DNA from: Squalus acanthias
Lineage: Eukaryota
NCBI GenBank assembly: GCA_030390025.1
Contig: CM059435.1
Location: 89,218,001 to 89,282,000 of the forward strand
Reading direction: 5' to 3'
Length of the DNA stretch: 64,000 bases
The translations under genes were made by a program, and so were the position numbers. Under the pieces are notes generated by a model. That model was not told the origin of the DNA, searched no databases, and saw only the letters and a list, made by a program, of their open reading frames with translations. This document shows positions 1 through 64,000 of this stretch, piece by piece. The stretch's first letter is position 1, and each line of letters begins with the position of its first letter.

Positions 1-2012
1 GGGCTCCACCTTGGGGAGATAGGCGTCCACCTTGGACAGATTCATGGACTGAATAGACAGGGACTTTCAAGGAATTATTCATCTTCTGCACTCTGCTCTG
101 CCACAGATCAGTGGAAGTGATAAGCCCCAGTCCCACGGGAGTGGCAGTGGCGCAATGTGAACTGTATGTGTTGCCTTCTCAGGCTGTCAGCATGTCTGTT
201 CCTTCATCACCCCCTCAATGAATACCCGCCATGGTGCCAGCAAATCAGTCAGACAGCCCCGGCAGCAGCCGAGGTGCAGCAGTCAGCAGCCGGGCCCTCA
301 CAGGCTGGTCCACCTAGAAGTCAGTGGCCCTGAGCATCTCAAGGCTCCCATCAGGAGCAACAGCAGCCTTCCACCAACTTTGGTGAAGCCACTAATGGAG
401 CACCTCATAGGTGTAGTAGAGTTCTTATAAGAAAGGCACAGTGGGTTGACATTTGAGTGAGAAATTAATGGAAAGTAATTATTGTGTTGGGAATTGAATT
501 CATCACATTTGGCATTTTGGTCGGCCGTATGTTTTTAAAGCAGCTTCAGAGTCCACATTGTCAGTATGTCATTGATATAGACGTTGGCTGAATGGTTTCA
601 ATGTTTTTTAATGCAGGATTAAGGGAGTGGTGAAGGATGTAACTAGGACTGTTAATGCAGAGGGGCTTTGTGTTAGTTTTCAGGACAGGGGAATTAGCAG
701 GTCATCGGAATCGCTGAGCAATTAACTCATCCCTCGCATCTCTGGCTGTAAGGTGTTGAGGTGGCCCTCCTTCTTCTGCTGCTTTCTCACCTTCTCCCGA
801 TCTTCCTCATTTGGTGATGATTGCTGCTGCTTCTCTGCCTCCTTCAAATGCAGGTCTTTCTGTATTGCAAGGTTTTGCAGGAAGCAGCACACCACTATGA
901 TGTGAGCGACTCATTGTGGGGCATACTGTAGGGAGCCCATGACCTGTCCAGACATCTGAGCCTCTGCTGGTGTTCTCAATAATGATCCTGGTGGTCCGAT
1001 GGCATTGATTAAACCTGTGTTGCTCAGATGTGGTGGGGCTGCGGAGGGGTGTCATGAGCCATGTTTGTAGGGTGTATCCTTTGTCCCCCAGAAGCCACCG
1101 TGTCACGTTGGTGGAAGGTTTGAATATTTGGGGGATGGTTGAGTTCCACAGAGTAAATTCATCGTGACAGCTGCCTGGTTAGCTTACACAAATTTGCATG
1201 ATCCTATTTTGTTGATTGTTCAGCTCAATGGCAAAAGCAATGTACTGGTTAGTCCTGGTGAACAGGGCATTGGGTACTGCAAACTAGGAGATGTGGGTGA
1301 TGTCCCCTGTAGCAGACTGGAAGGAGCCAGTGGCAAAGAAGTTAAGGGCTGTAGTGACTGACAGCCATTGGTAAAGCATGGTTCCCTGGTTCACCAGGCA
1401 ACATGTCCTTTTGTTAGAGGTTGCAGAAGTCTGCAACAGCCTGCTTGGAGAAGTGCAGCCTCCTGATGCACTGCTTCACAGATAGATCCAAGAAAGTGAT
1501 TCTTGGCCTGTACATCCTGTGTGCTGCTGGTGGTGCTGGTTGCTGAGGCTGCGCCTGCTAATCTTCTTCCCCCAACTGGTGCTCCATCCAAATGAAATTG
1601 GTAATAATAACCAGATAAAGCTTACTGAGGGTAAGCAAGACAACAAAAGTGAGAAAGAAGCAATCTGGAAGCTAAAAACTCCCCTGGCAATCCAAACAAC
1701 ATAATGGCACACAGATCCTTTTACCAAATTACCTGCAAGTAAGCACCCCTTTAAATACTGCTTCAGTGGCTCTGAGGGACCAATCCCAGTTGGTTTTACG
1801 GGCAGGTTGGGTATTGGGTGAATTTCCATGAGTTTGTGTAAAATGGTGTTGGGGTCCTAATTGTGTCATAGGACCCCAATTTGCATGAATTTATAAGGGC
1901 CTCGTCTGCCTTGGGTGGGCGCCTCGGCCGACTCTGAAATCTTCCTTAAGCTCCACATGCATGATTGCTTGGTGTTTTGCCATGGAGACAACATATTTGA
2001 GAATTTCAATGC
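1..2012. mobile_element. Decayed PIF/Harbinger element, truncated by the window start (Myb-like C-terminal relic on +, transposase relic on -)
   Basis: Minus-strand peptide WLLGDKGYTLQTWLMTPLRSPTTSEQHRFNQCHRTTRIIIEN (807-1106) and upstream ALNFFATGSFQS-like sequence near 1300-1350. Region 170-420 resembles the Myb-gene 3' end at 4480-4740. Right boundary approximate. Confidence 0.8.
700..1590 (-). pseudogene. HARBI1-like Harbinger transposase pseudogene
   Basis: GDKGY motif and R..IE motif; frameshifts and deletions. Confidence 0.8.
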
Positions 2013-2918
2013 TATGTTCTTGTGCAGTTGCTCTGTAGCCAACTAACCAACCAAGTATGGACTTTCACACTTTGCCGTGTGTTTTATCTCAAACCAAAAT
2101 CTAAATAAAACATGGGGATGAAATTATAACATTGTGTAGTAATTGCACACTCATTTCAAATGGTGTATGCCCATGCCCAGAGCTAGAAGTACAAATTTAA
2201 TTATCATGGTAGACATGTTGAAATCAGGGACAAAAGAAATCTTCCAGATAAACTTGTGATTTTATATTTGTTACCAGTGTTAAGAAAATACAGTATACAA
2301 TTTGTCTATCTCCTTGTGCTTTTGTTTCCAGCAAAACTTTTGGTCCATTTTTGAGGAGAAATAGCACCTCAGCACTGAAAGGACCAACACACCTCACTTC
2401 TGACCAGTTCCTCCTGTTGCATAGTTGGACTAGCTCCCGAACATTGTTTTTTTATGGAGACAAAAGTATTATTTGCATTGCATCTAGAGCCAAGCCTTAA
2501 ATTACGCCAGTGCTGGATCTAATGCTATAAGTGTGCTGACACATTCAGTGTTTAGAATCTAAGGGGACGAAATTCATTATCGCCCAGGAATGGGCGCTAA
2601 CTTCGGAAAAGTTTGAGATTTAGCGCCAGGTGCTAATGAATCTCGCTGCATGCAAAATTCAGTGTCATCGCTCAAAGAAAGGATGGGAGCGCTAATCAAG
2701 CACTAGTGACCTAGCTCAGTGGCGTTAGACTCCAAGCTAAGCAATTTCAGGTGCAGTCTAATCGTTAGCCATCATTGCCACAGGCTCTTTCCAGTTCTTA
2801 AAGGGGAGGTTCAATCATGCTGCAGAACCTCATTCTCAGCATTGCTGGTTCTGCAGCTGTCACAGCAAGCAGCAGAAGGCCCAGGAGAAGGAACCTGACC
2901 ATTGAAGGAGGTGACATT

Positions 2919-4785
2919 ATGGCAGATCAACGGCCCAGGGAGCGAGCTCACAGATTCTGGGACCAAGCATCGGAGGCGTTGGTCTTCACTGTGGAGAGAC
3001 GGAGGGCGGTGCTCTACCCGGCAAGTGGCAGGAGGCCCTCGCCACAAGTCTTCCGCGCCATGTGGAGGGAGGTTGCCCAACAGGTCTCGGGCAGCACTGT
3101 GGTCCCCAGGACCCACACACAGTGCAGGAAGAAATTTAACAACCTCACTCGGGTGGTCAGGGTGAGTCAATGCTTCAACAAATGCTACATACCACCATCT
3201 GAACCTCAGTCTGCACACGCTGCCCAAAGAACCACACCCACCAAAAATCTCCACCTAGCATACATTCACACCCACATCTCACACTTTGCCACAATTACAG
3301 CTATTTAACTATGGTAGGCACATCTCCCAAACACCTTGCTCCACACTCATTCACACACTTTCCTCTCTCTTGCAGGCCAAGGTCGCTCACAAGAGAGGGA
3401 GCAGGAGTGCACAGGCAGGGGACAAGCCGACACCCAACCACTGTCTGAGCTGGAGGAAAGAGTGCTGCAGATCATTGGGCGCCAGGTGGTGGGCGCCGTG
3501 GCCACTGGCGACGTTGACCCCCTTGGGGAAACAATAGGTATGGTCATCCCTACTCCTTCTTCTCACATCCCACTTCCCTCTCACCCCACAAGCCTTTCCC
3601 ACTTTCCAGCTAATCATGCTGTATGCATGCATTTCTCCCTTCCTGCCCCCTCCCCTCACCTTAACCCGTCTCTTGGGCCTTTAATCTTTCAGATAATGAG
3701 CAAACAGCTGAGCAGCCTGTCCCTGAGAGTACCATAGAGAGCGAGATGGGAGAAGAGGAGGAGGAAGAACACATCGCGTCACTGCATGTCTCACCTGCAG
3801 GCACCAGCTCAGATACTGGCACTACACATTCTTTAGAGGCTAGTATAGCAGCGGGATCTGCAAAGGGTGATGCACCGGGGGTGAGCGGGCTGCAGCAAGG
3901 CCGGGGGTGAAAGGATAGCTTGGGAGTCAGCTCCCCGGAGGGCGAGTTCTGCTGCACAGGACTCAGATGAGGACCTTGATGAGGAGGCCTTTAGAAGAAG
4001 GGTGATGGGCATTCACACGGAGATGATAGATGCAATGGCAAGGGTGCCCTGAGAGCCTCTCAGCAATGGTAAGGAGCATGGAGGAGTCCGCCTCAACATT
4101 GCACAGAGCTCTGTGCACACCATGGAGCCAATCATTTGTAGTCTGCAAAGGATGGTGGACTCCCAGAGAGATCATGGCGACCCAGACCTCATGCCTCGTG
4201 TGATGGGCGATGTCACAGCTTCCATTGCAGCACAGGTGGAAGCCACGCAACATCTTAGTGCTGTAATGCAGTCTATGCTTGGTGGCATCCAATCTCAGAC
4301 TGCTCTCATGCAGTCTCAGCTTGATGCCACGCAAGCTATGACTGCTGCCATTGTGGCTGGGTCAACCACCGTCCACCGGGGCTTTCACGGTGTCGCAGCA
4401 GGCCAGCAATCTGTGCTCCTGCAGATTGGCAGTGATGCTGAGGTGCTGCCCCGGGGGAGTGGCAGTGGGTCAGTGGAGCAGGAAGCTGCTGTCTTCTCTC
4501 AGTAGGACAGCATTCCTGCTCCCACCACTAGCACTTCGCCATTGCCCTTGTCGCTGCCTGTCATCCAGCCAGCCCAGACTGCTGCCGTCCATGCTGAGGT
4601 GGTGCAGTCTACAGCCGGGCCTTCCAGGCACAGAGTCCTGCAAGGGCATCAGAAGTCTCCTGCACGGACACTCAGCAGCCTTCCACCCGCCGTGCTGTAG
4701 CCACTGGGCCAACACTTCGTAGGTGCACTAGAGTAGGCAAAGGCACTATAACGAGGGGCACTAAGGGACTGCACAAGGGTGAATA
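2919..4785 (+). pseudogene. Harbinger Myb/SANT-like DNA-binding protein gene, 3 exons (2919-3161, 3376-3537, 3693-~4785), disrupted
   Basis: MADQRPRERAHRFWDQASEALV..W.EVA..V......RT..QCRKKFNNL trihelix motif; GT-AG introns (gtgagt 3162, tgcag 3375; gtatgg 3538, ttcag 3692); frameshifts and stops in exons 2 and 3. Confidence 0.88.
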
Positions 4786-4950
4786 GTTAATATTGTTCTT
4801 GTAAATATGTGTTCACTGATTATTGATAAATTTATAATTGGCTTTGGATGATTTTGTGGTGTCTCTCATTTCAGCTTTGCGCTGTGATATGGCCTGCGAC
4901 AGGGAGGGAATGATGGGGATGCGGTGAGCTATGGGGATCTGGGGTTTAAT

Positions 4951-6123
4951 TTATTGGAATCGCAGTCTGATGAGGTGGTCACAGACCGCCCTTCAGAAGG
5001 CCGATTGAGTGGCTGCCTCCTCCCTCGCTCTTGTTCCTCCTCCTCCTCCTCCTCCTCCTCTTCCTCTTCCTCCTTGTCCTCCTCCTCCTCTCCCTCCTCC
5101 TGAGGTGGTCCCGCAATCCCTGGTGGCAAGGGCTGGGCCCTCATGATGGCCAAGTTGTGGAGCATGCAGCAGACCACGACGAAATGGGACACCTGCTCCG
5201 GCGAGTACTGGAGGGCTCTTCCCAAGCGGTCAAAGCAGCAGAACCGTTGCTTGAGCACCCCGATGGTATGCTCGATGATGTTCCTGGCAGCAGCCTGGCT
5301 CTCATTATATGAGTGCTGAGCAGGAGTGCTGGGGTTGGGTGGGGAGTCATGAGCCAGGTGGAGAGCGGATAGCCCTTGTCTCTGACCAGCCAGCCGTGAG
5401 CTTGATGTGGCGGTTGGAAGAGTGCTGGCACCGGTCTGGCGCAGGATAAAGGCATTGTGGATAGCAGGCATTCACATTGAGGATTCGCTGTCTGTGGTCG
5501 CACACCAACTGCACATTAAGTGAGTGGTAGCCTTTGCTGTTACGGAAGACCTCAGGATTGTTACGTGGTGCGCGCAAAGCCACCTGGGTGCGGTCAATGG
5601 CGCCCTGCACCATGGGGAAGCCCACTATCCGGGCAAAGCCACATGTACATTCGTCCTGCTTCTTTCTGGTGATGGGGAAGGAAATGTAGTCCCTTCTCCT
5701 ACTGTAGAGAGCCTCTGTGACCTCCCGGATGCAGCGATGGACGGCGAACTGCGAGATGTTCACTATATCTCCTGTTGCAGACTGGAAGGAACCACTGGCG
5801 AAGAAATTGAGGGCGACGGTAACCTTGAGTGCCACTGAGAGAGCCGTGGTTGACCTGATCTGAGGCTCGAGGTCTGGTTGCAGGAGGTGGCAGAGATCGG
5901 TGACCACATCCATGCTGAAACGGAGCCTTCTAATGCACTGCTCCTCACTCAATTGGAGATAGGAGAATTGCTCTCGGAATACCCTCGGAGGGTAAGGCCT
6001 CCTGTTGAGAGCCCTGATGGCCCGCCTCCTCCCTCTGGCCACATCTTGCAATCTTTCTCGCTGCCTCCCCTCCGTCCACAGCAGATCCTGGAGGGCGAGG
6101 GCGACTGCCAGTACAGCCCCCAT
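4951..6123 (-). pseudogene. HARBI1-like DDE transposase, frameshifted
   Basis: ORFs 5347-6144, 5141-5503 and 4929-5471 contain [60 protein letters not shown] and an acidic tail; a deletion removes GSS of the GSSHD motif near 5460. Confidence 0.93.
5033..5100. repeat. (CCT)n-rich microsatellite encoding the poly-Glu tail of the transposase
   Basis: tcctcctcctcc... run seen directly. Confidence 0.9.
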
Positions 6124-6618
6124 TAATGTAATGATGTGTAGCACTTCGAAATTTTGTCAGAATAAATGTAACAAATTTTTAGTAGCCACAACACTCCTGA
6201 TACTAAAGAACCTTTAAATGACTGAATTAAACTCTTGCACAATCACAAACTGACAAGGAAGCAGTGAAACAGCACTAACCTGACAGCTGTGACTGATCCC
6301 TTTAAATAGCGCCCCTGGAGCTGCCATCCACCTGCTTTACGCCTCCTCTTCCTGCCATTGTCGGGGTGAGGCGCTAAGGCAGGGGGGCGATAATCAATTT
6401 GGCAGATCGGGTGCTCAGTGAGCATTGCACGCTCACTGACATCATGATCTGCCTGGCGCTAAAGCCCCAGGTGCTAACTGTTAACAGCAGTGCTAAGGGG
6501 CAACTGGATTTGGCGTGTGGCGCTGGATTCGCCTCGCCCCGGCACTACTTCATTAGCACCCAGTTAGAGCCCCCGTCATGCGCTAAAGGAAGGCGCTAAC
6601 CAACCGAATTTCTCCCCC

Positions 6619-6900
6619 ATAGAATCATAGAAGTTTATGACACAGAAGGAGGCCATTCGGCCCATCATGTCTGTGCCGGCCGAAAAAAAGCTATCCAGCC
6701 TAATCCCACTTTCTAACTCTTGGTCCGTAGCCTTGTAGGTTGTAGGTTACGGCACTTCAAGTGCATATCCAAGTACCTTTAAATGCGATTAGGGTTTCTG
6801 CCTCTACCACCCTTTCAAGGCAGTGAGTTCCAGATCCCCACCACCCTCTGGGTGAAAACATTTCTCAATTCCCCTATATTCCTTCTACAAATTACTTTAA
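6619..6900 (-). mobile_element. CR1 LINE 3' end
   Basis: Reverse tail catagaatcatagaa..acagaaggaggccattcggcccatc and FTQRVV-coding sequence, as in the other CR1 copies. Confidence 0.85.
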
Positions 6901-7124
6901 ATAGTTGACAGTAATGATCACTTGAGGAATCAAACTCTTGATTTCAAATGCATTCAATTAGATAGAAAAGACTCAAAAATTTTGTACTTACCACTCGAAA
7001 TTTTAAATATCAACAGAGAGTCAGATTCCTGGCAACAGTGTAGTTGTTGCTGCTTACAACACATCTCATCTTTCCTCTACCTGCTAGTGTCTGATACAGT
7101 TTCATTTTCGAAGAGTGTGAAGTT

Positions 7125-7500
7125 ATGAGCTCCTGCATTCCGAGTGGGTATATGCACCATACTGTGGACCTGAATCATATAGAGCAGTCAGGTCCAAGTT
7201 TGATCTAGGCAGAGTTAACTGATCTCAGTGCAGCCGACAGGCATTAAATCTCATCCCACTTCAAACAGGGATGGAAAATAAATGTCAGCCAGGGTTTATA
7301 CCCTCCCTGATTAAGAGGAACAGACACACATATGTTCTTATGTTCAGACATGGACAGGAACAGCCTCAGTTGTGGCAGCCACCACATGGTTAAATAGCCT
7401 CTCAACATCCACTGTTTAGAGTCACACACAAAGAATGCTCACTTAGAAAATGTACTGGAGAAAATGTACTGGTTTGCGCTGTGGAGCCACATTCCAAGTT
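7125..7500 (+). mobile_element. Old tRNA-type SINE, UCON3-like, degenerate
   Basis: gagttaactgatctcag, cagccagggtt, aaatagcct..cactgtttag..tcacaca..aagaatg blocks; homologous to the reverse copy at 35325-35590. Family name from recall. Confidence 0.5.
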
Positions 7501-7746
7501 CCAGCTAAGGTGCATCTGATGATAATGTAAGGAACAAAAACAAGTCAAACAGCCAAAACAGCATAATAAAAGATTATAGAATCAGAAGTAGTAATATCTG
7601 AAGTCATCTCTGTGTTAATTTTTTTATAAGTAGTTATTGAAATTGCTAACAAGAGTGTGCAATAATAGACATGTAATTCCTGAGCTTTTCTGTCAAAATA
7701 TAATGATGTTTCTAGAAATTGTAAAAGTCAAGATCAAGGAGATTAT

Positions 7747-8490
7747 GGGCCGAAAATTGATCCCGGGACACGAGAGTACGCACTGCGTACTCTCGCGTAT
7801 TCCCACTCCAATTGCCGGTTTTCTGCATGCCCTGCGCATGCGCTGAAAACCGGCAATTGCTCTTCTGAAAAGGGGGCGGGTCCTCGGTGCATCGCGTGCG
7901 CGCTACAGGCTGCGCGCACGCTGTGCACTTCATGCTTTGGACGCGCAGGTAAGTACGGAAGATTTTGGAAATGTAAAAAGGAGGAGTAAGACCCGCTTTT
8001 AAGAAGGTAAGTAGTGAATGAAGTATTTTTTTGAATTTTTTTTTACAGGTATATCTTTTTTAGAGACTTTAAAGACAGGTAAGTTTATTTTTATAACTTT
8101 TTAAAAGATTTTAAATTTTTTCAAAAATTTAATTTTTTATTTAAAATGGTTAATTTAATTAACTATACTTATTTTATTAATGTGATGGGTTTTTTTTTAA
8201 ATTTAATTGAGGTTTAGCTGTTATTTTGGGGGGGAGTAAGATTCATAGATTTCACAGCCGTGCTGTGAAACTTATGAATGGAAGATGGTGTGCTGCCATT
8301 GGCTCTAACTGAGTCACGTGATCCCACAGCTCGCACGAATTCACTACGCCGCTGGGATACGCAAGCACTGCCCAGCTGATCTCTAGAACATGAAGTTCGT
8401 GCGAGCTGGATCTGAAAAAGCACAAGCGAGGTGAGAGATCGCGGGAAAGCCTTACCCCCGCGGGAACAGAGCGAGATCAATTTCTGGGCC
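7747..8490 (+). mobile_element. Harbinger-type MITE, family A
   Basis: TIRs GGGCCGAAAATTG / CAATTTCTGGGCC, TSD TAT/TAT; homologous to 50387-51139 and 53807-54576. Confidence 0.9.
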
Positions 8491-8971
8491 TATATTTTCC
8501 AATACACTAATCATGTCAAGTAATGTGGTTTTTATTATCAATTTTACCAGAACTTTTTTTTTAAAAGTCAGTGAAAACACAAGAGGTAACATGTGGCAGG
8601 CTGGAATAGGAAACTTATTTGCAATTCTAATTTCAAAAGGAATGGGTGCATTTAGATATTGTAAATATTGGGATCAAAGAGGCGGTAGTTTCAATGCTGC
8701 TTTTCCATCAATGCTGTCAACAAGAGTCCTTTCAGATACAGCCTTTTATTGTCCAGTCCCTTAGAGTTCATATTTGTACTGCAAACAAGCATGCTTTATA
8801 CACAGAACACAAACAAGCAGGAATGGTATCGCCAGCTGAGACAAGCTGGAAATTGAAGGACAGATGTAACACAGACAAATGAAATGTACCTAAAGCTTTC
8901 CGATTGCGAAGTCTCATTTATTGGTGCTCCTGTACTGACGCAGTCATTATTTGAGAAGTTTGCTACATTTT

Positions 8972-9712
8972 GGCCTGGAATTTGAGCTCCTAATGATGGC
9001 GAAATGGCAGTGTTTGCTGTCATTTCGCCTTTGAAACTGACCGCAACTTCAGGATGTAGCGTGTGTGCAGCCTAATGCGGAAATCCTGAAGTTGCGGTCT
9101 GTCATTCACTGCTCCTCCACAGGCTGCACTGAGCACCCCACCCCCACCACAGAGCCGGCAATCAGTGAAATCTCTCAAATCATGGAAACGGACGAAAATT
9201 TTGGCTTTTCCGCAGTAATTACGCTGTTAAATACCCCATTAAAAGTTAGACCCTTTTAGATTAGGTGCAACTGGGGTTTTAACAGCGTATTGACAAAGGT
9301 TATGGCCCTGAAAAACTAATTTTAATTTTGTGCAGTAAAAATTAAAATTTATAAGAAACTTGAAAACATTTAAATTAAAAAAAAGTGTTCACCTTTATTT
9401 CAGGTTTGCCTTTTCCCCATGTGAGAGCCCAAATCTTTGTCTAGCTCTCGCTAACATTTTTAAAAAGTTAGAATTTTAGGAGCTTACCCATTTCCTGTCT
9501 GTGAGAATTCTGCATTTTGGTTGGCTGCTTAGACAGCTTGTTGACGTCACAGCAGCTCTTTGCTGAGAATCCCCATTAACTTCCGTTGATTTCAACTACA
9601 CGTTGGAAAACCCGAAATTCCCGACACAGAGATCGTGAGGTCTTTGTATGACGCTTACTTCGGGGCCAACGGCGAACGCCTTTGCTTCGCCGCTGATCGC
9701 AAATTCCGGGCC
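8972..9712 (+). mobile_element. Harbinger-type MITE, family B
   Basis: TIRs GGCCTGGAATTTG / CAAATTCCGGGCC, flanks TTT/ATT; internal palindrome gcaacttc..gaagttgc shared with 52593-53742. Confidence 0.85.
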
Positions 9713-9939
9713 ATTATCTTAACTGTATACTCCCGCCCCTTACTCAGAACTCTTTAAGCTCAGACTTCCAGTCCAGCAGCTCCTGGCAGGGGGTGGGGGG
9801 TGGCGGGGAGGCGGAAGTTAAAAAAATAGCATCAGGGCACAGAAACACCGAAAAACTCAAATATCGGCAGGAGTAAAGCAAAAGGAACACAGGCTGCATT
9901 GGGAGCTACCCAAATCAGTAACAAGTTCTACTGAAATGG

Positions 9940-10078
9940 GAAAATACTCTCCACTTGCCTGGATGGGTGCAGCTCCAACAACACTGAAGTACACTCACCA
10001 CCTTCTTAAGAGCAATTAGCAATGGGCAATAAATGCTGGCCTTTCCAGCGACGCCCACATCCCGTGAATGAATTAAAA
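9940..10078 (+). mobile_element. Non-LTR retrotransposon 3' fragment
   Basis: gggcaataaatgctggcc..gacgcccacatccc..atgaat terminus resembling elasmobranch LINE 3' ends (recall). Confidence 0.5.
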
Positions 10079-10315
10079 AGAAGTTATCCCCTGGTGTTTT
10101 GGCCAATATTTATCCCTAAATCAACAGCACTAAAACAGATTATCTGGTCATTATTACATTGCTATTTGTGGGGCTTGCTGTGCGCAAATTGGCTGCCATG
10201 CTTCCTATATTATAACAGTGCCTACACTTCAAAAGTACTTCATTGGCTGTAAAAAAAAACACTTTGGGACATCCTGAGGTCATGAAAGGCGCTATATAAA
10301 TGCAAGTCTTTCTTT
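10079..10315 (+). mobile_element. DeuSINE (SacSINE1-like) 3' half
   Basis: Matches 15990-16220; ends aaggcgctatataaatgcaagtctttcttt. Confidence 0.85.
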
Positions 10316-11918
10316 ATAGGGCTGCATCCATATTTCCCCACATGATGAGCTCTGGGGAGTTAAGTAGAGGCCAGGTACTTACTTACAAGAAGTAAGGGAA
10401 GGGACTAATAAATCAGTTACATTAGAGCTATTCATCCCATTGTATTAATAGTACTTGCTCACTTGCTGTATGAATAGTAGGATGGGTTTGTCCACTAATA
10501 GTATGGCTTTGCTTTCTCTGTGCTAGTATAACCAATATTTGTCAAATTTACTCTACCCTTATCCAAGGCTACTACAGAATTAAGTCGTTTATATTGATGG
10601 AAGAATCATGTGTGTAGCCTATTACATTTCTGTCAGAACTTTACATCATCTGTCAAAGACTTATTTGCTTTTGTTGTTTGTGTACTAGACAAGGAGGCCA
10701 GCTGCTTCCTAGTATCAAGCCTGCATTGACACACATTGGTTCCACTTTAGCTAATTATAAAGCAGAACATAAGAACTCACATTGCAAGTAAATGTCTAAT
10801 TCTTTAGGCTTCCTTAGATTTCAATCTGTTTTCATTGTAACCCTAAATGAACTCAAGTTCAAGAACCAATGACCATAACTGCTTTGCTAGATGTTATAGT
10901 ATATTCTGATGTAAAGGAGTATTGATAGAAATGCTGATATTCAAAAATGACAGTGCATAAACTATCTGCATTTTTGTTCCAATTTAATTAAAAGAGAAAT
11001 GTTCCTGCTAAATCCCAAAGGTCATAATTTTCAACATGATTGGGTCAAGAGAACTGCAACAACATATTTCAATCAAACCAAGCTTGGCTCCCAGGCAATG
11101 TGAAGAACAGCAACGGAGATGACAGGTTCACCAGTATATCTGTAACTATACCCGAGCCAGACAGACGACATGGGGATGGTGGGGGGTAGGGAGGCTGAGT
11201 GCAAAATCAACATTAGGTTGAAAGTGTGCACTGTCTCTCTTTCAGTCAATCAATCAAATAATTATTTTCTTATTTGAAATAGAAATAATGAAAGAATACC
11301 ATTAGAAGTGATGGGGACCAGATGTTATTCGAGAAATATTTACCTCCATTCTCAGTGAGGTTCATATGCAGACATTTCTTTTTGTTTGAGTTGAACTGTT
11401 TTCCAATCCTTTCCAACAATAATAGCAAACAAATCACTTGGGCTTAGAATCATAAGATCTATGGCATAGAAATTGATGGTGTGAGCGCTGGCCGTTAAGG
11501 CCTGTTTTGGAAAAAAAATGGCGGCCGCCTCACTTCCGTCCACTGCCGGTGTCCGAGCCTGCTGGGGATATGTAGATTATGCAGATCGTGACGTCAGTGA
11601 GTGTGTAACGCTCACCTGACACCCGGTCTGCCATTTTCAAGTTCGCCGCTCCACTTACTGGCCTGTGTTAATTACGACCAGCTGACCAAGTGTTCACAAG
11701 CAGGACGGAGCCTCCAGCAGCGATATTTAAAGGGATCATCAACAACAATTTGCAGCTGACATGCTTTTTCAGTTTGACTGGCTCTGTGTAACTTTCTGTA
11801 ACTCTTGCAGCTTTCTAAACTTGTTTAAAGTTCCTAAGGTGACAGGGAGTGTTGGTGCAAGTGGAGAATGCCTTCATTCTTATTTATAGGCTTCTGCTTA
11901 CAACACTTGCTCACAGTC

Positions 11919-13028
11919 ATGGGGGCTCTACTTTCAGTCCCCCTCGCGCTTGAGTATCTTTGGCAGAAGGAGCACAGGCAGCGAAGAAGAGGAGAAAATG
12001 CACGCAGAGAGAGGAGGAAGAGGGCCAGGAGGCCTTACTCACCTAGGGTCTTCCAAGAGCACTTCTCTTATATCCACTTAAACGAGGAGCAGTGTAATAG
12101 GAGGCTCCGCTTCACCAAGGAGGTGGTTGCAGAACTCTGCCACCTCCTACAACCAGACCTGCAGCCTCAGAGCAGGGCGACCACGGCTCTCCCAGTGGCC
12201 CTCAAGGTCACTGTGGCGCTCTTCGCCAGTGGATCCTTCCAGCCTGCAGCAGGAGATATAGCTAACATCTCACATTTTGCTGTCCATTGCTGCATCCGGG
12301 AGGTCACAGAGGCTCTCTACATCAGGAGAAGGGACTACGTTGTCTTCTCTCTGAACTGAGAGAAGCAGGAGAAGCGCGCATGTGCCAGGATAGCGGGCTT
12401 CCCCATGGTGCAGGGCTTCATCGACTGCACCCACGTGGCTTTGCGGCAGCCGCATACTAATCCTGAGATCTCCCATAATCACAAAGGCTACCACTCACTT
12501 AATGTGCCATTGTTGTGCGACCATGTCCAGCGCATCCTGATGGTCACTGCCCGCTATCCTGGCAGCAGTCATGATGCCTTCAGCCTGCGTCAGTCCGGTG
12601 TGCCAGCAATCTTTCAGCCATCACGTCAAACCCGAGAGTGGCTGCTCAGAGACAAGGTCTATCTGCTCTGCACCTGGCTGATGACTCCCCTCCGCAACCC
12701 CAACACTCCTGCCACGCGTTCATATAATGAGAGCCATGCTGCCACCAGGAACATCATCGAGCAGACCATTGGGCTGCTGAAGCAACGGTTCTGCTACCTT
12801 GACCGCTGGGGAGGAGCCCTCCAGTACTTGGCAGAGCAGGTGTCCCATTTCATGTGGTCTGCTGCATGCTTCATAATTTGGCCATCAAGAGGGCCGCAGT
12901 CCATGCCAGCAGGGATTGCGGGACCACCTCAGGAAGAGGACAAGGGAGAGGAGGAGGACGAGGAGGAAGGGAGGAGGCAGGCAGCAAATCCCCCTTCTAA
13001 ACGCCTCATCAGACTCCGATTCGAGTGA
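11919..13028 (+). pseudogene. HARBI1-like DDE transposase, disrupted
   Basis: ORFs 11868-12359 and 12405-13028: MGALLSVPLAL.., [47 protein letters not shown], acidic tail; stop/indel near 12357-12400. Confidence 0.93.
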
Positions 13029-13176
13029 ATGAAACACCAGATCCCTGTTGCTTACCACATCCTCATCATACCATTCCTCTGTCATGGAATATTACAGTAT
13101 CCTCCTGGGCACAAAGCTGAAATGAGAGCCACCACAAAACACACATTCCAAACAAAATTAATACATTTATAAGTAT

Positions 13177-15078
13177 TCAATTAACAGTACAATATGCACC
13201 CTTGTGCAATCCCTTAATGCCTGTCGTTTGTGTGCCCTTTCCTACTCTGGTGCTCCTACGCAGTGCTCCCCCAGTGGCTGCAGCATGACTGGTGAAAGGC
13301 TGCTGAGTTTCTGTCGGGATGACTACAGATGGCCTTGCACGATGACCTCGACCAGCTGTGGACCTAGAAGGCCCGGCTGTAGTCTGCACCACCTCGGCAT
13401 GGACGGCAGCAGTCTGGGCTGGCTGGCTGACAGGCAGCAGGAAGGGCAATGGCAGAGTGGCAGTGGTGAGAGTAGGAATGCTGTCATCCTGAGAGAGGAC
13501 AGCAGGTTCCTGCTCCACAGACCCACTGTCACTCCCCCGGGACAGCGCCTCAGCATTCCTAGCAATCTGTTGGGAGGATAGATTGCTGGCCGGCTGCGAA
13601 ACCCTGTAAAGCCCCTTTCGAGACTTGTAAACCCAGCCACGATGGCAGCAGTTTGAACTTCCACTGCAGCAGTGAGACATTAGGTCACTTCCGCTTGTGT
13701 TGCAATGGAAGCTGCGACCTCGCCCATCACACACAACATCATGGCTTGGTCCACAAGGTCTCTCCTGGAGTTGTCCTCCATTTCCACCCTGGAAACCATG
13801 GGCTCCAAGCTCTGCGCAAAGCCCCATCCAATGTTGGAGCCAGACTCCTCCATGCTCCTTGACACTGACAAGAGGCTCTCTGGCAGGCTTGCCATTACAC
13901 TTAGGATTTCTGTGTGCATGCCCATCACCCTTCTTCTGAAGGCCGCCCCATCAAGGTCATCATCTGAGTCGTGTGCAGAACTCGTGTGTGAACTCGCCCT
14001 CCGGGGAGCTGGCCCCTGAGCTACCCTTTCCCTCTGGCCTTGCTGCAGCCCACTCGTGCCTGGTGCCTCACCATGTGCAGATCCCGCATCTATACTACCC
14101 TCTACATTCCACACAGTGCCAGTTTCTGAGCTGGTGTCTGCGAGTGTCAGATGCAGTGACTGTGTGCCTCCTTCTTCATCGCCACTCTCCTCCATGATCT
14201 CGGGGACAGGCTGTGCTGGTGGCAGTTCTTGGTCACCTGAAAGCAGAAAGGCACAAGAGTCGGGTTGTGGTGAGGGGAAGTGGGGGAAGCAAGATATCCG
14301 TGCATACACCATCAGCAGCTTGTAAGTGAGAAGAGATTCTGGGATGAAGGGGAAGTGGGATGTGAGAAGGAGGATTAGGAATGACCATACCGTTATTGTC
14401 CCCAAGGGCTTCAACTTTGCCCGTTGCCACGGCCTCGGTGACTTCCCCTCCAATGATGTCAAGCACCGTCTCCTCCAGTTGGCTCTTGGCCTGTAAAGCG
14501 GCTTGGCCGCCACCCGTCTGCCGCTGCTCGTGGCGTATGTGAGCCACCTTGGCCTGCAAGAGAAAGGGAAGTGTGTCAGTGAGTGTGGTGCAATGTGTTT
14601 GGGTGATGTGCCTGCCATAGATGAATAGCTGTCATTGTGTGCAAGTTGTGAGATGTGGGTGTGAGTATTGCAGCAGTGGTAAGGTTGTAAGGGTAATGTG
14701 AAGCTATGATTGTGAGGTATGAGTGGTGATAGGTAGAGATTGTTGGTGGTGAGTGATGGGGTGTGGTGCATGAGCAGTGTGTGAGACTTGTGGTGCAGAG
14801 GATGGGATATGGCATTTGCTGACGCCTTCACTCACCTTGACCTGCTGTGTGAAGTCATTAAACTTCTTGCGGCACTGGATCCATGTCCACAGTACGACAC
14901 TGTTTGCCATGACGTACCCGGCTATCTCTTGCCACAGCCTTCTCGAAGTGTGCTTTGATGGCTTTCTGCCACCCTGCGGGAACAGGACAAAATGCCTTCT
15001 CTCCACTGCCACTACCAATGCCTCGAGAGCCACATCGGAGAACCTTCTGGCTCATTCCCTGTGCTGTTGCTAAGCCAT
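13177..15078 (-). pseudogene. Harbinger Myb/SANT-like gene, 3 exons (15078-14836, 14553-14391, 14236-~13177), disrupted
   Basis: RFSDVALEALVVAVERR..LWQEIA..V..W.QCRKKFNDF; splice sites at the same positions as in element 1; premature stops at codons 3 and 9. Confidence 0.88.
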
Positions 15079-15767
15079 GTTTTCCAACTCTAATGACAAT
15101 GAGGTGCTGCTGCATCAAAGCACCTCCCCTTTAAGTAGTGGAGAGAGACTAGGCCAAACATTACTGGCCATTAGACTGCACCCGATATTGGCCCACCTGC
15201 TGAGTGGTAAGCCAACGAGCAGCGCGTTTAGCGCTGAGATCAGCACTCCAATCATGTAAATGAGCAGGCAGCACGAATTTTGCGTGCTGCCTGCACCACT
15301 TTGAAAGAGCGCAGCAAAATAGTGCTGGCCCATGACACTGCTCGTTTTCAGGCCATCTCCAATTTCTAGGCCATGGAATCTTACAGTACAGAAGGAGGCC
15401 ATTCAGCTCGTCGAGCCTGTGCTGGCTCTTTGATAGAGCTGTCCAATTTAGTCCCACATCCCAGCTTTTTCCCCATAACCTTGCAAATTAGTTCTCTTCA
15501 AATACATGTCCAATTGTTTTTTGAAAGGGCTTATGGAATTTGATGCCACCACCCTCTCAGGCAGTACATTCCAGATCTTAACACCCCGCTGTGTGAAAAA
15601 AATTCTCCTCATTTCCCCTCTAGTTCTTTTGCTAATTATTTTAAATCTATGACCTTTGGTTACCGACCCACTTGCCAGAGGCAACAGTTTCTCCCAACTT
15701 GCTGTATCAAAATCATCATCATTTTGAACACCTTTGGCTTTGTAAATAGGGGCATTGAATAAAGAAA

Positions 15768-15772
15768 CAGCC

Positions 15773-15814
<42 letters not shown>

Positions 15815-16225
15815 GTGGGTTCAGACACTTGAGCACAAAAATCTAGGCTGACACTCCAGTGCGATACTGAGGGAGTGCTGCACAGTTGGAGGTGCCGTCT
15901 TTCGGATGAGACGTTAAACCGAGGCCTCGTTTGCTTTCTCAGGTGGACGTAAAAGATCGCACGGCAATATTTCGAAGAAGAGCAGGGGAGTTATCCCCTG
16001 TGTCCTGGCCAATATTTATCCCTCAATCAACATCACTAAAACAAATTATCTGCTCATTATCACATCGCTGCTTGTGGGAGCTTGCTGTGTGCAAATTGGC
16101 TGCCGCATTTCCTACATTACAACAGTGACTACACTTCAAAAAAAGTACTTAATTCACTGTAAAGCACTTTGGGATGTCCGGTGGTCGTGAAAGGCGCTAT
16201 ATAAATGCAAGTCTTTCTTTTCTTT
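15768..16225 (+). mobile_element. tRNA-derived DeuSINE (SacSINE1-like), near full length
   Basis: A-box tggctcagtggg, degenerate B-box ggttcaga, Deu-domain gagacgttaaaccgagg..aaagatc..gaagagcagggg..gtcctggccaa, L2-like tail aaggcgctatataaatgcaag. Confidence 0.88.
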
Positions 16226-16296
16226 TATTTGTGAATATACACCCCCAGGTCCCTCTGCTCTTGCACCCCCTCAAAATAGTACCATTTAGATTATAC

Positions 16297-16444
16297 AAAA
16301 GCAAAATACTGCAGATGCTGGAAATCTGAAATAAAAACAGAAAATGCTGGAAATACTCAGCAGGTCAGGCAGCATCTGTGGAGAGAGAAACAGAGTTAAC
16401 GTTTCAGGTCGATGACCCTTCGTCAGAACTGGGTCATCGACCTG
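16297..16444 (-). mobile_element. Penelope-like pLTR fragment with inverted 5' end and 13-bp TSD
   Basis: TSD ATTTAGATTATAC at 16284-16296 and 16445-16457; internal inversion tcaggtcgatgaccc..gggtcatcgacctga; related copies at 21745, 31568, 61285. Confidence 0.78.
16394..16430 (-). ncRNA. Putative minimal hammerhead ribozyme
   Basis: Minus strand AGUU-CUGACGA-AGGGUC-AUC-GACCU-GAAAC-GUU-AACU: core boxes, stem II, 4-bp stem I, ACGU palindrome in place of stem III. Confidence 0.6.
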
Positions 16445-17582
16445 ATTTAGATTATACCGCCTCTCCATGTTGTTCCTCCCAAAGTACATCACTTCACACT
16501 TATCCGCATTAAATTGCATCTACCATGTGTCCACCCATTTCATCAGTCTGTGTATGTCCTCCTGAAGTCTGCTACAATCCTGCTCACTATTTACTACGCT
16601 GCCAAGTTTTGTATCATCCGCAAACTTCAAAATTGTACTCCCTATACCCAAGTCCAGGTCATTTATATATAACAAGTAAAGCAACGGTCCGAATACTCAC
16701 CCCTGGGGGACCCCAGAAAAACATCCGTTCACCACTACTCTCTGCCTCCTATCCCTTAGCCAATTACGTACCCAAGTTACCACCGTTCCTTTAATAATAA
16801 TGTGTCTATTTCCTGAATAAGTCTGTATGTGGTACTTTATCAGATGCCTTTTGAAAGTCCATATCTACAGCAGATATTGCACTACCGTCATCAATCCTCT
16901 CTGTTACTTCATCAAAGAACTCAATCAGGTTAATCAGACATGATTTGCCTTTAACAAATCAGTGCTGGCTGTCCCTTATTAACTCATGCTTCTTCAAGTG
17001 AGAATTAATTTTGTCGTTGACAATGGTCTGTAATAGTTTCCCCACCACTGACATTAGGCTGATTGTCCAGTAGTTACCAGGTTTATCCCTCTCCTTTTTT
17101 TTTGAACAGCGGTGTAACATTTACAATCCTCCAGTCCTCTGGCACTGCTCTCATATCCAAGGAGGATTGAAAGATTGTGGTCAGAACGTCTGCTATCTCC
17201 ACCCTGCAACCTAGGATGCATCCCATCTGGACCGGATGAATTAGTAACTTTGAGTGATACCAACCTATTTAGCACCCCCTTTCCATCTATTTTTATACTA
17301 TCCAATATCTCCACTTGCACCTCCTTTACTGCAACATTAACTTCATCGTCTTCTTTTGTGAAGACAGGTGCAAAGTACTCATTCAGTACCTCAGTCATGC
17401 CCTCTGCCTCCACAATAAGATTTCCTTTTTTGTCCCTACTCAGCCCCACAATTCCTTTAACTATCCTTTTACTTTTTATATGTTTATAAAAGAATTTTGG
17501 GTTCCCTTTTATGTTACCCGCTAATCTTTTCTCATACTTTCTCTTTGGCCTTCTTATATCCTTTTTCAATTTCCCCCTGCAC

Positions 17583-19120
17583 TAGAAAAACATCCAAAGG
17601 CACTTCACAGAAGCATAATCAGGTGAAAAAATGGGCACCAAGTTGCAGAAGGAGATATTAGGAGCGGTGACCAAAAGCTTGGATGATCAAAGAAATGGGT
17701 TTTATGGAGGGTCTTAACAGAGGAGAGGAAGGTGGAGAGGCAGAGAGATTTAGGGAGGGAATCCCAGAGCGTAGGGCCTAGATGTTTGAAGGCACGGCTG
17801 TCAATGGTGGGACAAAGAAGGGGACGCACAAGTGGCCAGAGTCAGAAGGATGCATAATTCTGCGATGTTGTAGGACTGGGGGAAGTTATGAAGACAGGGA
17901 CAGGTGAGGCCATGGAGGTATTTAACCATGAGGTTGAGAATTTTAAATTTGAGGTACTCGGGGACCGGGAGCCAATGTAGGTCAGCGAGAACAGGGGAGA
18001 TAGGTGAGTGGAACTTGGTATGGGATAGGATATGGGCTGCAGTGTTTTGGATGAGCTGAAGTTTATAGAGGATGGAGAATGAGAAAGCAGCCAGGAGAGC
18101 ATTGGAATAGTTGAGTCTGGAGATGAAAAAGGAATGGATGAGGGCTTTAGCAGCAGATGGGCTGAGGAGAGGGGGAGGTGAGCAATGTTATGGAGGTGGA
18201 GGTAGGTGGTCTTTGTGATGGAGAGGTTATGGGGTTGGAAGCTCAGCTTGGAGTTGAATAGGATGCTGAGGCTGCGAGCAGTCTGTGGACGGGGATGGAA
18301 TCATTGGCAAGGTTTCCATTGTTTAATTGGAGGAAATTGCTGCTCATCCAAGACTGAATGTTGGACAAGCTGGTAGTGGTCGGCCACAATTCCCAATTTT
18401 CCCACCATTTCCCTCACAATCCCACCCAATTTCAGGTGGGGGTCATGGATGAAAATCTAGTCCAATAATTTATGCTGGAAGTATAAAGAGGCGGAGGTTG
18501 TAAATAGTCTAGTCCAACCTGAGACAGTGGCCAGGGAATGGATGGAATCAGTGACAAGAGTACAGAATCTGTGGCGGGGGCTGAAGATGATGGGATCAGT
18601 CTTCCCAATGTTTAACTGGAGGAAATTGCAGCTCATCCAAAACTGGGTGTCGGACAAGCAGTCTGACAACACAGGGGCAGTACAGAGGTCACGAGGGGTG
18701 GAGTAGAGGTATAGCTGGGCGTCATCAGCGTACATGTGGTAGCTGAGCTCGCATCTGCGAATGATGTCGCCAAGGGGCAGCATGTAGATGAGGAAGAGGA
18801 GAGCGCCAAGTACAGATCATTAGGGGACTCTGGAGATAACAATGCGGGTGTGGAAAGAAAAGCCTTTGCTGGAGATGCTCTGGCTATGATTGAATAGATA
18901 AGAGTGGAACCAAACAAGGGCAATTACACCAAGTTGGATAATGGAGGAATGGTGTTGGAGGTTGATGGTGTAGTCCACCGTGTCAAAGACTACAGAAAGG
19001 TCAAGGAGGATAAGGAGATTTAATGCACCAAGGCCACAGAAGATTTTATTTGTAACTTTGATTTGGGCTGTTTCAGTATTGTGGCAGGACTGGAGACCTG
19101 ATTGGAGAGATTTAAACATA
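17583..19120 (-). mobile_element. L2 LINE fragments (RT and 3' end)
   Basis: FKSLQSG..HNTETA, LLDLSVVFDTVD, YHMYADDAQLY, FLQLNIGKT. Confidence 0.9.
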
Positions 19121-20004
19121 GCATTGCAGGAAAGGTGGCCACAGATTTAACTCATTAACTTGAATTTTTCTTTTCAGATTTAAGATTATATCTGAACTGT
19201 ATTGACCCCAATCAAATATAGTCATGGATTCCAGCACTTTCAATACATAATATCCAGCAGGCACCAGAACCATGTTGCTAATGGAAAACATTGGCTGTGA
19301 AATCATTATGACACATTTAAGGAAGTTGAACAGAAGTTACTGTTAGTAATATTAATGGATGAATGCTTAAAGCACTTGTAAGCCATTTGTTTGTTGCTAT
19401 TTTAGTGGTGGAATTAACCCATTTAAAATAAGTGGGCTAAAACATGCATTAAAATAGAGTATAAAGGAATGTCACACAAGGCATTAGGCATTCACCATGA
19501 ATATTGCCGACAGTAATTTCTAGTTTTTTGTTGCTGATCCCAGTGATCACATTCATTGAGCAATTGATAATGTTATCCTATTATTGGGCTGAATTCAAAT
19601 ACACCTTTAGACAGTTCCATTACACAGCCCCATTCTCCAGGACAGCATCTTTACTTTTCCTTGGTTTTGCCCTCAGGTTCTACATTTATTTTTGGCTAGT
19701 CATCTGCGCATGAAGGCAAGGAATGGGTCATATTGACTTGAGTATGCACCCTATGTCTAAATTTCTTTGGATTCTGACCATAGTAATATGGAAACCATCA
19801 TAAAATTGTACACGTGTCTTCCGCACATCAAAATTTGTCTTCCTTTCAAATGGATGAAGTTCAAGGTGTCTGCCAGCAGCCATTCCATTTACTCGTGCCA
19901 GCAGTAAATTTGAATCTATTTTGTTAATCGCCATACAATTTATTTTCAAACTGAATGCAATTGGATAAAATCCAAGATGGTTGCCCAGCAACAATTCCAT
20001 TTCA

Positions 20005-20865
20005 GAGAACCATAGAATGGTTACAGCCCATCGAGCCTGTGCCGGCTCTCTGCAACAGCACTTCAGCTAGTCCCACTCCCCCCGCCCTTTCCCCTGTAGC
20101 CCTGCAAATTTTTTTCCTTCAGGTACTTATCCAACTCCCTTTTGAAAGCCGTGATTGAGTCTGCCTCCACCACCCTTTCAGGCACTGCATTCCAGATCCT
20201 AACCACTTGCTGCGTAAAAATGTTTTTCCTCATGTCGCCTTTGGACACATACTCCAGTTGAGGCCGAACCAGTGTTTTATACAGGATCATAATTTCCTTG
20301 CTTTTGTACTCTATACCTCTATTCATGAAGCCCAGGATCCCGTATGCTTTTTTAACTGCTTTCTCAACCTGCCCTGCCATCTTAACGATTTGTGCACAAA
20401 TACCCCTAAGTCTCTTTGTTCATGCACCCCCTTTAGGATTGTACCCTTTAGTTTATATTTCCTCTCTTCATTCTTTCTACCAAAATGTATCCCTTCGCAC
20501 TTTTCTGCGTTAAATTTAATCTGCCACGTGTCTGCCCATTCCACCAGCCTGTCTATGTCCTCTTGAAGTCCATCATCATCCTCCTCAAGTTTTGTGCCAA
20601 CTGCAAATATTGAAATTGTGCCCTGTACACCCACATCCAAGTCATTAATATATATCAAGAAAGGCAGTGGTCATAGAACCGACCCCTGGGGAACACCACT
20701 GTGTACCTTCCTCCAGTCCGAAAAACAACTGTTCACCACTACTCTCTGTTTCCTGTCACTTAGCCAATTTTGTATCCATGCTGCCACTGTCCCTTTTATT
20801 CCATGGGCTTCAACTTTGCTGGCAAGCCTATTATGTGGCACTTTGTCGAATGCCTTTTGGAAATC
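20005..20865 (-). mobile_element. CR1 LINE 3' portion
   Basis: [29 protein letters not shown]; reverse tail accatagaat. Confidence 0.9.
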
Positions 20866-20994
20866 ACAATAACTTTAAAACTGTTCAATTAATCATCACC
20901 AAATATTACATGCAACCTCCAACAGTACAAATCTCAATGTGCTTTTAAACTGAGCAAGCAACAGCTTATAAAATCAGTGAAAATTGGTCGCCCT

Positions 20995-21125
20995 TTCAGA
21001 CTAGGGAGAGAAGTAGAGAGGCAGAGAGGTTTAGGGAGGGAATTCCAGCGCTTAGGGCCTAGGCGCTGAAGGCACGACTGCCAATGGCAGCAGGGATGCA
21101 GTGAGAAGTGAGAACACAAAGGGAG
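20995..21125 (-). mobile_element. L2 3' fragment
   Basis: WNSLPKPL-coding sequence matching 17740-17800. Confidence 0.7.
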
Positions 21126-21744
21126 GCAAGACATGGTGGCAACAAGAGCAGGGTCAGGCAGTGGCAGCAGCACAAATGGGGCAGCCGGTAGCAGCAACAG
21201 ATGAGGGGCAGATGGTGAGAAGAATGGGTAATGGTGGCAATAATAGGGTAGGACCAGATGGACTTGGGAGTTGCACCTGGGAGGACCAAGGCTGAAGTTG
21301 ATCATACAATCAACTCTAGCCAATCACAGGTCAATATAGTCAATAGATTAGTACCACAGTGCCACCTAGCTTGAAGCCTCAGCTAGAAGGATTGAATCAG
21401 CACTGAATCCTAGCTCAGTATAATAAATAGGAAAACTGAAGCATGACATTAAAACATGATGGGAATAGCGAGATAGAAAAATTGAGACAGAATAAAGTGT
21501 TGCAGGATATTACACTTATATCAGGGCAGACAGACAATCTGTGTCCTGCAAGACAGTAGAACCTGCGGAATGTTCACTTTGATAGTGATTGGTTCATTTT
21601 TAGAAAGCATGTATGATGGGCTTTGTGAGAGTGCGAAGCAAAGTAAGCTGAAGAAAATATGAGGTAAATAATAATAATAACTGCTGACATTTTTTGTAAT
21701 AATTTGCGGTGAGAACAATGCAAGTTTTTTTCACTTTTGTAGAC

Positions 21745-21836
21745 TAAAACAGAAAATGCTGGAAATACTCAGGTCAGGCAGTATCCTTGGAGAGAGAAAC
21801 AAAGCTAACTTTTCAGGTCGATGATCTTTCATCAGC
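21745..21836 (-). mobile_element. Penelope-type pLTR fragment with hammerhead-like core (CUGAUGA..GAAA)
   Basis: Homologous to 16333-16426; minus strand gctgatgaaagatcatcgacctgaaaagttagc. Confidence 0.7.
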
Positions 21837-22056
21837 TTTTGTTATTATTTTAGTTACCCCACAGGCTTCAGAGATAAATCATAGTTCGAAAATGTGTTAA
21901 AGATTACTTAAAAGTAAATGTGCAAATGTAGAATTATTTTATACACTGGCCAAACTGCCAGGAACATGAACTTTGCAGTTTTTAAAATCATTGTATAATA
22001 TACTGTATAATTTGAGAATGTTACTTTTTATTTGTATTAGGACAAACTTATTAAAT

Positions 22057-23530
22057 TCATAGAATTATGGCATCTTACTGTACAGAGGAAGGCTATTTGG
22101 CCCATCATACATGTGCCAGCTCTTTGAAAGAGCTATCCAATTAGTCCCACTTTCTCCATGGCCCTGCAAATCTTTCCTTTTCAAGTATATATTAAATTCC
22201 CTTTTGAAAGTTACTATTAAATCTGTTTCCACCGCCCTTTCAGGCATTGCATTCCAGATCATAACAACTTGGTGCATAAAAAAAAAATCCTCATTTCCCT
22301 TCTGGTTGTTTTGCCAATTATCTTAAATCTCTGTCCTCTGGTTACCAACCAGTGGAAACAGTTTCTCCTTATTTACTCTATCAAAACCCTTCATAATTTT
22401 TAACATCTTTATTAAATTTCCCCATAACCTTCTCTGTTTTCAGGAGAACAATCACAGCTTCTCTAATCTATCCACACAACTGAGGTCCTTCATTCGCGGT
22501 ATTATTCTGGTAGATTATTCTAACAGTGTCAGCTGTGGCTCAGTGGGTAGCACTCTCGCCTCTGAGTCAGAAGGTTGTGGGTTCATAGTCCCACTCCAGG
22601 GACTTGAGCACAATAAATCTAGGCTGACACTCCAGTGGCACTATTTCGAAGAAGAGCAGGAGAGTTATCCCTGGTGCCCTGGTCAATATTTATCCCTCAA
22701 TCAACATCACTAAAACAGATTATCTGGTCATTATCACATTGCTGTTTGTGGGAGCTTGCTGTGTGCAAATTGGCTGCTGCGTTTCCTACATTACAACAGT
22801 GACTACACTTCAAAAAGTACTTCACTGGCTGTTTTGAGACGTCCGGTGGTTGTGAAAGGCGCTATATAAATGCAAGTCTTTCTTTCTTAAATCTCCTCTG
22901 TATCCTCTCCAAGGTCTTGACATCCTTCCTAAAGTGTGGTGCCCAGAATTGAACACAATACTCTAGCTGAGGCCTAACTAGTGATTTATAAAGATTTAGC
23001 ATAACATTCCTTGCTTTTATACTGTATGCCTCTATTTATAAAGGTAAGGATCCCATATGTTTTTTTAACAGCTTCATCAACTTGTCCTGCCACTTTCAAA
23101 GATTTGTGTATCTGAACCCCCAGGTCTCTCTGGTCCTGTACTTCCTTTAAAATTGTACCATTTAGTTTATATTGCCTCTCCTCATTCTTAAACCTAAAAT
23201 GCATCACATCATATTTCTCTGCATTAAATTTCATCTGCCACGTGTCTGCCCATTTCACCAATCTGTCTATGTCCTCCTGAGGTCTGCTACTATCCTGCTC
23301 ACTGTTTACTACATTTCCAAGTTTTGTGTCATCTGCAAACCTAGAAATTGTGTCCCTATACCTAAGTCCAGGTCATATATATATATTATATGTATCAAAA
23401 AGAGCAGTGGTCCTAATATTGACCCCTGGGGATATCACTGAATTCTTCCCTCCATTCTGAAAGAACAACCATTTACCACTGCTCTCTACTTTCTGTCCTT
23501 TAACCAATTTCATTGCCATGCTGCCACTGC
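22057..23530 (-). mobile_element. CR1 LINE 3' portion interrupted by a SINE
   Basis: WADTWQMKFNAEK, QRDLGVQIHKSLK, WNAMPERAV; reverse tail catagaat. Confidence 0.9.
22529..22888 (+). mobile_element. DeuSINE (SacSINE1-like) with internal deletion
   Basis: Matches 15768-16225 but lacks ~100 bp of the Deu domain. Confidence 0.88.
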
Positions 23531-26169
23531 CCCTTTAACCCCTTTAGAATTGGGTTACAATTTGACAGACCGGTTGATATAAAACCGACCAAATTGACAC
23601 TGCTTTTACTTATAATTGAAATGAATAAAAACCAGAAATTTTGCAGCAACTTTTGGCAAAATAATAATTTCATGTTGTTGCTAACATGCCAGCTCTCGCG
23701 AATTTATCATGAGACCTGATTTCGAAGTAAAGTTAAGCCTCACTCATGATCTTGAGATAAAACTCTCAAATCTCAGGATTTTTTTCTACTGCCGTGATTT
23801 GCATGAAGCATCCAGCCTCTCTCTGCCACCAGTAATGAACAGGAGTAGGTAACCGGGAGTCTGTCTCCTCACTGCGCCTCTTCACCACCTCCCATCCCGT
23901 CGGGGAATTAAAACAAATAAATAAAATTAAGCCGAGGGAGGGAGGGTGGATGACCGAGCGAAAAGCCGATTACATGCCACAATCAAACATGGTGTCTGTT
24001 TCTCCAACAGCCTCGCTCCCTCACCGGAAGTCAAGCTCGCATGTCACTGACGCCCCGGTACCATAACACCCAACCAATCAGCGATGGCCACCCAAAAGAA
24101 TGCAGGACCAGCTCTGTCAGACTTTATTTTGATTCCTCCCCCACACTTTGCAATTCTTAAAGGGGCAATGCACCACATGTAATGCTCATGATGCAACATG
24201 CATAACTGTAGCTGCAGGTTGCATCAGATCTTTTTGTTGCTTTTTCTAAGCAACCAATAAGGAGACAGTGGGATCTTCTCATCAAACAAAAGTGCCTCCT
24301 TTTTTAGAGGGGCACAACTAATAAAGAACTAAACTATAAAACAAAAGGAAACTTATAAAACCACCGTCATCGTAACCTTAAACTGAGAGGCATAGCAACG
24401 TGGTGATGACAGGTTGGATTTTTTTAAAGTTTTTTGTAAAGCATTTTCAGATGCAGTAATATAATTTTTATAAAGAGCTCTCATCTGTTAGAAATTAAAT
24501 AAGCCACTAATGAGGTTTATAAACTAATTATCAATCTATATTGGATTATGTTTGAAAAATATAGCAACTCACAATTTATATACCAAATCTCTTGATTTTC
24601 AAGAGTTTGTCTCTTGATTTATGAGATGCTGGGGTTAGCATTACTCTGCATGCATATCTGGGATACCTGCTGAGGAATGATGCAGTGCAAGGGTGGTGCA
24701 GTAGTTGAGAATACCATCCTTTCACCTCTGGGACATCAATCCAGTCCCCCTTTGGGCCCTGATTTATTTGTGCAATTCCACTGCACAAAACCTCCCACAG
24801 ATTGGCACTAAATTGGAAATTTGACTTGAAGAGTCTGGGAAATGGAAAGATTCATACTGGTTCACTAGTTGGTACACTGCTACAGTCAGGATTAAAGTAC
24901 ATTGTTAAGGCAGTGTTGAAGGACCTTTACTATACTATACTTATTCTAGGAATGCCTGATGCAGTCACAGAGTACAATAAGTGGGAAAAGTTTCATTCCC
25001 CTGTACTTACATTTCTCATCTTGTTAAGCATACATTTACCATTTAAGACAGAAATGTATGCCACAGTGTTTCAGCAAAATATAATTTTAGCTCTTTATTT
25101 CTTCAGCCTCTACCACTGTCACGCTTGCTTTATTTGCTGTACCTGTAATGATGTAAATCCAACACGACAGTCAGAATTGACCAGAAAATCAATTTCACTT
25201 TATGTTTCATTTATCCACCCCCCACAGCGTAAAATGCAAGGCATGCATGCAGAGTCATGTACAGCATGATTTTAAGCAAACACAATTGCATGCAGGTCAT
25301 ATGGAGGCTAAGGCAGTAGAAAATATGGAACTGCAGGATGCAGAGAATGAGTGAAGATTAATTAACATTGAGGGTAAATTGGACCTTTAAAATTATCATT
25401 GACAATAGGATTAAAAGTTACATATGATTATGACATCAACATAGCCCGCATCATACAAAAAATCACAACAGAAAATTATTTTCAATATTTGCTTTTGTAC
25501 AATGACATTGGTACAGAAATCCAAATGATGGCAAATTCCAAACTGAAAACTGAGTCGAAATTTCATCTAATCACCAAGGCTATGGAAGCTAATTTTGATT
25601 AGGGCTGCAAATTCATCTCAGATATAAATTAGCATATTCTCTATCCTTAATTGTCATTTATAAAAAACGCAGAGTTGAAGAACCTGCAGCTGACAGCTTA
25701 AGCCTTCCGATAGCTGATTGATCAATTCAAATTTCTCCAAATAACACGGTGGGCTTCCTTTTCAGAACAGTTTCTATTAATGTTAAATTTTGATTATCAT
25801 GCTATAATATATATTAGGCAAAGAATTTGCTTTTAAACACAGATTATAGCTTAGAAATTCCAGGAGTCACACTATGTCACTGGGCATGTGGCTTGGTGAG
25901 ACTTCTGTCTGCCTTACTGACCTGCCTCCAACCCTATCCCAAATCAGGGATGGGGTTATTTGTATAAAAGGGGCATGTTCTTGGGCCATTTATAGCACTT
26001 TTAGGGCATGTGTCCTGCAGAGACAATTATATTTCAAAATGGCACATGGCCATTCTGATAGGGACCTGTAGGCCGGTTTAGCCCAAGTCTGGAAACTTAC
26101 AAATTTGCACTTTCAGTTCTCCCCTCACTGATCCACCACTCTCCCAACAGCAATAAATGTCTCCAAGAT

Positions 26170-28420
26170 CTATTGCTGTTGGACCTAGTAATGGGGAATG
26201 AGCCAGAGCAGATAGGAGAAGTAAAAGTAGGGGAACATATAGGCAATAGTGACCATAATATAATACTTTAAGATGATAATAGAGAAGGCCATAAGTATGA
26301 CAAAAACCAGGTTAATAGATTGGAGAAAAGTTAATTTTGAGGGGCTGAGAATAGAACTTGGGAAGGTAAAATGGGCAACAATATTGGCAAACAATGATGT
26401 AGAATGACAATGGGAAACATTTAAAATGGTGTTCAACAGAGTGCAGGAAAAATCTATTCTGCTAAAAGGAAAGAACAAACTAAACACTAATGAGACTCCA
26501 TGGATGAATAAAGACATAAGGGAAAAATTGAGGGTAAGGAAAGAGGCATACATTAAGTACACAGACAACAGAGGAGTGCATGATAAGAGAGAATACAAAG
26601 GGATTAGGAGAGATGTCAAAAAATCAATTAGGAAGGCAAAGAGGAACTATGAAATTAAATTATCAAGGAACATAAAACAAAATAGTAAAATATTTTACAG
26701 GCACATCCATAAAAAAAGGAAGGTTGGGATGGGAATAGGGCCATTAAAGGGAGAGACAGGACAATACCTCAGGTAACGATAGGGAGATGGCAGAAATATT
26801 AAGTCATTATTTCGCTTCGGTATTTACCAGGGAGATAGAACAGGTGGACATGACATTGGATGATGAGATGAGTAATGAGATAAGTGCATTTGAAATAAAA
26901 AAAAGGGGATATATTAAATAAAGTAATCAAACTCAAAGAGGATAAAACCCCTGGTCCGGATGGATTGCATCCACGCATTTTAAAAGAATCTAGGGAAGCG
27001 ATAGCAGAGGCATTACTACACATATTTAATAATTCGTTAGAAAAAGGTGTAGTGTCAGAGGACAGGCAGACAGCTAACGTAATACCTATATTTAAGAAGG
27101 GGGATAGAACATGTCCAGGGAATTATAGACCAGTCAACTTAAACATCGGTGGTAGGAAAAATAATGGAATCCCTACTAAAGGAGAGAATAGAAGAACATC
27201 TAGAAACGAAAAGTATAATAATGAATAGTCAGCATGGATTTCAAAAGGGAAAATCTTGCTTGACCAACCTTATTGGATTGTTTGAAAAGGTAACAGAGAG
27301 AGTAGACAATGGTAATGTAGTAGGTGTAATTTATCTAGATTTTCAAAAGGCCTTCGATAAGGTACCCCATAATAGACTAATGTATAAGGTCAGAGAATGC
27401 GGAGTCAGGGGACAAGTAGCAGACTGGATTGCTAGCTGGCTTCAAGACAGAAAGCAGAGAGTGGGAGTAAAGGGTAGCTATTCACAGTGGCAGAAGGTGG
27501 GTAGTGGTGTTCCACAAGGATCAGTGCTGGGACCACTGTTGTTCACAATTTACATTAACGATTTAGACTTTGGAATCAAAAACACAATTTCTAAATTTGC
27601 GGATGGTACCAAATTGGGGGGGATAGTCAATACTGAGGAGGACTGCAACAAATTACCACTTGGACATTATCACTTGGAGGGTGCGAGTCTAGGTGGGGTA
27701 GAGGAACAATGGGATCTTGGAGTACAAATACACAAATCACTAAAAGTTGTGCCACAGGTTAGCAAGGCCATAAAAAAAGCAAACCAAGCACTCGGGTTTA
27801 TTTCTAGAGGGATAGAATTGAAAAGTAGGGAAGTTATGCTAAACCTGTATCAAACCTTGGTTAGACCACACTTACTGCGTGCAGTTCTGGTCGCCATATT
27901 ATAAAAAGGAAATAGAAGCATGGGAAAGGGTGCAGAGAAGATTTACAAGGATGATACCAGAAATGCGAGGGTATACATATAAGGAAAGGATGAACAGGCT
28001 GGGTCTCTTTTCTCTTGAAAAAAGGCTGAGGGGTGACCTAATAGAGGTCTTTAAAATTACGAAAGGTTTTGATAGAGTGAATAGAGAGAGAATGTTTCCA
28101 CTTGTGGGAAGGAGCATAACTAGAGGCCATCAAAATAAGATAGTCATCAAGAAATCCAATAGGGAATTCAGAAGAAACTTCTTTACCCAGAGAGTGGTGA
28201 GAATGTGGAACTTGCTACCACAGGGAGTGGTTGAAGCGAATAGTATAGATGCATTTAAGGGGAGGCTGGACAAGCATATGTGGGGGAAGGGAATAGAGGG
28301 TTACACTGATAGATTTAGATGAGGAAAGACGGGAGGAGGCTCAAGTGGAGCATAAATGGTGGCACGGACTGGTTGGGCCGAATGGCCTGTTTCTGTGCCG
28401 TATATCCTATGTAATCCTAT
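26170..28420 (+). mobile_element. CR1 LINE, ~2.2 kb, ORF2 RT relic
   Basis: PWMNKDI, PGPDGLHPRILKE, NYRPV, QHGFQKGKSCLTNL, YLDFQKAFDKVPH, SGVPQGSVLGPLLFTIYINDL, KFAD; frameshifted; tail cctatgtaatcctatg. Confidence 0.95.
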
Positions 28421-28759
28421 GTTTGAATACAGCATTGTGGGACCCACTTATGGAGGTTGTACAGCAAGTACGCTTGCTGCATGCTGTTGGCCATATCCTG
28501 GGTGGAATTGCTGGATTTTTAGAGGAGGCTGGCAGCCTGCCAGTCCTACCTCCAAAGATACATCATGATGGAAGGGGGCCAGGTGGAAGAAGCACTGTCC
28601 GAATTTGTCAGTGTGGCCAGGAAGTGAACAGAAACCTGGTGGAAATTGATTCCACCCCAAATCGCTCTCCCTCCACCCAGATAACATTGATTTTGCCCTC
28701 CAAATGGCCACAATTTCTAAGCCTGTTTCTCGATAAGAACAAGGTTCTATTTCTCCTAC

Positions 28760-29330
28760 GTAGCGACCCACGTATCCATGGGGAGTATGCGGTTCACAAG
28801 TGCCCCTAGGATCACGTGGGCTGGTCCAACCAATCAAAGAAGGGAATCCCCATTCATGCTTTAGGCGATTCCGTATGTACGAAAACCTCCAGAAGCATGA
28901 ATGGGGATGACATAAAAAATACATATAACATTAGAAATAATTTTTTTTAATTACATATTTAAAATACAATATAATTAAACATTTAAAACAAAAATTAATT
29001 TTTTGAAAAATAAATTTAAATGTTTTAAATGGGCTCAAAATAACCTTACCTTATTGTATATGTGTTTTAATGTTTAAATGAATGAAATTTTTTTTTAAAA
29101 GTTTTTTAAAACTCTTACGCTGGTAAAAGCAGACCTTAGACCAGGCGTAAGAATTTCATGGGCATTCGCTGGGCAAATAGCCCAACTCTCCGCCTGCGGA
29201 GGCCCTTTTCTCGGGGATGGCTACGATCTGTCAGATCGCAAGTTCCGTGTTTTAGCGCATGCACTTCGTGTGCATAAACCTGGAACTTGCGCGGCCCCTA
29301 CGCACCCGTGGGGGCCGCAAATTACGGCCC
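28760..29330 (-). mobile_element. Harbinger-type MITE family A, inverted and truncated at one end
   Basis: Reverse complement of the 50900-51000 block; TIR caaattacggccc ending at 29330. Confidence 0.8.
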
Positions 29331-30300
29331 ATTGTCAGGTTCCACATGTACGCTGATGACACCCAGCTCCATCTCACCACCGCCTCTCTTGACCCCTCCA
29401 CTATCTCTAAATTGTCAGGCTGCTTGTCCGGCATCCAGTACTGGATGAGCAGAAATTTCTTCCAACTAAATATTATGAAGACAGAAGTCATTGTCTTCAG
29501 TCCCCGCCGCAAACTCCGTTCCCTAGCCTCTGACTCCAGCCCGCTCCCTGGGAACTATCTGAAGCTGAACCGGACTGTTCGCAACCTTGGTGTCATATTT
29601 GACCCCATGCTGAGCTTCCAACCACATATCCGCGCCATCACTAAGACCGCCCACTCCACCTCCGTAACATCGCCCGACTCCGCCCCTGCCTTTGCTCATC
29701 TGCTGCTGAAACCCTCATCCATGCCTTTGTTGCCTCTAGACTTGACTATTCCAACGCACTCCTGGCTGGCCTCCCATCTTCCACCATTCTTAAACTCATC
29801 CAAAACTCTGCTGCCCGTATCCTAACTCGCACTAAGTCCTGTTCACCCATCACCCCTGTGCTCGCCTACCTATATTGGCTGCCGGTTGAGCAATGCCTCT
29901 ATTTTAAAATTCTCATCCTTGTTTTAAAATCTCTCCATGGCCTCGCCCCTCATTTTTTCTGTAACCTCCTCCAGCCCTACAACCCTCTGAGATATCTGCG
30001 CTCCTCCAATTCTGGCCTCTTGCGCATCCCCAATTTTAATCATTCCAGCATTAGTGGTTGTGCCTTTTGCGGCCGAGGCCCTAAGCTCTGAAATTTCCTC
30101 CCTAAACCTCTCTGCCTCTCTTTCCTCCTTTAAGATGCTCCTTAAAATGTACGTCTTTGACCAAGCTTATGGTCATCTGCCCTAACATCTCCTTATGTGG
30201 CTCAGTGTCAGATTTTGTTTGATAACGCTCCTGTGAAGTGCCTTTGGACCTTTTACTATGTTAAGTTGTTATATAAATGCAAGTTGCTGTTGTTGTTGTT
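29331..30300 (+). mobile_element. L2 LINE 3' ~1 kb
   Basis: FHMYADDTQL, WMSRNFFQLN..KTE, VRNLGVIFD, WLPV..FKIL; (GTT)n tail. Confidence 0.93.
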
Positions 30301-30363
30301 GAGGTACCAACATCACAAATTGTCAACGTATTTGTGTGAACATCTTTACTTATTAAAGACTTG

Positions 30364-31067
30364 GGGGGGAAAAAATTTAGCGCCTGGTGAAAAATAGCAC
30401 CGGCAATCGCTAACTTCAGTGTTCGCGCCCCAAGAGGGAGGTGGAACACTAATTCAAGTGCTCCACTTCCTTCTTAGAGCGCTAACCCCGAATATCGGGG
30501 CGGTGCGTTCTGCAGTGCTACACACTGGGCCACGTAGTGCTGCCGCATGGAATGGCTCATCCCCTTATTAAAGGGCAGGGCCTAAGCCCACAACTCTGCG
30601 GGGCCCTACCTGGATCACTGGGGAGCGGAGTGCCGTGCCAGCAGCCCGGCACTCAAGAGGAGTGCCAGGCTGCCAGATCGCGGCACGGACCCAGCGTTCA
30701 AAGACGCAATGGGCCGCGACAAGTAATTCAGCCGATTTTTTTTCCCTTGCCTGCCACCTCCCCTTTAGTTACCGCTCTGCGAGGCTCCTGCGGCTCTGTT
30801 CCCGCCCCCTGAATCGGTCGCAGTCATCGCCCGGCGCAGATTCACGGGGAGCAGGCCAATTTTACAGGCGGGGTGAAAACGTGGCGCTGCGCATAATGAT
30901 GACGTCGTCATCGCCTATGCAGCGGAACGGGGCGCTACCGGTTACCGCCGCTGCTAAGCCCCCACTGAATTTAGCGGGAGTCGTTAGTGGCGCTGCGCCT
31001 GGGCGAAAAGTTGTTTGTGCCTCCGGGGGTGCTAACGAGAGGCGCAAATGCACCGAATTTCTAGCCC
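30364..31067. mobile_element. CpG-rich Harbinger-type MITE, family C
   Basis: TSD TTG/TTG; right TIR ccgaatttctagccc, left degenerate ggggggaaaaaattt; right end resembles the end of element 2563-6618. Confidence 0.75.
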
Positions 31068-31567
31068 TTGGACTGCAATTGTGATCAGTTTAAACAGATA
31101 CTGCCATTGACTCAAAATTGATTAAAAAATCTTCATTTACAGTGAGTGAAGTGCATATATTTAAAAATAGATACCAGGAGAGTTCAAGACCATAATCGAA
31201 TCTTGTGGGCCAGATGATTGTTATAAGCTGCCCTCTTATGACATAATTTGAAAGTCTAGATTACAACGTTATGAGGTATCCATTTTTCCATATACAATTA
31301 AGAGTCAATTTGTTTTGATGACAATTCATTTGTACTTTTTGAAAGCCAGACAGAAGCACTGGCATGGATTTTCCTCGAAATGACCACTTGTTTTGTGGTG
31401 GATTTGGGGCAATAAATGGAGTAAAATGGGTTCACCACAAATTCACCACTAAACGACTGCACCTGAACTTTTGCTGTTAGTTTCACTCAGCTCTGCTCAA
31501 AGTATTGCTTTGCACCGAGGACATGGGTGTCCCATTGGGAATCGCGATTTCTCATGCTATGAAAGGA

Positions 31568-31645
31568 GAAACGTTAGCTCTGTTTCTCTCTCTACAGATG
31601 CTGCCTGACCTGCTGAGTATTTCCAGCATTTTCTGTTTTTATTTC
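31568..31645 (+). mobile_element. Penelope-type pLTR fragment
   Basis: Reverse complement of 16325-16405. Confidence 0.75.
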
Positions 31646-32179
31646 TCATCCCTACATGCTCTTACCCACTTACCAGTGTCTACAGACTAAGATCATCTTA
31701 TTTAGACTTTTCTGACCATCAGTGGCTCAGAAGGCTGTACTTCTCCCAGAGCTAATTGGAGAAATTTATCAAATGCTGTTTGAAAATCTGCAGCTCACTT
31801 CCATTCGGAGAACAGCATTTTCTGTATCAGTCAAGGTCACGACCGCCTTGAATTTCTTTGCATCTAGGCAACATCAGGTGACCTTTGCCACATTAGTCAG
31901 ACAGCTGCTTACCATTGTATCAAGAAGGACACTGATGTTATATTCAGGCGGGCTGGGTAATTCATATCCTTCCCAATGGAAGCAGACAAACGAAGAGAGA
32001 GGACTATCTATTTCTACAAATTGGCACGGTTCCCACTGGTGCAGGGAGCAATTAACACAACACACTTATTTAGAGGGTGAATATTGGAAGGTTATAGGAT
32101 TACTACTAGTTACAGGTAGGATATCTGGGCGTTACAACTATTACTACCAGTTACATATAGACTATCAGTAAGTTATTGT

Positions 32180-32301
32180 ATTACTGTTGGTTATGAGGAG
32201 AATCTGAGTGTTACCATTATTACTATTAGTTAACAATGCAATTACTGTTGGTTATGAGGAGAATCTGAGTGTTACCATTATTACTATTAGTTAACAATGC
32301 A
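32180..32301. repeat. Perfect 61-bp tandem duplication (2 copies)
   Basis: attactgttggttatgaggagaatctgagtgttaccattattactattagttaacaatgca x2. Confidence 0.95.
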
Positions 32302-33767
32302 ATTTCAGTGAGTTATATTAGTTACTGATGGAATCAAAGTTTATCCTTTCTCTGGATTCCCCCCTGCGAATCCTTCCCCACCTTCGGATTCACCTCTTCC
32401 CCGCCTGTGACTTCACTTTTTCACCTCCTCGTGGGTGGCCTCCTGGTTCTCGGAACTTTTCACACAAAAGCTGCTGGCACGAAACCACAAGCAAAGATAC
32501 TCAACTGCAGGGGACTCCACTGTTATAAGGTAAATGCAATAACATTTCCAGATGTCACATGATTAGATATCACATGATCAAACTTCACGTAGTCAGAACA
32601 TCATGTGATTAAACCTCCAGGAATGCCTCCAACACTGTTGGCAACCCTAAACACAATGCAGGACTCAGCATATTTACAACATGTTTGAAATGGAGACAGA
32701 ACTGTACACAATCCAGCACCTTGAATTGATACATGCTTATTTTGGAAATTTGGCCCTGTTCCTCCTAATTCTCTAAATTGATACAGTACAGCAGAAATGC
32801 TAGGTATATTTGAGCTAATAAATTCAGTACAAGGAACCATGATTGATATTAAATTCACTACTATGACTGGTACAAGGATTATCTGTGCTGAGAACACAAT
32901 TTTAAGCAAACAAAGAAGTGCAGTGACAGAAAACAGAATGGTGGCAACTCAAATCAACAGGAATTAAATGACAGGTCTTGAAGAGAAATCACAGCTCAGA
33001 AATCAAGACAGCTCAGGCAGTTAAAAAAATAGGCCAGCTGAAACAGGAAGTAATAAGCTTGATGCAAAAGAGCATAGAAACACATGGACACAAGTGCTGA
33101 GATGGCAGATAATGTATCTGTCAAAATGATTTTAATTTAACTTGCAGCATTACAGCATTCATGCTGCTATACAATTAGAGAAAATTAGTTGACGGGAGGC
33201 ATTAATCAGCACTGACACAATAAAGAGGCACTGCTGGTAATACCTCTGCCTGCTGCTTGTTACGAGCTACAGCTGTCACATCAGACCAGAAGCTGCAGGG
33301 ATAGCACTGACTTAATTGGAATCCTATGATCCTCAGATCAAAATTTATCCATTGCTTAAAAAAATGTGAAATTTGCTGGCTGCGCAAGGTAGTTCTCTAA
33401 ATGATTAGTTATAGTGTGCAACACCCATTCATAAAAAAAAGCAGCTTTCAATTACTGGTTATCAATTAAGAACATAAATTTTAGTAAAGAGCGTAAGAGG
33501 TGATTAGGGCAGAGGCTAGGAACAAATGTTTTGATGTATTTCAATGTAGGTCTCTTAAATTCAGTCTTTTAAAAGAAATGCTGGTATAAGGAAGCCAGCT
33601 CGTCCCTAGAGTGGCAGGGAGCCCAGATGTCTCGATCGAAAGTTTTCAAATTTTTCTGTGTGAAGGACCCTATGCAAATTATTGATACACTCTCAGAAAC
33701 CCCCTCTATTTTCAGAACAGAAAGTGCTTTCATTCCATCAATGTGCAGCTAGTCTCTCTTCTCTCTT

Positions 33768-34258
33768 AGGCAGTCCCTTGGAACTGAAGATGACTTGCTT
33801 CCACATTAAAAATGAGTTCTCAGGTGACTGATGAGTCTGATGCGGGACCTACAGTCTCTGTCACAGGTGGGGCAGATGGTGGTTGAAGGGGCAGGTGGGT
33901 GGGGTGCTTGGGTTGACGTGCGCTCCTTCCGCTGTTTGCGCTTGGCTTCCGCTTGCTCCCGGCGAAGAGGCTCGAGGTATTCGGCGCCTTCCTGGATGCT
34001 TCTCCTCCACTTTGTGCGGTCTTGGGCCAGGGATTCCCAGGTGTCGGTGGGGATGTTGCACCTTTTCAAGGAGACTTTGAGGGTGTCCTTGAAGCGTTTC
34101 CTCTGCCCACCTGGGGCTCTCTTGCCGTGTCGGAGCTCCGAGTAGAGCGCTTGTTTTGGGAGTCTCGTATCGGACATGCGGACGATGTGACCCGTCCATC
34201 GGAGCTGATCGAGCGTGGTCAAAGCTTCGATGCTGGGAATGTTGGCCTGAGCAAGAAC
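33768..34258 (-). mobile_element. RTE-clade LINE 3' end (open ORF C-terminus 33806-34222)
   Basis: QLRWTGHIVRMSDTRLPKQALYSEL..GGQRKRFKDTLK..DRTKWR..CPTCDRDCRSRIRLISHLRTH, typical RTE C-terminus with C2H2 motif. Confidence 0.92.
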
Positions 34259-35324
34259 ACTGTGACGTTAATCACCCGAACCTACATGTCACTGCTAGAT
34301 ACCCGGGTAGCTGCCATGACTCTTTCACTATGCGACACTCCACCATTCTAGTCCTCATGACATGTATCAAAGTGGTCAACTGTGAGCAGGGCTATCACCT
34401 CCACTCATAGCTAGAGAATTTGGAGATCGTCCACTCTCAGCAGACTTAAGGTCTTCCATTGTGGTGGTCATACCCCAGTGGTATTTCTTGGTGGCTTGTT
34501 GTAGGCCAATTTTTTTTGCTTTGAAGGGAGAGAAGACAATGTTACAGGTCTGTGAGCGGTGTGGACACTTTCCCCCATATGAGCGCACGCATCCCATGTT
34601 GATCAGAATTAGAGGTGTGTTGTCCCTTTAAATGAAGTGTCCTTGAAGACTAGCAGTAGTCATTGTGGCAGGAAAATGAGTTGAGACAATGGCAGATAAA
34701 TGTAAAGGGAGATTTGTGTTTGGAGAGGTTGTCCTTTGCAGTAATGAGTTTCCATGACACACAGGTACTGAGAGGAAAAAGAATGATAGGTCAGGCGGTG
34801 AGTGAAGGCTCTATTAGTGGTAGAGGATGTGTGTTGGCATGGTTGCCTTGTTTTCCTTCGCCATCCTTGTGAGGTCACTGAACTTCTCTGCACCATGTAG
34901 CAGTTCTTGGGTGGTGAGGCTGCACATTCTGCCTCTGCCACTTCCCTGCAGACAACTTGTACTACACTCTTTTGGGGCTTCATGGGACAGTCCCTCCTTG
35001 TCCTCACTTCTGCCAGCAGCACCTCCATAAATTCATCTGAAAACCTTGATACTCATGTTGTTGCTGCGATGCCCAAGATTGCTGCCTCCTCAGTCACCTT
35101 TCAGTGCCTGGAGCTGCAAATTCAAGTTTCCCCTTTAACTGGCTGCTGTTTTTTCAGTCGACATCAGAATTGTGCTTCTCTCTCTCCCAGAGGCAGTCTT
35201 TTGGCCTCCAAAACATCCTGCATGGTTAATAAGGGTTCTGGGAGAAAATAGTTGTGGTTTCACATTGGTGGGTGTTGGGACCAACCTGCCGCATACCCAC
35301 TAACGGGAGGAGAATCCCAGCCTG

Positions 35325-35590
35325 TGTGTAAACAGGCTATTTGACTGTAGGGGACATCATAGTTGAAACCAATTTTGACTTCATCTGATCTCCACACAGG
35401 CAGTTTCAGCAAGGTAGTGATTAGGAGTGGGACCCTTGGTCAATTTTACCCCTAACAGAGGGACACTGAGGCCAATTATACTGCCTCTATCATTGTCCTG
35501 CATGAAATCAGCTAACTCAGTACAGACTAGAGCTTGAAGCCGTGATTTCCCTGGTCTGCCTGGCTCAGCTCTTCACTGAGCCACTGAGCA
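35325..35590 (-). mobile_element. Old tRNA-type SINE, UCON3-like
   Basis: Minus strand tggctcagtg A-box..ctgagcca..cagaccagg..ctgagttagctgat..aattggcctcagtgtccc..gtcaaatagcctg. Confidence 0.55.
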
Positions 35591-38179
35591 TAATTATCCG
35601 TCTTTCAATCATGAAAAAGTCTAAAAATACTTCTGCTGGGTGGGCATTTTACTTTTGTAATAAAATGTTATGGTGAATCATGAATCGCTTCAGCACTGAA
35701 GGCAAAGATTACTGCAGTGCTCCAAAAATGTGGACAGGGAAATATCTGAGGTCATCGGGGTTACCACTGGAATATACATAAAAAGATACACCAAAAACGT
35801 AATTGTCTAACTTTATATTTTTCAGCTCACAAGGCAAGGCTCATCTTATTCCTTTAAACAAAGATGATAGTTTTACCGAGGATTGTGAAAATATGGTCAT
35901 TTGAATGGATGGTTTTGATTTGCAAGTTCAACCAAATAGCCAGAAGTAAAAATCTAATTATTGAGCGGACTATTTTGAACCTAACAGGAGTTTCTCCGCT
36001 ACCAGATTAAGGTGTAAAAGAGATGTTTTGTGAAATATTCAATCCTAAGTGTTTCACAATCGTTTATCACCTACTGAAACCTGTCCTTGCAAATGGGGGT
36101 TAACAAATGGTTTTGTTCTAAGGCACTAACTGGGTACTTTGTTGTTAATCATTGTCAGCACTCCTATAGGGGCCAATTTCCATCCCCTCTGCTGGGCAGA
36201 AACAGAGTGGTAACACAATCAAAATATCAGGGCAGCACTTATCACCTTGTTTCTTCTGAGGTCTGTGTCTCCACCATTTTGGGAGCCTCATTAATGCACG
36301 TAAATTGGGGTCCTATGACATCATTAGGACCCCGATACAGTTTTGTAGTTCCCATGGAAAGAGTGCGCGCCACTCACCCATTGGTACATGACATTGAGCG
36401 GACTAACCAACGGCCCTTAAAGGGACCACTGTAGGCTGCTCAAAAAAAAATGAAACTTTACCCCATACTTTTTTTTAAATTTAGTTTTATCCTCGTCACT
36501 TCCTCTAGCTAGGAAGATATGCCCTTTAAGAGATATCCATTGCTGTTCCACTACAAATATAAATTAGTAAAATACTATTGCTCCTACGGAATGTACATTT
36601 GAACAGAACTTTGTTTTAAATATTCAGTCATTTCAAATAGTAAATCACTATTTTCCTTTATAACAAAGGCACACTGATTATTACTTTATAAAATACAAAT
36701 TCAACCTTCATCATTCATAGATCACATATTTCTATACCGTCCCCTTAGAAACATGCTTTCCTCAAACCATGGTTGCACCCAATAGCTGTAATATATTTAT
36801 AATCTTGGCTTGGTGCCTGCATGTAACAATAGTCCTGGCAACACTGCACGCTTCATGCATAAACACCCTTTACAACACCAGTGGGGCACGTGTAGTGCAA
36901 TGACTGACACAATGCAATGATTATAGTGATAGAATGATAAACAGTGGAAAAAATGTGCAATGTGTACATAATTCCAAAGTTAAACAGAGTCCATAAGTAA
37001 CCGATAACATCCAGCTGATTATGGATAAACCTCTAAGGTCCCTAATTACAGCAATTATGCACCATAGCTCAAATTATGAGAGGGGCAGAATTTTTTTCCT
37101 AAGCACAGTTAGTTGTGTTGTTTCAATTTAGTTTTATATGGATTTCCATTTCAGCTAGTTATAAAAACACCGCTAGTATCAGGGTCCTGGATTGTGAGGT
37201 AATGTGTATTTAAAGCTTAGCTTTTACAATATTCAGCTATTGGTGCACCTTGCGTACGTATATCTTTAATATATTAAATCCGTATATGGGTCATACATTC
37301 CATTGAGAAGTCCTATGTAAACATATCCTATGGGGAATCACATGTCAAGATGTCCACTCTAACTGTTATGCCAGTAGGTGCCGCTCTAATAGGATTTTTC
37401 ATATTAATTTTAAAACTTGTCTGCAATGCCCTTTTCTCACGGTCACACCATCACAAAGCCTGCTGATTCCCTGAGGCTTCTTGGTTACAGCTCCATCTGC
37501 TGCTGTGTGTTCCAGACTTAACTTCTTTTATTTTTAAACATTCTTTTGAACTTATATCTTTAAAGTTAAATTGTTAGCACTTTTTCTTGCCTGTATCCTT
37601 CTGGGCCGATTCCTGCTCCCACTTCCAAGTTTCCTGTTCTTGTACTAGGCTGCCACCTTTCACTGCTCCACAATCTCCAGCTCCTATTTTGCTACTGGGT
37701 CATTGCCGCTGTCCCAAGACCTCTAGCTCCTGCTTCTCGATTTCCCGCCCCTGTATGGGGCTGCCAAGCTGCTCCATTTCCGCCATCCTTCTGCCCTGGC
37801 ACCTCTGGTACCTGGTTCCTGTTTCTCCTTGCCTTTCCTGCGGCTGTTACAATGATCCTACTACAGCCACGAAGATAGTGTAATATCCAGTTTTTATTTG
37901 AATCTTGTAAAATAGGTTACTGTGGATCAGTTAGGTGTTATCTTAACTGGATGCTTGCACAGTTAAAGAACACTGGCACTTGATTAGTACACATGATCTT
38001 CCATATCCACTGTAATACAAGACCTTTCAGATACTATTTACATCCTGGAAACGGTGTGCAAATTAGTAGTCGATACCTGTACTGTACACTCATAGAGGTG
38101 TGAATAAAGCCTCAAAATGGAACAGCTCTGCTTTGTACCATGGAACATTAAAGTGAATTAACAAATAATCACATTTACT

Positions 38180-38341
38180 GGAGTAATTTTCACCTTGATT
38201 GCTAGCCCAACGGATTGCTTGCCCATTATCGAAACCGCCCATTGATTTCAATGGAAATTAAAGTCCGGCGAGTTCGATAATGGGTGGGCGATTGGCTCCA
38301 CCAGTTTCCCGCCTGAATGGTGAAAGTAAAAAATTATCCTC
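38180..38341. mobile_element. Short palindromic MITE-like element
   Basis: Ends ggagtaattttc / aaaattatcct; internal inverted repeat cccattatcgaa..ttcgataatggg. Confidence 0.55.
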
Positions 38342-38607
38342 ATGGTGTTCTGTACAAGTTCACAATCACGTAAATTTCTAATCAACCTGGCAACGTAAAT
38401 GGAAAATATTGACTACTTTGCAGTATTTATCTATAATGCACAAAAGCTAAGAGGAATGACTGTTTACAGGAAAAATACTTAAGAAATATTAACTCACAAG
38501 TGCCACAAATGCCTGATAGAAGGATTTGTCCACCTACTTCCTTCTTCATTCTGCACTCCCCGCCCCAAACCATTGATTCAGGCCATGTGTTATCTATCTA
38601 TTGGGGG

Positions 38608-38700
38608 AGAGGGTGTAATTATTGTAAAACTCATTTACATAGTCACTTTCTATTATAAATGTGGACATAGGAATTTATAATGGTAAAGGTTGACAGGAAA
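38608..38700 (+). repeat. Single arm of the hairpin element found at 38887-42075
   Basis: gagggtgtaatta..attataaatgtggacataggaatttataatgg matches 41998-42072. Confidence 0.7.
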
Positions 38701-38917
38701 TAGGCGCAGATGTAATTTTTTTAATACATTAACTAGTTGAGTTCCTGTGGCATTGCACGTGGGGATTCAAGACCAAGTGTAGTCTTCAGATTAAGTAAAT
38801 TAGAGGGTGGAGGATAATTGGAACAGGGTACGGAAATGTAATTCAATCCCCAATTTAAAGTTATACATTTCATCCTTATTTTTATATTTCCATCATCAAT
38901 TTCTATGTCCACATTTA

Positions 38918-41912
38918 GGGCTGGATTTTCTCTGCGCTGGCAGGATGGTGGCGGAATAGCTGGTTGCCGGGTTCCGCTCCCGCTCCCGGCTGCAGCCGCT
39001 CTGTCAAAAAGATTTTCCCTCGATTGGCCTTATTAAGCCTGCCCTGCGGGCTTCTCGGCCAATTAACAGGAAGTGGGTCTGATGAGGTCATTTGATGACG
39101 CGTCATCAGCCGGTTTCCATAAAGGGTGTGAAGGAATAAGCCATATAACCTATTCAGAAAAATACACCATTCTATGAAAGAATTCTGGCCTTATTAAAAC
39201 ATGACAAACTGGGTTTGGAAATCTAGAAACCTAACGATGAAAAAGCTGTGAAAGCATTCTGGCTATAGAGATAAGATAGTTGTTGACACTGAATCAATAA
39301 CCTTATTGAAACAGAAGGTTAAAGGCTCCGGTAGTCTGAACCTTTCAGAATGAAACAATGGTTCAACCTGTACAAGGTGTTCTAATTTACACTTCGTAAA
39401 GAAGCACATAAAAGTAAGAAACATCTGCCTTCGTAAAAATGACATCAAGTAAAACACACCTGCCGTCACACCGTTTTTTATGGTAACCTCAGAACACCTA
39501 GAGAGGAGATATAATTCTGTAATGCTACCAGCTGAGGTGACTAAGAATTGCAGGGGTCGGCAGAAAAATGACTGGAGATAATTAGCTTACATCAGCAGAA
39601 AACCTTAAAGGAAATACCACTGGAAAAGGATATAAATATTGAACTCTCAAATGGGATAACAGACTCGCTTTAAAGGGGCAAAGCGATTCTCGGCTTCAGA
39701 GGCGGCTCTGTAAGTCTCCAACTCTTTATACCCCGGGGATCAAAGGTATTTGATTTTGGTGGATATCCTGAATAGAACTTTAAGAACTGTAAAACTGTAG
39801 CGAAGTTAAGATTTGAGAGTAAGGTTCTCTGATAATAGAATTGTAAGCTTTCTCTTTTTGGAACTGTTAATGTTGCGATTGACTCACCAACTGTAAATTA
39901 CATGTCGGTTCTTTAATAAATCTATATATTTTTAGAATTGTCTCACATAAGACTTCTGTATCAAACTTGCAAACTCAATCTCTGTACACTCTTTGGTGAG
40001 GAGTTGCAGAATTCTGGGGGAGTTTTCTGGACCCTCATAATATCCAGAACATTACAGTCTAGCTAAACTTATTAAACGTGCTATCTGGAGGACGGTAACA
40101 TTTTCAGGTTGTTTCTTTTCTTTAGGGAGAGATAGTCCGGACCTTTAGACCCAATTAAGCGTCTTTAGGATTCGGCAACCTCAAACTTTAGTTGAAAGTG
40201 AACGTCTGAGGAATACGCCTGATCTGGGGTAGCCCTAAAAGGGCTAGGACTAGTAATTATCCCTTCAAGGGAACATGGCCACATTAAGTTTGACAGTTGT
40301 TCTGTTAGTGTTTTATAGCATTGAGGTGCTGCAAACACTGACAAGCACTGTACAAAGGTGGATGGTTGCACCCAGGCTCTCCAATGACTCCCTCCATATG
40401 CTTATGGAGGGAGTCACAGCACGCAGGGAGGTTCTCTTCCCTTCCAAGGGCGGAAGAAACCTCCCCAGGATACCAACGCAGCCTGGTTGCACATTGCACA
40501 GGAGGGCAAAAGCAGGGATGTCGTCAGGAGTCCCTGGCTGCAGTGACGCCAACCTTTCAATGATCTCAGTGGATCACGAAACGTTACTGCAAAGCCACAC
40601 TCAAACTCACCCTGCTGTGCCACTCAACACATCCTTATCACTCTGCCTTCCATACCCTTCTCCTGCACATCCTTACTCACACCAACTTACCTTGCACCTC
40701 CACCCATCCCTCTCTATCTACATTATCACATTTCCATCTCACTAGCCACCCCTCACACTGACCCTCATCTTACTGCAAGCATACCAACTAACAACACACA
40801 AGGGTAGGCACTTGAGAGGTTTAGCCAATGTCCATGTGAAGTTTCTGGTAATGTGTTGTCATACAGTGAAACCTATATTTTCAGCACTGCCCCTTATTGG
40901 ACAGATCTGTGTGCACCTTGAGAAGTGTCTTACGGAGTTCCAGTGAATGTTGAGACGTAACTTCCGCCCCCCCCCCACCTAAACATTAAAGGGATGCTTT
41001 ACGATGCTGGTATGGGATGGTGTCAACCTGGCACATCATGTGGCAGCCAGGGTGTACAGCATCAAGTGAAGTAAATCTGGCCATGGTGATGCCATTGCTG
41101 ACCTCCCGGGCAGCAATGTTGTCAGGGGCTGATGCCCTGTGTCCTGTGCAGCATCAGGTGATGGCGAGAAGGTTGGCCTTGTTGTTGGTGCTGCTGGTGT
41201 GCCTGGTAATGTTGGTGTTGGGGCTGGGTGTGGAAGGAATCAGAGGAGCAAGGTGAGATAGTTTCTAGGGCACCAATGTTGCTGCAATAGATGGCAGCTG
41301 CAGGTGAGATGACAGAAGCAATCTGTCAATGGTGAGAGATTTGTTCCAATGAGGTGGCACTTGATACAAAGTTTGCTCCAAACACTTGTAAGCTGTATAA
41401 AGCTCAATCTGTCTTCCAAATGCAGTAAGCAACAGCTTCTAACCTTGGAAAGTGGACAGCTATGAAATGGGAGCTTTTATAAAACATTTGTAGCTGTCAA
41501 ATTAAGACATACAGTTCGATCGAAATACTTGCAAGCTAAAGAAATCTCTATATGTCTTACAAATGCAGTAACCAACAGTTTCTACGCTCTGAAACTGACC
41601 ATCTGCAACATGGCATCCTTTACACCACTTCTGCAGCTGTCAGCTTATCAGAAACATCAGAGCAGACTCAACGTATGCCAGGGTGAGCTGGCGTGTTCCC
41701 TGAGCAGCGGGTAACCCGTGGGGGAGCACGTAAAATTGGAAGGAAGCCTCAAAATACCATTAAATTAGCTGTTAACAAGCCATTTAATGAGCTCAATTGT
41801 CTCTCCCGCTGCTTGGTGTCGGGTCAGTTCTTCGCTGACAAACCCGGCACACTGTCAATCTTTGCTATTTTGACAGCGGACTCGCCTCCAAACCGCCGGC
41901 AAAATCCAGGCC
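38918..41912. mobile_element. Non-autonomous Harbinger element with Myb relic (~40360-40580, +)
   Basis: TIRs GGGCTGGATTTT / AAAATCCAGGCC, TSD TTA/TTA; APRLSNDSLHMLMEGVTARREVLFP peptide. Confidence 0.85.
39127..40267 (+). mobile_element. Probable solo LTR (ERV or Gypsy-type)
   Basis: TG...CA ends; terminal inverted repeat tgaaggaataa / ttatcccttca; TSD AGGG/AGGG; TATAAA ~39631; AATAAA 39915-39920; no coding capacity. Confidence 0.72.
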
Positions 41913-42075
41913 TTATAGTGGAAACTGCCGATGTAACCTTGTCACACTGTAATTACACCCTCCTGCCAATGGAGGCACTGCATCACCTCCACTGGCAGGA
42001 GGGTGTAATTACAATGTGAGAAGTTACATAGGCAGTTTCCATTATAAATGTAGGCATAAGAATTTATAATGGAAA
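41913..42075. repeat. Long imperfect hairpin element; left tip displaced to 38887-38917 by the Harbinger insertion
   Basis: tggaaactgcc.atgtaac...tgtaattacaccctcctgcca.tggagg-loop-cctcca.tggcaggagggtgtaattaca...gttacat.ggcagtttcca. Confidence 0.85.
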
Positions 42076-42119
42076 GTTGACAGCATTGCCACAAACTACC
42101 TGAGGACTGATTGCATAGA

Positions 42120-43232
42120 CTAGGCTTGTATTCCCTCGAGTATAGAATGGGTGATATAACAGGTGTTTAAGATGCTTAAAGGATTTGATAGAATAGAGAG
42201 AGAGAAACTATGTCCTCTGGTGTGGTGTCCAGAACAAGGGGGCATAACCTTAAAATTAGAGTTAGGCCACTCAGGGGTGATGTCAGAAAGCATTTCTTCA
42301 CACAATGGGTCGTGGACACCTTGGTGTCATATTTAACCCTGAAATGAGCTTCTGACCACATATCCGCGGCATAACTAAGACTGCCTATTTCCACCTGCAT
42401 AACACTGCCCGTCTCTGCCCTTGCCTCAGCTTATCTGCCACTGAAACCCTCATCCATGCCTTTGTTACCTCTAGACTTGACTATTCCAACACACTCCTGG
42501 CTGGCCTCCCACATTCTACCCTACGTAAACTTTAGGTCATCCAAAACTCGGCTGCCCGTGCCCTAACTCGCACCAAGTCCCGTTCACCCATTACTCCTGT
42601 GCTCGCTGACCTCCATTGGCTCCCGGATAAGCAACGCCTCGATTTCAAAGTTCTCATCCTTGTTTTCAAATCCCTCCATAGCCTCGCCCCTCCCTATATC
42701 TGTAATCTCCTTCAGCCCCACAGCCCCGAGATAGCTGCGCTCCTCAAATTCTGCCCTCTTGAGCATCCCTGATTATAATCGCTCAAGCATCGGTGGTCGT
42801 GCCTTCAGCTGCCTAGGCCTTAAACTCCCTCCCTAAACCTCTTCGCCTCTCTACCTCCTTTAAGATACTCCTTAAAACCTACCTCTTTGACCAAGCTTTT
42901 GGTCATCTGCCCTAATTTCTTCTTATGTGGCTCGGCGACAAATTTTTGTCTTATAACACTCCTGTGAAGCACCTTGGGACGTTTTTACTACGTTAAAGGC
43001 GCTATATAAATACAAGTTGTTGTTGGAAATCTGGAACTCTCTTCCCCAAACAGCTGTTGAGGCTAGGTCAATTGAACATTTCAAAACTGAGATTGATAGA
43101 TTTTTATTAGGCAAGGGCATTAAGGGTTACAAAACCAAAGCGGGTAAATGGAGTCAAGATACAAATCAGCCATGATCTAATTTGATGTTGCAACAGGCAC
43201 GAGGGGCTGAATGGCTTAGTCCTGTTCCTATG
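42120..43232 (+). mobile_element. CR1 3' end with a nested L2 (42318-43023)
   Basis: CR1 FFTQWVV is split from IWNSLPQ by an L2 segment ending ctatataaatacaagttgttg. Confidence 0.88.
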
Positions 43233-44297
43233 TCAGCTTTTCATTTATCTGTCATATGTTGCATAGGAGCAGTAGAAAGGCAAAAAGTAGACATTCTGCA
43301 GCCGCACAGTATGTTTGGAATTAGCATTATTATTGTACCCAACATAAAACTTAGAGCTTTCTCTTTTAAAAAAATTATAGTTAAAATACATTTTTCTTCT
43401 TGTTCGCAGCTTTTAAAAGATGCAACTCAGACCAAAACAGGAGTCTGATTCACAGCTGCTCGGTCTTCACTTAGCAAGAAAGATTTAAGTGCAGAGGGAG
43501 AATCAGACAGACTCATTTGTAGAGAGGCTATTTGAAGCTAGTGGGTACTTTGATAAAGCAAAATCAAAATTTAAAAAATTATGACTTAAAAAAAAATTCT
43601 CTATGCGCTGAATGAGACCAAGGCCAGCTATTTCAGTTGAATGGCTCAACATGACAATCTTGGCCTACCTACCAGATATTTGTTTTAAAACCCTATCCTC
43701 CACTCCCCAGTACAATAGACAGGGAGCTCTTTATTGCTTAAATCAGCATTTTGTTCACTCATTATAGTCATTACCAGTTTGAGGTTAATGAGAGCCTCAA
43801 GGATGACAATGACCATTATGCCAAATTATGTTATTACGGTTATCAATCTCAGCCGCATAGTTCTCCTTTACTCTGTTCAGTTGTTGCTTTGTCATGTTGG
43901 GTGGAGGTTGCTGTCTGCACTCTGACAGCACTCTTCAACATTTTCTTTGTCTGTTGTTGCATCACCAGCACTCAAGCACACTTAGGCTTCAGTTTTAATG
44001 ATTGGTTGAGTTGTTTCTGCAATAATAAATGGCCTGATGTTAGCAGAGCTTTTGATTGGCTAAAGTAAATGAATTGCAGACCAACCTCAAATCTTCATTT
44101 GGCCCATTGGTGGATAAGAATGACTGTGCAGTGATTCATTGCTAAGATATTTGAAAGAGTTATTACTTAACCACAGAGCAATTTAAACCAAACTGGAAAT
44201 GCCCCTACTTTGCATTAGAAGCCATTCCTTCCACAAAACCTCACAATGAATACAGAAAAATTGGGATAAAAGCCACACTAGAATTACAGTCAAATTT

Positions 44298-44538
44298 CAT
44301 TATTAAAATCTCATATGTTCTACCAATTATTCCTATACAGGGGAGGGATCATCATATTGAGGTTTGACATTCTCTACTATAGAGCCTATACTACAAATAG
44401 AGGATATGTCATGTTCAATACAGAAATAAAACAAATCCCCCACAAGTGAGACTGTTTGTTAACTAATGAATGAGGAAATTAAAAAAAAACTGTGACAAGT
44501 CATGGATGGGAACATAGTCGTCATATCTCATGGCAGGT
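44298..44538 (+). repeat. 241-bp direct repeat, copy 1
   Basis: Identical to 45518-45758 except one visible substitution. Confidence 0.95.
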
Positions 44539-45517
44539 TCGGTACAAGAACTGTTCAGTAAAAGGCCGCGCAATGGCTTAAACTCGAGTATTCATCTAAA
44601 AATATAGCACTTCAGATTTGATTTTTTAAAACATTCAAAGTTTTAAAAAGGTGCAATAGCTGGCCACCTGATCAGAGCTGCCAGCTTGATGCTCTTTGTA
44701 AGGCAATACATGGAAACATGACATTTTAACACTGTCAGTTTGCAGTATCCCCTGCTGTTTCACTAAATTCTGAGAGTGCAATAAGGTGTAAAGTGTTGGT
44801 ACCTACCTTTGAAAAAAGTGCAAAGATAGCAGTTTTGATCAGGGGACCGCCTATTGAAAATTGTTTACTTTTATTAAAATACGTATGAAGGGCATTTTTT
44901 GGAGGCGGTGTAAACACTCAAGGATAAGACCATTGAGTCTTTATCCCAAATGTTCCTTTAATCTCATATGTTTTAAAATATATATAGCTTTAAAATTCAT
45001 TCCTTTTTTAATGACACTTCATGCATTAGATATGAAATTACTCGCTAGAGTTCCCAGACCACACATGTGATGTAAAATGAGATAGGAACTGTCACTTGTT
45101 CAAGCCCGGTTTACTCTGGAATAAAGCCAGTTGGAATCTGAATCAGTTTGTGCCAAAGCAGTGATGCTGCCAGCTCCAGAAGTACTCCAGAGTTTAAAAA
45201 AAAACCTTCCCTCTGCTGGTGCCCACAATTAGTGCAGTGTATACGCCGGCTTCCAGTGACTCCATAGCCCAGATTTAATACAAGCTGTGGACATTTAGGC
45301 AAAGATGGAGACAACACTATTATGGTGATATGATATTAATGCACTAAAACACTTCACTATTCATCTGTCTTGATCAGTTTTTTGTGCTCAAAATCTGCTG
45401 CTGTACAAGTGGGGCTGGGCTAAAATTTACACAAGTGAAGTCCTCCAAATGTGGCTTTATTCTGTTCAAGATACTCTAAGCATTCTTAGGAAATAATGAA
45501 TTTGTGCCATTATACTG

Positions 45518-45758
45518 CATTATTAAAATCTCATATGTTCTACCAATTATTCCTATACAGGGGAGGGATCATCATATTGAGGTTTGACATTCTCTACTAT
45601 AGAGCCTATACTACAAATAGAGGATATGTCATGTTCAATACAGAAATAAAACAAATCCCCCACAAGTGAGACTGTTTGTTAACTAATGAATGAGGAAATT
45701 AAAAAAAAACTGTGACAAGTCATAGATGGGAACATAGTCGTCATATCTCATGGCAGGT
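45518..45758 (+). repeat. 241-bp direct repeat, copy 2
   Basis: Offset exactly 1220 bp from copy 1. Confidence 0.95.
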
Positions 45759-45859
45759 CATGGAACTTAATTGAAACAGTCCTTACCGTTTACTGTCTCC
45801 TTGATCTTCATGTAGACTGCAGTAAAGGGGTGTGTGTGATATGTTGTTTATTCCAACAG

Positions 45860-46110
45860 GGAGAACTTTTATGGCACCGGCCATTTCAGGCAGTCACAGG
45901 TGATCTCTGTAATATCAGTTAGGGTGCCATGTGTGCATATATACATCAGGTGACTGACACACTTTCAGGAGAACTGGGGAATTAATAGTTGGAATCACAA
46001 CAAACCAGCAGCAAGATAAAGCCATCCAGTTTTGCAGGGTTGCTGGCTTTCCTAAGCTCCAGGGGGCAATAGATGGCGCTCATGTTGCTATGCAAACTCC
46101 AACGGTTAAT
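45860..46110 (+). pseudogene. Harbinger transposase relic (not in the ORF track)
   Basis: Hand translation FQAVTGDLCNIS..QVTD..AIQFCRVAGFPKLQGAIDGAHVAMQTP. Confidence 0.8.
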
Positions 46111-46123
46111 CCACACTGCTTTC

Positions 46124-46395
46124 TTATTTAGGGCTTGGGGGGCGGTAGCCAACTAATATTTTAAAGGAGAGGCGAGAGGGGTGGTACAAGGTGAGGTGCT
46201 TGAAGGAGGATAAAGTACCAGAGTAGTAGAGAGAGAGATCAAGGGGTGATTTGGTGATAAAGGTGACACCGCCACCATGACGGTTTGGGTGGCAGGTGGT
46301 GTAAGTTATAGCTAGGTGTGAAGGCTTCAATAAGGGGCAAGGTGTCACTGCCCATGAGTCAAGTTTCAGTCAAAGCCAGGATGTCAATGCAAACA
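46124..46395 (-). mobile_element. L2/CR1-type endonuclease-domain fragment
   Basis: IDILALTET, R..GGGV.., YRPP motifs of the APE domain. Confidence 0.7.
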
Positions 46396-48028
46396 TCAAA
46401 AGGACACAGCCTGTTATCATACAGTCATAAACAATTCCACCATATGAGTTCTAATGGGTATCCTTAAAAAACTCTCTGTCTCTTCATTAAAACAACATTG
46501 GAGAAACCTTTTGTTGAGGTGAAATGAAAAATGCTAAATTTCATGAAGACAATGCTCCTATAAACTCTCAATGTGTGTTGCTGAACTTGACGGGAACTAA
46601 TTGTTAAGAATATCCTGTACTAAAATATGTGACAAAAGCAATAAACAAAGCAGATACTGGGGTATACTTTTATCTGCTATATAAAGCAAGTAAGAAAGTC
46701 ACTGTGAATATGGAATGGACTGATCACATTTTATACTTGTACCAACTTTTTCATTCAGATTCACAAATGACACAAATACACCTCGATCAAAAGTAATTGG
46801 AGTGAAACGGCGGGGAAGTAAGCTTTTATTTGGTTTTTCTTCTTTCATTAAAGTCTTTGTTACAGTAATTGAATTCTCCTTTCCAGGAAGTTCAGACCAG
46901 AGAATGTTGCCAGCTTCCTTTATTTGGAATCCATCCACTTTGAAACACACCCATGCTGCAGGACGTTTTACTCCAAACTGAAACCAATTCTCCATCGTAA
47001 TTCAATTTAATTAAAATGCATTTTACCCTCCCACTGTCAGACATGCTGTCTCAGAGCTGACACAGTCATCTTCAACATGTGTGGGCTTTTAGTTCAAGTG
47101 TAGCTCTTGTCTTTCCCTGTGCATCATTGTCTATGTATGAGAGACGATCAGCTGGAGCAGTGAATAAGGATAAAATGCTTAATCACCTGGTAGTATAAGC
47201 CAGGCTTAATAGTTGTATCTCTATGGATTAATTGAGTGAACTCCTCCATACAGACTTCTTGTTCTCAGCAGGACAACACTGAGCTCACTTACAGTTAATT
47301 TAGCCACACACCCAAATCAACAAAAACATAAAACCTACCACTGTGGTTGGCTCAGCATGCATGAAATGCAGAATTTCTTTTTGTCAGACAGAAGTAACAC
47401 TTAAGGTTGAGTCGAGCCTCAATGTTAATACAGACACTAGTGTAGTAGAGGTTCAATAGGAAATAGATCCATTCACAGATATTTCACACTGACAAGAATA
47501 TTTCTCTGAGTGGCTGGTTAAAGGAGAGCTGAGAGGGGTGGTACAAGGTGAGGTACTTGAAGCAGGATAAAGTAGTAGGAAGTTTCTCATTACCTGCAGG
47601 ACACCCTGGAGAGAGTGACAGTTCAGGAGATTTCTGAAGCTACACAGTGCCACGAAGGGCTTTTAAGGCATCTGGAGTGGCAGCTAACACTAGTGCAATA
47701 GATCCTTTGAGGTTCAGCCTGAACATAACACTTTCACAGGGCTTTCAGGACCTGACTGGAACTATGGGATCTATAATGACTCTGACCGGTAGGACCTCTG
47801 AACCAGTGCCCTGCAAGCAGTAGTCACAGATGCCACTGTCTCTCCAGAGAGCAGCAATGATCTTGTTTTCTTAAGTTTCCTCCATATCTGAATATGAAGG
47901 AGCTTCAAATATGGGCCTAGTACACTTTTACACTTCAAGAGAGAGGCTTCCAGAGGTTGGACCCTATGGTACAGCTGTATCACTGAGACAGGAGTCACTT
48001 GAGGCCTCTAAGGCAACAAGGAAACCTT

Positions 48029-49121
48029 TATTTCCACTGAGAAGGAAATGAACTTTTTGTCTGCTTAAATAGAACAACATTGGCTTACATAATGATGAGG
48101 TGCTGCCTGACTATTTTCCAAAGATGCTGTCTGGAAGGTTCCATTAGCAAAGCAAGTTCTGAATTTGACCGGTACAGACAATGCTGCTCTCCTGGTAGAA
48201 GTGGGTTGCAGGTCTTCATTGCTCAACAGCATTTCACTCAGCGAGCACCTCATAGAAGTAGTATAATAGGAGCTACAGCAAGTATGTTAGCTGGTACAAA
48301 AGGTAGACGCAGTGTTGTAGATGGTGTGTATGGATTTGTTGGCAGCTTTTGGTGAGTGTTGTTCTGGAAGTAAACATGGCTTTTCAGAAAATAATCTTTT
48401 GGGAGACAGTGTATGAATAATTTGCGATATGCTATGTGGTAAGTATAGCATGCTTGGGAGGAAAAAGGTGACTTTGGATCTATGGTTCCCAAAGCGCTCC
48501 ACCATTGGGGGTTTCCTCATGCCATTTCTGGGTCTGTTGTAGACCAATTGATAGAGATTTATTGCTATGATTATTCAACAACTCCATTATCATTGTGTCA
48601 TGCAACTACCAGGATGGTAGAAGGCGAACTAGATGGACCTTGGTTTTTTCTCATCTAGCAATTTTTATGTTCACGGAGAGTTCAGGGTTCATTTCTGTGT
48701 ATGCTTGCAACTTTTTGGAATTGGATGATGGCAAGGGAAATTTAGATAGCTTTCTGGGTACTGGGCAGGATCAGATGATTGGCATTGCACATCAGTTGAG
48801 CATTAATTGAATGAAAACATTTTTCTGTTCATGAAATTGAAGAGGTTCTCATATGAGCCTTTGAATGTCACTTGCTCCTTGCACCTGTGGGAATCCTGTA
48901 GAATTGGATAGCTCACTTTCTTTGTTTCTATATTTCCACTAAGAAGGAATTGAACTGTCTGGCCTGCTAAAATGGAACATATTGCCTTATATAATGATGA
49001 GGTGCTGCCTGACTATTTTGGCAAAGATGCTGTCTGGAAGGTTCCATTTGCAAAGAAAGTGCTGAATTTGACCGGTACAGACAATACCGCTCTCCTGGTA
49101 GAAGTGGGTTGCAGGTCTTCA
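48029..49121 (-). pseudogene. Harbinger transposase relics, with a ~190-bp segment present twice (48029-48218, 48931-49121)
   Basis: EDLQPTSTRRAALSVPVK..FANGTFQTAS; GFPQVQGASD near 48865-48900. Confidence 0.75.
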
Positions 49122-49644
49122 ACCAGCCGTAGACATATCACAACAACTGCCTCCAGGGAAGAGCCCAGTATTCTAAGGAAGAAATGTGCAGAAAATTGTA
49201 AGTAACACCTTCCTGAATGGGTAGATACTTGCAGGGAATAAAGATTTGTTGTGATGCCTCATGTGTTAGCCACCCCTTATAGATTTTATTTAAATATGAT
49301 CTGTTGAAAGTTTTTTTTAGGTTCCCTTCAGCTTAAGCAGTGAGAATTACATTCTTTTGATCCCTCACCAACAGAATCATTTATTTAAAAAAGTGAATTT
49401 TCACAAAACACGTTTTGTCTGAAGATTGTATCACTATGATACTTCAGTCTGGATCTTGTGCTATTTTATCACAGAACAATTCGCGTGTTCATATCAAATT
49501 CCTGTCGTAATTTTAACGGATGAATTAACTCAATTTAAAGTAGCATGCTAAGTATTCATAAGATATCACACAGTTTTATTTCCTGGAATCCTTGAATTTA
49601 CACTATGCAATACCTTATGAAGGTTTACAAGCTCTGTGCTTTCA

Positions 49645-50375
49645 GACTACTTGTCTGACATTCAGTCCTAGAGGAACCATAACTTCCTCCAGCTAAACAC
49701 TGGGAAGATCAAAACCATTGTCTTCGGCCCCCGCCATAAAATCTATTCCCCTCACGTCCAACTCCATTCCCATCCAAACTGCTCAGAACCTTGCCATTCT
49801 ATTCAACCCTGTCCTGATCTTCTGACCCCATATCCTCTCCAACACAAAGGCTGCCTACTGCTTCCTCCATAACATAGCTTAGCCCATCTACCACTGAAAC
49901 CCTCACCCATGCCCTTGTCACTTTCAGACTCAATAACTCTAATGCTCTTCTGGCCAGCCTCCCACTCTTCACCATCCATGACTTTCAGCTCATCCAAAAC
50001 TCTCCTGCCTGTATCTTATCTTGTACAAGGTTCTGCTCACCCAACACCCTACATTGACTCCTGGTCCTTTGATGCCTCAAATTTAAAATTCTTATCCTTG
50101 TGTTTAAACATCTTCCTGGCTTGTCTCTCCCTATTTATGTAATCTCCTCCAGTCCTACAATCCCCCCTGAACTATCTGTTCCTCTCACCTCTTGAGAATC
50201 CCCTGCTACCTTTACCCCACCATTGGCAGCTGTGTCTTTTGCTGCCTAGGCCCCACTCTCTGAAATTCCCTCCCTTAAGCCCCCTGCCTCTCCACCTCCC
50301 TCTCCTCCTTTAAGACTCTCCTTAAAACCCAATTCTTTGACCAAGCTATGTCTTTTTTTTTGCAAGTTGTTGTTT
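49645..50375 (+). mobile_element. Degenerate L2 3' portion
   Basis: NFLQLNTGK-like start; homology to 29420-30290; tgcaagttgttgtt tail. Confidence 0.8.
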
Positions 50376-50386
50376 AACATCTTATA

Positions 50387-51139
50387 GGCCCGTATTTTCC
50401 GATGCCTACGGGTGTGTACAAGCTGTGTACACACCTGTAGGGACCTCGCAAGTGCTGGTTTCAGGCATGCGAAGCGCATGCGCTGAAAACCGGCATTTCT
50501 GATCTGTCAAGAATCCTCTTGACAGATCGGACGCCTGCCCTGGAGAAGGGCCTCTGCGGGTGGAGAGTTCCGCTTTCTGCAGAACCTCCGCCCGCTGAAA
50601 ACCCTTAGAACTCTTACGCCTGGTAAAAGCAGGGGTATGGCCTGCTTTTACCAGCATAAGAGTTTAAAAAAAAAAATTTTTTTCACTCATTTATAATTTA
50701 AAAATACTTTTAAAAAAGGTAAGTTTATTTTTAGCCCCGTAAAAAACTTTAATTATTTCTTTCAAAAAATTAAATTTTTGTTCAAAATATTTAATTTAAT
50801 GTAATTTTAACTCATTTTAAAAACATGATGGTTTTTTAAAACGTATTTAATGTTTTAGTGTCTTTTTGGGGTGATCTCCATTCATACTTTTGACAGGTCT
50901 ATCTGTCAAAAGTATGAAGGGAGATTCCCTTCTTTCATTGGCTCGCCTGGCCCACGTGATCCCAGGGACACTTGCGAACCGCCTGCACCCCTGGGATACG
51001 TGGGCCCTGCGCATTTCGACTGTGGAGAGGCCCAGCATCGGAAGTGTCCGGACCTCGGGAGCCCTCAGGTAAGGGCGTAGATTTTTTTCCGCTAGGAGGC
51101 ATCCGCACGCAGGAAGCCTCCTATCGGAAATTACAGGCC
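50387..51139 (+). mobile_element. Harbinger-type MITE, family A
   Basis: TIRs GGCCCGTATTTTCCGAT / ATCGGAAATTACAGGCC, flanks ATA/ATT. Confidence 0.88.
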
Positions 51140-52592
51140 ATTATTTTGTTGACAGACTTCAGAATGTCACAGGGCATTTCAATACCACCAAAAATTGCAG
51201 AATCAACAGTAAATGCAGTTTTCATGTACAGTGTTAAAGGAAACTTAAAAAAACTTCTAACAGATCAAAATTTAAATAATCTACTAGGGATGGCTAGGAG
51301 TACAGTGTATTGTGCGTTCCATAATGGTTTTGTGGACAGTATGTCACAAGTAAGACTACAGGGTGATTATAACCCTACCCGCCAGGTGAGTGGGCAGTTA
51401 AAATCGGCCAAGTTATTTACCCGCTCTGGAGCCGCCAGGAGCTGACAGGTTCTGATTTCCACATGCTTTCCTGAGCAGATAGTAGGTACTCCCACCAAAG
51501 CTGGCGGAGTCCTTTTTAACAGACATATGTCATGTCCCAATGTCATAATTGGGTCCGACTGCAATTTTTATGACACGGCCTGAGCGTAAAGCGGCTGTGA
51601 GTTTCCCACCAGGCCAACCCAGCAGTGAAGAAGATCAGGGCCAGAAGAGGCACAAAAAGGTAAGGTTGAAATGTGTTTTTATTTTCCTTGTGGCAAGCTT
51701 AGGACTCCTCTGCCAGGATTTTGCACCCACCCCATCCCCCGCAATCTGATCATGGGACTCCCCATGGGACAGCCTGCCAGCTGAACTCACTATTTACCTG
51801 CTGTCGGCAAATGGCTGATTTTCTGTGCGATTTTCCCAGCGTTTCCTGAAGACTTCCCACCCAGAACAGGTGGAAAGTCGGCTGGTAGGTTTTAAATGAG
51901 GCCTAGGAGATAAAATACACCGGGCCTCATTTCTGATCAGCGGATTTATTTATACCAGTCTGTGCCCGAGTTCTACCTCTTAGCTAGCCATATTAGGACC
52001 AAGATTCTCTTTCAGACTTTCCGCCAAAGTCATACCTCCGATTTCTCCTTACCCTCAAGCCAATTTTCAGTCCCTATGCACAGTGGGCTCCTGGTGAGTT
52101 TCATGTGACCAAGAGGGAGGCTGCCAGTGTGGAGAGGGGAATATCGATGAGCCAGCAAGGCATCTTAAAAGGGCAGAAGTGTCTCGAAGATCGGAAGACC
52201 TTGACCGAAACCAGGACCTTCAGTAGGTAAGTGTTTGAGGCTAGATTGGAGGGAGTGGAGGTCATTACAAGGCTCTCTTCCTGCCATTGAGGCAGTGGTA
52301 AGCCTCACTGCCCGAATTTTCCTGAGGCAGGATCATGAAGGAGAATTCTAGCCTAGGAGTCTGCAGAGATCCAAATTGACAAGGCACCTTTTTACCCCCA
52401 ACCCTTCGCCTGGAGCATAGTCATCTTTGTTTATTGATGCTACATTTATGCAATTTTCCCCAAAAATATTTATAGCTGACATTCAAATATTACTATTGAA
52501 AACATATTCCAACACAATGTCATATTACTAAAGGCTAAGGGATAAAGTTTAAGCTATTTGCCCTGACTGAATAAAAAGCCTACTGATTTATT

Positions 52593-53742
52593 GAGCTGGA
52601 TTTTGTTGTAGAAGTAATTATGAGCGGTCACATTTTAAAGTGTAAACCGGACAGCAACTTCCAGTGACGGCACATGCACAGTTAAGCACGGAAATCAGGA
52701 AGTTGCTGTCCAAGTTGCCCTGTTCCACCAGAAGCCTCGCTATAACAATACCTCACCGAGAGACTCGATCATTGAAACACTTGGAAAGGCGTGAAGTTGC
52801 TGTACTTACATGATAGATACCCACTAAACACACCAGAAAAAGTTAGGGCATGTCCATTCCAGTGTAAGTAATTTTTTAACGGCATAATAAGTCTTAATTA
52901 CTGCCAAACAATCTCTCTAGCACTAAAAATTAACTTTTAGAAGTGTGGAGTCTCATTCCTTCAGATTTCAGAAGAATGAGGTGATCTCATTGAAACATAT
53001 ACAATTCTTAAAGGGTTGATGCTGGGAGGATGTTTTCCCTGGCTGGTGAGTCTAGAACTAGAGATCACAGTCTCAGAATTAGGGGCCGGCTATTTAAGAC
53101 TGAGATGAGGAGAAACTTCTTCACTCAAAGGGTTGTGAATCTTTGGAACTCCCTTCCCCAGAAAGCTGTGGATCCTCAGTCGTTGAGTATATTCAAGACA
53201 GAGATCAATAGATTTTCAGATACTAAGGGAATCAAGGGGTATGGGGATAGTGTGGAAAGGTGGAGTTGAGGTAGAAGATTAGCCATGATCTTATTGAATG
53301 GTGGATCTGGCTCAAAAGGCCGAATGACCAACTCCTGCTCCTATTTCTTATGTCCTTATTTTAATTATTGTTGGAAATTTTAAAAAAATGTAAATAATTT
53401 TTTTTTACTTTTTCTTTCTGTTTATTTTATCCCACTCTTTTAATCCCATCTATCTTTCACTCTCTTTATTTTGCCTTCTCTACCTGATTTAACATTGAAT
53501 TAAATATTCTAACTTACATTTCCTGGTTCAGACTCTCTGTGCTCCTCATTAACGATGAAGGAGATACACAGTTGCTGGCCCTGTTCACACAGGTCCCAGA
53601 TGTTCTGTAGAGGGCATTGTGTTGAAATGACTCTCTAATCACAGTAAGTTCCAGTGCAAAATCCCATAGAAAGTCTGTGGGCAAGTGTAAGTATATTGAA
53701 CGGCTGCTGCATTTGTTCACCGCTGAGAGCAAAATCCGGCCC
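52593..53742 (+). mobile_element. Harbinger-type MITE family B with a nested CR1 3' end (~52970-53355)
   Basis: TIRs GAGCTGGATTTTG / CAAAATCCGGCCC, flanks ATT/ACT; CR1 peptide RRNFFTQRVVNLWNSLP. Confidence 0.8.
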
Positions 53743-53806
53743 ACTATTGCAATCATGTTTCCGTTATGAAGTAATTAATTTTAGAAGCCACGGCTGCCAT
53801 TCTAAT

Positions 53807-54576
53807 GGGCCAGAAATTCGGGTCTCCACGGGTGAGTACGCGCTGTGTACTCACCCGTAGACCCAACGAAAGTGCCGGTTTCGCGCATGCACTGCGCATG
53901 CGCTGGAAACCGGAACTTCCGTTCCCCTGAAGGAAGGGGTTCAGAGGTCGAACGCGTGCGCCGGAGAGGCAGCGCGTAGACCTCGAACTTCGTTTTTTTT
54001 TCAGGTTTCTCCATGAGGGTAAGTACGGAGAAGCTGCGCGGGGAAAAAGGAGGCGCAAGGCCTGCTTTTAACAAGGTAAGTGGTGAATTAAGTACAATTT
54101 AAACATTTTTTCAACAGGTTTATCTTTTTTACATACTTTAAAGAAAGGTAAGTTTATTTTTAGCACTGTTAAAAAGTGTAATTAATTTTTTCAAAAATTT
54201 AAATTTTTGTTTAAAGTAGTTAATTTATGTAATTGTAATTTATAGTTATTTTAAAAATGTGATTTAAAAAAAAAATTTATTTGAAGTTTTAGTGAGGTTT
54301 TGGGGCCGATCTCTATTCATTGATTTGACAGGTCTTCCTGTCAAATCTATGAATGAAGATTCCCTGCTCCGATTGGCTCTCCATGGCCCACGTGATCCCA
54401 GGGGACGCTTCGAACTAACTGCGCCCCTGGGATACGCAAGCACTGCGTGCCGGCAGCTGCAGGAGGCCCAGGAACCGAATTCCACGCGGGCCCTGAAGCA
54501 CAACGGCAGGCGCGGTATGTAAGTACGCGCGCAATTCTTGCACCCGCGGGAAGCCGGAGAGCCGAATTTCTGGCCC
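53807..54576 (+). mobile_element. Harbinger-type MITE family A, young copy
   Basis: Perfect 15-bp TIR GGGCCAGAAATTCGG, TSD AAT/AAT, CpG-rich. Confidence 0.95.
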
Positions 54577-54611
54577 AATGTTTCCACCAGAATGATGTCA
54601 TTGTTAACATT

Positions 54612-56440
54612 AGAGTCATAGATAAAGTTATACAGCACGGAAAGAGGCCCTTCGGCCCATCGTGTCCGCGCCGGCCATCAAGCCCTGTCTAAGCTAATCC
54701 CATTTTCCAGCACTTGGTCCGTAGCCTTGTATGCTATGGCGTTTCAAGTGCTCATCTAAATGCTTCTTGAATGTTGTGAGGGTTCCTGCCTCTACCACCC
54801 TGTCAGGCAGTGAGTTCCAGATTCCTACCACCCTCTGGGTGAAAAAGTTTTTCCTCAAATCCCCTCTAAACCTCCTGCCCCTTACCTTGAAACTATGCCC
54901 CCTGGTTATTGACCCCTCTACTAAGGGGAAAAGTTTCTTTCTATCTACCCTATCTATGCCCCTCATAATTTTGTACACCTCAATCAGGTCCCCCCTCAGC
55001 CTTCCCTGCTCTAAGGAAAACAACCCCAGCCTGTCCAGTCTCTCTTCATAGCTGAAGCGCTGCAGCCCAGGTAACATCCTGGTGAATCTCCTCTGCACCC
55101 TCTCCAATGCAATCACATCCTTCCTATAGCGTGGCGAACAGAACTGCACACAGTATTCCAGCTGTGGCCTAACTAGCTTTTTGTACAGCTCCATCATAAC
55201 CTCCCTGCTCTTATATTCTATGCCTCGGCTAATGAAGGCAAGTATCCCATATGCCTTCTTAACCACCTTATCTACCTGTCCTGCTGCCTTCAGGGATCTA
55301 TGTACATGCACACCAAGGTCCCTCTGATCCTCTGTCCTTCCTAGGGTCCTACCATTCATTGTGTATTCCCTAACCTTGTTAGTCCTCCCAAAATGCATCA
55401 CCTCATACTTTTCAGGGTTAAATTCCATTTGCCACTGTTCTGCCCATCTAACCAACCCGTCTATATCGTCCTGTAGCCTGAGGCTTCCCTCCTCGCTATT
55501 TACCACTCCACCAATTTTTGTGTCATCTGCGAACTTACTGATCATACCTCCTACATTCATATCTAAAACAGCAAAGGACCCAGCACCGATCCCTGCGGTA
55601 CACCACTGGACACAGTCTTCCAGTCACAAAAACAACCTTCGACCATCACCCTCTGCCTCCTGCCACAAAGCCAATTTTGGATCCAATGTGCCAAGTTGCC
55701 CTGGATCCCATGGGCTCTTACCTTCTTGACCAGTCTCCCATGCGGGACTTTGTCAAAAGCCTTACTGAAGTCCATGTAGACCACATCAACTGCACTACCC
55801 TCATCCACACACTTAGTCACCCCCTCGAAAAATTCAATCAAATTGGTGAGACATGATCTTCCCCTGACAAAGCCATGCTGACTATCCTTGATTAATCCTT
55901 GCCTCTCCAAGTGGAGACTAATTCTGTCCCTCAGAATTTTTTCCAATAATTTCCCTACCACTGATGTTAGGCTCACTGGCCTGTAAATCCCTGGGTTATC
56001 CCTACTACCCTTCTTGAATAATGGTGCTACGTTAGCTGTTCTCCAGTCCTCTGGCACCTCCCCTGTGGCCAGAGAGGTTCTGAAAATTTGTGTCAGAGCC
56101 CCTGGAATCTCCTCCCTTGCCTCACACAGCAGCCTGGGATACATCTCGTCTGGGCCTGGGGATTTATCCACTTTTAAGCCCGCTAAAACCGCTAGTAGCT
56201 CCTCCCTCTCAATACTAATTTGTTCAAGTATATCACAATCCCCCTGCCTGATTTCTATGCCTACATCGTCCTTCTCCATAGTGAACACAGATGCAAAATA
56301 TTCATTTAAAACCCCACCTACATCTTCCGGCTCTGCACACAGATTGCCACTTTGGTCCCTAATGGGCCCTACTCTTTCCCTGGTTATCCTCTTGCCCTTA
56401 ATATACTTGTAAAACACCTTGGGATTTTCCTTTATTTCTT
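54612..56440 (-). mobile_element. Young CR1 LINE, 5'-truncated; ORF2 RT broken by one small deletion at ~55565
   Basis: ORFs 55563-~56440 and 54694-55560: KSPGPD, YRPVSLTS, QHGF, DFSKAFDKVPH, GVPQGSVLGPLLF / [16 protein letters not shown]. Confidence 0.96.
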
Positions 56441-57978
56441 TAAGAACATAAGAAATAAGAGCAGGAGTAGGCCATACGGCCCCTCGAGCCTGCTCCGCCA
56501 TTCAATAAGATCATGGCTGATCATCGACCTCAACTCCACTTTCCCGCCCAATCTCCATATGCCTCGATCCCCTGGAGTCCAAAAGTCTATCTATCTCAGC
56601 CTTGAATATACTCAAAGACTCAGCATTCACAGCCCTCTGGGGCAGAGAATTCCAAAGATTCACAACCCTCTGAGTGAAGAAATTCCTCCTCATCTCAGTC
56701 TTAAATGGCTGACCCCTTATCCTGAGACTATGCTCCCTAGTTCTAGACACTCCAGCCAGGGGAAACAACCTCTTAGCATCTACCCTGTCAATCCCCTTCA
56801 GAATCTTGTATGTTTCAATGAGATCACCTCTCATTCTTCTAAACTCCAGAGAGTATCGGCCCATTCTACACAATCTCTCATCATAGGACAGCCCTCTCAT
56901 CCCAGGAATCAATCTAGTGAACCTTCATTGCACCGCTTCCAAGGCAAGTATATCCTTCCTTAGATAAGGAGACCAAAACTGTGCACAGTACTCCAGGTGT
57001 GGCCTCACCAAGGCCCTGTACAATTGTAGCAAGACTTCCTTACTCTTATACTCCAACCCCCTTGCAATAAAGGCCAACATGCTATTTGCCTTCCTTATTG
57101 CTTGCTGTACCTGCATGCTAGCTTTCTGTGTTTCTTGCATAAGGACACCCAAATCTCTCTGAACACCAACATTTCAAAGTTTCTCACCATTTAAAAAATA
57201 TTGTTTTTCTATTCTTCCTACCAAAGTGAATAACCTCACATTTCCCTACATTATACTCCATCTGCCACCTTACTGCCCACTCACTTAGTCTATCTATATC
57301 TCTTTGCAGACTCTTTGTGTTCTCCTCACAGCTTACTGTCCCACCTAGCTTTGTATCATCAGCAAACTTGGACACATTACACTCGGTCCCTTCATCTAGG
57401 TCATTAATATAGATTGTAAATAGCTGAGGCCCCAACAGTGATTCTTACAGCACCCCACTAGTTACAGCCTGCCAACCTGAAAAAGATCTGTTTATCCCTA
57501 CTTTCTGTTTTCTGTCCATTAACCAATCCTCTATCCATGCTACTATATTACCCCCAACCCCATGAGCCCTAATCTTGTGTAATAACCTTTTATGTGGCAC
57601 CTTATCGAATGCCTTTTGGAAATCCAAATATGCTACATCCACTGGTCCCCCTTTATCTACCCTACTAGTTACATCCTCAAAAAACTCTAATACATTTTTC
57701 AAACACAATTTCCCTTTCATAAAACCATGTTGACTCTTCCTAATCATGTTATGATTTTCTAAGTGACTTGATACCATTTCCTTAACAATGATTCCAGCAT
57801 TTTCCCGACGACTAATGTCAGGCTAACTGGCCTGCAGATCCCTGTTTTTTCTCTCCCTCCTTTCTTGAATACTGGTGTTACATTTGCGACCTTCCAATCC
57901 GCTGGGACCATTCTAGAATCTAGGGATTTTTGGAAGATCAAAACCAATGCATCCACTATCTCTTCAGCCACCTCTTTT
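56441..57978 (-). mobile_element. Second CR1 LINE, different subfamily, abutting the previous one
   Basis: Reverse tail taagaacataagaaataag; YLDFQKAFDKVPH, KFADDTK, LVRPHLEYC; frameshifts. Confidence 0.93.
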
Positions 57979-58532
57979 GACAGGAACGTTATTTTGGTGA
58001 ATGTTAATTTTTTCTTGATAGATATTTCTTGCCTGTTATGCCTTCTCAGAAGCATTCCAGATATTTGACTTCAAGTTGTAGGCTTCCGCACTGCTCACCT
58101 AGGCTCAGACATCCCTGTTCCCTCCACGGGCTCTCTCAAGGTCTCAAGATGCTCCAGCTCCTTTAAGCAACCACAGGCCTTTAAGCATTGCAGCAGTGCT
58201 TCAAATTCCTGCGCCCAGTAGGAGGCCTTAATGCATGCCCATATAATATCCATTACATACATATTAGCCCTGAGAGGAAAATGGAGTGCAGAGAAATAAA
58301 ATCAGGTGTAGAGCTATTCCAGTCCACTGCCTTTGCATAGTGCTCCTTGCTATTTGTCCTGGAGGGTCTGAGCAGGGGCCAAATTAAAATTGTCATGGCA
58401 GATACTGCCCTCTTTCAAGACACCTGCACTTCCACAATTCTTCTCTGCCCACCCCCAATGACTGCACAGGAGTCAGAAGGTAGGCTGGGCTAACCTGTCC
58501 CCACAGCAGTAGATAGTTCTCAACCTGTAGTG

Positions 58533-59660
58533 GAATCATAGAATCATAGAATGGTACAGCACAGAAGGAGGCCATTCGGTCCATCGAGTCTGTGCCAGCT
58601 CTTTCGAAGAGCAATCCAGTTAGTCCCACTCCCCTGCTCTTTCCCCATATCCCTGCAAACTTTTCTTCAAGTATTTATCCAATTCCCTTTTGAAGTCTAC
58701 TATTGACTCTGTATCCACCACCCTATCAAGCAATACATTCCAAATCCTAACCACTCACTGCGGAAAAATGTTTTCCTCATGTCGCCTCTGCTTCTTTTGC
58801 CAATCACCTTAAATCTGTGCTCTCTTGCTATTGACCCTTTAGCCATTGGAAACAGTTTCTCTTTATTTACTCTATCTAAACCCTTCATGATTTTAAACAC
58901 CTCTATCAAATCTCCTCTTAGCCTTCTCTGCTCTAAGAAGAACAACCCCAGCTTCTCCAATCTATCCACGTAACTGTAATCCCTCATAGAATCATAGAAT
59001 AGTTACAGCACAGAAGAAGGCCATTCAGCCCATTGAGCCCGTGCCGGCTTTCTGCAAGAGCACTTCAGCTAGTCCCACTCCCCCGCCCTTTCCCCGTAGC
59101 CCTGCAAATTTCTTTCCTTCAGATACTTATCCAACTCCCTTTTGAAAGCTGTCATCCCTGGAACCATTCTAGTAAATCTATTCTATACCCGCTCCAAAGC
59201 CATCATGCCCTTCCTAAAGTGTGGTGCCCAGAATTGGACACAATACTCCAGCTAGGGATGAACTAGCGTTTTATATAGGTTTAGCATAACTTCCTGGCTT
59301 TTGCACTCTATGCCTCTAATTATAAAGCCCAGGATCACACATGCTTTATTAACTGCTTTGTTAACCTGTCCTCCCATTTCAAAGATTTGTACACAAACAT
59401 CTCCAGGTCTCTCTGTTCTTGCACCCCCTTTAAAATTGTACCATTTAGCTTGTGTTGTCTCTCCTCATTCTTCCTACCAAAATGTATCAACTCACATTTT
59501 TTTTACCTTGCATTTCATCTGCCATGTGTCCACCCATTCCACCAGCCTGTCTATGTCCTCTTGAAGTCTATTACTACCTTCCTCACTGTTTACTACACTT
59601 CCAAGTTTCGTGTCATCTGTAAATTTCAAAATTGTGCCCTGTACCCCCCAAGTCCAAGTC
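58533..59660 (-). mobile_element. CR1 3' portion with a nested CR1 3' end (~58985-59150)
   Basis: Two catagaatcatagaat tails; RRLRGDLIEVFKIM. Confidence 0.88.
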
Positions 59661-60364
59661 ATGGAACCATCTGAGGCCCATGTTCAAAGAGATTGAGGGC
59701 CACATTGTTCCCAGTACCCTATCCTGGACGTTGTACTGGAGACATGGCTAAGCCCTCTGTCCCAGTCTCTTATCAGTGGAATTTCACTTAGAAGGTGCAC
59801 TAGGGTAGGTAGGCATGTACCTCAAATGCCTTCTTGGAAGAAGTGGGTAAAAGAGAAGCAATACAGTGACAAGCAATAGACACGCATGGACATACTGTTC
59901 AGTTTCAATAAAGCACAGTTTGGAATCTATGATTGTGTCAGCTGCATATTTTGAATGTTGGGGAATATGACAAGTGTTCATTAGAAGAATGATGCTACGG
60001 GAAGAGGAGGAGTGTGTTGGGTTGACTGTGACGCATCTCTTTTTATTGAAGGTGAGATGGAGTAGTTGTTTTGTCAGGTGAAGGGAGGATTCCTAGTGAG
60101 TCGTTAGCAGAGAGTATTTACAGCACTCCTGGTCATCCATCAAAGCCTCCTCATCATCCTCCAAGTAAAATATTGACAAAGGAATATCAAATGGCACACC
60201 CATTTTAGTATTGTGATACGGTCGAAGAAATATCACAGCCTCCAACACTAATTATAAGATGAATGTAGCCTTCATGAATAAATACGGAAGCAGTAAAACA
60301 ATTTTGAAAGCCAAAAGCCAAAGATACAACTGCTCTGAGTCATCAATGTTGGTATGGTAGATAG

Positions 60365-60740
60365 TCACATGATGAAATCATCATGACAGCTTCCTGGGCA
60401 TTGGACATTCACATGAAGGATATTATAATTGGCATCACACACTAGCTGCACATTAATGGAATGAATGCCTTTTCTATTCATAAAATTGAGAGGCTTCTCA
60501 TATGGAGTTGTGAGTGTCACGTGCGTTCCAGCAATTGTTCCTTGCACCTGTAGGAACACTGCCATTGTGTAGCTGGGGATAGCTCTCGTTGTTTCTCTGG
60601 TTCCATTTGAAAGAATATGAAGTGCATGGCCTGTCTGAAGAGATCATCAATCACTTTCTTTATGCTGTGTTGAACAGCTGCCTGACTAATGTGGCAAAGG
60701 TCTTCTGTGAAGCTCAATGCAAGAGCCTCCGATCCAGCTT
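60365..60740 (-). pseudogene. Harbinger transposase relic
   Basis: DLCHISQAAV..VQGTIAGTHV..FMNRKGIHSINVQLVCDA..V.CPGSCHDDFI. Confidence 0.85.
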
Positions 60741-61284
60741 TTTAATCTACTCATGCTCTTTCTCCTCAAAACAGAGGGATATAAGGATTCCCATTGGGGA
60801 ATCTATGTTCCCAGTCCACAACTATACTTTCTGCAGAGCTGACTAAACAGGGCAGTAGAAGTCTTGACGCAATCTATTAGTGGATGTCATATGCCAAGTG
60901 AGATGAGGTGCACTGACCTCAAGAAGTATGCAAGTAGGCACCATTGGAGGGAGAAGGATTGGGGTGGGTCCAAGAGAGAGGAGCATCTTTAGTTGTGAAG
61001 AAAAAGTATATTTGTTTAAAAAAATTATTGGATCAGCTCCCCGTGCAAGGGGGCTGCCCAGGGGCCTGGGCAACCCCCTCTCCAAATAATGGTTAGGTGT
61101 CAGATATTCCACTGCTTGAGGCAGTCAGATGCTGGAGATGCAGCCGGAGTGGCACAGGCAGCACTGGCCCAAAGTAACTTAGGTGTTTTTCTGCTGACCC
61201 TTATATTGACGTGCTCATACAAATGAGGAGTTGATTGCACACCATCCAGTTAGTGCAGAAAAAAGTCTCCTTGAAAACATTTAA

Positions 61285-61435
61285 AAATCTGTAAATCTGA
61301 AACAAAGAAGTAAATGCTGCAACATGCTGTCAGGCGCTAAAAAGAGAATCAGGTAGATACCTTCGAACATTGGCCTGTCTTTTCTTTTTCAGATGCTGAC
61401 AAACTTACTGTCTTTTTGGAGCATTTTCTGATTTC
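61285..61435. mobile_element. Highly degenerate head-to-head Penelope-type pLTR relic
   Basis: aaatctgaaa..aaatgctg on the left; cagatgctg..agcattttctg on the right. Confidence 0.45.
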
Positions 61436-62549
61436 ACTCCTTGACAGCAACGTTAGTACCATTGCTGTAACAAAATGCTCTTGGTGCATTCTGATGATGT
61501 TATGTCCTCTTCTGTGTCATGCCACGACTACACACCCCATCAGGTTAGTCTGCCTTAATTATATAATTTTTAAAACTTAATTTGAGGTATTTAAAAAAAA
61601 ACACATTATGTAATGTTTGCACCTATGGTACACATAGAAGGTATGCCAGGCCCACTTTGGAGACAATTGTTAAACCAAAAGTTGAACTAACCCAATAGCG
61701 AAACAGATGACTTACTGTGTTGCTTGAGTTATGTGGTTGAAGCAATTGTTGGGTAAATATTGATGTAGACTTTCAACGGGGGTTCCCTGGTCAGCCCGCT
61801 GATGGACAGAAACCCCGGAGAAATGGTGTTTCCACCAATTTTCCACTGAAGTTACAAAAGAACCCCTGTGAAATTCCAGGCGAGCCTATTTTATCCGTAT
61901 CTCCATGTATCCTTTGATCAAGTTGTTAGAATAAATTACTAAAAAAACATTTAGAAGCATCGATCAGACATGCAAGTGACCAACATCTACCAGCTTTGAA
62001 TCTGTCCTTAGTGCTGGACCCTTTACTGTGCCCAGGGAGTAGATTGTCAAACATGACTGAGTTCTACAGCAAAATTAAACACAAAACTATATACATTGTT
62101 TAAAAAAATAATAAGATTGAGACAAAGACAATATCAGTATTTGTTAAATATACAAAATGTTCAAGCTTTCTTCCTGCAGTTCATATTATGGCCTAAATCT
62201 CATCAATGCACAACATGCATAAAAAGAAATGCCTCACAGTCAACAGATCAATTGCTCCCTACCCGTTAATATTATAAATGTTTTTTGACGATCATATTGC
62301 TAAGTATTTCTCAAATTAAGAATATTTCATGGATAAAAGAATTGGCAATGTCTGGTCTCATGAGACTAATCTATGAGAAGTGAAATAAGTTTGAAGTGAG
62401 GTTGCTACTAGGACTCTGCGGTAGATTCCAATGTAGATGCACCAGTACAAAAGAACATGCTTTGTGTTTAGCGTTAGATAACATGCCAGATACAGCATTC
62501 AGGAGCTAACATCCAAGTTATAGCTATGTTCACTGAGAAAATGGCATTG

Positions 62550-62975
62550 CTAATTTTGAATGCAACTGGGTGCTTAGAACATTACCCTTTCACCTCTAGC
62601 ACCTGGCTCCAACCCAAATACAGACTAATGAGATTGATGTCGAGGGTCGTAAGTGAAATAAGTTTGGGATAGTCGCAATTGAATTCCCAAAAGATAACTG
62701 TCCATAGCACATAACTGACCATAATTCAACACTAACTGGGCAATCTCACTCAGGCAGACCATAAGGAAAGATTTTATGGGAAATCAGAATGTCATTCTGG
62801 TGCTCTTCTATCACCGAAGTTAAGATGTACATTGTTTGGCTAGCCTTGAAGGAGCCCTGACTTGCATCCAATCCATGCTGCACATGCCCTAGGGACATGT
62901 GCTGGTAGCAGAGAACACAATAACTGAAGAGTACTCTATTTCTCCATAATCAGTGTCCCTCAATTAAAAAAATGA
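62550..62975 (+). mobile_element. LF-SINE-like ancient SINE
   Basis: Ordered blocks cctttcacctctag, gtgaaataagtttgg, tgtccatagcaca, cactaactgggcaatctc, cacattg-like, ccatgctgcac and an A-tail, matching the recalled LF-SINE consensus. Confidence 0.6.
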
Positions 62976-64000
62976 AAAACACAGGGACTGTGTCTGATTG
63001 CTTGGATAAGAATGTAAACGGTAGTGGGGTTGCTGTATTCACATGTACTTCTATAGAAGTTGACTTCCAAGGACAATGGCCACATTCACAACTAGCTGGA
63101 GCCAAAGCCGGATTGCCTCAGGTAACCAGAGGTAAGTAAAAGTCCATTAAAGGCTTTTTTTCAGTTTCTCCAAGAAGATTTGTGCATTTACAATTTAGAA
63201 TATTGGGCAACAAATTTTGATTGGGCCTTTGGGCGGAAACCTAGTGGATCCATTGGAAGGAGGCCAGAAAATGGGGTGGAACCTGGTTCCACTGGGGCTC
63301 TCCCCTGTTTCGTCAGCTGAACCATTTTACGGTGGGGGAGGGGGGAGAGGACAAACCTTCCACCCTCTCTCCCTACGTCAAGATGCAGTGTCCGGTGGAG
63401 TTCCTGGGCTACCCCGGCAACTTCATCCAGTATGCCCTCAGCAGGCCTCAGGGAAACTGTTGCCAGTTGAGACCAGGCATGATTCACACTAAAGCCTCAG
63501 AATTTGTGAAGGTAATCAAGAGAATCAATTACCATCAGAAAATCTCCCCATAGCTCTCGAGTTAAAGATGTATATGTCTTACTTCCTCATTGGGCTCTTC
63601 CTGGGCCTTCTCTCATTTGGCGTAGTGGCATGGCAATTTTCTGGCATTCCTGCTGGCAATTTGGAACAGGCGACAATGTTGTGCCCGTACTGGTGCAATG
63701 CACTTGCACTAGATATGCAAATAACACCACTCCTGTAACTTGAAATATGGTGTGGGCCTCGTTGCTCAAAGCAACCCTGGGATTGTATATCATTATTTTT
63801 AATGCTGCTGCACCAATTGTTTAATGTTAGTATTCAAGCAGGAAGTTAAATTACTTTGGAGAGGGTGAGCTAGCAATTATAATTTTAGTGTTGTTCATAT
63901 TTTTAGAAATACACATGCAACTTCAATTTAAAAGTACCATATTGATAAGTGTATAGCCTTCCCCGGGGGATAGGCTCTACCCCATATATGAGCCCTCCCC

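What the first reader, a model, noticed from the sequence alone, without database searches (positions are those of the whole stretch)
53807..54576. Harbinger MITE family carrying a promoter-plus-splice-donor cassette
Seen: copies at 7747-8490, 50387-51139, 53807-54576 and inverted 28760-29330 share a left arm with GCGCATGCGC (NRF1 consensus), plus a GC box (7871) or CGGAA motifs. Downstream lies a same-strand cluster of GGTAAGT consensus 5' splice sites (7949, 8006, 8079; 54019, 54075, 54147; 50719), then an AT-rich core, then ATTGG and CACGTG in the right arm. The donors persist between clearly diverged copies of a non-coding element. Inference: the MITE could act as a mobile CpG-island promoter with a first exon, as a U1-binding module that suppresses premature polyadenylation in its AT-rich core, or it could retain the 5' UTR exon of its autonomous parent.
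Basis: partly seen in the sequence, partly recalled or inferred. Interest (0 to 1): 0.7.

Follow-up and report, generated by a model that had tools for sequence, protein, structure and literature searches.

The report
Harbinger mini-transposon donating a splice site
This abundant non-coding jumping element keeps the front end of its full-length parent's transposase gene, and in one likely-RNA data set an element of this family is spliced onto the coding exon of a host G0S2/HILPDA-like gene, likely as an occasional side effect rather than a selected host function.

Summary
The element is real: a ~760-bp non-autonomous Harbinger-like (PHIS) transposon. The four window copies belong to four different, abundant lineages. 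Bases 1-257 and 667-770 match the ends of a 4.7-kb two-gene parent (transposase + Myb), and donor 1 sits on the parent's own donor upstream of the transposase ORF. In likely-RNA contigs the parent splices a GT..AG 5'UTR intron from a nearby donor. One contig runs from MITE donor 1 exactly into the acceptor of a G0S2/HILPDA-like coding exon, 0.5 kb downstream of a sense-oriented copy. So the donor can be used. Selection on it is not shown: 100 unselected copies decay at ~1%, like flanking bases; donors 1-2 are missing from half the sampled lineages; intronic copies lean antisense 17:10 (p=0.25). A start site inside the MITE was not shown. The scan noted this family many times on other DNA of this genome; the notes I saw reported no splice into a host gene.

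The parts
53807..54576 (+). Non-autonomous Harbinger-like element, family A (15-bp TIRs GGGCCAGAAATTCGG; AAT duplicated on both sides)
   Evidence: 40 of 40 scored candidates are near full length at 94-100%; 1442 A-clade sites match exact anchors
53807..54063 (+). Left arm inherited from the autonomous parent's transposase-side end (CpG-rich, promoter-like)
   Evidence: 81-83% to L091/L092 upstream of the transposase ORF; CpG o/e 1.21
53870..53920 (.). Subterminal palindrome holding GCGCATGCGC (53894-53903) and CCGGAA (53910)
   Evidence: DNA fold z -9.2 for 53807-53930, which also holds a second hairpin; present in parents
54018..54024 (+). Donor 1 (G|GTAAGT); homologous to the parent's donor at about +214; used in one contig of a related copy
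   Evidence: loose end at 54018 in run X2 maps to an acceptor at G000 C10
54075..54081 (+). Donor 2; A/B clade only; a GTAAGA variant spread in 23 of 100 listed copies
54147..54153 (+). Donor 3; shared by nearly all lineages, inside a longer conserved AT block
   Evidence: rank 17 of 757 7-mers in a 16-row alignment; neighbouring TTATTTT and TTCAAAA score higher
54085..54300 (.). AT-rich core (17% GC), no clear match in the parents tested
54309..54400 (.). Right-arm hairpin, ATTGG (54372) and CACGTG (54389); origin not found
54473..54576 (+). Right end inherited from the parent's Myb-side end
   Evidence: 92% to L091 4781-4883
7747..8490 (+). Family B copy (youngest, 99% copies), three donors, flanks TAT|TAT
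50387..51139 (+). Family C copy (90-93% copies), donor 3 only
28760..29330 (-). Older C-clade copy, right end missing, no exact donor

Best explanation
This is a non-autonomous Harbinger-like transposon that keeps both ends of a two-gene parent, likely moves with the parent's transposase and Myb protein, and carries the parent's CpG-rich, promoter-like transposase leader with a working splice donor that a host gene can pick up when a copy lands sense in an intron. The donors are inherited or lineage-acquired cargo copied by transposition bursts. After insertion they decay like neighbouring bases. Use by host transcripts is occasional, as at the G0S2/HILPDA-like locus, where the spliced RNA likely starts either in the MITE or at the native promoter ~0.6 kb upstream. 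Shown: ends, parent, donor 1 homology, one junction, decay rate. Inferred: mobilisation in trans, promoter activity, rarity of use.
For: Parent L091:212-4883 has the same TIR, a DDE_Tnp_4 ORF on + and a Myb_DNA-bind_5 ORF on -. MITE 1-257 is 81% and 667-770 is 92% identical to its ends, with donor 1 aligned base for base. GTAAG stands at that place in 11 of 12 parents. Parent RNA-like contigs skip ~416 nt from a GAG|GTAAGT to an AG 23 nt before the transposase ATG (exact GT..AG in X2; near-identical skips in X1, X2 and X5). A loose end at exactly 54018 in X2 matches once in the genome, 30 of 30 letters, right after a TTTATAG acceptor. A full sense copy (89%) lies 0.5 kb upstream, giving a 1056-nt GT..AG intron, and the exon holds a PF15103 ORF over the cut-off. 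Neutral decay: by-eye count on the 100 listed of 1442 copies gave 13 substitutions in 1300-1400 donor bases against 18 in 1800 flanking bases, Fisher p 0.86-1.0.
Against: In the best-hit samples (29 copies per family) donors had 5 substitutions against 10.8 expected, p=0.043, and ATTGG 0 against 4.6, p=0.010 (8 motifs tested, uncorrected, samples picked by likeness to the query). Donor 3 is among the best-kept 7-mers between lineages. The middle of the MITE, with donors 2-3, ATTGG and CACGTG, has no identified source. No parent joint from the donor-1 position was listed (2 joints not shown). The runs are only guessed to be RNA, are contigs, and may come from related organisms; only 24 of 262 loose ends were shown, so frequency of use is unknown.
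Confidence: 0.72

Rival explanations
1. Mobile promoter-plus-first-exon cassette: the left arm is an active CpG promoter in many copies and routinely supplies alternative first exons to host genes.
For: One exact donor-to-host-acceptor junction. The arm is the parent's transposase upstream region, CpG o/e 1.2. Between the native donor and MITE donor 1 my strict pattern found only one acceptor, 14 nt before the donor, so an internal exon long enough to be laid is unlikely.
Against: No start site mapped. A native promoter-like stretch and donor lie 439 nt upstream of that copy, so an extended native exon 1 explains the junction equally well. One junction in three RNA-like runs among the 18 loose ends shown for them; no joints inside the MITE were listed for those runs. 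Donors decay like flanks.
Confidence: 0.15
2. The conserved blocks, donor 3 and the palindromes included, are kept because they help the element transpose (binding sites for its Myb protein or DNA shape); the splice look of donors 2-3 is incidental.
For: Donor 3 sits in a longer block whose AT neighbours are as well kept. Donor 2 aligns with the mirror arm of a hairpin in the C clade. Internal sequences alter mPing mobility (PMC9921582, passages). This fits conservation between lineages with neutral decay within them, and it is compatible with the best explanation.
Against: No binding data. Donors are one-strand and not repeated at both ends. A/B lineages keep acceptor-like tracts before donors 1 and 3 as well, which looks like exon structure.
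Confidence: 0.3
3. U1-binding module that protects host introns from premature polyadenylation in the AT-rich core.
For: Three perfect same-strand donors precede an AT-rich core in A and B.
Against: It predicts sense tolerance and kept donors. Intronic elements are 10 sense to 17 antisense, donor-rich ones 4 to 10 (not significant). C-clade families spread with one donor. Decay is neutral.
Confidence: 0.04

Closest known systems
Tourist-like MITEs of PIF/Harbinger elements, e.g. rice mPing/Ping/Pong (PMC4561436, part 1 of 5 read; PMC9921582 and PMC11254759, passages)
   Same: Short non-coding element with parent's TIRs, 3-bp target duplication, two-protein parent, burst amplification; flanking triplet can be carried from the donor site.
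   Different: About 750 bp, AWT rather than TWA target, keeps a vertebrate CpG-rich leader with splice donors; the middle part has no identified parent.
PHIS superfamily groups PIF/Harbinger and Pangu (Han et al. 2015, PMC4482050; passages and sections 5-6 read)
   Same: DDE transposase plus Myb/SANT ORF, G-starting short TIRs, ~4.7 kb parent (as PIF/Harbinger); ANT-type TSD (as Pangu).
   Different: Fails the TWA criterion of PIF/Harbinger in the strict sense and has a Myb ORF, which Pangu is described as lacking; it fits neither group fully.
Harbinger-Snek of sea kraits (PMC8437027, passages)
   Same: Large vertebrate Harbinger expansion with short non-autonomous variants, some contributing to host mRNAs.
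   Different: [quoted passage not shown]
TE-gene chimeric transcripts by exonisation or promoter hijacking (review PMC13690279, passages)
   Same: TE supplies a splice donor, perhaps a promoter, joined to a host exon.
   Different: The examples in the passages seen are mostly LTR/LINE elements; here a DNA-transposon MITE, and promoter use is unproven.

Membership tests
Non-autonomous PHIS (Harbinger-like) element / MITE | Terminal inverted repeats shared with an autonomous element | tested here: met
   GGGCCAGAAATTCGG at both ends of family A and of L091
Non-autonomous PHIS (Harbinger-like) element / MITE | 3-bp target duplication | tested here: met
   Paralogous empty sites lack 3 nt in the clearest cases (A_L005, A_L011, A_L029, A_L030); 24 of 90 copies had any spanning hit, many too diverged to read
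Non-autonomous PHIS (Harbinger-like) element / MITE | Short, high copy, uniform length, no transposase or Myb coding | tested here: met
   744-763 bp majority lengths; 1442 anchor matches for the A clade; parent proteins give no tblastn hit inside the four copies
Non-autonomous PHIS (Harbinger-like) element / MITE | Parent with DDE transposase and Myb/SANT protein | tested here: met
   PF13359 E 7.6e-43 and PF13873 E 6.7e-14 on opposite strands of L091
PIF/Harbinger group in the strict sense (Han 2015) | TWA target duplication | tested here: not met
   Right flank is ANT in 70 of 90 copies, left in 67 of 90; TWA is not the pattern
Pangu group (Han 2015) | ANT target duplication | tested here: met
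   definition
Pangu group (Han 2015) | Second ORF without known motif | tested here: not met
   Second ORF carries Myb/SANT; no transposase tree was built
TE-derived alternative promoter / first exon | TE donor spliced to a host exon | tested here: met
   One contig in one run guessed to be RNA
TE-derived alternative promoter / first exon | Transcription starts inside the TE | not testable with these tools
   Only contigs were served; they cannot show starts
Exapted (selected) regulatory cassette | Motifs decay more slowly than neighbouring bases after insertion | tested here: not met
   Unselected sample: 13/1300-1400 vs 18/1800; a biased best-hit sample gave p=0.043
Exapted (selected) regulatory cassette | Orientation bias in introns | tested here: inconclusive
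   10 sense vs 17 antisense in 1.2 Mb, p=0.25

The most novel reading that the evidence does not exclude
A recent burst of many thousand Harbinger MITEs has scattered a ready-made CpG promoter plus first-exon donor through this genome and already supplies new 5' exons to host genes, a G0S2/HILPDA-like lipolysis regulator among them: an LTR-style promoter rewiring done by a DNA-transposon MITE in a vertebrate.
Probability: 0.15. Interest if true: 0.75.

Novelty: new member of a known kind. Interest (0 to 1): 0.45.

Why it matters
It explains why a non-coding repeat looks like the start of a gene: it keeps its parent's transposase leader. It also gives a named, testable locus where such a donor is joined to a host coding exon. 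If many of the thousands of young copies do this, a DNA transposon would be reshaping 5' UTRs and promoter use in a slowly evolving vertebrate genome. On present evidence it is ordinary TE exonisation at one locus. I found no paper on these elements in four full-text searches; most subscription papers and repeat libraries were not searchable.

Tried and rejected
No run on record as RNA was listed; the runs laid are guessed RNA and contigs only. No joints inside the MITE were listed for X1, X2 or X5 (absence proves nothing). A parent for the MITE middle was sought in 20 transposase loci by BLAST, nhmmer and shuffled-control alignment and not found. The idea of no TSD (Spy-like blunt insertion in a 6-bp target) was rejected by empty sites. 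A 14-nt microexon as source of the C10 junction was judged unlikely, as 14 letters would hardly be laid, but is not excluded. No host exon was recognised by eye among the window's unique ORFs; they were not scanned against Pfam, so the window's own copies have no gene orientation. The replicate intron interval held only one donor-less fragment; the 2:11 split in the three neurexin-like genes is post hoc. A homologue search for the G0S2-like ORF found nothing and the Atlas gave no result. The paper on Harbinger3_DR Myb binding was not held and a search for it found nothing; that point rests on recall.

Full report
Observation. GGTAAGT occurs 13 times in the window against 5.9 +/- 2.4 in shuffles, seven times in these elements, all on their + strand. 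GCGCATGCGC is exact in three copies and has one mismatch in the inverted one. The names NRF1, ETS, GC box, CRE, CCAAT and E-box are recalled, not tool results. The 50387 copy has only the third donor and the inverted copy has none exact, so 'the donors persist' holds for the A/B pair only.

Families. The window lies in a 3.7-Gb genome; that it is a shark comes from earlier notes and was not tested by me. Three of the four copies were used as queries and each heads its own family: the best 40 hits are 94-96% (A), 99% (B) and 90-93% (C) identical, with 4841, 2214 and 8839 first-look candidates. An exact two-anchor pattern finds 1442 A-clade sites. Flanks are mostly AAT or ATT. Paralogous empty sites show a 3-nt duplication in the clearest cases; 24 of 90 copies had a spanning hit.

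Parent. PF13359 gave 63,886 candidates. Twenty loci were extended. L091:212-4883 has the same TIRs as family A, a transposase ORF on + and a Myb/SANT ORF on -. MITE bases 1-257 match its left end at 81% and 667-770 its right end at 92%. Donor 1 aligns on the parent's GGGTAAGT; GTAAG is at that place in 11 of 12 parents, a perfect donor in 2 of 12. The GCGCATGCGC and CCGGAA motifs lie in a subterminal palindrome shared with the parents. The middle of the MITE (donors 2-3, AT core, ATTGG, CACGTG) has no clear match in five parents tested with shuffles (best z 3.3 of 15 against the left end; 3.7 for the right arm of A against the right end). Its source is unexplained.

RNA, parent. No run on record as RNA was listed; eight are guessed RNA, all kept as contigs. 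Laid on L092:300-2300, X2 shows a joint 665-1082 with GT..AG ends (depth 25.8, one contig), and X1, X2 and X5 show near-identical skips. With this is an intron from GAG|GTAAGT at about +369 to an AG 23 nt before the transposase ATG: a 5' UTR intron. The donor used is the parent's second, not the one homologous to MITE donor 1. No DNA run was laid there as control.

RNA, MITE. Laid on window 53900-54260, run X2 has one contig whose loose end (255 letters listed) begins right after 54018, the last exonic base of donor 1. Its first 30 letters match once in the genome without mismatch at C10:95353863-95353892, minus strand, directly after a TTTATAG acceptor. A full family-A copy (89%) lies in the same orientation 0.5 kb upstream; the implied intron is 1056 nt. 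The exon holds an ORF matching G0-G1_switch_2 at 30.5 bits (cut-off 27) and HILPDA weakly. Upstream of the MITE lies a CpG-rich stretch with GC box, TGACGTCA and ATTGG and a donor 439 nt before the MITE, so the copy likely sits in intron 1. That the contig's MITE side comes from this copy is inferred. Whether the RNA starts in the MITE or extends native exon 1 cannot be told. Only 24 of 262 loose ends were shown, 18 of them for the RNA-like runs.

Selection on donors. In best-hit samples (29 copies per family, query copy dropped, shared variants dropped) donors had 5 substitutions against 10.8 expected (p=0.043), ATTGG 0 against 4.6 (p=0.010); five of the other six motifs were at background and CACGTGATCC had p=0.058. 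The 100 listed of 1442 anchor matches are unselected for the donor bases. Counted by eye they carry 9 substitutions in donor 1 and 4 private ones in donor 2, against 18 in 1800 bases of an adjacent CpG-free 18-mer (Fisher p 0.86-1.0). A further 23 rows share GTAAGA at donor 2, a variant that spread. Between lineages (3 majorities + 13 incidental copies) donors 1 and 2 are confined to the 8 A/B rows, and donor 3 ranks 17 of 757 inside a longer conserved AT block.

Orientation. Five large LamG-domain genes were located and 1.2 Mb of presumed intron read. Twenty-nine profile hits, merged to 27 elements, were 10 sense and 17 antisense (p=0.25); those with two or more donors 4 to 10 (p=0.18). Two retrotransposon controls split 46:52 and 26:22. 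The test is weak; its lean, if real, would mean sense donors are mildly harmful, not protective.

Mechanism and rivals. Most likely the element is moved in trans and copies its parent's transposase leader around the genome. Conservation between lineages reflects descent from source copies, and perhaps a role in transposition (internal sequences alter mPing mobility; PMC9921582, passages). Host use is incidental but real at one locus. The mobile-promoter reading stays open at about 15%; the U1-protection reading is unlikely.

Known kinds. It works like a Tourist-type MITE (PMC4561436, part 1 of 5). By Han et al. (PMC4482050, sections 5-6) it is PHIS but fits neither strict PIF/Harbinger (TWA not met) nor Pangu (has Myb). 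TE-donated donors and promoters are well known (PMC13690279, passages), and Harbinger-Snek contributes to host mRNAs (PMC8437027, passages). PMC9179366 (passages) reports no Harbinger in elephant shark and asks for other cartilaginous fish to be checked. No supplements were read. Earlier notes of this scan describe the same family on other DNA and, in the lines shown, report no evidence of use in host genes.

Verdict. A new member of a known kind, with one concrete exonisation event worth following; interest 0.45.

Noticed in passing
Flanks of 90 copies (L001-L060, L111-L140): The two flanking triplets are identical in only 42 of 90 copies; in 22 only the middle base differs (AAT|ATT type). 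At readable empty sites one triplet equals the target and the other is foreign (A_L030, A_L005, A_L011). This fits carry-over of the donor-site flank reported for mPing (PMC11254759, passages).
   Followed up: partly
G000 C10:95353.5-95355.8 kb, minus strand (L141, L143): G0S2/HILPDA-like two-exon gene with a family-A MITE in its presumed first intron and a second Harbinger-like or LINE-like repeat block upstream of the promoter.
   Followed up: yes
L091 element positions ~4390-4560 (right end): The parent's Myb gene has its own minus-strand promoter-like region (GC boxes, TGACGTCA) and a CATG|GTAAGT donor; the MITE keeps only the last ~100 bp of this end.
   Followed up: partly
MITE families A and B versus parents L091 and L104/L107: The ends of A and B match different parent subfamilies (A: L091; B 1-112: 92% to L104/L107) while their middles resemble each other and no parent, as if one MITE core swaps or converts its ends.
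   Followed up: no
L033 1258-2386: A family-B copy is nested inside a C-clade copy of the same MITE group.
   Followed up: no
window 830-1521, 2940-6120, 12036-15042, 31749-32068, 45922-46125, 49028-49255, 60368-60583: Several other decayed Harbinger transposase and Myb fragments (31-58% to L091 proteins) and another TIR element at 8972-9712 without donors.
   Followed up: no
Run X9 (organism C) on window 54043-54260: The MITE core has very deep contig cover in a likely-DNA run of another organism while 53991-54042 has almost none, so the core is older and more widespread than the family-A arm.
   Followed up: no
window 54002-54018 and 54112-54147: Acceptor-like tracts precede donors 1 and 3 in most A/B-clade rows, outlining possible 14-nt and 30-nt microexons; no RNA joint for them was listed.
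   Followed up: partly
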